Assembly (NCBI GenBank): GCA_951406725.2
Contig: OX597815.1
Location: 125,178,001-125,242,000 of the forward strand
Direction: 5' to 3'
DNA from: Octopus vulgaris
Taxonomy: Eukaryota
DNA: 64,000 bases
The position numbers and the translations under genes were made by a program. How positions within the stretch are numbered: position 1 is the first letter of the stretch; every line of letters starts with the position of its first letter. A model generated the notes under the pieces. It was not told where the DNA came from. It saw only the letters and a list, made by a program, of their open reading frames with translations, and made no database searches. Positions 1-64,000 of the stretch are shown one piece after another.

Positions 1-125
1 CTTGATGTGTCAGTAGTCACAAGAAAAGCCTTCCTAATAAACCAACAGCTGGCTGAAGTTAGAGAACAAGGAAAATCACTGTTGCAGTTACATCCTTATG
101 CATTGTCACTATGGTTGCTGCATAG

Positions 126-165
126 TTACAAAGTAAACTTCTTAAGCACATAGCCACATCTAGAC
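126..165 (-). CDS. Candidate exon 4 (acceptor at 165; exon runs off the window start) carrying the C-terminus of the spliced 61-aa uORF (..R|SRCGYVLKKFTL*)
   Basis: Minus strand reads gtgtgtgtttatag|GTCTAGATGTGG. The phase matches the 35233-35313 exon (AG|G) and the frame ends at TAA 128-126. The acceptor has a GT-rich, weak pyrimidine tract. Confidence 0.5.
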
Positions 166-1556
166 CTATAAACACACACACACACCTTGAAATAATCACA
201 TAAATATCATACTAGTGTACATAAGAAACAATTTGAAATTTTTCTTCTTGTTACCATTATATATTCAACTCACTTTATGTATTCCTTTGTCCCTTCTGTA
301 TGTTATGAATTGTAAATCTCATTCTCTGTAAAAAGAAGGTAGTCTTTGACCAGATTATTTTATTTCTAAGATAGAAAGATCAGTTAAACTTTCTATGAAT
401 GAATATCATCTTCATTATGTGGGCTTTTGTGCAGAAGTATACAGTAAATAATTATATGCATTCAAAGCAAATCCTATTACTACTATGATAGTAATCTGCA
501 TATATTAAACCTAGAAGATATGAAATTAACTCCTTATCATTGCTTTAACGCCCAGATTTCCTTTATAGATATGTATTAATCTGAAAAATTTTGGTGAGGA
601 AATTTATATTTTAACTTCTGAGAAACTGGAGGACAAGTGAAATTGGGAGAAATCAAAGAGAATATGAAGTACTACATAGATAAATGTGTGAAACACTTGG
701 ATTAGTGATCTACGGTAGTCATAAATAAGGTATGTTACTATAGTTGCTTTAGCCTGCTTAGCTGAAAATATAGGTATCACTCACATTTCATACCAGAAAT
801 GGTTAGTAGTAGTAAGGAGAGCCAGTTCTTAAGATATTTGCCTCACCATTAGAAAATTTATACTTTTCAAATGTTAACCTGTCCATCATACTGTCACAGA
901 AAAATGGATATGGAAAATAAATAATACATTAAAAATACACTTAGCAAATAAACTGATCAACAATGTGAAATCCAAATGCCATAGAAGTTCACTGATGGCT
1001 TGAATATTAATTGATCTAGTGTAAATGCAGTCAGCTGAAGCAAAAATAATTAAAACTAGTGACAATAGAACACAATGTAGTTTTCTATTTGAACAAACAG
1101 ATATATGTTATATGGTTTCCAAGGAAGCAAGAACCAAACATAACCTGCGATAGGTCAAGTGATCGATGTAAAAAGATGAAGATAACTTCAAACCGTAGAA
1201 AGCAAAAGGTCACTATCTATGAGTGTACAAGTAAATTGCATTTGAAGAATGGAATGTATCAAATGGAAGAATGAAGGAGACAATGATGGCCAAGGTGCCC
1301 AGAGGAAGTTAGGTAAATGCTTCACAATTAACACCACACAAATGTTTTTTAACAATATTAACTTCTATCCAAAATATATTTTTTAGCAAGCCAGTAAGGC
1401 TTTATCATTAGCATCCAAAATCCAAAGTAAGTATGTGTATTTATCAATGTAGCCATTACTTTTAACATGAAAACTTAACTTCAAAATCAGTTAATACAAC
1501 TAAAGAGAACTTCCATTTGTAATAGAAATGAGTATGTGTGTGCATGAGTATGTGTG

Positions 1557-1560
<4 letters not shown>

Positions 1561-1616
<56 letters not shown>
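1561..1616. repeat. (GA)n microsatellite
   Basis: Perfect AG dinucleotide run. Confidence 0.95.
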
Positions 1617-1619
<3 letters not shown>

Positions 1620-4073
1620 GACAGACAGCGTGTGTGTGTGTACAATAAATGAAGGTTTGACTGCTTGGAAATGCATATCTGTTATATTTAGCTTTAAATA
1701 CACATTATATTGGAGATATCATATGGAGATTTATGCAAAGAATGTTATCCTCATCAAAGGCAATACCCCTACAAGTTTTTCTGTACTGATATTGGACTAT
1801 AATCAATTTCTAATAAACTATAGATTGTTAGTTCTACAAAAACAGAAAGGAAAATGCTGGGATTTTACAATAATAATCTTTTAACTCAAAATTCTTTATA
1901 TCTTAGTCTGCACTTTTATTTACAATGAAAATTCTCTTTTACACCTCCATTTTCATAACTTCATCAAGTATACAATATATATATATTATACAACATTCAT
2001 TTTAGAACTATATGCCAATAATCTGCCAAAAATCTAAAAAGATATAGTAATATATTGATTAGTTTCATTAGTAATGAACAAAGTTTACATTTGGCAATGG
2101 TTTGCAGAGTTGAAGTTGAGAAGAAGAAAAAAAAAAATGGTTTTCTCATGGTCCCTGCTTCATTACATCCAATCTCAGATACTTGCAGTTGCCAAGCAGT
2201 CTATCACATGATTTCTGATTGACTACCATGGTAAGTTCTTGTTTTATATCCTAGGAACATCCTAAGCCACCATTGGCAGTGGTTGCTACTAGACACCAAT
2301 AGTGCTTGTGCTTTGGCAAGCTAGTTTACTCATCTCTAATAGTCTAGAATTATAGTCTATTTCTGTATGGCTATCTTGATAAGAAAGGTAAGCCCAGAAC
2401 ATAAGATTATTGACCGTCTCGATATAAGAAGAAGCAAAACAGAAAATAGAGAAAAAGGTAATCAGATATTAGCTTTAAATTGTACTAAGATTCAGATTCT
2501 CCCAATCAAATATATCAATTTTACAAATTAGTTCCTCCACAACAATGGTTAATCAAATGAACCAAGTGATTTCAATAATAACATTTACTCATTTGTTGAT
2601 CATTTCAGTTCAATTAGATATTAGCAACCACTAAAACATCATCTATACAATACACCATTTGGCTTGAAAACATTACTGTCAGTCGGACATCTAGTCAATC
2701 GAAATTTTCAATCTATTCATATTTTAATAAAACATAGGAAATAGTGAACGAACTTTAAAAGAAAACAAAAATGATCTATAACCAATTAGCATACTGCTGA
2801 TAGTTCATCAGAAATGTATACTAAGTTACCATTATGTAGGTCTATCTTAGTATCAAAATGACAAGAATCTTTCAAGAAATTCTTCTTCTTTTTTAAATAA
2901 AAATTCTAGGAATTTCCATTTGTCAAAAGAAAAACCAAGCTATTATCCCATTTGAGACTTCCTGGCAAATATCAACAACAACTGTTTTAAATCCCTAATG
3001 GAGTGGGTTTTAGATTTTTTTTCTATTTTATTTCTCTGACTATTTCTCTATAGAAGTATCACAGACAAACCCACCCATGAAAATCTTTTCTTAAAAGATA
3101 ATAATTTTTGTTTGCTTTTTTTTTAATCTTTCAAAATTTAAAATATCAGTTTCTCAAGTTTTCTTTTTTTCTTTTCTTTTAATCTGAATACATGAGTTAA
3201 ATAGAAAAATCACTTATCTTTATCAAAGATGAGAAAAACAAAATGTTATAAAAACAAGCAAGATGGTAAAAATTATAAAGAAAACTGTATTTGAATCAGT
3301 TTAAGAAAATAAAATGATCAAATATTTAATTATAAAGCATTAACTGCCAAGTCAGATTTTCAGGTTATTAATAAGAGATGCCTGTTTCTAATTGAGTCAT
3401 GAAAACCAGAACTAATTAAAGTGTTGTTTATAACGAGCTTTGTTAAACTATTATTGTCAATAATGATAGACAGTAAGGGAAATCAGATATATGAGGTCTA
3501 AGAGAGAAAATGTACATTCCATTATTTTAAGATCAAAAGCTAAAAGTTCAAAACTGACAGATGTAAATTTTGTTTCGACATTTAGCTGTCAATACTGAAA
3601 TAGTTAGATGTCAAAATATCACCACCTTTTTTTCTGTTTTTGCATAGTTAAGACAAGTTCACTTTAAAAATAAAAAAAAAGCGAGTAGAATAGCAAGATA
3701 TTCTACTTAATAACACCAGTTATACATAAAACAAAGCTAATAATCAATCAATCAGCAACTGTGAAAATTTTTTAAAATTTATACCTAATATAATTGATAA
3801 TTAATGGTGAATAAATTAATAGCACAGATCATTAGGAAATTGGCAATTTTGCCCACTGTTCTTCATGATTACCTTAATGATTACCTTCAATCTTCAATTA
3901 ATCAGAACAATATGTTATCTATAGAAGAAAGAAAAAAAAAACTATCTGAATTCAGTTACCAGCTCAAAGTTAAATGGAAAATTACTATGAATAATAATCC
4001 TTACTGCTATATAGCCACATGGCCTGAAATTCTGAAGGAAGCAGATAGTTCATAACATTTATCCTAATTCTCA

Positions 4074-4216
4074 AGTGGCATTTTATTCCATCAACCCTGA
4101 GGGAATGAACGACAAAGCTGACTGCAGCAACATTTGTACTCAGAATGTAAAGAACCATAAGAAATGCTGCCAAGTATTTTGACCTACATGCAAACGATTC
4201 TGCCAGCTTGCCACCA
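4074..4216 (-). mobile_element. Degenerate tRNA-derived SINE
   Basis: Reverse complement resembles the head/core of the copy at 36170-36385 (ggcagaatcgtt..ctgagt.caaat..gtc..ctttg.c.ttcat). Confidence 0.6.
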
Positions 4217-4744
4217 TAATCATCATCATTTAATGTCCATTTTCCATGCTGGTTTGATAGGGACCTTCAACTGGAGGGCTGCCCAGGCTCCATAACAATA
4301 ATAAATATTTTTAGGGCAAAAATAAAACTTAAAAATTTATAAATGTAGCACCTACAGTGAGGCTTTCAAGAAAGAAAATGTACAAGTGACATTAGATTAG
4401 TCATTGTTCATTGAAAGAGGCTGCCAGATGGCTGCTACATTTTAGTAACAGTCTATGTAAACTGGAGTGTATTTAGAAATCTTGCAGGATCTTTGCAGCA
4501 GAAGTTGGTAGTCCTTATGTACTCTAACATTATGCTACAATTATAAATCCCAATACAAGACACAATTCATGTAGTACCGTTTTGTTTATTATTTCTGGGT
4601 AATATTCAGCTTGAATAAATGGCTCCTAAACAATACTTTACTCTTTACTGTTACCCAATGAGTTTTGTTTCTAGCTTTGAAAATAAATGGTATACATTCC
4701 AGTATTGCAAATAATTGAAGATAAATTACAAGCACATTAGTCTT

Positions 4745-5075
4745 TATGTTTTAGTTGTTTCAATCATTAGACTGGAGCTGAAAAAATTTAACCTAGTATT
4801 TAATTTTAAGTTTAGTATTTATTCTATAAGTCTTGTGTCAAACCACTAGATTCATGGAGACATAAACAAACCAACATCACTTGTCAAATGATGAAGAAAT
4901 CACAAAAATACACACATACACATGGGCTTCGACACAGTTTCTGCCTACCAAATTCACCCACAAGGCATTGATCAGCTCAGGGTAACAGTAGAAGACACTT
5001 GCCCAAGGTTCCACACAGTGGGGCCGAATGCAAAACCATGTTATAATGCAAGCTTCTTAACAACACAGCCATGTT
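4745..5075 (-). mobile_element. Degenerate SINE
   Basis: Contains gaagacacttgcccaagg...cacacagcc, the reverse complement of the SINE head seen at 41882. Confidence 0.65.
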
Positions 5076-5600
5076 GTATGTATGTTTAAACTATATTTGA
5101 AACAGAATCAAATGTAATTGAGCAGCAAAGATCAAATATAGGTTCCTACATATAAAACTGCATATGTAATTAAACACACACACACAATCTTCCTTTTATG
5201 CCCACTTTCCATACTGGAATGAGTTGGATGAGTCATCACAGTCTAACATCTTTATTTGGTGTTATGGCCTTCCTAGATGAGATGCAGGTCCACATCTCAT
5301 TCATGTTCTACTTTGACATGCTTTTTAGATTCCCTTATTAAGACTGCTCAATTGACAGAATGTACTGGAGAAATTTTATCACTGTACCAGAACCAGTGAA
5401 GTAGCTTTGAATGCCACAAGACCAAAGAGTCCTTACTACCCTACATTGTTTCTATTCATTAAGGTATGGTGACTGAAGGGCAAATTGAACAGCTTATATA
5501 TATATATAATATTAATTCGAGACAAAACCACTATTTTGCAAAACAAACAAGGAAAGACTTAATCAATACATAAAAATTTTTAATAAAAAGAAATAAACCG

Positions 5601-5643
5601 CCACTACAATCGTTTCATGTCTTCAATGACATTCGTCAGGTGG
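5601..5643 (-). ncRNA. Minimal type I hammerhead ribozyme
   Basis: Minus strand: CCAC-CUGACGA-AUGUC-auugaa-GACAU-GAAAC-gauu-GUA-GUGG. Canonical core, paired stems I and II, 2-bp stem III, GUA cleavage triplet. Confidence 0.85.
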
Positions 5644-5711
5644 ATTTTCGATCTCCTAATCTGTTTTAATTTATGACTTCATAAATTAAAACAGATTAGG
5701 AGATCGAAAAT

Positions 5712-5754
5712 CCACCTGACGAATGTCATTGAAGACATGAAATGATTGTAGTGG
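5712..5754 (+). ncRNA. Minimal type I hammerhead ribozyme (mirror copy, GAAAU variant)
   Basis: ccac-ctgacga-atgtc-attgaa-gacat-gaaat-gatt-gta-gtgg; the C-G pair of stem III becomes U-G. Confidence 0.75.
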
Positions 5755-5927
5755 CAGTTTATTTCTTTATATTAAAAATTTTTATGTATTGATTAAGTCT
5801 TTCCTTGTTTGTTTTGCAAAATAGTGGTTTTGTCTCGAATTAATATTATATAATATTTTACTATAAAATTGGATTTAATCCTAAATCTGATTTTTTCCCT
5901 GTAAATTTGGATTTATTCCCTAATATT

Positions 5928-5968
<41 letters not shown>

Positions 5969-5971
<3 letters not shown>

Positions 5972-6190
5972 TTTTATTTGTTTCAGTCATTTGACTGTGG
6001 CCATGCTGGAGCAATGCCTTTAGTCAAGCAAATCGACCTCAGGACTTATTCTTTGTAAGCCTAGTGCTTATTCTATCGGTCTCTCTTGCCAAACTGCTAA
6101 GATATGGGGATGTAAACACACCAGCATCTGTTGCCAAGCGATGTTGAGGGGGACAAACACAGACACACAAACATATACATACATATCCAC
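5969..6190 (-). mobile_element. SINE 3' half (tail shared with the CR1-clade LINE)
   Basis: Reverse complement ends gctccagcatggccacagtcaaatgactgaaacaaataaaaga; body matches 42050-42257. Confidence 0.85.
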
Positions 6191-6450
6191 GAATCTTCGG
6201 TGAGCACCCATTGTTGCTCACCGTCTTCCTCTTGCGGCCCTTCCCTGAGGAGTCCTCTGTCTCCTCAGCCGCCTTCGTTCCCTCTTTTACAGAGGTCTCA
6301 ATTGACTGCTCCAGGACTCCACCTTGCTCCAGAGGACAGTTCTTCTGGCTCTAGGCACCAATGACACCTGTGGGGGCGACCCTCAAGAATCACTGGAAAC
6401 CTGCACCTGGCCATTTTCAAAAAATCTGGCATAACCAGATTCATGGGTGA

Positions 6451-6681
6451 TATATAGGCACAGGAGGGTCTGTGTGGTAAGTAGCTTGCTTACCAACCTG
6501 GGTGGCAGTGGAGCCAGGCTCCTCAATGTGAAAATTCTTCCTGTGGCTGATTGGGTTGGGTCAAAAGCTGTTTTGACCCAACCCAATCAGCCACAGGAAG
6601 AATTTTCACATTGAGGAGCCTGGCTCCACTGCCACCCAGGTTGGTAAGCAAGCTACTTACCACACAGCCCTTCCTGCACCT

Positions 6682-6686
<5 letters not shown>
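6451..6686. repeat. Perfect inverted repeat (97-bp arms 6470-6566 / 6571-6667, 4-nt loop) with SINE heads as its outer ends
   Basis: Base-by-base reverse complement identity. The outer part is the ctgtgtggtaagtagcttgcttaccaacc SINE head. Confidence 0.95.
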
Positions 6687-6711
<25 letters not shown>

Positions 6712-6715
<4 letters not shown>

Positions 6716-7010
6716 TGGCTGTCTACTCCTTATGCAGAGTTTGACCACCTCCTGTACCTACATCTTAGAACCAGCATGGCATCTAATGTGACTTTTTAAA
6801 CCAGAGAAGGTTTTGAAAAGACACCCACATTGTATATCATTGCATATCTGATTTGGACCAACAAGAGCTGCAGTTAAGTTCGGATGTTTGTGTATCTTAA
6901 AATGTCTTTTGAGGCCTCCATTAGATTTGCAGACCTCCTGGCATACATTGCATAGAAAGGTTTGTACAGACATCATTGGTACTCCTACTACAATCAACCC
7001 TGCTGCAGCT
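6712..7010 (-). mobile_element. 3' end of an RTE-type LINE (C-terminal C2H2-like fingers, short 3' UTR, TA tail)
   Basis: ORF 6758-7288 ends CNVCQEVCKSNGGLKRHFKIH...CGCLFKTFSGLKSHIRCH. The stop is followed by about 45 nt and then (TA)n. This C-x2-C..GL.SH.R.H motif is typical of RTE ORF C-termini. Confidence 0.65.
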
Positions 7011-8641
7011 GATGATATTTTTACTGTAACAACAAATGTAGAGATGAGACTGAACATAAACCCTTCCATCAAAGCCAATGGAAATATTTCTTTGTTTTCG
7101 CCTGTCGATGAGTATTTTACCCAAAACAAAGTAATTATTAAATTATCCTTAAGGTAACACAATATCTTGTTACTTTGATACTTATACATTCTTTTGAATT
7201 GTAAAAAGATTTCCAAACCGACTCTATTTTTATACATATATGACATGGGTATGTCTGTATGCTTAAGATGTTTGCTTCCCAACCACATTGAAAAGTAGAT
7301 AATATAACAATTTACTGGAAGTCTGGAGAAATACTATAATTTAAGGTTGGAAAACACCCTGAAGAGGGGTAGGGTCCACTAAGTTGATAAATGTCTCTTG
7401 ACATTTCTTAGATGCCATGGCATTAACAGCTTGGATTAAAAGAACAAAACATAAAATATTGAAACAATGCTGTATATGGATATGAACATAAAATCAATAT
7501 ATATGAAACACAGACATAGCTAGATATTACATACATACACACAAGTAGTCAATATTTCAAGATAATTGAGATAAGCTTGATAATATATTAAAATAAAGTT
7601 GATGATGACTGCTATCATACTATTAGATTTACACAGATGTGGTCATATTTTCATATCTTCTAATTCATATCTTATACATACATAAACATATATGTGTGTG
7701 TGTGGATACACACACACATACAAACATGTATATATGTGTATGTGTATATATGCAAGTATCCATGTATATATACACACACACACACATATAAGTATACGTA
7801 TTTACCTGTACAAATGCTTATGAATATATACAGGATTTTGTAAGTGATTTCAATTCTTTAAAAAAAAACATATTTTTTAGTCTTTTAAAGAAGGAAAATA
7901 CAAAAAAAAACCCTCTGAAATAATGTTCTATTTCCTGATATTAGCTCACAATATTACTGAATTAGAATAAGCATTATAATACTTCTGGTGGGTATTGGGT
8001 TGTTTGGGGGATTTTTTTTTCATAACTATGGAAACTAACTGAACCCAGCTTCAATATTCACAAATACCTCACTCTCACTCTCTTTCTTTCTCTCAGCAGC
8101 GAATTCACAGAGCTGTTAGAATACTGGATAAAACGCTTCCAGATATTTGCTCTGGCTTTCTGCATCTCAAGTCCAAATTCCACTGGGGCTATCTTCAGCC
8201 TTCACACAGGGTCAATAAAGAGAAGGATACCAGACCAGGGTGGTGAAATGATAGAATTGTGAGAGAATTAGACATTTAGTCAAACAAATCACCACCAATA
8301 CTTATTCCAAAGGGTGTCTTTTACTAAACCACTATATTACATGTAATGAAGCAGTGGCAGGGTGGAGACGCAGAAACACACACATACAAAATAATCAGTG
8401 GTTCTTAACCATTTTTATTCTTTTGTAGTGTCCCTTTTAAAATACTGTTATGCCTAGGATCTAGCTAAGTGATGACTGAGGTGTCACAACTAAACTGACT
8501 TAAACAGGGATGATAATTTATAAATATTACTCAAAAAATGGATTGTATAATCTTTTAACAGTGAAATGATAAAAAATTAAGAAAGACATAGGTTGTAAAT
8601 TTACTTAACAAACTGCAAGTTAAGTAGATATGAATGTGTAT

Positions 8642-8725
8642 ATATACAAGGATTTCATAAAACTAGTCTATAAATTAAAACTAGATATACAAGGATTTCA
8701 TAAAACTAGTCTATAAATTAAAACT
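8642..8725. repeat. Direct tandem duplication, 43-bp unit x2
   Basis: atacaaggatttcataaaactagtctataaattaaaact occurs twice. Confidence 0.9.
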
Positions 8726-9019
8726 GACCCCATAAAACAGTGACAAGCAATATCTGTAACAAGTCTTTCTTCCTGATACCTTAGTAGCTTCTAAGTAGAA
8801 GGAAACACAGCATGTTCTTTGTCTACCTCCTTAAATTCTTGGAGATTTTAAGCTAAATTATACTAATGTTTTAATTTAATCAAATTCTATGTCTTTGTGC
8901 AGCTGAGGATTACTCTTCATTTGAATTGTTGTAATGGTTGCATTGTTCAATTAAAAGGAGTTGCATGAAACGATCATACTGCATTACCTCTGGATATCCT
9001 TGTTGCTTATTTTGATTTT

Positions 9020-9615
9020 ATGCATACTAATATATATATTTTCATATATATATGCATACATACATATATGCATATATATATATATATATGCATACATACA
9101 TATATATACGCATACAAATATATGCATACATACATATATATACGCATACATATATATGAATACATACATACATATATGTATATAGCATACATACATATAT
9201 ATATATGCATACATACATATATATATATATGCATACATACATATATATATATATGCATACATACATATATATATATATGCATACATACATATATATATAT
9301 ATGCATACATACATATATATATATATGCATACATACATATATATATATGCATACATACATATATATATATATATGCATACATACATATATATATGCATAC
9401 ATACATATATATATATATGCATACATACATATATATATATATACATACATATATATATATATGCATACATACATATATATATATACATACAATATATATA
9501 TATATATATATATATATGCATACATACATATATATATATATGCATATACATATATATATATATGCATATACATATATATATATATGCATATACATATATA
9601 TATATATGCATATAC

Positions 9616-9647
<32 letters not shown>

Positions 9648-9730
9648 ATGCATATACATATATATATATATATATGCATATACATATATATATATATATG
9701 CATATATATATATATATATATGCATATACA

Positions 9731-9815
<85 letters not shown>

Positions 9816-9866
9816 TATACATATATATATATATATATGCATATACATATATATATATATATATGC

Positions 9867-9923
<57 letters not shown>

Positions 9924-9999
9924 CATACATATATATATGCATACATACATATATATATGCATACATATATATATATATGCATACATATATATATATATG

Positions 10000-10035
<36 letters not shown>

Positions 10036-10779
10036 CATACATACATATATATATATATGCATACATACATATATATATATATGCATACATACATATATAT
10101 ATATGCATACATACATATATATATATATGCATACATACATATATATATATATGCATACATACATATATATATATGCATACATAGATATATATATATGCAT
10201 ACATAGATATATATTTATATGCATACATACATATATATACATATGCATACATACATATATATACATATGCATACATAAATATATATACATATGCATACAT
10301 ACATATATATATACATATGCATACATACATATATATACATATGCAGACATACATATATATACATATGCATACATACATATATATACATATGCATACATAG
10401 ATATATATTTATATGCATACATACATATATATACATATGCATACATAGATATATATTTATATGCATACATACATATATATACATATGCATACATACATAT
10501 ATATACATATGCATACATAGATATATATTTATATGCATACATAGATATATATTTATATGCATACATACATATATATACATATGCATACATACATATATAT
10601 ATATATGCATACATACATATATATATATATATATACATACATACATATACATATGCACACATATATATATATATATACATACATATATATATATATATAC
10701 ATACATATATATATATACATACATATATATATATATACATACATACATATACATATGCATACATACATATATATATATA

Positions 10780-10811
<32 letters not shown>

Positions 10812-10849
10812 CATATGCATACATACATATATACATATACATACATACA
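9020..10849. repeat. Compound (TA)n/TGCA/TACA micro-minisatellite
   Basis: Low-complexity alternating purine-pyrimidine tract. Confidence 0.95.
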
Positions 10850-11220
10850 CTAGCAGTATCGCCCGGCGTTGCTCAGGTTTGTAAGGGAAATAACTATAAA
10901 ACATTTTTAGAGAGTTATAGCCAAAAAATAGCAAAAAAAATGATGGTAATTTTTTTTTTAGTTAAAAAGGTGGAGTTGCATCCCCTAGACAGTTTGCGGT
11001 TTGTGTTTCTAATTCTCGACCCCATGTCGAATTTATCGATTTTTTCAGAACTGGGGGAACTTTTCAAAATTTTCGCTGCGTTAGTTTTGAATTATGACAT
11101 TGGGCTATGTGTGTGTTAAGTTTCATCAGAATCGGTTGAAAGCCGTGGTCAGGGTGAGGGTACAAGCAAACAGACACACAGAAACACGCACAGACAAACT
11201 GCCGTTTATATATATAGAGA
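10850..11220 (-). mobile_element. Non-autonomous Helitron, copy 1
   Basis: Minus strand A|TCTCTATATATATAAACGGC...cctgagcaacgccggg (subterminal hairpin)...CTAG|T; no TSD. Confidence 0.75.
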
Positions 11221-11326
11221 TATACATACATACATATATATATATACATACATACATACATACACATATGCATACATACATATATATATATATACATACA
11301 TACATACACATATGCATACATACATA

Positions 11327-11708
11327 TCTCTCTCTATATAAACGGCAGTTTGTCTGTGCGTGTTTCTGTGTGTCTGTTTTCTCGTACCCTCACCCTGACC
11401 ACGGCTTTCAACCGATTCTGATGAAACTTGACACACACATAGCCCAATGTCATAATTCAAAACTAACGCAGCGAAAATTTTGAAAAGTTCCCCCAGTTCT
11501 GAAAAATCGATAAATTCGACATGGGGTCGAGAATTAGAAACCCAAACCACAGACCGTCTAGGGGACGCAACTCTACCTTTTTTAACTCTCAAAAAAATTT
11601 ACCATCATTTTTTTTCCATTTTTTTGCTATTTTTTGGCTATAACTCTCTAAAAATGCTTTATAGTTATTTCCCTTACAAACCTGAGCAACGCCGGGCGAT
11701 ACTGCTAG
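11327..11708 (+). mobile_element. Non-autonomous Helitron, copy 2
   Basis: A|TCTCTCTCTATATAAACGGC...cctgagcaacgccgggcgatactgCTAG|T. Same family as copy 1, with scattered substitutions and indels. Confidence 0.75.
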
Positions 11709-11860
11709 TATATATATACATACATACATACATATATATACATACATACATATATATATATATATACATACATACATACATATATATACATACATACATA
11801 TATATATATATACATACGTACATACATATATATGCATATATATATATATATATATATATA

Positions 11861-12234
11861 ATAATTATATGAAGGAATATTATTCCTAACTTACAGGGAA
11901 AATTTCAATTTAGAAATACTAAATCAAATTTCACAAAATATAATATATATATTTATATACATAAAAATTAGAAAAAAATCACCTTTTATCAATTAAAAAT
12001 GAACAATTAAATTACACCATCCAGAAAATGACATATAATAGAAATATTAAATATAAAATAACAATAATATACTGATGATTATGTAAATTGCAAATTATAT
12101 ACATTTTAATATTATTTTGCAATTTACTTAATCATCGGTATATTATTGTTAGTTTATTTTTAATATTTCTATTATATGTAATTTTCTACATATTGTTCAT
12201 TGTGAATTGATAAAAGGTATTTTTTCCTAATTCA
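11861..12234 (-). mobile_element. AT-rich fold-back element (probable PLE-type tail plus inverted pLTR fragment), empty-site copy
   Basis: Imperfect inverted arms about 11965-12100 / 12105-12232. The ~100-bp unique end shares ttacagggaaaa with the tail of the 5503-5931 element. Confidence 0.55.
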
Positions 12235-12273
12235 TATATATATATGTATATATATACATATATATATATATAC

Positions 12274-12305
<32 letters not shown>

Positions 12306-12848
12306 GCATACATACATACATATATATATATATATACATACATACATACATACATATATATATATACATACATATATATATGCATACATACATATATATA
12401 TATATATATACATACATATATATATGCATACATACATATATATATGCATACATACATATATATATGCATACATACATACATATATATATACATACATACA
12501 TACATATATATATACATACATACATACATATATATATACATACATACATATATATATACATACATATATATATACATACATACATATATATATATATACA
12601 TACATACATATATATACATACATACATACATATATATATACATACATACATACATATATATATACATACATACATATATATATACATACATACATATATA
12701 TATACATACATATATACATACATACATATATATATACATACATATATATATATATATATACATACATATATATATGCATACATATATACATACATATATA
12801 TATATATATACATACATATATATATATATATACATACATATATATATG

Positions 12849-12887
<39 letters not shown>

Positions 12888-13176
12888 ATACATATATATA
12901 TGCATACATATATACATATATATATATACATATATATATGCATACATATATACATATATATAAATATATATATATGCATACATATATATATGCATACATA
13001 TATAAATGCATACATATATATATGCATACATATATAAATGCATACATATATATATGCATACATATATATATGCATACATATATATATATGCATACACACA
13101 TTTATATATGCATACATATATATATATGCATACACATATATATACATACACATACATATATATATATACATACATA

Positions 13177-13261
<85 letters not shown>

Positions 13262-13631
13262 GCATACATACATATACATATATATATATATATATATGCA
13301 TACATACATATACATATATATATATATATATGCATACATACATATATATATGCATACATATATATATATATATGTGCATACATATATATATATATGCATA
13401 CATACATATATATACATATGCATACATACATATATATATATACATATGCATACATACATATATATACATATGCATACATACATATATATACATATGCATA
13501 CATACATATATATACATATGCATACATACATATATATACATATGCATACATACATATATATACATATGCATACATACATATATATATATATACATACATA
13601 CATATACATATGCATACATACATATATATAT

Positions 13632-13678
<47 letters not shown>

Positions 13679-13826
13679 CATACATATACATACATACATA
13701 TATATATATACATACATACATATACATACATACATATACATACATACATATATATATACATACATACATACACATATGCATACATACATATATATATATA
13801 TACATACATACATACATACACATATG

Positions 13827-13860
<34 letters not shown>

Positions 13861-13907
13861 CATACATAAATATATATATACATACGTACATACATACATA
13901 TATATGC

Positions 13908-13938
<31 letters not shown>

Positions 13939-13982
13939 CGTACATACATACATATATATGCATATATATATATACATATATA

Positions 13983-14028
<46 letters not shown>

Positions 14029-14072
14029 CGTACATACATACATATATATGCATATATATATATACATATATA

Positions 14073-14110
<38 letters not shown>
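12235..14110. repeat. Compound TA/TACA/TGCA satellite tract
   Basis: Low complexity. Confidence 0.95.
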
Positions 14111-14113
<3 letters not shown>

Positions 14114-14848
14114 TCATCATCATCATCATCATCGTTTAACGTCCGCTTTCCATGCTAGCATGGGTTGGACGGTTCAACTGGGGTCTGGGAAGCCCGAAGG
14201 CTGCACCAGGCCAGTCAGATGTGGCAGTGTTTCTACAGCTGGATGCCCTTCCTAACGCCAACCACTCCGAGAGTGTAGTGGGTGATTTTATGTGCCACCG
14301 ACACAGGTGCCAGACGAGGCTGGCAGACGGCCACGCTCGGATGGTGTTTTTTATGTGCCACCGACACAGGTGCCAGACGAGGCTGGCAGACGGCCACGCT
14401 CGGATGGTGTTTTTTATGTGCCACCGACACAGGTGCCAGACGAGGCTGGCAGACGGCCACGCTCGGATGGTGTTTTCTCATGTGTCACCGACACAGGTGC
14501 CAGACGAGGCTGGCGGACGGCCACGCTCGGATGGTGTTTGTTACGTGCCCTCAGCACGGAGGCCAGTCATTGCGGTACTGGCTACGGTCACGTTCGGATG
14601 GTTTTCTTATGTGCCACCGGCACTGGTACCACAAGGATACAAATTCCATTGATGTTCATCTATTTTGATTTGGTTCGATTTGATTCGATACGATTCGATT
14701 CTCACTTGCCTCAACAGGTCTTCACAAGTGTCACAAGAAGGAAGGTATGCACAGGTGGACTGACTACGTCCCAGGTAGGGGCCACGGATTATGGCTTCAC
14801 TAGTCTTGCCGGGTCTTCTCAGGCACAGCATACTTCCATAGGTCTCGG
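14111..14848 (-). mobile_element. Non-autonomous retroposon with (GAT)n tail and four internal ~63-bp tandem units
   Basis: (tca)n followed by gtttaacgtccgctttccatgctagcatggg. Units start at 14291, 14354, 14417 and 14481. Related copies lie at 30704, 31415 and 43250. Confidence 0.8.
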
Positions 14849-14872
14849 TATATATATATATATATATATATA

Positions 14873-17800
14873 TAATAATTATTTGAAGGAATATTATTCC
14901 TAACTTACAGGGAAAATTTCAATTTAGAAATACTAAATCAAATTTCACAAAATATAATATATATATTTATATACATAAAAGTTAGAAAAAAATCACCTTT
15001 TATCAATTAAAAATGAACAATTAAATTACACCATCCAGAAAATGACATATAATAGAAATATTAAATATAAAATAACAATAATATACCGATGATTATGTAA
15101 ATTGCAAAATATATACATTTTAATATTATTTTGCCATACTCAAACTCGGTGTGTGACACACTAATTGTACATATTAGGCAACTTGATGTAGTTGTGTGTG
15201 CTACATATCGCCCTCCAGATGCCCCAAGCCATGTGGGCAAGTTTGAAGACTGCCTTATAAAAATAGAAGAAATTCTAACCACATTAGAACAACACATAGG
15301 TGTGCTTCTTATGGGAGACTTCAATCTGCCCAATGTCAGATGGCCCGAGGGCCTTTCTCTCCCAGGAATGACAAGATGTGAACGAGGACAGGCGAGGTCC
15401 CTCCTGAACCTCATCAACACCCTGTACATGGAGCAGGTAATACTCCAACCAACCAGGGCAGGTAACACACTGGATTTCTGCTTCACAAATGACATGGATC
15501 TCATCCATAATGTGAAAGTGACACCGACACTACTCTCGGATCACAACATGATAGAGCTGACCATGTACGGGCCAAAAGAGAGCACGGACATGCAGCCTAC
15601 AAGAAACCCTCAAAATCTTTCCAGCTTGAACTACCATAAGGCAAACTGGAAACAAATTGAGAAAGAGATCCTCAAACAAAACTGGCCTAAATGTCTCTCC
15701 TCGCCAGACATCGACGTGAAACTTCAACAATTCATGTCTGTAATGCAAGCCATATGCTACAAATGTGTCCCAGAGAGAAAGGCCACTGTACACAAGAACA
15801 AAATCCCTAGAGAGAGGAAAATTTTAATGAGACGGCGTACGAAATTTTCAAATCGCCTAAACAAACAGATTGAAAGCAGTGAAAAGTCCCGCCTAAAAAT
15901 AAAACTGTTGGAAATCGAAAAATGTCTGCAACTCTCCCATGAAAAAGAAAGAGCAGACGAAGAAGCCTGGGCTATAGAAAACATAAAATCTAACCCCAGA
16001 GCTTTCTACAGGTATGCCAAAGAAACAGCTACAGTGCACTGTAGAATAGGGCCACTCCTCGAAAAGGATGGCACACTTACAGGAAAACCAATGAGGGTAA
16101 GTGAAATACTGAATGAGCAATTCAAGAGTGTTTTCACTCCACCCCTTGGGCATCTCCAAATCACCAATCCAACTGACTTTTTTACCACTGCAGATATAAA
16201 ATCAGAGGCGGCGACGATAGATTACATCGATATAAAGGAAGACGATGTAACCAAGGCTATAGATGAAATGAAAACAGACTCAGCTACTGGCCCCGATGGA
16301 TTCCCGGCAATCCTCCTAAAAGCATGTAAGAGAGTCCTAGCAAGACCACTGCAGTTCCTCTTTCAGAGCTTCCTTGCAGCTGGCAAACTTCCAGGAAAAC
16401 TGAAGGAAGGTAAAATATGCCCCATTCATAAAGGAGGTAGCAGAGTGGAAGCCAAGAACTATAGACCTATCTCTCTGACCTCACACATCAGCAAGGTCAT
16501 GGAACGAATAGTCAGAAGGAAGCTGATCACCTTCCTTGAAGAGAATGACTTGCTGCCCGACACCCAACATGGTTTCCGACCAGGGAGAAGCTGTTTAACT
16601 CAGCTCCTACAACACTATGACTGGGTGCTGAAACGGCTGCTCAACCACTCAAATGTGGAAGTGATATATCTCGACTTTGCAAAGGCCTTTGATAAAGTCG
16701 ATCATGGAATGATATGTCACAAACTGCGTGATCTCAACATAGTTGGAAAACTGGGAGAATGGCTTCATGACTTTCTGAAGGATAGAAGTCAGGTGGTAGT
16801 AGCCAATGGGGCCACCTCCATTAACACACAAATAGTGAGCGGTGTTCCGCAGGGCACTGTTCTGGGACCACTACTGTTCATAATGGCCCTCTCAGACATG
16901 CCCTCAGCCACGCAGAGAGCAACGATCACAAGTTATGCAGATGATACAAAAGTTTCACAGGCAATACAGAACCCTGAGGACACTAAACACCTGCAATGTG
17001 AGCTGGACGAAATATACAAGTGGGCTGAAAAGAATAGCATGCAGTTCAATGCTGGAAAGTTTCAAGCTTTATACTATCAGCATGCAAAACTGAATGCAAT
17101 ACCCAATGAATACACTGGACCCGGATTGCAATCCCAGAGGCACAATCAGTGCGTGACCTGGGTATTCACATGAGTGATGACGCGACCTTTCATGTACATG
17201 TTGCTAAACTGACAATGAAATGTAGACGGCTGGCTGGATGGATTCTTAGAACCTTTAGAACAAGAGAACAAGAAACCATGATGGTCCTCTGGAAGACACT
17301 TGTCCTAAGCCACTTTGACTATTGCTCTCAGCTATGGTCACCATCCAGTGTCAAGTTGATCACAGAACTTGAGGCGATCCAACGAAGCTACACAAAGAAG
17401 ATAGCCTCTATGCAGAATGTAAGCTACTGGGAAAGACTCAAGAGATTAAAATTATATTCCCTGGAGCGTAGGCGGGAAAGATATGCCATAATATACATCT
17501 GGAAGATCCTGGAGGGAAGTGTCCTGAACTTTGGCATCGAGAGTTACGCAAATGCCAGAACTGGGCGCCATTGCGTGGTGCCTAGGACTCCAAACCTGCC
17601 ATCAAGATGTAGGACAAGATTCTGTGATAGCCTGGGCTTCCGAGGCCCACAGCTCTTCAATATCCTCCCGAAGAACCTGAGAGACCTGCATGGGGTGGAT
17701 ACAGATGTCTTTAAAATGAAGCTGGATCTCTTCCTGTCAGGTGTCCCAGATGAACCAACTTCACGGCAGGAGGGGCAGATGAGGGCAGCTGCATCGAACT

Positions 17801-18032
17801 CTCTCATGCACCAAATAGCAGTTACTAGAAAGCCTCCATGAAGTGAAACCAAGTAGCAACACCAAATGGCGGTGCCCCAGCATGGCCACAGCTCATAAGC
17901 TGAAACTAGAATCAATCAATCAATCAATCAATCGGTATATTATTGTTGGTTTATTTTTAATATTTCTATTATATGTAATTTTCTACATATTGTTCATTGT
18001 GAATTGATAAAAGGTATTTTTTCCTAATTCAT
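14873..18032 (-). mobile_element. Second copy of the 11861 fold-back element, interrupted by a LINE
   Basis: 14873-15134 and 17931-18032 match 11861-12120 and 12134-12234 with about 5 substitutions. Confidence 0.85.
15135..17933 (+). mobile_element. 5'-truncated CR1-clade LINE: ORF2 with APE endonuclease and reverse transcriptase, one frameshift
   Basis: Endonuclease motifs YRPP, MGDFNLP, TLD and SDHN. RT motifs YRPISLTS, QHGFRPGRSC, YLDFAKAFDKV, GVPQGTVLGP and YADD. Frameshift near 17123, stop at 17841, (AATC)n tail. Confidence 0.95.
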
Positions 18033-18169
18033 ATATATATATATATATATATACATGCATACATACATATATATACATGCGTACATACATACATATACAT
18101 GTGTACATACATACATATACATGTGTACATACATACATATACATGTGTACATACATACATATACATGTG

Positions 18170-18229
<60 letters not shown>

Positions 18230-18340
18230 TACATACATACATACATACATATATATATATATATATGCATACATATATATATGCATACATACATACATAC
18301 ATATATATATATATATATGCATACATATATATATGCATAC

Positions 18341-18374
<34 letters not shown>

Positions 18375-18408
18375 GCATACATATATATATGCATACATAC
18401 ATATATGC

Positions 18409-18451
<43 letters not shown>

Positions 18452-18498
18452 TACATATATATATGCATACATACATATATGCATACATACATACATAT

Positions 18499-18532
<34 letters not shown>

Positions 18533-18549
18533 GCATACATATATATATG

Positions 18550-18582
<33 letters not shown>

Positions 18583-18616
18583 GCATACATATATATATGC
18601 ATACATACATATATGC

Positions 18617-18650
<34 letters not shown>

Positions 18651-18668
18651 GCATACATATATATATGC

Positions 18669-18700
<32 letters not shown>

Positions 18701-19232
18701 GCATACATATATATATGCATACATACATACATATATATATATATATATGCATACATATATATATGCATACATACATACATATATATATATATGCATACAT
18801 ATATATATATACATACATACATATATATATATATATATGCATACATATATATATGCATACATACATACATATATATATATATATATGCATACATATATAT
18901 ATGCATACATACATACATATATATATATATGCATACATATATATATGCATACATACATACATATATATATATATGCATACATATATATATGCATACATAC
19001 ATACATATATATATATATGCATACATACATATATATATATATATGCATACATATATATATGCATACATACATACATATATATATATATATGCATACATAT
19101 ATATATGCATACATACATACATATATATATATATATGCATACATATATATATGCATACATACATACATATATATATATATATATGCATACATATATATAT
19201 GCATACATACATACATATATATATATATATGC

Positions 19233-19266
<34 letters not shown>

Positions 19267-19355
19267 GCATACATATATATATGCATACATACATACATAT
19301 ATATATATACATACATACATACATATATATATACATACATACATACATATATATG

Positions 19356-19389
<34 letters not shown>

Positions 19390-20172
19390 TACATATATAT
19401 ATGCATACATATATACATACATATATATATGCATATATATATATATATATATATACATACATATATATATGCATACATATATACATATATATATATATGC
19501 ATACATATATATGCATACATATATATATGCATACATATATAAATGCATACATATATATATGCATACATATATATATATGCATAGACACACACACACACAT
19601 ATATATATATGCATACACACACATATATATATGTATATATGCATACATATATATATATGCATACACACATTTATATATGCATACATATATATATATATAT
19701 ATGCATACACATATATATGCATACACATATATATGCATACACATATATATGCATACACATATATATATATATACATACATATATATATACATACATATAT
19801 ATATACATACATATATATATACATACATACATATATATATACATACATATATATATACATACATATATATATACATACATATATATATACATACATATAT
19901 ATATATGCATACATATATATATATGCATACATATATATATATGCATACATATATATATGCATACACATATATATGCATACACACATATATATATATGCAT
20001 ACATACATATATATATATTCATACATATATATATATGCATACATACATATATATATATTCATACATATATATATATGCATACACACATATATATATATGC
20101 ATACACACATATATATACATGCATACACACATATATATATATATGCATACACACACATATATATATATGCAT

Positions 20173-20210
<38 letters not shown>

Positions 20211-20496
20211 GCGTACACATACATATATACATACATACACATACATACATATATGCATACATACATATATGCATACATACATATATATATGCATACATAC
20301 ATACATACATAGTTATGCATACATATATATATATATATATGCATACATACATACATATATACATACATACATACATAGATACATACATACATATATATCT
20401 ATGTATGTGTGTATATATGCATACATGTATGCATATATATATATATATATATATGCATACATACACACACACACACATACATACATATATGCATAC
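18033..20496. repeat. Compound TA/TACA/TGCA satellite tract
   Basis: Low complexity. Confidence 0.95.
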
Positions 20497-20497
20497 A

Positions 20498-21282
20498 AAT
20501 TTTTTTTATATCTAGTTTCAGCTCACGAGATGTGGCCATGCTGTGGACCAACATTTGGTGTGTTGCAACATAATTTTACTTCACGAATGCTTCTTAGGAA
20601 TGGACATTTGGTGCATGAGAGAGTTTGATGCCGCTGCACTCATCTGCACCTCCTGCCGCAAAGTTGGTTCATCTGGGACACTTGACAGTAGGAGGTCCCG
20701 CTTTATTTTGAAGATACCTACATCCACCCCATGCAGGTCTCTCAGGTCCTTTGGGAGAATATTGAAGAGCTGTGGACCTGTGAAGCCCAGGCTATTGCAG
20801 TATCTTGTCCTACATCTTGATGGCAAATTTGGAGACCTTGGCACTAAGCAGTGGCGCCCAGTTCTAGTATTTGTGTAACTCTCGATGCCAAAGTTTGGGA
20901 CAAGTTCTTCTAGAATCTTTCAGATGTATATAGCATAGCTTTCTTGCCTATGCTCAAACAAAGAGAGTCTTAATCTCTTGAGTCTTTCCCAGTGGCTTAT
21001 ATGCTGCATAGAGGCTATCTTCTTCCTGTAACTTCATTGGATTGCCTAAAGTTCTGATATTAATTTGACTCTGGTTGGTGACCATAGCTAAGGGCAATAG
21101 TTAAAGTGGTTACGGACAAGTGTCCTCCAGAGGACCATCAGAGTTTCCTGATCTCTTGTTCTAAAAGTTATAAGAATCCATCTGGTCAGCCGCCTGCATT
21201 TCATTGCCAATTTAGCAACACGCACATGGAAGGATGCGTTGTTAATCATGTACGTGCCCAGGTCTCACGCTGAGTGTGCCTC
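20498..21282 (-). mobile_element. Degenerate 3' fragment of a LINE related to the 15135 copy
   Basis: ORF 20581-20844 (PNLPSRCRTRYCNSLGFTGPQLFNILPKDLRDLHGVD) matches the C-terminus of ORF 17149-17841, and the 3' UTR is similar. Confidence 0.9.
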
Positions 21283-21285
21283 TTT

Positions 21286-21286
<1 letters not shown>

Positions 21287-21333
<47 letters not shown>

Positions 21334-21716
21334 CGTATATGTATATACTTATGTATATATATATATGTGTATATATATATATACATATACGTATATATAT
21401 ACATATATATATATATATATACATATATATACATATACATATACATATATATACATATACATACATATACATACATATATATACATATATATACATATAC
21501 ATACATATATATATATACATACATATATATATATACATACATATATATATACATACATATATATATATACATACATATATATATATACATACATATATAT
21601 ATATACATACATATATATATATACATATATATATATACATATATATATATACATATATATATATACATATATATATATACATATATATATATACATATAT
21701 ATATATACATATATAT
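21287..21716. repeat. TA/TACA microsatellite
   Basis: Low complexity. Confidence 0.95.
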
Positions 21717-23472
21717 ACTTAGAATAACTTAGAAAGGTTTTTGGCCAGTATTGGCCCAGGCCATGTCTAACTTAATAGCACCTCCTGGCGAAGTCTTTCA
21801 GTTCAGGATTTGGGCACCAAGGCCCATTCGAGCAGAGAGTTATTGTTTGCGGAGACATATCCGGGTGTGGATGGTTTGTCCGGTACTGTTTGAAGGAATT
21901 TGTCCAAAGACTTCTTGAATTTTGTGTGGTCAGTTTCTTTTTTGACGTGTCCTGGTGTAATGTTGAAGAGAGCGGGTCCAATTGAGGTGAAATAGTTGTG
22001 CCGTATTGTCGTTATGTGATGCGATTTAGATTTTTGTTGTGGACGGATGGCACGTGGTCCAAGCCTTGGATGCATTTTGAAGGTGATGCCAACATCATTC
22101 GGACAGTGCTGATGGAATATTTTCCACATCATACAGATAATGTAGCGTTCACGGCGTCGTTGGAGTGAATACAATTTCAGCTTCTCTAGTCTACCCCAGT
22201 AGTCAAGGTCTGACATGCCATCTATCTTTTTTGTGATTGACCTTTGGGGAGCTTCAATTCTCATAATATTTTGTTTTGTGTAGGGAGACCACAGTGGACA
22301 GCAGTATTCAAGGTGGGGTCGGGCAAAAGTGGAGAAGAGAAGGATAATAGCGTGGGAATCTCTCGACTGGAAGGTTCTGAGAATCCAGGAACACATTCTG
22401 CGGGCCATGTCAACTTTGCTGCTTATATGTGTAGCCCAGCTTATGTTGTTGTCCACTGTTACTCCCAGGTCTCTGATGTTGTTGGATGCCATGAGAATTT
22501 CTCCAGAAGGAAGAGAGTATGGGAGTTTCAGAGCGTCCTCCCTTCCAAAGTGGATCAGTTCGATTTGTCTTCATTTAGCAACATGTTATTCTTTTCCGCC
22601 CATTGGACAACAGCTAGTAGGTCTGACTGAAGGTTTATTCGGTCATCCACGCCATTGATGACCTTCTGGAGCTTGGAATCATCAGCGAAGGTTCTGATGT
22701 TGCTGTGTTTGATGGTGTCAGTAATATCATTTATGTAGATGATGAAGAGAAGTGGGCCCAACACAGTGCCTTGTGGGACACCACTGCTGACTTTGGCTGG
22801 GCTGGATTTGACTCCTTCGACTACAACATGTTGGGTTCTGTTAGAGAGGAAGCACTTGATCCATTGCAGCAGCTTTCCAGTGACACCAATATTGGACAGC
22901 TTTCTCAGAAGGATCTTATGATCAACCCTGTCAAAGGCCTTGCTGAAATCAAGGTAGATGACATCAGTGTTGGAACCCTCTCCCAAGGCTCTCAAAATGT
23001 CATCAAAATGATGCAGTAGCTGCGTCAGGCAATCTCTCCCATTACGGAATCCATGCTGGTTGGGGTTCAGCATATTATGACTCTCAAGGAAGTGAGTCAT
23101 ACGCGATCTCAGCACCCTCTCAAATACCTTGATGATATGAGAGGTGAGTGAGATTGGACGGTAATTCACGGCAAGCGATTTGTTTCCTTTTTGAAAACTG
23201 GGACAACAGAATGGGATAGAAGGTCTTCTGGTATATATCCAGCATCCAATGAGTTCCGCCACAGATTGGCTAGAGTGGGTGCAAGTTGGTTTTGACACAT
23301 CTTCAAGACACAAGCAGGGAACCTATCGGGACCTACTGCTGAATTATGCTTCATTTCCTTTATTGCTGCTAAGACATCAGGAGCGCCAAATGTTATGTCC
23401 GATAAAGTGTATTGGGGAGTAACATCACTGATACAGCCCAGATCAGTCATATCAGGACCAGATCAGTCATAT
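21717..23472 (-). mobile_element. 5'-truncated CR1-clade LINE (second family), RT region with frameshifts
   Basis: ORFs 23166-23450, 22555-23313 and 21803-22492 contain YRPISLTS, QHGFRNGR, YLDFSKAFDRV, GVPQGTVLGP, FADD and RPHLEYCCPLWSP. Short repeated tail (ttctaagt). Confidence 0.95.
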
Positions 23473-26682
<3,210 letters not shown>

Positions 26683-27029
26683 AGGCTTGGGCCCCGTGCC
26701 ATCCGCCCAAAACAAAAATCGCACTCTCATCTCATAACAACAATACGGCACAATTATTTCACCTCAATTGGCCCCGCTCTCTTTAACATTACACCAAAAC
26801 ACATTAAAACAGAAACTGACCCTATAGGGTTCAAGAAGTCTTTGGACAGATTCCTTCAAGAAATCCCGGATAAACCCCCTACACCCGGATATGTCTCTGT
26901 AAACAATAACTCTCTACTTGAGTGGGCCATAGTGCCCAAATTCTGACTTGAAAGACTTCACCAGGTGGTGCTATTAAGTTAGACATGACCTGGGCCAATA
27001 ATGGCCGAAACCTATCAAAGTATCAAAGT
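26683..27029 (+). mobile_element. 3' fragment of the second CR1-clade family
   Basis: [35 protein letters not shown]...[11 protein letters not shown] matches ORF 21803-22492; (TATCAAAG) tail. Confidence 0.9.
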
Positions 27030-27272
27030 ATATATATATATACATATGTATATATGTGTATATATACATATATATATATACGTATATATATATGTATATA
27101 TATATATATATATACACATATGTACATATGTATATAAATATATACATATACACATATGTATATATATATATATATACATATACACATATGTATATATATA
27201 TATATACATATACACATATGTATATATATATATATACATATGTATATATATATATATATATACATATGTATA

Positions 27273-27302
<30 letters not shown>

Positions 27303-27317
<15 letters not shown>

Positions 27318-27373
27318 CTAGTATCAGCTCAGAGCTGCAGCCATGCTGATGCACCGCCGTTTTGTGCTACACT
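27303..27373 (-). mobile_element. Solo 3' tip of a first-family LINE with poly(A)
   Basis: Reverse complement ggcggtgcatcagcatggctgcagctctgagctgatactag(A)n matches 17868-17910. Confidence 0.75.
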
Positions 27374-27457
27374 GTTATATATATATGTATATATATGTAT
27401 ATATGAAAAAACAAGTCAAAAATAGAAAATGCTAAAATAATTTTATAGTGAACATTT

Positions 27458-27495
27458 CAGTACCGGTTTCGGTCATTTTGAGACCTTTTCAACTG
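27458..27495 (-). ncRNA. Minimal hammerhead ribozyme with U3-A8 core variant
   Basis: Minus strand: CAG-UUGAAAA-GGUC-ucaaaau-GACC-GAAAC-cg-GUA-CUG. Confidence 0.7.
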
Positions 27496-27615
27496 TAACG
27501 ATTAAATAATTAAATTTAGAAAAATTAGAAGAAAGGTTTTTTTAAAGGAATATTTCTATAGTAGTGTTCAGATATAAGTGGCATTCTGCCTTTCTCTGAC
27601 TCCCTTGTTTGCACT

Positions 27616-27705
27616 TGTGTGTTGGAGGTCGTTATGAGTTCTTGGTAGGGTAGTAGGACTTCTACTACTACCCTACCAAGAACTCACAACGACCTCCAAC
27701 ACACA
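27616..27705. repeat. Hairpin with 41-bp arms and 8-nt loop inside the PLE
   Basis: tgtgtgttggaggtcgttatgagttcttggtagggtagtag pairs with ctactaccctaccaagaactcacaacgacctccaacacaca; one mismatch. Confidence 0.9.
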
Positions 27706-28195
27706 GGCTGATGAGGAAAGGGGGTGGGAAAATCTGGGAGTGCCCTGATGGTTGTATTTTGAATGGTCAGTGGCAGCTAGCAGTCGCAGTTCAATTCAGG
27801 AGAATATTTCTATTGAAAGGCTTGTTTATAGAATTTGCGTAGGTGTTATACTAAAAAACATTAGTGACAAAGTTAAGGGGTAGAAGGTGGAGGAAGTAGA
27901 AGAAGAAGAAGATGAGGATGTTGATGATGATGATGATGATGAAGAAGAAGGAGGAGACGATGATGATGATGGTGGTGATGATTATGACGACGATGATGAT
28001 GATAATGATGATGATGAAGAAGAAGAGGAAGAAAAAGAAAAAAACAGAGAAGGGAGAATATGAATGGGTGAAAGTAGTGAGGTGTTGTATGACTTGAAGT
28101 TGGCATGTTATGGATTATAGCTGTGATTAGTAATGGATTCTTTGGAATGTAATATTTGTGTGTGTATATTTCTTTTATTCTAAAGTTGAGGTATA

Positions 28196-28603
28196 TTAAT
28201 TGTTTGTCGTAGACCCGTTAAGAAGTGGCCTGTATTTTGTAATAAAGAGAGTTTCTTTACTTATTCGTTGTCTCGAGGTTGTATCGTCCCTAAATTGGTA
28301 GAGGGGGAAAATCCTGAAGCTTGGTGTTTTTTTGTTGGCGCAAGTATCTATGTGTTGGCTAAAAGCTATTTTTCTGTTTTGGGGAATTTTTATCTGGGAT
28401 CTGTGCAGGGCCATTCGTTTACGCTAACTATTTTTTGTTTGGCCTATGTACTGCTCTTGACACCCGGAGCAGGTTAGTGAGTATATTAGGTTCTACGAAG
28501 CACATGTGAAGTTGCTTTTCACTGTAAACCGTTGTCCCTGTTTGAAGGAGAACTCTGATCCCTCAATTAGATAGTCGCATATCCCGCAATTGGGTCTTCC
28601 ACA
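28196..28603 (-). pseudogene. GIY-YIG endonuclease domain of a Penelope-like (Neptune-type) ORF, two in-frame stops
   Basis: One frame reads [12 protein letters not shown]...NFTCAS*NLIYSLTCSGCQEQYIGQTKNS*RKRMALHRSQI...FSQH...RISKETLFITKYRPLLN. It has a Cys-rich linker, LIY/YIG motifs and conserved R, H, E and LN. Confidence 0.9.
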
Positions 28604-29158
28604 TATGTATATATGTATATACATATGTATATATATATATATATACATATGCATATATATATATATATATAAGTATATACATATGCATATATATATATAT
28701 ATAAGTATATACATATGCATATATATATATAAGTATATACATATGCATATATATATATATATATAAGTATATACATATGTATATATATATATAAGTATAT
28801 ACATATGCATATATATATATATATAAGTATATACATATGTATATATATATATATAAGTATATACATATGCATATATATATATATAAGTATATACATATGT
28901 ATATATATATGTATATACATATATGTATATACATATGTATATATATGTATATACATATGTATATACATATATATATACATATATATATATATGTATATAT
29001 ATGTATATACATATATATATACATATATATATATATATATGTATATATATGTATATACATATGTATATACATACATATATATATATATGTATATATATGT
29101 ATATACATATGTATATACATATATATATATACATATATATATATACATATGTATATAC

Positions 29159-29189
<31 letters not shown>

Positions 29190-29430
29190 CATATATATAT
29201 GTATATATACATATATATATGTATATACATATATATATATATATATATATACATATATATGTATATATACATATATATATACATATGTACATATACATAC
29301 ACACATACATACACACACACACATATATATACACATACACACATATATACACATATATATACACATACATACACATATATATACACATATATACAAATAC
29401 ACACACATATATATATATATACATACATAT

Positions 29431-29461
<31 letters not shown>

Positions 29462-29470
29462 CATACATAT

Positions 29471-29503
<33 letters not shown>

Positions 29504-29512
29504 CATATATAT

Positions 29513-29545
<33 letters not shown>

Positions 29546-29554
29546 CATACATAT

Positions 29555-29587
<33 letters not shown>

Positions 29588-29594
29588 CATATAT

Positions 29595-29625
<31 letters not shown>

Positions 29626-29628
29626 CAT

Positions 29629-29703
<75 letters not shown>

Positions 29704-29750
29704 TATATATTCATAAATATACATACACACATATATATACATATATATAT
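28604..29750. repeat. TA/CA compound tract
   Basis: Low complexity. Confidence 0.95.
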
Positions 29751-29751
29751 G

Positions 29752-30106
29752 TATTGTGTTGTCCGGAAAGTTCGTGCTCATTTATAGTAGTTTACCTTTC
29801 AACTTATTTTAGAATATGATTGAGTCAACAAAATAGTATTTGACTACACCTCCATTTAGAACACAGTTTCAGCTATCCTTTCGTGAAAGAAGATTTATGT
29901 TTCTATAACCTGGGTTAATTCTGTAACCCTTGAAAATGGAAGATAAGAAAGTTCATTTTTGGCACTTGATGCTTTGGGAACAAGACAAAAATATCTGCAG
30001 CTCGGCTGGGATGTGTTACCCCACCCTCTGTATTCACCAGATATTGCTCCTTCAGATTTCAACTTATCCAGGTTTTTGCAGAATAATCTTCATGGTAAAA
30101 ATTTCA
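29752..30106 (+). mobile_element. Internally deleted mariner transposon fragment
   Basis: An N-terminal MEDKKVHF.HLMLWE piece is joined to LGWDVLPHPLYSPDIAPSDF (mariner YSPDLAPSD motif). A probable 5' TIR follows a TA. Confidence 0.85.
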
Positions 30107-30268
30107 TATATATATACACACACACATGCATACATATATACACATACACACATATATATACATACACATACATATATATTTATTTACATTCACGTACACA
30201 TATATATATAAATACATACATACATACACTTACATATATATATATATAAATACATACATACATACACT

Positions 30269-30307
<39 letters not shown>

Positions 30308-30638
30308 CACATACATATATACGTATATATAATACACATACATATATACAATACACATACATATATACACATATATATAATACACATACATACATATATA
30401 TATATATATACATATATATACGTACACATATATACATACACATACATATATATGTATATATACATATATATATACATACACATACATACATATACATACA
30501 TACATGTACATACATACATACATATTCTTACATACATACATATACATACATACATACATATACATATATACATATATATAGATGTAGGTACGTACATATA
30601 TGTATGTATATATGTATATGTTTTATTTATTATTTTGT

Positions 30639-30686
<48 letters not shown>

Positions 30687-30703
30687 ACACACACATACAT
30701 AGA

Positions 30704-30963
30704 TGACTGGTACCCATGCCTGTGGCATGTAAAATACACAATTTGAGCGTGGCTGATGCCAGTGCTGCCTGACTGGGTTCCGTACCAGTGGCACATCAAT
30801 GCACCCACTATACTTCCAGAGTAGTTGGCATTAGGAAGGTTGTCCAGCTGTAGAGACCTTGCCAAATCAGATTAGAGCCTGGTGCAACCTCTCGGCTTGC
30901 CAGTTCTTAGTCAAATTGCCCAACCCATGCCAGCATGGAAAGTGGACATTAAACGATGATGAT
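30704..30963 (+). mobile_element. (GAT)n-tailed retroposon copy
   Basis: Ends aacccatgccagcatggaaagtggacattaaacgatgatgat. Confidence 0.8.
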
Positions 30964-31317
30964 ACATATATACATACATATATATATATATCAAAATGTA
31001 ACTACATGTGGACTGTTGGTGATTTTTTTCCTCCATCTTCCTTTTCTCTTGGATTTCCTTGTATCTCCTGTTTCTGCTTGAAATGTAAAACCCCCTTTCT
31101 TTCCTTTTCTGATCATCTTATTAATACTTTGCATGTATCACATCCTCGCATTGTTGTTTTTTTCTTGGTGTCCTCTTTTTCTGAGTTTTTTTTTTTGATT
31201 AACTATATATACACACACAGACACACACACAAAATATGGGGGTTTAGTTCACAAATGATTAAATATATATATATAATTGTTATATTCCGCTATATCAGAA
31301 ATCTGCAATGTGTGTGA

Positions 31318-31383
<66 letters not shown>

Positions 31384-31414
31384 ATTCAGATACATATATA
31401 TATACATACATATA

Positions 31415-31695
31415 CACCATCATTGTTTAACGTCCGCTTTCCATGCTAGCATGGGTTGGATGATTTGACTGAGGACAGGCAAACCAGATGGTTGCACCAG
31501 GCTTCAATCTGATCTGACAGAGTTTCTACAGCTGGATGCGCTTCCTAACACTAACCACTCCGAGAGTGTAGTAGGTGCTTTTATATGCCACCAGCACAAG
31601 GGCCAGTCAGGCGATACTGGCAGCACCCATGCTCAAATGGTATTTTTTACATGCCACTTGCACATGTGCCAGTCCGGTGGCACTGCCAACGACCT
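31415..31695 (-). mobile_element. (GAT)n-tailed retroposon copy
   Basis: catcattgtttaacgtccgctttccatgctagcatggg matches 14130-14165. Confidence 0.8.
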
Positions 31696-33861
31696 CACTA
31701 TACACACACACACACAGAGTATTGAAAGTAATCTCTTGGATTCTGAGTCACAGCTACAGATATATATATACTCACACTCAGCTGGAACTTAGATAACATA
31801 TTAATAACCAAATGCACTTTTTTCTTTGACAAAATGGTATAATCAAAATATGATGTGTGTGTGTAGATTATATATATATATGTGTGTGTGTGTGCCTACA
31901 TTGAAAAGAATTAGTTTGTGAGTATGCTCACAGAATATATTTGAACACTCACTTTTTTTGTTTTTAATAGTTTTACTGCAACATTTCAATAAGACTTTTT
32001 AGGGATGCCAAGGTAAAAATATAAATTCAGAAATTCAGATATAAACTATATTACACATGGGGGATGGGGTAGAATTGAACAATTTGTACTAGATATCTCT
32101 TATTTTCTATTTCCTCAGTAGGAAGAAAAAAGAAGAAAATGATTTTTTTAAACAAAATATTCAATACATTTATCTAATATAAATGAAGAAAAATGAAATG
32201 TAGATAAAAATCAATAGGCAACTTATTCTACTTGACATAAATATAAAGATTGAAACAGCAATAATTCTATTCTAAACTTAGCAATAATGCTAAAACTATT
32301 TTGGAACTGCTTCACTTATATCTTGACTTATTTGCCTTTTAAGTAAATAAAAAGTAAAATAAAATAAAGTTTTAAAAAATTTATTTGTTTATTCCCACCC
32401 CATAGCTGAACTTAGTTCTGTTTGCAACATTTCTATAATCTAGGTCCTATATTACTGTGATAAAGTGTTATTGTTGAAGTTTTGTTTCTTGTTTTTCTCA
32501 TTCCTTTGTGTCTACAGGCACTATATATCTTTATTCATAATATATTTTCATGTCAAAATTTATGAAGAAATCTAATAAGACACTGGCAAATAATAATACT
32601 ATAATAAAACTGAGGCAACCTAGAGTCAATACTAATATGTAAAAGTAACATTACTATCTAAAATAAGATCATTTAAGATTTATCAAAACCTGATCAACAT
32701 TCAAAGAATGCAAGTTATGTGTTTGTTAAGAGCAGATCTAGAGATCTTCACCTAACAAATATGTAGTTTATGTAGTGAGATATGTTGTTTTTTTTATTCC
32801 TTTACACATTTTCTTTTTACATCTAACAGAAGATATGATTTGGTAAAGTTAGTAGTAAGCTGTGTTAAATGCTTAACAAAATAATAATAAAAAAAAGAGT
32901 TGACTTTATTCTCAAAATCAGAAATGATTTCACTAAAGTTAAATATATTGATTAGGAAATAAAAATACATAGGTTTATGCTAACAGTATTCTCTTTGGTC
33001 AAGTATGAAAGGAAGAAACTTTGAATAGTTCCAACTATTTAGCCATCGTCAGCAGTAGCATAGCATTCAAAATTGCTTGCTGGTTGTGTAGCGACTAGTT
33101 ACTGTATAGAAATATTCATAGAAACAATTGAGTGGCAACAGGAAATGAGACTAATTGATAATATAATTATAGAGAGATACTGACTGTATTTAATTAATAA
33201 ATATAAAGATAGTTTTGATTATTTTCTATGTTTTCCTCATCTGGATAACCACCGAAGGATTAAATGCTCTCAACATCTTTTTTCTTTTTGAACGTGTCTC
33301 TACAATAACCTAGTTATTACACTGCCAACAAGCAAAGGCTATATTTCCTCTGATGATAGCTAAGATTCCAGAAATGTTAGAAGTTGTGTCTCTTGCTTAT
33401 TTGGCTAGAGATTGATAATTCCTAATATTTATATCTTAATCACCTTTCCATGTTTATTTCTATGGTTGAGAACACAATAAATAATTAAACATGCTTTTTT
33501 AATTACATATATATTTTCACAGAGTCAGTGACCTTTTATGATTAAATTTACAATATCTAGTTTAGCACCTAATTTATGTTAAAGCTGACAGTCTTTGATC
33601 TGTCTGGAGTAGTGCTTATGTACTAGTTTTACTAGTATCAATTAAACTAATTATACTGCTACTGTCTTTACAAAATTGGTCTCTGTCCAGCTAATGAATC
33701 CTTTTTGTTTTTTGGTGGGGAAATCAATATGCCATGTGGCAATGATGGCCAAAATGTAGCCAGTGAGGTGCTTGTGACTCTCAACATAATACTGGGTTTT
33801 GGTGCTTTTTTACCTAAAACACAATACTCAAAGATGCAGGAATAGACAATATATAATATGT

Positions 33862-34060
33862 ACCTCTTTTACTTGTTTTAGTTATTAGACCAAGGCCATG
33901 CTGGAGCATTGCCTTTTAGGGTTGGTTGAACAAATCAAACTCCTTTAATTATTCTGTCAAACTTTTTTTCTACCTAACTGCTAAGTTACAGGATGTAAAC
34001 AAAATAACACTGGTTATCAAGCAGTGGGACAACAAACCCAAACCCAAACACATACATGCA
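33862..34060 (-). mobile_element. Degenerate SINE 3' half
   Basis: ctcttttacttgttttag..ggccatgctggagca matches the 5969 copy. Confidence 0.7.
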
Positions 34061-34954
34061 TATACATTCACACATTTACTTACTTACATATATACATAGA
34101 TACCTATAAGCATACATATATAGATGCGTCCACACATGCTTACTGCATGTATACATACACACCCACAACACCCACATGCACACGCACACACTGATGGATT
34201 TTTGTCAACTAAATTTACTCATAAAGCATTGCCTAGAAACAAACTCCTTGCCCACATAGTCATGTCTATACCTATATATTAATCTTAATTATAATTTTTT
34301 AAAAGTTACAACTCTAAAGCATAATATATATGTAAGTAGTTGGAGGTGCTCTCCAAATCAAACAACTTGGCCACCTTGTAGATACTGTACCAAGGTCAGT
34401 GCTACAGTATGTTTAAACTACACTTCTCTTCTTTGGTCAAACTTTTCTTTACCTCTTTTCCCATATTTGAAAAGTTGAAAAGGTATACATATTTTCCTCT
34501 ATAAAAATGGTGTTCATAGTATGTCATCAAGAGAATAATTTTTATCATTAGCAACAACCTAGAACCAGAATGTGGTTACCTGTTCTATGGGTATATTTAT
34601 TCTACCTATTCTACAATGGGAAAAGCTGGTGGGGAAATGAATAAAAGTTCTTGAAAAAATAATTTCAATTAGGGTAGCATAGATTCTATGATACCAGAGA
34701 TCACTGCTTCTCTCTTAATATATTGCAATAAAAAATTTTAAAAAACTGCAGAGAGAAAAACGAAATCAAAGTGTTATGCCTAGGCATTGAAATAATATAC
34801 TATCAACTATTTTTTCATAAAAGGAGAGAAAAAAAGTTTTTTAGACTTTTCAATAGCAGCTTGAGAGTTTAAATTTTCGGGTGTAATCAATTATAGCTTT
34901 GGGTAACTATCTCTAAAAAAGAAACTACATACATAATATACATTAAAAGTAACA

Positions 34955-35002
<48 letters not shown>

Positions 35003-35232
35003 TCTATATTATTATTATTATGATAATAGATGAAAAAGATAAAATTTATTATTTGAAATTGCTTTATTTTAAGACAAGGCAATAAAAAAATAAAGATAAA
35101 TGAACTGGTACTTCAAGACTGTTGAGTGAATTTCTCACAAATGTAGGGAATGTAAGGAATGAAATCAGAATACTTATTAGTAGATTAAGAATTAAGTTAT
35201 TAAGAAATAAAAAGATCCATGATGGTTTTTAC

Positions 35233-35313
35233 CTCATGGTAGACTGAAGGTTGTGCCAAAGAAGGAACTCTGTAGGTTTTAATTTTAGGGCTGCCATCAG
35301 GATATACAATCTC
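35233..35313 (-). CDS. Candidate exon 3 (81 nt): core of the spliced uORF, RLYILMAALKLKPTEFLLWHNLQSTM
   Basis: Strong acceptor tttctctctttgcag| and donor GAG|gtaaaa. GC-richer than its flanks and open in the phase set by exon 52200-52264. Confidence 0.75.
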
Positions 35314-36069
35314 CTGCAAAGAGAGAAACAAAAACTAATTTAAAATAACATTAGATTATTAAAACAAAAACAAAAATAACATGAGGATTAATATACATAT
35401 TCCACTGTCCTATTTTTATTATTTGAGAAATATATTATAGTAGTCGTACAACATACAGAAATCAAATATTTTGTTTTACGAGATGGTAGGTGGTAGGCAT
35501 AATATCATTGTTTTTTGTAAAGAATGTTTAGAGAGAGAGAGAGAATTGAAATATCTCCTGACCCTGAGACCCAATGTTTAGTTCTTGTTTTATGGTGTGA
35601 AACATATCTTCTCCCGGACAGAACAACTTCAGTCAACATTCTCATATGACTCGGTGCCTGTTCTCACAGTTGATAACTGAGGTGCATAGAAGAAAGTGTT
35701 TTGCTTAGAAACCCAATAACATCATGTCAGCATAGTGATTTCATAGGGGATTGATGATCCTGTTGGCAATCAACACAGCCATTTCACCTTCTATTAGAAC
35801 ATACAATAGCATATGTTATTGATGATACTGCTGATGGTCAACAGTCACAGATGTTACAACTACAACTGGGTTAAGCTCAACACCAATGATTCTCAGCCTA
35901 CTTCTTTCATTTATTCCCTCATCTTGCTGTATTTCACCATTCAACCTCATTACTCCCACACAAAAAATATGACCTAAATAAACATATACAATTTGTCCCA
36001 ATTTCCCACCTGTGAACAAAAAGATGTGTAACCTTAAAAATATAATTTAATCAACTTTGTAAACTGACT

Positions 36070-36595
36070 CATATTCTTTTACTAATTTCAGTCATTGAAT
36101 TTCAGCCATACTGTGGTACTGTCTTTTAAAAGTTTAGTCAGCCAATATCCACCCAAGCACTATTTTTAAGGTAGCAAACTGGCAGAATCATTAGCACGCC
36201 AGGCGAAATGCTTAGTGGTATTTCATCTGTCTTCACATTCTGAGTTCAAACACCACTGGGGTCGCTTTGCCTTTCATCCTTTTGAGGGGTCAATAAATTA
36301 ACTACGAGTGAAATTCTGGGGTCGATGCAATTGACTAGTCCCCTCCCCCAAAACTTCAAACCTTGTGCCAATAATAGAAAGGACTATTTTTAAGACTGAT
36401 ATTGTCAAGCCAATAAGTTGTGAGACATAAGCATAAAGAAACATACAACACACATGAAAGACTTCCATACAATTTCACTCAGAATACATTGGTATAACTT
36501 AAGTTAAAGAAAACACTTGCCCAAGGTATCACACAGTGAGACTGAACCCAAAACCACACGGTTGCTAAGTGAACTTTTTAACAACACAGCTATGC
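36070..36595. mobile_element. Nested SINEs: plus-strand copy (about 36170-36385) inside a degenerate minus-strand SINE
   Basis: Head ctggcagaatcattagcacgccaggcgaaatgc interrupts tail (tttcagtcattg) and head (acttgcccaagg...acacagc) segments. The sequence ctatttttaag is repeated on both sides of the inner copy. Confidence 0.7.
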
Positions 36596-36681
36596 ATGAT
36601 CAGATACATTTACATCCAGTCATGCAAAATTTTTGCCTACAGGAAATAAATTTCCCTTGGATGAGAATCATTGCTCAATAC

Positions 36682-36939
36682 CATTGGTTCTCAACCATTT
36701 TTTACCAATGGACCCCTTTGATTCCTATTTTACTCATGTGGACCCCACAACAATTCAATGCTTAAAAAAATCATATTATATTTTTATAATGAAATATTAT
36801 TAGGAATTATACAAAAAAAATTGTTAAAATATTTTCTGTATTATAGAGCTATAACCAATTAAAGCACATAAATATTAACAACAAAATCTTACATGTATCC
36901 CCATCCCAAGGGTTATATAGACTTAGTTGAGAACCACTG
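36682..36939. mobile_element. hAT/Charlie-type MITE
   Basis: TIRs cattggttctcaac / gttgagaaccactg; degenerate 8-bp TSD ctcaatac / ctctacac. Confidence 0.75.
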
Positions 36940-38328
36940 CTCTACACAAAGAAATTCTTGTTAACCTGCAATGAATTCTTAGATTCTACTGTGTTGTCTA
37001 CCCCTATCATTAGAAAGTAGTATTACTACTAAGAGCTACTGACTTTAACACTGGACACACCAAATCATATAACATTTGGAACACAGATTCAACAAATGAG
37101 AAACATATCATTTTTAATTGTTCTCATAAAACCTAACTCTCACATTTAAAGTATTTATCATAATACCTAAAAGGACTGAAAAGGGAAGTTGAGCCTGGCA
37201 AGATTTAACTCAGTGAGAAATCACATTAGATTTAGTAAATCCTCTAGTCTGGTGGTCTGCAGTCTGCCTTTATTTTAGCAGAATAGAAATGAGAAGATTG
37301 TTCATGCCATACCTAATGGGATTAGTACTACTAAGAAAAGTTTCAAACTGGCTTCCATTAACAACTGAAATAAGAGAGTATTTATTTCTGTTTTTAAGGC
37401 CTTCAGTTTTATAGATTCTGTTTCACTGCCCTCTGAGATTTCACATTTGTAGAAGCAACTTATATATCAATAAACAGACTAGAACTTATGAGAAATTAGA
37501 TCCATAACAACTAAGTTCAAAATTTACTGAGAAAATCTAACCATACAATATATAACTGAAGCTGATAACTATCGTATCTAAAAGAGTTAAAGAACCTGAT
37601 CTACATGTAGAATGAAAAATGAAAAAGAATAACATCCTTGTCAGGAAGGTTAATCAATTAGTGATAGGTACTCTAGATTAGGAAAATTCAAACAATTAAC
37701 TGTATTTATCATGCTTGTTTGTATAGTAACATATGGACTAAAAATGAAAATGAGGGTGTGAGGTTGGGAATGAATGATAACACTAGTTAATTCAGGTTTG
37801 ATAATCTTTATCTCTTCTGAAGGCTATCCCCATGGCCATTTTTATTTTAATGCTATCCTGAACTGTGGAAGACATGTAGCTAGGTAAGGCTTATCTGTAC
37901 TTAATGTAGATTAATTAACATAAGAAAAGCACAACAAAAAACAACAAATATCCACATTAGTAGACAAAAAAAGTTTTGCAAAGCAATGAAAGAGTATAGT
38001 GTGTGTACCATCATCAAGTTGGTTGCAAACTTCAGAGGACCAGCCAGTCAATTTAGTTATAATAGAAGAGGCCAGGACTATGCAACCAATCAGTGGTCTA
38101 GCCATTGAAAAGTATTTGTCAGTATGGGTGTATGACATGAAGAAGAATACTATTTAATAGTATTCTTCTATATTGAGTTTGCTGAGAGTTTAGTAGCTAT
38201 TCAGAGTTAAAATGATTGTTGTTGTTGCTGTTGTTATTATTATTTCAAGAGAAAAAGTTGGGAGTCCTCCTGAGAGTTTGTTAGAAATTGTTGAACATAG
38301 ATTCTTATCAGGAGAGTGAAGATTACAG

Positions 38329-38399
<71 letters not shown>

Positions 38400-38691
38400 T
38401 AATGATAATGAAATATACATTGTGTACTTTCTTTTAACATGTTTAGTGTCTCAGTTGTGATGCTATTTCAGAGATCTCTATCCAAAATATCTACAGATCA
38501 GATTATGCATCATGCAGTGGGTTGATCTACAAAATAACCTTTCAATGGGTTTTTTTTTTTTTTTTGGCTTCATGTGGGGACCCTCTAGTCAGGCAGTTTT
38601 AAAAGAAGATCCCCTTGGTAAACATAGTTAGCAGGTGTCAAGGGAAACAATGTTAGTTTTGGTAAAGTACTTGGAGATGGAAAACAACTAC

Positions 38692-38752
<61 letters not shown>

Positions 38753-39441
38753 TGTGAGTGTGTATGAGAGTGATTGAGGTATAGGTATTATTGGTTAATA
38801 TACTTAGTTTTCTTTCCAATATTGTGTAGGGGTTTTCAGCAGACATGAACACACACATATATATGCGTGGACATGTGTGTGTGTGTGTGTGTGTATGTGC
38901 GTGCATGCGCACCTCAAATCTCATCCTAATGTAATTATTAGTCAACACCTAACTTGATTAATACAAAATTCTAGATGAACTGATACTAACAACAAACTAA
39001 AACCTTGGTCTAGATTCAATTAGTTATAAGACTCTTATAATCCCATAACCATATAATTAAATAATAGCCAACAGAAACAATTATAACTAGACCTGGATCC
39101 ATATCATGCAAAGGAAAGCTCCTACTTATTTTGTAGGATCCATACTAGTGATTGCTCCAGAGGGTTAAGAGAGTGAAGGTGCTGAGTAAATTGATCATTT
39201 ATGAATGACATCACCATTAGATTAACAGCAATAAGACAGCAGGTAGGTGGCAGCAGGGTTTAAAAAGTTGTAAAATGTTGAACAAAGGAAGAAAAAAGGA
39301 AAGTAGAATGCATGATAAATAACTAGACACAACCACACACACGTTTGAATTAAAAATTAGATGACAAAATTAACCAGATGACAATAAATACTTAATCACT
39401 TAACTATCAAAAGCTAGTAAAACTAATAGAAATCCTTAATC

Positions 39442-39484
<43 letters not shown>

Positions 39485-41130
39485 AAATACACCTATTTAG
39501 TGTTAATTTGCATACATATAAATTTCAAAAAAGGATAAAAAACTTGGGGGGTGGAAATTTACACCAGATTGCTTAATAGAAAGTAAATGAAAGCTGAGTT
39601 TTCAGTCAATATGTCTGCTAAAAAGATTCAAGTGGGGAGTGGGGGGGAATCAATCAATAGCTAGAAATAGAAATGAGAGAGAGAGAGAAAGAGAGAGAGA
39701 GAGATAAGCTAGTGTATGAAGTTTGACTTATTGTATTGGCTTGCATGTTTTACCAATTCAAACGCGTACAGCTGCACTAGCTTTTTATTCCTGTTGCTGT
39801 ACACATTCTCTATTTTCATTTTCTTCTTCCTCCTTGTATTTTACTCAAGAGAAAGCTGGGTGGTGAGCTTGTGAGTGTGCATGCATGTGTGTGAGTGTGT
39901 GTATGTGTGCATGTGTGAATGAGAAAGCATGTGTGTGTGTAATGGAGATTATTGGTCAAGACCTATCAAATAGTCATTAAGTCCTAAAACAAGGCAAAAA
40001 AACAGAAAATGTCAAATTGACTAACTACAGTTTGAAATGACAAGAAGCAAATGATAAAAAAAAGTAAAAGGAACAGAAGCAAGAGGGGGGAAAATACACA
40101 CACACATACATGCATGCACACACCATCAGTGAATGCACATACTCAACAGCTATCAGTCGATGGGTGAAGGAGAAGAAGGTGGTAAGGATGGCAGTGGGTG
40201 AAGTAATTAGTATAATCAATTTTCAAAGCTGAAGAACAGTTTTCAACTGTAACATACAAAGCTATGTAGCAATCACATTAATGGTTCCATGTGTTGTGGT
40301 AAACTTTAAAAGAGATATTACATGAAAGTTAAGAGCTCTTTTCAGCTCAGTCACTTCTTCACCCAACCCCCGCATTCCTCACTGCCCACCAATGCCTTTC
40401 TCTCTAATGCTCTTTGCAAAGGTAGGTATAAGGCCAATTTGAGGTGAGGAGGAGAGGGAAGAGATGATATAGTTGATTAAATCAGCCCCTCGTATGTTCC
40501 TGGTATTTATTTTCATCAACCTAGCATAGATGAAATGACAAATAGGCCATGCGTAATTAGATGCACAAATATTTGTTTCTGTGTGTGGGTGTGTGTAATC
40601 CTGATAATCATTCAATTAATACTACAAAAAAAGTCTTATTAGCATAATAAAAATAGTTTTCTTTCTTCTATTTAATAGAATTTAAAAAAATAAACAATGG
40701 GAATTTTTTTTTAAGATCACTAAATATAAAAACTAAAACAGTAAAATACAAATTTTTAAAGCAGTATGCCTAAAAATATATTTAAAACACACAAAAAGAC
40801 TATATATTTATATGAAAAAATATCCAAATGAAAATGACAGCTATAACTGAGATTAGACTGAGAGAGAAGAAAGGATGAACTCATTAGAAAAATGCATTTG
40901 CCGTGTGCATGTGTGGTTCATGCATGAGTGCATGCACATACACAAGAGAAGATCAATGCACTATGACAAATTGTAAGAGTATTTTCAAAATATTTTAAAT
41001 ATCAATTCATGAACAAAAATGTCTAATTGAGTTGCAAATTATATCATTCAGGAAAATAAAATAAAATAAATGAAAACTTAATATGTCCAACAAGAAAGTC
41101 TTCTAAAATTAAAATAATAATAATAACAAC

Positions 41131-41163
<33 letters not shown>

Positions 41164-41881
41164 TTAGAGCTAACATTTCCAAAAAACAATACATAAAACA
41201 AAATTTATTTTACTTGAAACAACTCAACAATAATAACAACACAGCGATAATTAAGAAAATAACAAGAAATCACTAAATTAGATGTTATTAAAAGTGAATT
41301 GTGGCTGTACTTTAATTGCAAGAACAACAATACCGGAAATCAAGTCGGCACTCCCAGACACAGATAATTAATATCTGACCAAACTCAGTACTATGCAATG
41401 GTTAAGCAACCATTTACATTTATCAGAAGTTTAAAGCATAATCTGCCTTTATTAATTTTAGAGAACAGCTTTAAAAATCCAAGTAAATTTGTAAATCTAA
41501 GTCAATATTATTCAGAAAAACATCCAACTAAAAACCAAATGTAAGTCTTAAATTATGTCTTCAGCCTCCACCTACATATGTCTGCAGTCATTTTGTTCTT
41601 TAACTCCAGGTCAAACAACCTGATGATCAAAGGTATTCCAGCTATAACCATCCGATCCTTTTGAATGCTATGAACTACACTATCCAGTGCATCCTTCTTA
41701 GATTATAGGTAGTGATTTGAGGAAGATACAGTTGCTATTTCTAGTAGATCGGCACTTTCATTGGCTGTTTTTCACACAATAGCAACCACTTCAGTTAAAC
41801 TGTTTTTACAAATACATTTTATTCATATCGCATGTCATAACAATATATACATACGTATATGTATATATATTTGATATATTT

Positions 41882-42351
41882 CAGCAGAGTGGCTGTGTGG
41901 TAAGTAGCTCACTTACCAACCACATGGTTCTGGATTCAGTTCCACTGCGTGGCACCTTGGGCAAGTGTCTTCAACTATAGCCTCGGGCCGACCAAAGCCT
42001 TGGAAACTGAAAGAAGCCTGTCATATATATGTATGTGTGTGTATATGTTTGTGTGTCTGTGTTTGCCACCCCCACCCCCACATTGCTTGACAACCGATGC
42101 TGGTGTGTTTACATCCCCATAACTTAGCAGCTCGGCAAAAGAGACTGATAGAATAAGTACTAGGCTTACAAAGAATAAGTCCTGGTGTCAGTTTGCTTGA
42201 CTAAAGGCAGTGCTCCAGCATGGCTGCAGTCAAGTGACTGAAACAAGTAAAAGAGAGTCAAATGTTTTCTACTATAGCCTCGGGCCAACCAAGACTTTGT
42301 GAGTGGATTTGGTAGATGAAAGGTGATAGAAGCCTGTGGTGTGTGTATGTA

Positions 42352-42400
<49 letters not shown>

Positions 42401-43381
42401 AGATTAAAGAGATTAAAGACCCACTTCGGTCATGAATGGCCATGGGATTACACCTAGAAAGTTAACCTCTGAGGTACAAGTTTGAGCAAGGTTGTTTGGA
42501 AGACCAGCAGTGCATACCAGCTTCCCCTCTCCATACCACTGAGTTTATACAAGGGAAAGGCAAATGCCAATAAAGCTTGGCACCAGCGATGTCACAACTC
42601 ATTTCTATAGATGAGTAATCTGGAGCAACAAGAAGTAAAGTGTCTTGCTCAAGAACACAACACACAGTCCAGTCCAGAAAACAAACTAACTACCGCATGG
42701 GTGTGAGCTCGACACTCTAACAACTGAGCCATGCACCTATTATATATGTATGTGTGTGTGTCTTTGTTCCCCACCACCACCTGATAACTGGTGTTGGTGT
42801 GTTTACATCCCTGTAACTTAACAGTTCAGCATAAGAGACCACTAGAATATGTACCAGGCTTAAAACATCCCAGGGTCAATTAATACAACTGAAAAAACCC
42901 TTCAAGGCAGTACCCCAGCATGGCCATGACCAAGACCATTAGCATTATGTTGTACTTGAGAGGAAGATCTATCAAACCAAGTAAAATTGCAGTTGTGGCA
43001 GATACCGGTGTCACACAAATGGCACCCATGCAGGTGACACGTAAAAGTACCTTTCGAGCATTGATCCTCACGGAGGCAAGGATCAAGACCATTTCAGATT
43101 ATGCCAGGCTTTGAGTGTTGGGCATCATGGAGGCAATGACCAAGTCCATTATGCCATGCTTGAGAAGACCCATCAAACCAAGTAAAACCGCAGTCGTGGC
43201 AGAAACTGGTGTCACGCAAATGGCACCCATTATTTTCTTGGAGTGATTGGCATTAGGAAGGCATCCAGCCATAGAAACCATGCCAAAACAGACAAGAGTC
43301 TGGTTCAGCTTGCCAGCACTGGTCAAACCATCCAACCCATGCCAGCATGGACAACAGACATTAAATGATGATGATGATGAT
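41882..43381. mobile_element. SINE cluster (near-complete plus SINE 41882-42257, further partial SINEs, (GAT)n-tailed element ending at 43381)
   Basis: tRNA-like head gtggctgtgtggtaagtagc..ggattcagttccactg; tail ..gactgaaacaagtaaaag; other segments match families above. Confidence 0.8.
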
Positions 43382-45959
43382 TATATAAATGTGTGTGTTT
43401 GTTGAGAAAAAGGAGGTAGTCGGAATTTTGGATAATTCTTTATTAGCACTTTCATTTGTTTTCCAAACTCATGAAGACAAAATCAAAATCAGAATATATA
43501 TATATATTGAAAGATAGATAGATATGGTACGCATACACACACACATTTTCTGTGCTGGCATGCGATGGATAATCTGACAGGAGCTAGTGAACCATTGGAC
43601 TGCATCATGATCTCATGATCTGTGTCAGCTTTGGCATGGTTTCTATGGTTGGATGCTCTTTTTAAAACCAACATCACAGTGATATATATATATATGTATG
43701 TATGTATAGCATAGGCAAATGATTTAGAAGTTTGTTTCACAATCATGATGTTCTGGTTATGATCTTCTTGAATGGTATCTTGTGCAAGAGTCTTCCACTA
43801 TAGTCTCAAGTCAACCCAAGCTATGTAAATGAAATTCTCTAGACAGAAATTGTGAGGAAGACCATGAAATGAATTGTTTCTGGAATCCGAAGGTCCAGGT
43901 TTGTCACATTTGTGTTACACTGATACAGCCTGGAAATCATATTAAGGAGACACATGTCTGCGAATTACTACACAGCACTTATATATTAATTCAATGAGTA
44001 GGTAGGGTAACTTAGATAATTAAACAACCAAATACATGCTGTAAAAACTAGTCGAGACTTGTTTACATTTCGTTGTGTATATATACATACATATATCACC
44101 ATCATCTAAGGTCCATCTTCCATGCTGGCATAGGTTGAACAGTTCAACAGCATCTGAAATATCAGAGGCTTGCATTGTGTTTCAATGCCTGCTTCAATAT
44201 GGTTTCTACAGCTGGATTCCCATCCTAATACCAGTCATGTTACACAGTGTACAGCTTCTTTTTTTATCTCTGTTTTACATGGCACCAGCAGTAGTGAATA
44301 TTACTTTGTAACATGCAAGACCGCCAGCCTAAAGTGGCCCTATAACTGAGTAAGAAATAGAAGGGAGAGGGTGCCACCATGATTATAGGCAGGAGTGAAA
44401 TGAGAGCAACAGACTTATAGTTGTGCACACACACAGAAGCATGGATGAGTGGTTATGAAGTTCACTTTGCAACCATAAAGTTTGAGGTTCAATCTTACTG
44501 CACAACATTTTGAATAAATGCTTTTCAGTGCCTTGGGGAACTCAAGCCTTCTGAATAAATTTGGGTAGATGAAATCAGTTGGATGGATTGTACTTGTAAT
44601 TCGAATGAATGTTCAGCCTTATCACACTGTGTTTTCCTGATTCCACCTGAGAATTACACTGAAGGTACACACATCAGTATAATATTCAGTCACTTCACAT
44701 GCTAATTCACCCAGGATGTTCTTATGTCAAAAGCCCACCATTAAACAATATAGATAGGTAGGTAGATAGAGTAATAGATAGACAGCTACACATACACACA
44801 CATGAATGACATGATTGATAACACAGAAGCTTAAAAGAGTTCTTGTATTCAAGTCACCTAGAATTATGCTCCTGCAAATCTTTTACATTTTTCTCTCTAC
44901 ACTGTGTTACACTGAATTTATTCCTTGATCATTTTCAGGTAGAGCTTTATTTCAAAGTCAAATCTGTTGATTCAGATTTGAACATGTGGCCACAGTTCCT
45001 CAGTAACAGACACTAAATAGGTAAGACTATAATTTCTTGTAAACTTTCAACTTGACACCAAACACATAATTTTAGAGTCTGCCTTTATGTCCAAAAGAGT
45101 ATGTGAAGAAATAAAGCTCCAAGAGACATAAAAAGAAAAAAGAATGATCACAATATACCACAGATAAGAACATAAAATACAACACTGTTTCAGTGAGAGT
45201 TCTTATACAAAAACTAATTTGATAAAAGAGAAAGAAAAAAAAACTTATATTTTACTTTAAGAAATAAAAGAAAAAAAAACATTGCTATGCCTTTGATTAG
45301 TTAGATGATTTTTCAACACTGAGAAAAGAGTGAGCTTTTTATGTTGAATATCATGATACTTATTTAAAAAAAAAAAGAATTTTATAAAAAAATTAATAAA
45401 TTCTAGAATCTGTTTCTAAAAGTATAGTATTTTAATGAACTACCATTAGATTTGAAAATAAAACAAGCCTAAGTGAAAAGTATTTATGTTGTTGTTTTTT
45501 TCAGTTTTTAATCAAATACTAGAGTAACAGATACACATAGTCTATGTCAAAGCTGCATGTGTGTGTGTGTATAAATATAAATAACATGCAATATACACAT
45601 ATACGTATTTGCAGACACATCTATATACACGTACATACACATATATGCATACATACAGATACATATATATGTACACACACACATGTACATATATATACAT
45701 ATATAGACACGCACAGAGACGAATATACATATATGTACATATGCAAACGCACATACTTTTAATTATTATTATTATTATTATTTTGGATCAACAAGTTACC
45801 AAACTGACTCAACGACTGAGATTTTCATGAATGGCACTTGAGAAAGGCAATGTACATAAATTTTGGCCTTTGGGTCACTTTGGTAACCTTCAGCCAATTA
45901 GAACAATGCACATGTACTGAGTTTTGTTTCTATTTGTTTAACCAAACACACACACACGC

Positions 45960-46260
45960 ATATATATATATATGACTACTGAAACACATATATATATACA
46001 TCTACATACATATATACATACACACAAGCACACACACACACATATATACATGTACATACAGACACACACAAACACACACATATATACATGTACATACAGA
46101 CACACATATATATATATGACTACTGAAACACATATATATATACATCTACATACATATATACATACACACAAGCACACACACACACATATATACATGTACA
46201 TACAGACACACACATAAACACACACACACACACACATATATATACATGTACATACAGACA
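45960..46260. repeat. Tandem duplication (period 144) inside a CA/TA tract
   Basis: gactactgaaacacatata...catctacata...acaagcacac occurs at 45974 and 46118. Confidence 0.85.
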
Positions 46261-46299
46261 CACACATATATATACATGTACATACAGACACACACATAA

Positions 46300-46356
<57 letters not shown>

Positions 46357-46937
46357 CATACAAATCATCAACATGTGCATACGCACACATATCTATACAT
46401 ATATACTCATACATACTTATATGCATGCATACATATAGACACACATACACAAACACACAAACACATACACTCACACACAAATACACACATGACAAACTTT
46501 TAATTGGCTAATCAAAGTCTCCATAGAGTATCATGGGATATATCCAGTATTGGTAGGCACTAACTGTAGCTGTAGTGGTAATAATTGTTGAAGTAGTAGT
46601 AGTGGTTGGAGCAGCAGTAGTGATGGTTGTGGTAGTTGTAGTAGATATCCAACTCAGCAAATCAGTGGTACAACTGCTGATACAGTATGAAACTGGTGAC
46701 TACCAGCAATCATCCACTGACGTGCTGCGAAGAACAGTGATCTCATCATCGGGACGTTATTCATCACAAAACAGCCACAGTGCACCGTAAGATTCTAAAC
46801 AAACAAAACAGTCCTAGTTCTTGGCAGATGAAAAACCAAAAAATAATGTTAATAACAAAAGAAGTAAACTTTTAAGTATGATACCATTTTGTCAATATTC
46901 TCCACAAAGTAGTAGTAGTAGTAGTAGTAGCAGCAGC

Positions 46938-46969
<32 letters not shown>

Positions 46970-48284
46970 TGATGATGATAAAAATAATAAAAATAATAAT
47001 AATAATAATTGCAGCAGCAGCAGCCATTGATAAACTATAGCATTTTTTTTTTCAATACAGAATGGAAAAGAAAAGACTAAAGGGGCTTCTGCAATGATGT
47101 GGTCCTGTCAATAATGGTTATTTGTACATTTTTCTTTTAAATGTATTTGATTTAGTTTTAAAAAGGGGTTCATAATATAGAAAGTATAAATGAGATTTGG
47201 GACAGTTGGGGGAGTCACAGTTGAGTATGCATAAACATGTATGTATGTATAAATGTGTATGTGTGCTTATGTATGTAGGTGTGTGTGTATGTGTGTGTGT
47301 ATGTAGGTAATGTAAGAATAGAATATTCACAAATATTTGAAGAAAAGAGAGACTGATATTAACAGGAGTTGGTGTTAGTTAGAAACCCCCAAAGTAGTCA
47401 ATATTTCATAAAGTTTTACACTGCCATTAGTGTTAATAAAAGGTGAAAAGAAGTAGCACAACACACACACACATATATATATACAAATATAAGCACAGCT
47501 GAAATAATCTATAAGAACTATCTATCTTTGAAACAAGACTTTGCCAGCACCTTGGAGATACAACAGTAATCTCAGACCTTACAAAAAAAAAAAAAAAAAA
47601 ATCAGAAAAAAAAATCATTCGGCCAAGATTCAAGGTGAGTCTGCTAAGCAAGCTGCTCGAGGGGGAAGAGGTAGAGAGAGAAAAAAGAGACAGTGGTGAA
47701 GGAGAGGGGAGAGAGAGAGAGAGTGTGAGAGAGAGAGAGAGAGAAGAGGAAGAGAATGAAGAGAAAAAGAGCAACTGATGGCTCCTGGAGAGCTGAGACG
47801 TGCTGGGGAAGCGGGTTACTGGCTCCAAGGTGGAGGACATGGGGGAGGAGGAGCAGTGGTGGTGGGGGGAGGGAAAAGCTCTTGTAAAAGTTGATGTTAG
47901 CTTTGAACATGACGCGCACTGCAGAGAGGTGTACTTCCGGATTCCAATAAAAGGAAATATTTCTAATCATTCTCAACTTTCAATCAATACCTGCCCATTA
48001 CAGCTATTAATAACATGGATTCTCTCAATGCATTACTTGTGCAAAGTTCATTCAGACAGCTCAAAAATAGACTCCATAAATTTTTAATCAGTACTGTCTA
48101 TAAATGGAAAAATGTTGGAGATGACAGTAAAAAAAAAAATAACAAAAAAATTTCAAATAACAACGACCAGTTATAATGAAAGTAAAATAAAATAAAATTA
48201 AATGTTAAAAACAAAAGAAAAAACAATTATGAAAAGAAAACAGATATTTGAGCTAATAACCAATACATACAGTAGATGATAATA

Positions 48285-49525
48285 ATAATCTTCTAATTAA
48301 GGTACAGGCCAGTTGTTTTCAGGTGTGGAACATAGTCAATATTACTGACTTCAGTACTAGACTGGTACCTTGCTTTAGTGAACTGAGTGGGAGGAAAAGC
48401 GAAGTTGGCCTCAATGGGATTCAGACCTGGGCCACACAAGAGACTTTAACACATCACTGCATTTCATCCAATGCCTTGATTTTGCCACCCATCATTCTTT
48501 TTAATAATAATAATAATATTAATAATGATTTCTTTTATTTGCCACCGGGGTGAAGGATGAAGGGACAATACAAAGTGTGGTGATTTACATATAATGGAAT
48601 GATAAAATGAAAAGTATACACGGTATATTTTAGAAGAAGCGAAGTATACATAGTATATGACAATAGAAAAAGAGTTGGGGGGAAGGATCATGATGGGATC
48701 CCCCTGATTTAGGAGGACCTCTAGGGATAATCAAGGGACCCCATCATCCAAGATCACCATGAGTAACAAGAATGAGAGCCCACTCCAACTTCTTTCTTCC
48801 GACTCACAGGTCTACATAATGATAACAATGATTTCATTCATTTGCCACAAGGGCGAAGGATAAGGGGGACAATAAAAAGACAAAGTGGTGGGGTGTGCAT
48901 ATAATGGTTTCCGATTTAGGTGCAAGGCCAACAATTTGGAGAGAAGTACTGGTACTTTATTTTATCAACCTTTGAAGGAGGAAAGGTAAAGTTGAACTCA
49001 GTGAAATTTGAATGCTGTATGTAAAATTTCAACTATATACCAGGTGGCATTTTGTTGACACTCCAGCAATGCTGTCGAAATCTGCCACCTTCATAATGAT
49101 TGTGTCCAATTCAGGCACCACGAGACCAACAATTCTGAAAGGAGCAAAGCAGTTCATGCCAACAACCCCAGTACAAGACTGGTACTTGATTTTAACAATG
49201 CCAAAGTAACGAAAAACAAAGTCTACTGCAGCATGATCAGAACTCTGACTGTAAAGAGTGAGAAGAAATACCATAGGGTATTTTTTTCACTGTCATAATA
49301 ATAATAATCCTTTCTATTATAGACACAAAGACCAAAATTTTGAAGGGAGAGTCAATTCAATTAGTGACCCCAGTGCTCAACTGGTATTTATTTCATTGAT
49401 CCACCCCACCCCCAAAGAATAAAAGGCAAAGTCAACTTTGGTGGCATTTGAATTCCATATGTAAAAAAAAAAAATGCTACTAAGCATTTTGTCCAGTCTG
49501 CTAACAATTCACTCACTTTGTTGCC
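48285..49525 (-). mobile_element. Cluster of degenerate minus-strand SINEs separated by (TAA)n
   Basis: Repeated ctggtac..t(a)ttt...aaagg.aaagt..ac segments homologous to the 36170 family. Confidence 0.65.
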
Positions 49526-52199
49526 ATAATAATAATAATAATAATAATCATAATAATGGTGATGATGATAAAAATAATGAAAATAATAATAATAATTTGT
49601 AATGGAAAACTGACACTAAAATCTGAGGCTTTCAATCAGTGAATGGGTCAGTTATATGCAAACAGAAAGAAACCTGGGAAATTATAAAACAAGCATAAAT
49701 AAAACAACAAACAATAGGTTTAATAATTTAATGAAAAACTAACTATCCACTTTGGCTGGGAGGCAAACCCTAATCACACACCTTAGCTCAAGAGAAATAT
49801 GTCTTTTTACTGATAAGAACAGAGAGGAAAACTCAATTCAGATAACAATTCTAGGCGGGTTTTTACATTCACATTTCTAAAGAATCACAACAAAATAGAA
49901 TTTCAAAATTTTTTTTAATCTTTCTCTTCCCCTCTTAAATCTTTTAAATTTCATATAAAAGACTTTGTTTTGTTTTGTTGTCGTGTTTTTAATGTTGAAA
50001 GTTTAAATAACAAAAGATGAGAGGCTCATTAAAAGATATCTTACTCTATCACCACAAGTTCACTGAAAATTAAAAAGGAAGTTGTAATGAAAGCTCAGTC
50101 TCAAATGCATAATTCCATTTCTCAAATTATGAAACTTAAGTCATAGAAGTCAGCCATTTCTGAGTTAAGCCTGCTCTTAAATGGGAGCTTTCACTTCTTC
50201 AATGAAGTGAACTTTTAACTAAGGTAAAAGAAAAAGAAAATGAAATAAAAGTAAAATAAGAAAATTAAATAAAAGACAAAAAAAATTAATTTGAAAAGTA
50301 CAAATAAATTAAATAAAAGAGAATTTTTTTTCCGAGAATGAAATGAAAAGGACAAAACAATTATTTTTTCTCTTCTATTAGAGATATCTCAAATATGCAG
50401 ATGACTGTTAGACTGAACTGAGCCCCAACATGCAGACAGGGTGAGGGAAAGCATGTTTTAACACTAAAGCTTATTAATTACAGAGATATAAAGTGGGGAA
50501 AGAGATTAGGTGTGTTTAATGGTAGGAAAGACTTGCTGAAGGAGGGGCTGCCTTAAATCCATTACAGTATGGTTGTCTTCATTGATTTCTTTCAGGTTAG
50601 TCAAATCTAATTATTAATTTGGTCAAAATTAGAGCGACCATCTACCTGAAGAAGAAGGAAAATATATGTACGATATATATATATATAAATTCCATCCTAG
50701 AGTTATTATTATTATTATTATTATCATTATATATATATATATATATATATATCGAGAGAGAGAGAGACTGACTTGGAATAAAATGTGGAAATGTTTGAAA
50801 AGTGAAGTATAGTGGTGAAATAAAGTAGCTGATAATTTAATTTTCTCCTCCAGTAGCTTTTGAAAAAGGGGAGAGAGAGAGAGAGAGATGATAATGATGA
50901 TGATGAAATATAAAAACTAATTGTAGTTGAATATTTATACACTTCAGAAATACTTGACCTTTGCATCCAATTTAGTGAATCTGGTGGAAATGCACTTAGG
51001 CTTCATAGGCACTAAGCAACTAAAAGGAATAAATGCCAAAGAGAGGGTGAGTGGCTCAAATAAGGAGAGAGAGAGAGAGGAAGGAAAAAAAGGCATCTAA
51101 GAAGAAAAAATGATGAAATAGTCTCAAGCATTGTGCTACTAGGCGTGGCTGTAGTTAGTGGAAGTCTTATGGATATGACACACCCTGGATAACATACAAG
51201 AGCAGGATACCCAAAAGCCCAATAACCTTAGCCGACCAACATCAATCCATGACTACTTCCACATCATGATATCTGAACCCACTAAGTTAATATGGGATCC
51301 TAACTTAGAGATTCTAATTCCATTCAGCATATCTTTCCTGTCATTCAGCTCTTTTTTCTTTTCTTTGTTTCCTCTTTTTTTTCAACTGGTTAGTCATTGG
51401 TGTGTGTGTGTGTGTGTGGATGGTGACTAAGTCGCCTTCTCAACTAAGCTACCTTCCCCACCCTGCCTCCCCTTCTAATTAAAAAAGGGAAAAAGAGAGA
51501 GACAATCGTCACATAAGAAAAATAATATAGCATTTAAATCATAGTTCAGTCCTCCCACACTATTACCTGAATGAGATAATTTAAATTATAGATACTGTAG
51601 CATCCTAGAAACGGTATTTGCTTGCTAAATTTTGTCAATTTGTAAAATTACTATTTATGAAAAATATACCAAAAAATAATAATTCATAGTAAAGTGCGTG
51701 CGCGTGTGTGTGTGTGTGTGATAGAGAGAGGAGGAGGGAGAGAGAGAAACATTGGGAACACTTATAAATTAAGTAACAAACAACGAATCGAAGAGCCAGC
51801 GCACGTTAACAGGTATTGAAACACTAGGAAAGAGAGAGAAGTTTTTAAGTAGTGCGTAATTTAAAAAAAAAAGGAAAGAAAATGCTCAGATAACCTAATA
51901 GATGAGATACCTAATGAAGGAAAAAAAATTCATTAAAAAAAAATCGAACGTTTATATAGAAGTTTCTCACACATACAACCACTCACAAAATAAATCTATA
52001 AAATATTCATTGTAGAGTGGAAATATATATCTAATAATATAAGTATGACAGCTAAACAAAAATATAATAAAATAAAATAATTATAATTAAATAACTGATA
52101 AAAAATATCGAAAACCATAAAAAAAAATAGACATAGAAAGTAAGAAAGAACGAGAGAGAATAAGAAGCCAAGATGTTCATGTGTACGCGTTCCATATAC

Positions 52200-52264
52200 C
52201 GTAAAAGAGAACGTGCTCCATCGGAAGAGTAGTGTCCCGGGACGTGAGATTCATGCTCTGACAT
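52200..52264 (-). CDS. Candidate exon 2 (65 nt) starting with ATG: MSEHESHVPGHYSSDGARSLL(R)
   Basis: Acceptor tttgtctggttttag|ATG and donor CG|gtatat (weak). A short CpG-containing segment in A-rich flanks. Confidence 0.6.
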
Positions 52265-53377
52265 CTAAAACCAGACAAATCTTAGCAGACAGACAACGTA
52301 GAACACAGAGATACATAAAACCAATACAATGATGATAATTACATGTATAATAAGGCAGCCATAGATTTGCTTTAATGATTAACAACAAAAAAAACAAAAA
52401 AAAAGATTAAAAAAGAACAAAAATATGAATGGTAGTGAGAATCAAAACCGAAGGCGATCAGAAACAGGGAAGGAATGAGAGAAAGTTAAGGCTAAAGGGC
52501 GACTGGAGCATATAAAAAAAAACTACCACGAATAATTAGACATGAAACCTTAGAGTTGTGTGCAAAGGAAAAGAAGATGTAGCGATTCTAATAAACAATA
52601 ATATTGATAATAAAGCAGCTGAAAAGAAAGATGGCAACAGTTAGTAGCAGAAGCTATAGACGGTAAGAATGGTAACATTTTAAACAAGAGATGCACTTGT
52701 TTTCCTTTTTAGGTTTCATTTTCTGTTTTTGTTATTTTTTTTTTTTTAATTATCCGAAAATAAATTACCGTATACACCGGAAAGTTGGCTACATCTAATG
52801 AATACGTTTGCAGCTGATAACTTCAACACACGCAAAACCTATGTCAATAAACGATGGTATCATCGTTGGCATATGTGAGTGTGTGTGTATTCCGTTTTCT
52901 TTTTTTTTTTTTTTTTATTATTTTTGTATTTTCCTTTTTAACATCGTGTTGATGACCAAGCGATAGAAAAGAAACTCAAAAGCGATCCAAAGCAGAAACT
53001 ATAGAAAAAATAAATAAATACTAACTAATAATGAGGAATAAACAAGTATTTAAAAACTATTGCTATAATACATGCGATGGAACTCCAAATCAAGAATAAA
53101 CGTCATTGCTTTATGTATTTATTACAAGAGGAACAGTTACCAGTTTCTATATAAAAAGACAGATAGATATAATGTGCGCTCGATGTCACCTCACACACAC
53201 ACACTATGTATAATCCCAAGCACTCATGCATCGCAACTCATGCATCATATAGCCCGAATAAATTCAGAAATGGAGGGCAATCTGAAGAGTAAAACTGATA
53301 AGTAGGGATGGGTCGAAGCCTAAACAAATAACTATACATGCAAACACTTACACATTACATACATATAATACACGCAT

Positions 53378-53416
<39 letters not shown>

Positions 53417-53765
53417 CAGAGAATAGGATAGATACATACATTCACACAGAGAGAAAAAAGTACATGTGCATGTATCTATAACAACTACATGTATACACAT
53501 AATTCAGATATATAAGACAAATATATGCTTAATGATAACCTGTGAACGAGTCTGGATTAGTAACATCTAGCACTTTAATTAATTGTTTTCCGTGGGCCAT
53601 TAGTGATGAGCAGGAACTGGACACTCACTCAACTCTCCCATCTGATCCAGTGGTACATCTAGAACATGACAGTTCAAGGCAAAAAGGGAAGCAGAAGCAA
53701 TCCCCTTGTGAAGTATCTTATGCCGGGATACATGCTACCAGGTCCAAAAATTCGTGCACATATAT

Positions 53766-53803
<38 letters not shown>

Positions 53804-53989
53804 AACTGCTTGATTTGGACCCATGCAGTTCAAAGTTTCATAGGCTCAGGAACTTTACTTCTCTGAGATAGGGCTCCTGTGAGGAGCCAACTAAACTTCA
53901 AGGTGCTTTAGGCCGAATCAATGTGTTTGAAATAAGGATATATGTAATAAATATGTTGAGTGCCTTTTTCTTTCACTCATTCACTTGCT

Positions 53990-57550
<3,561 letters not shown>

Positions 57551-57932
57551 GAATAAGTACTCCATACATAAAATAGAAAACTTTTCACCACCGTTAAAAA
57601 CTGAAATTTTTTTTGTCCTAACTCCTAAGATTAGCATTACCTTTCAAAACATATATTAACGCGAAACTTAGGGCAACAACTTTGAAGAAAAAAAAAAAAA
57701 AGTTAAAACATCTCAGCTTCAAACGCTGTTATTATCTTACACACATACAGTGATCACGAACGTAAAGAAAAGCGAAAGTAAGTCAGTAGCAACCAATGAA
57801 TAGAAAGGTCCACACCCACTACACCATCGAATACTACAAAAATATAAGTGTTAAATGCTATAAATTATAGTGATAGAATAATTTGGTACCCTCAGTAGTA
57901 ATCGTAAACTAAAACCAGGAGCCTGTACTCAC

Positions 57933-58200
57933 CTTTAACAGCCATTTGAATATACTTGTAAACAGACTGTAAATAGGAAAACTTGCATCTCCTGATAGCA
58001 GCTGAACCTGCGAGGACGTCCTTTAAGAAGGCACTCTACTACAATGATACGTAAGGAAGAGAAGGACACCGGTATATATAGCCATGCATACGTCCCATGA
58101 CTGGTAACGGATCGGCACTTTCCATTTAACCCACAGGGGGAGACAGTCATCGGATTAGGACGCGCAAATACCTAAGTAAGCCGCAAAGGTCGATGAGCAG
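57933..58200 (-). other. Candidate first (5' leader) exon of the host gene; 5' end undefined
   Basis: Consensus donor AAG|gtgagta at 57933/57932 within a CpG-rich segment. Confidence 0.55.
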
Positions 58201-59450
58201 ATACAATAGGTGTAAAGAGAAGCGGAATTATCTCTTTTTAAAGTCAATCCAATTAACAAAGGCTTTGTGTATGCGCGTGATTAGGACTGTGTATGCGTAT
58301 GCACACCAGAAAATACACTTAAATAAATAAAAATAAACAGTTCAATGGCACGAAGAACAGGTATTAAAGTCAAAACAAAAGCTATCACTCCCCGTATAGG
58401 AAAGTGGGTGAGAACTCTGACAAATTTCGACCAATCAGACGACGTCTTACTGCCAGCCATTCATTGAAAGTCGGCAGTAGGGAGGAGGCTGTATGAGTAG
58501 AGTAAATTAAAAGTTGACACTGATCATACACTAATACCCAAATCGATATACATATATTGATGTGCACTAGTGGCCAGTTGCCAAAATCTCGCCATTAAAT
58601 TTCATTACGTGCAAGTATTAAAAATTGATGCCAACCGATGATAGAAGTACTTATGTATGAAATTGTCCGTTTTATCCGCACCGACAAACTGTGTGTGTGC
58701 GCGTAGTGTTCTAAGAGACCGAAGGTGGGGGAATGGGGGTGGCGAACAGCGTATACACTACACAGGCAAAGAATGGAAACTGGAAATGTCGTCATTCAAT
58801 CGATACATTTATTCATAATTTTATTTCTCAGTGAGACATATATACACAGTCATGTTAATAATTTCGCTTTAAGTTTTTTTTCATTTATTTTTTTTTTATT
58901 TGAATGAAAGTATATAACTACATTTATCAGTGGGTGTGCGCAGTGAAGTCGCCAATGCACGATCATAAAGAAAGACAGACAGGCAGAAATATACATACAC
59001 ATTGATTTAGTCGATAAACTAATTTTTATTCAAAGGAGTGCCATTGTATTTTCCACCTGACTACGTAGATAGTTTGTGTGGTAATCCCATCAAAACTGCA
59101 CGCTAATCAGCTTTGTAGTAATTAAGACGATTTTGTCACATGAGCACGTTTTTCACTGACAGCTGATCTATCTATCTACCTGCACCAGCTCAACATCCGC
59201 ATGGCGCACAGAGATTCGATTAAAAGTTAGGATATATTTCCTCTTCAAACTTGAAAAGAAAAACATAAAAATAATATCTACATTCATTAAAAATATGGCA
59301 CGGGAAAGAAAAACGCACTTAAACAAGTACAAGTAACATAGAATATGCTTCTATAAACTTAAAAGCGCTGCAAACGTCGTACAAGTAATCGCACGCGCGC
59401 ATACTGAACCGAAAGTAAAAACTTTGAAGTCTAAAAGGATGCGATATTTT
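58200..59450. promoter_or_regulatory. CpG-enriched putative promoter region
   Basis: Clear rise in CpG relative to the CpG-poor introns; CCAAT next to GACGTC (58431-58446); free of transposons. Confidence 0.5.
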
Positions 59451-60664
59451 AATTTTACTTTCTTGTTTATTTGTTAAAAGTGCATTAACATTTTGTTGTT
59501 GCTTTTTTTTTTAGTTATTGACATTGCATCAACTCGTTAACATATAATAGATCGATGACATACTGACATATATCGATTTGCAGGTAAACCACTCCACAGA
59601 TCCCATATATGATACTATAACTAGTTAGTACGCGGTCATTACGTAAGATTTCCACCGAACCTGATGACACTGGTTGACTGAATTTAGTTTCTATAGTACT
59701 TTGAGGTTTTCTTTTTCTTCCTTTCTCTTTTCTAACCCCCCTCTCTCTATCTCTGACAAGCACTTATGATTATTACAATAAAACATAAAATTATTGTTAT
59801 ATTCAAAGAGGCCGTCTAAGTAAATCCGTTTTTATCATAACAGTTTACAACAATTAACTGCATATGAGAAGTTATTTAGCCTCAACGGACATTCTTTTTT
59901 ATAGAACTTGTTAAACCAGTAAATACAGCGACGCATTATAAAATAGCATAATAAATCGCACCTACAGAACATGAAAGATTGGTGTTTCTTCATAACTAAA
60001 TAATAATGCACAAAGTTTTCTTGCCCCGAAATGGACAGTTACTACTATGTACATATTAAAATAGATAGATGATTTCCTTGTTACTGACAAAAATTCTATT
60101 TCATCCATTTCAGAAAACAGAATTTCATTTATGAGACTGTTGTTTAATCCTAGGAAAACCTTCGTTGAACATCCATCCTTATGATTAAAAAAGTTCCAGC
60201 CACGACGGTCTCGTTGTTTCATACCAAGGACTATATAGTCCAAAGTGTTCTGTTTTTTTCTTTAAAGAAAGTAGGGCGCATATGAGGGAATTTAACTGTT
60301 ATTTCTAGCTCAAAAAGTTTATATGTAAAGCACATTTCTTACCAAACAATGTAGATACAAATGAAGATATGACATAAACGTTAGCAAATGGGAAAAGATT
60401 AACCGATGAAATGTCCATAGGCATTTTAATTAATGATTTTATTTAACTCGGCACAAGTCCAATCTGTTGTAAGGTGTGGATATAATCACTTAAACCAATG
60501 TCAATAGATTACTTATACTATTTCATAGCTGCAATAAAGCATTCAACCTGGTGTTCTTGGGTGTCAGTCACTTCCACAACTCTTCAACACTCTAATTACT
60601 ATATTGTAACTAGAACTTCTATAAAATATTAATATAAAATTTGAAAAAAAAAACCAACATGATA

Positions 60665-60870
60665 ATAATGGTTTCAAATTTAGGTGCAAGGCTAATAATT
60701 TGGTGAGAGGGTTAAGTCAAGCACATTGATCCCAATGTTCAACTGGTACCAAAAGGATGAAAGGTAAAGTCAACATCAGCAAAATTTGAACCCAGAACGT
60801 AAGGTTGGACGAAATATTACTAAGCATTTTGCTCAGAGAGTGCTAATGATTTTGTCAGTGCGATGCCTTA
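60665..60870 (-). mobile_element. SINE
   Basis: aactggtacc..aaaggatgaaaggtaaagtcaac..aatttgaacccagaacgt..taagcatttt, the reverse complement of the 36170 family. Confidence 0.75.
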
Positions 60871-63800
60871 CAATATGATGATAATAAAATACAAATGAAT
60901 AAATGTCTGTCACATAAGGCAGAATAGAAATAAAGGGAAATGATAGGTAAAATAAAGAATTCATGAGGAAAAAAGAAGGAAAAGTTTTGCCTTGATATAC
61001 CTTTGATAAATCAACTAGACTACTTACATTGTCTTCACATCACAACTTATTAGTATCTTATACCTCTAATTTTAGTGGCATAATTTTCCTCATATTAATA
61101 CTTTCATATTTATACATCTAGACCTGTTTCAATACACCCATCTTCAGGCAATTATCATACCTACAGGATTCAGTTCATTAATGTTCTTTTATCTGTGTTG
61201 TGTTCACACACTTATATGTAATTCTTTTGTTAGTAATTTCAATGCCAAGAGCTAGAATACTACTAAGACATACACAGGACCAATTAATAATAAAACAGAA
61301 ACAAAAAAATACATTTGTAGTTTATAACAGAATATATGAAGACAGGGGAAAAGAATATCTCTGTAACAGGTAATAATAATGATACCCTAAAAGGGAAAAC
61401 AAAAATCTTAAGTCATGCCAATTAGACATGTCAGAGTTGGTAATTAGTTGGAATATCCATTATCGTTATGAACAGATCAACAAACAGAAATTAAATATTA
61501 GAGTTAATAAGTGGAGAATTGTGAGCATGGACACAAAAAAATTGAAAGAAATAAGAAAACTAATAAAGTATTAGTCAATATCATTTACAGCACAACAGAT
61601 GAGCAGGTATATATTTTACTGCCTACACAGATCATTATTTTGAGCATAGGAACAGGCTGAGTCATAACACATCAGTTTCCGACTGGCGAAAGGGGTTGAG
61701 CATTCATAGTTTATTATCAATACTATGATTAAATCCTGACAAAGACACTTAAATTTCAATGACCCTCTCTATATAAAGAGTCAGGTGCAACTAATCACAA
61801 AATTGTTTCATTGGTTTAATTACTAATTTCCAATACTCCTGTGAGTGATATAGTTTAACATATTCATCACTCTGGAGATATATGTCTCACAACCATTACA
61901 GAGAGGTGAAAACTGAGACAAGTATCAGTCAAACTTATACATTATGTAAAATGCTTCTCAAAAGTGGGGAGCATACATATAATGCAAGACAAACTGTAAT
62001 TTCCACCTAGGGCCATAAGAATGGGGTTCGACTAATACACTGTTCTGAAACTCTAAGACCCAGGACGAACAGGCTGTAAATGTCTAATGTGTCCCTCTCT
62101 ACAAATAAAGAAAAAATAAATTTTAAAAATCACAGGAGTTCCCTCCTTGGAGTAGCTGGTAAACAGTCTTGTTCCATCTTGTAAGATCTCTTCTAGGGAC
62201 CCTTTGTCCATTACACCAAATACAAGCAATGTGCTAGGTACATCAGTATGTCAACTGAGTGACAAAGGAATTAAAGAATTACACCAACTACTATTGAATA
62301 ATATCTACTCAATCATTTCAATTCTTCAACATTTTTCTAAGTTACACAAGTTTTTATTCCTGTACAGTTTTTCTCAAAATAGTAAACTTCAAATGCAACC
62401 TCATGAAATGAGTGAAACTTGCAAATTCCAACCCAGACATTCACTTAATACCATTTTTAATTATTTAAATTTTTATTGTGTGCACATCATCTGTAATTTG
62501 TGCATGGGATGAAGACATCAACAATGGTCTCAACGAGAAAACAAAATAGTTAATAATTTAATCAGTGCCAGTGATTAGTACATAAATTAAATTAGTTGTT
62601 ACTAACTATCATTTCATCTGTCATGCCGCAAAACTAATCCTCATGTAACATTGGTTGGTCAATTCAACAGTAGTATCTTACAGCTACAATCCTAATATCA
62701 TACAAGTGCAACACCAACATCGTAAATAATTAATCTAAGAAAATTTGATATGCTCAGACAGTACCAGTTTAATTTTAACACAGAAAGATTACATAAAGTA
62801 TTAAGTATAACATAATTATTATTATTTGCACTAATTCACACTCTGCAGTTACCAACAATGAAAAACATATTACCATGGACAGCTGGATAATAGCCCCCCA
62901 TCTCACCCCCAACAATACACACACACACACACACATATATATATGTAAATCACAAATGAAAAAAAGATGAAAAGTTCTTTTTAATCTTATTCATAAGTAA
63001 AGCCCTATTTAAAAAGTGGAAAACTAAATCCCTTTCAATATATATTATTTAACATAATCCAAGCAGTGTGTTGCCAGAAATATTTGAAAACTGGACTAAG
63101 AGTATTACATGTATTTGGTTTTGTATCTGTCAGTTCTGATTTCAAATCCTATCAGTTTAGCTATGCCTTCTATCTCTCCAGAGATGATAAAATAACAGTA
63201 TTATACTGGAAATAGTCACATCCAGCTTATATTTACTTCCTTCAGTAGCCCATGGAAAGATTTCTAGAAGCACAATAGTATTTTGAACAGGGTACTTAAC
63301 TATGTACTCCAAAGTTTAAACTCAGTGCTGATAATTCTTTGTATTTCTGAAACAAACACCTCGTTCTAGATTGTCTCTAATTACCAAACTCTGGTGTCAG
63401 TAACAGGTGGAAAAGAGCCCATAAGTGGGTGAAAGAGATGATCTCTAAGGATCCAGCATCTTTTCAAATTTTTTTCAAATTCAGTGTTGTTTCATGATTT
63501 GAGTTTTGCTGATAATAAGCATTCCATGTGATGGAAATCAGAGCATCATGAGCATATAATATACATAAAGGCAAGGGACAAATGTAAAAAAAAAATCCAG
63601 AGCAGGCTATTACAAAAAGAAATTGCTGAGCTCTGACCTCACTGTTGGTGATATGCATGCAGTTTTCTTATATAGTTAACTAAACTTGATAAACATCCAA
63701 TCCAGGAAACAATTTATATCTAGACTACTCAACATTATTAATGTGGGATGAAATAACTGTTCTCAAGAACCTTAAGAAACTTAGGGTATAAATATGTTAC

Positions 63801-64000
63801 ATCGCACTATATAGGAAGAACTGGTCTGAGGATAAGATAAGAAAATAAAATTTACAATGCCCTTATCATTAAATGTGATGGGTGTACCATCTCAAGGATA
63901 GCCAGCTGTAACTTGTCAGCAAGAACAGTCTGATAACATGTATCATGCTTTTGCTAATTGTTTTAAAAGAAATTTCAGGTGTGGGAACAAGGCCTGGAAT

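Follow-up and report, generated by a model that had tools for sequence, protein, structure and literature searches.

Opposite-strand hammerhead motifs in a palindromic, probably Penelope-derived insertion of Octopus vulgaris

The Penelope-like elements (PLEs) leave insertions of a recognizable kind, typically an inverted, 5'-truncated copy with a one-sided tail of 30-40 bp (PMC8557442). Dual minimal hammerheads, on opposite strands and 100-700 bp apart, are known, for instance, from Schistosoma mansoni and from the bracovirus PLE of Cotesia congregata (Cervera and de la Pena 2014, PMC4209133). In the Hydra clade of PLEs, an inverted 5' copy is recorded for Penelope-13_HM, whose hammerhead is listed for either strand (PMC8557442), and the clade includes an octopus family with a (TA)n preference, Hydra-1_Obim (Craig et al. 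2021, PMC8557442). Arkhipova et al. took the palindromic junctions of head-to-head inversions to reflect self-priming (PMC3846280), and the tail has been tied to two initiation sites of reverse transcription (Frangieh et al., PMC11167929). The opposite-strand dual hammerhead, with its inverted-pLTR layout, is already described.

How does the present locus compare? It lies in a stretch of 64,000 nucleotides of Octopus vulgaris DNA, the whole of which was analysed and is called the window here. We read 5503-5931, with the (TA)n that flanks it, as one heavily 5'-truncated EN+ Penelope-like insertion, in which the two hammerheads are a single pLTR ribozyme, mirror-copied and predicted to be inactive at this site; the probability of this reading is roughly 0.8. 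The features on which the discussion turns are the following.

5496-5508, no strand: left (TA)n target tract, read from the letters, overlapping the outer end of the short arm
5503-5676, minus strand: short (left) arm, a probable inverted, tail-less copy of the element's 3' end, matching the right arm at 171 of 174 positions
5601-5643, minus strand: type I minimal hammerhead with GAAAC intact, core 5639-5633, predicted cut 5605/5604
5677-5678, no strand: palindrome centre of 2 nt, the head-to-head junction and putative point of 5' truncation and fold-back
5679-5852, plus strand: long (right) arm, the element-sense copy, with CpG-type transitions at 5743 and 5756
5712-5754, plus strand: second hammerhead, with U after GAAA, predicted cut 5750/5751; its dimer helix III is predicted to be nearly lost
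5853-5931, plus strand: one-sided 79-nt tail with a TA-like terminus, common to two other elements of the window
5932-5970, no strand: right (TA)n target tract, read from the letters
11860-12232 and 14875-18032, minus strand: sister palindrome-plus-tail elements with TA microsatellite and a related tail
35233-35313, minus strand: hyccin (FAM126) coding exon, residues 112-138 of 511 (Pfam PF09790, E 7e-6)

A centre-out scan of the whole window places the palindrome at 5503-5852, with 174-bp arms and mismatches at 5612/5743, 5599/5756 and 5586/5769 (98.3% arm identity), and so the near-perfect palindrome of about 350 bp described in the sequence-only reading is confirmed. That reading had drawn the fold-back over all of 5503-5931; this holds as far as 5852, but the tail has no mirror counterpart and lies outside the palindrome. 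Palindrome and tail together make an element of 430 bases, (TA)n adjoins both its ends, and both ends stop at alike TA-rich patches. When oriented by the sense of the hammerhead, the structure is an inverted 5'-truncated copy joined head-to-head at the 5' end, the anatomy of an EN+ PLE, and the element sense of the short arm is the minus strand. The tail is one-sided but 79 nt long; the optional tails described for PLEs, at one end only, are of 30-40 bp. Six-frame translation of the long arm and tail gives no ORF; an ATG at the stem II opening stops after 5 codons, and Anolis PAc likewise has an ATG there. The ORF of Hydra-1_Obim ends with its stop codon about 125 nt ahead of the hammerhead core (PMC8557442), so that a stub with only 37 nt before the core would not be expected to hold an ORF, and none is seen.

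Might the palindrome be an assembly or amplification artefact, a fold-back made in the tube or by the assembler? Other fold-backs occur in the window (6461-6676 and 27616-27705) and no run contig spans the centre, but short-read contigs are not expected across repeated palindromes. The arms, moreover, differ at three sites, of which two are CpG-type transitions in the right arm (5743 and 5756), and one run has a contig matching 4996-5514 over all 519 letters, which enters the left arm from unique flank. We find an artefact hardly credible. The right arm has 3 CpGs and the left arm 5. At 5586/5769 the right-arm letter makes up about 89% and 78% of contig depth in two large runs and 67% in a third; since it prevails, the left arm's difference at 5586 seems to be a private change of its own. 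In two of the three large runs, agreement between flank contig and window ends at 5508, where 7 letters of the contig stay unmatched, while in the third the contig runs on into the element; this could represent a longer TA tract, a TA-length polymorphism or an empty site, that is, presence/absence of the insertion.

The hammerhead of each arm is built of a 4-bp helix I, CUGACGA, a 5-bp helix II with a 6-nt loop, and GAAA; helix III, of 2 bp, closes a 4-nt loop, and the site is GUA. In the plus copy, stem I pairs 5712-5715 with 5751-5754, the core is 5716-5722, stem II pairs 5723-5727 with 5734-5738, and GAAA at 5739-5742 is followed by U-GAUU-G-U-A, the change at 5743 having converted GAAAC to GAAAU. 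A descriptor applied to both strands of the window finds exactly two motifs, one per strand and 68 nt apart; with the two mirror-image matches counted as one event, any match arose in 1 of 200 shuffles that kept local dinucleotide content. The claims that each strand holds a complete minimal hammerhead, and that only one copy has GAAAC intact, therefore stand. The CUGANGA and GAAA cores, helix II, the UH site and a helix I that closes the ends are of PLE type in both copies, and the core, stem lengths and GUA site given earlier are correct, but stem II closes with A-U (or with U-A and an extra U) and not with the consensus G10.1-C11.1. A covariance or descriptor search had been suggested as a check, and the two approaches gave different answers. 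Rfam returned no hammerhead among 71 matches at E up to 10 and nothing at gathering scores, the matches being miRNA-type hairpins only, all of them below those scores; the descriptor returned the two motifs. Minimal hammerhead variants are usually found by descriptors, not by Rfam models.

To which group of PLEs, then, might the element belong? Like the type I hammerheads of metazoan PLEs, it has a CUGANGA...GAAA core, a 4-bp helix I, a tiny palindromic helix III and an opposite-strand pair (PMC4209133). It departs from the motifs of that study in its A-U stem II closing, for which the Marsupenaeus and D. willistoni rows are precedents, and in the 68-nt spacing within a near-perfect palindrome. 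Of 44 rows under the general consensus, 40 begin stem II with a G (PMC4209133 supplement). The Hydra hammerhead table has AC...GU after GAA in all 26 rows, U before GAA in 18, and a U-A opening pair with an extra U in 10, non-G-C variants being common (PMC8557442). One parse of stem II gives our element the same U-A opening and extra U, and, judged on its letters, the ribozyme layout is a better fit to the Hydra table than to the general consensus. The element shares with the Hydra clade a (TA)n target, a hammerhead about 80-210 nt from the 3' end, an AC...GU helix III and U before GAAAC; it differs in having no ORF here, 4 nt between AC and GU against 5-6 in the clade's rows that were compared, and a 79-nt tail. 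The protein signatures of the Hydra clade (RWK, DKT, a CxCX5C linker and no CCHH) would lie in the ORF that the stub lacks. Insertion into (TA)n together with a canonical hammerhead near the 3' end is thus as in Hydra, though a (TA)n or microsatellite bias is common to Naiad and Neptune also. Neptune's bias for microsatellites resembles the (TA)n insertion seen here, and the element's tail is about twice the usual length when set against Neptune and Penelope/Poseidon insertions. On ribozyme layout and (TA)n target, we give Hydra about an even chance of being the closest clade; Neptune is the next choice, a tentative one. Naiad we reject, as a complete hammerhead is present here and Naiad has no canonical hammerhead, and Hydra-1_Obim itself is rejected because its 3' end is a different sequence. 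Four motifs of the element gave no match in the PMC8557442 supplement, where line breaks could hide some.

Further comparisons place the locus among known structures. With Adineta vaga Pen2a and Pen3a (PMC3846280) and Anolis PAc (PMC11167929) it shares the head-to-head inverted pLTR, the palindromic junction and a tail at one end, but PAc initiates without target homology (PMC11167929) and our element ends at TA-like patches that resemble the target. Metazoan non-LTR retrozymes are likewise short, non-coding and PLE-related, with a type I hammerhead (PMC7229834; bioRxiv 10.64898/2026.07.22.740005). They are, however, head-to-tail tandems that release monomers and circles, whereas each strand here has one sense ribozyme; with inverted copies and only two motifs in the window, in place of head-to-tail monomers on the same strand, we reject a retrozyme. 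None of the 95 window ORFs scanned matches a GIY-YIG family, and of the two reverse transcriptase matches in the window one is a LINE with an AP endonuclease and the other a further fragment of the same type, with no linked PLE ORF. On structural criteria the element is likely PLE-derived, and it is known here without the ORF for a telomerase-like RT plus GIY-YIG that marks full-length members of EN+ PLE families.

The element belongs to a repeated family. The stretch is present in 20 of 24 listed runs, from 8 studies under 4 organism labels. Relative depth, taken as summed contig depth over unique-flank depth and not to be read as copy number, was compared in three large runs with 5.5 kb covered. 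In the tail (5890) it reaches about 26,000, 8,900 and 24,000x, a figure that AT-rich or sister-family contigs may inflate; in the distal arms (5512 and 5837) it is 3,600-9,900x, and in the ribozyme (5624) about 1,200, 500 and 1,100x. The ratio of tail to ribozyme is 17-22 in all three runs, although the profile is uneven, with 5594 above 5586. A 17-22-fold fall toward the centre fits the expectation for a 3'-anchored, 5'-truncated repeated family, and strong 5' truncation in a repeated family is a mark of EN+ PLEs, the gradient being a rough measure since summed depth is not copy number. Loose contig ends at the element junction were swamped by neighbouring SINEs. Taken with the anatomy and the published precedents, the gradient supports the earlier identification of a Penelope-type pLTR whose minimal hammerheads are of the dimer kind, here with an inverted copy truncated at its 5' end.

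Members of the family are absent from the viral contigs and prokaryote genomes searched (0 in each), collections that hold few animal genomes. Six metagenome loci with the motif pattern were rejected, as they are similar to the element in pattern only: four are bacterial DNA, two of these being the same gene, and the other two are homologous AT-rich contigs in which GAAAC is followed by neither a UH site nor helix I. Half of a hammerhead core, with helix II of 6 bp, is shared by L003 2508-2538 and L005 1206-1236, on AT-rich metagenome contigs that are homologous (83% over 2 kb), and no cleavage site or helix I is obvious there; L005 also has a 400-bp imperfect inverted repeat at 114-517.

The two sister elements of the window have the anatomy of 5503-5931, a palindrome, a one-sided tail and (TA)n, and in them the tail is joined to the palindrome identically. 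Their tails are 74% similar to it over 101 nt (E 2e-8), and the tail motif has 3 matches where 0.03 are expected. The descriptor finds no hammerhead in either sister. Between the sisters identity is 98.4% for the long arm and tail and 99.0% for the short arm, and both have an 11-nt arm indel, whereas the arms within one sister copy are 89.4% identical. This shows at least one event in which a sister palindrome with unequal arms was copied in full, whether through transposition or through a local duplication. Could palindrome plus tail then be a non-autonomous, PLE-derived unit that is copied whole by a PLE enzyme acting in trans? The greater likeness between sisters than between arms, with the shared indel, would favour such copying, as would the cis role of pLTRs in trans-mobilisation, found in rotifers (PMC3846280). 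Yet the sisters are only 3 kb apart and adjoin microsatellite arrays, so that local duplication explains them equally well. They lack the hammerhead, the arms of 5503-5852 are as alike as those of a fresh fold-back, and depth falls steeply toward the centre. We consider unit copying unlikely for the present element.

The same evidence bears on a second proposal, that the palindrome is a TA-targeting DNA-transposon MITE, nearly all of it terminal inverted repeat, which bears a hammerhead-like motif and has an unrelated neighbour for a tail. Long, near-perfect inverted repeats flanked by TA are what one would look for in a MITE. The one-sided tail, however, meets the palindrome in a like manner in two further elements; descriptor matches are rare by chance, and loop III is predicted to be dimer-competent; and depth is graded along the element, not flat. 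A MITE origin is quite improbable.

The window also tells us something of the host gene. The 27 residues encoded by the hyccin exon recur unchanged in an Argonauta protein and in an Octopus vulgaris hyccin, where they are residues 112-138; the exon has strong splice signals and also matches human hyccin structures. With the Octopus vulgaris and Argonauta proteins as tblastn queries, no other credible hyccin exon was found in the 64 kb, so that the flanking introns would exceed 28 kb and 35 kb. The element likely lies about 29 kb into the intron after this exon. Because the exon is on the minus strand, minus is the likely host sense strand, and the earlier placement of the intact GAAAC copy on that strand is borne out to the same degree.

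Would either ribozyme be expected to cleave? For the minus copy, the predicted minimum-energy homodimer fold is a double hammerhead at -21.8 kcal/mol, against -16.8 kcal/mol for two monomers. For the plus copy the double hammerhead is predicted at -16.8 kcal/mol and a competing dimer at -20.2 kcal/mol. Predicted self-pairing of the loop III region is -5.8 kcal/mol in the minus copy and -0.8 in the plus copy, in which the U after GAAA nearly abolishes the predicted dimer helix III. The intact minus copy is thus predicted to form a double-hammerhead dimer through a short palindromic helix III, and the plus copy is not. As monomers, neither copy is predicted to favour the hammerhead fold (probabilities 0.002 and 0.0001). 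The statement that PLE-type hammerheads act as dimers, a requirement restated in a review (PMC6765202), agrees with this prediction for the intact copy and with published precedents.

In the whole palindrome the prediction is otherwise. Owing to the head-to-head junction, an antisense arm would be transcribed ahead of the ribozyme on either strand, and once that arm is made the ribozyme fold costs about 45 kcal/mol, forcing helix II with an open core being predicted to cost 44-47 kcal/mol. With the upstream arm, predicted stem II probability is about 1e-17 at 12 of 12 transcript lengths; without the arm it is 0.14-0.95. Each ribozyme is therefore predicted to be disabled by its own mirror copy. 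The sequence-only reading had proposed that a read-through RNA holds a ribozyme plus its own antisense, which may silence cleavage of the host pre-mRNA, and folding supports the sequestration. That the silencing matters is a weaker proposition. A lone metazoan minimal hammerhead showed no detectable cleavage in vitro and multimers low activity only (PMC4209133), and a transcript of this locus has one sense copy, so that silencing would probably have little cleavage to act on. In Anolis the PLE hammerhead needed its protein and was dispensable for insertion, and no read ended at its cut site (PMC11167929). Antisense silencing is likely a by-product of little consequence.

One might nonetheless propose that the antisense arm is a selected off-switch, sense-strand intronic ribozymes being tolerated only when inverted, so that hyccin pre-mRNA is protected or tuned. 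The intact copy does lie on the likely host sense strand, and the geometry is predicted to block its folding at the cost given above. But the way the element inserted is enough to produce this geometry, selection cannot be demonstrated from a single locus, the arms seem to be of recent origin (3 differences in 174), and the published inactivity of the lone minimal hammerhead and of the Anolis ribozyme without its protein leaves little for such a switch to act upon. Selection of this kind strikes us as very unlikely. As a 174-bp intronic duplex, the RNA would more probably be a substrate for ADAR or for siRNA production than an RNA that cleaves. Hyper-editing is exceptionally high in octopus, and repeats that are palindromic undergo editing by themselves (PMC5625713). 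One run, guessed to be RNA, has a 117-nt contig on 5726-5842, which is not counted as evidence.

What steps would produce such an insertion? In the route we favour, the GIY-YIG nuclease of a parent element would have cut a (TA)n tract, and target-primed reverse transcription would have begun at the distal 3' site of the RNA (5931) and stopped after about 253 nt (5679). The cDNA might then have folded back at a 2-nt loop, been copied back to an internal TA-like patch (5852), and there been joined to the other side of the target. A fold-back of this kind would start out with two identical arms, have its tail at one end and lack an ORF; three substitutions would have followed, two of CpG type in the right arm. 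Being symmetric, the 2-nt centre suits a single folded cDNA more readily than a pair of cDNAs truncated independently. In the parent the ribozyme would act as a dimer in tandem transcripts, whereas read-through RNA of the stub would present the antisense arm before the ribozyme and collapse into the 174-bp duplex.

As found, the locus matters little: it adds one octopod family, probably uncatalogued though possibly already in repeat libraries, to a described insertion pattern. The locus is also a natural construct for asking how PLE inversions form, by one symmetric fold-back or from two independent cDNAs, and whether the very high A-to-I editing reported for non-coding RNA in octopus (PMC5625713) draws on palindromes of PLE origin. 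It would gain importance if it were true that such palindromes move as units, or that intronic inversion is selected. A bolder proposal joins these ideas: an octopod family of short palindrome-plus-tail elements, derived from PLE pLTRs, would move as whole units into TA microsatellites, and a built-in off-switch, due to a head-to-head layout in which the antisense arm always comes ahead of the ribozyme, would let its members fill introns and supply near-perfect dsRNA to the octopus editing machinery. We think this unlikely. Among the listed papers on cephalopod hammerheads, judged from titles and the beginnings of abstracts, none deals with this family, and an O. vulgaris repeat paper never mentions a hammerhead or ribozyme; our search found no publication uniting hammerhead, intron, antisense and a palindromic inverted-repeat retrotransposon.

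Several other features of the window deserve mention. A near-intact LINE with AP endonuclease and reverse transcriptase lies at about 15135-17930 on the plus strand (ORFs 15101-17170 and 17110-17838), inside the second sister element, which it splits; it ends in short AATC repeats, and related minus-strand fragments occur at about 20500-23300. Because it carries an AP endonuclease, this LINE (15101-17841) is ruled out as the PLE partner. A second fold-back, at 6461-6676 (within 6450-6690), is only 500 bp from the element and has 106-bp arms, a 4-nt centre and TA on both sides. Run contigs indicate that (TA)n precedes 6450 in other copies, and we take its heads, which point outward, to be SINE-like. 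At 10850-11710 a TA/CATA microsatellite sits between two inverted arms that share 95% identity and measure about 370-390 bp; each arm ends outward in CTAG beside a short GC-rich stretch, ends that to us are reminiscent of Helitron 3' ends. A small palindrome at 27616-27705 has 41-bp arms and an 8-nt centre in non-microsatellite sequence. Finally, an open frame at 6761-7333 on the minus strand, in a highly repeated stretch, has weak C2H2 zinc-finger matches and is probably the N-terminal part of a retroelement.
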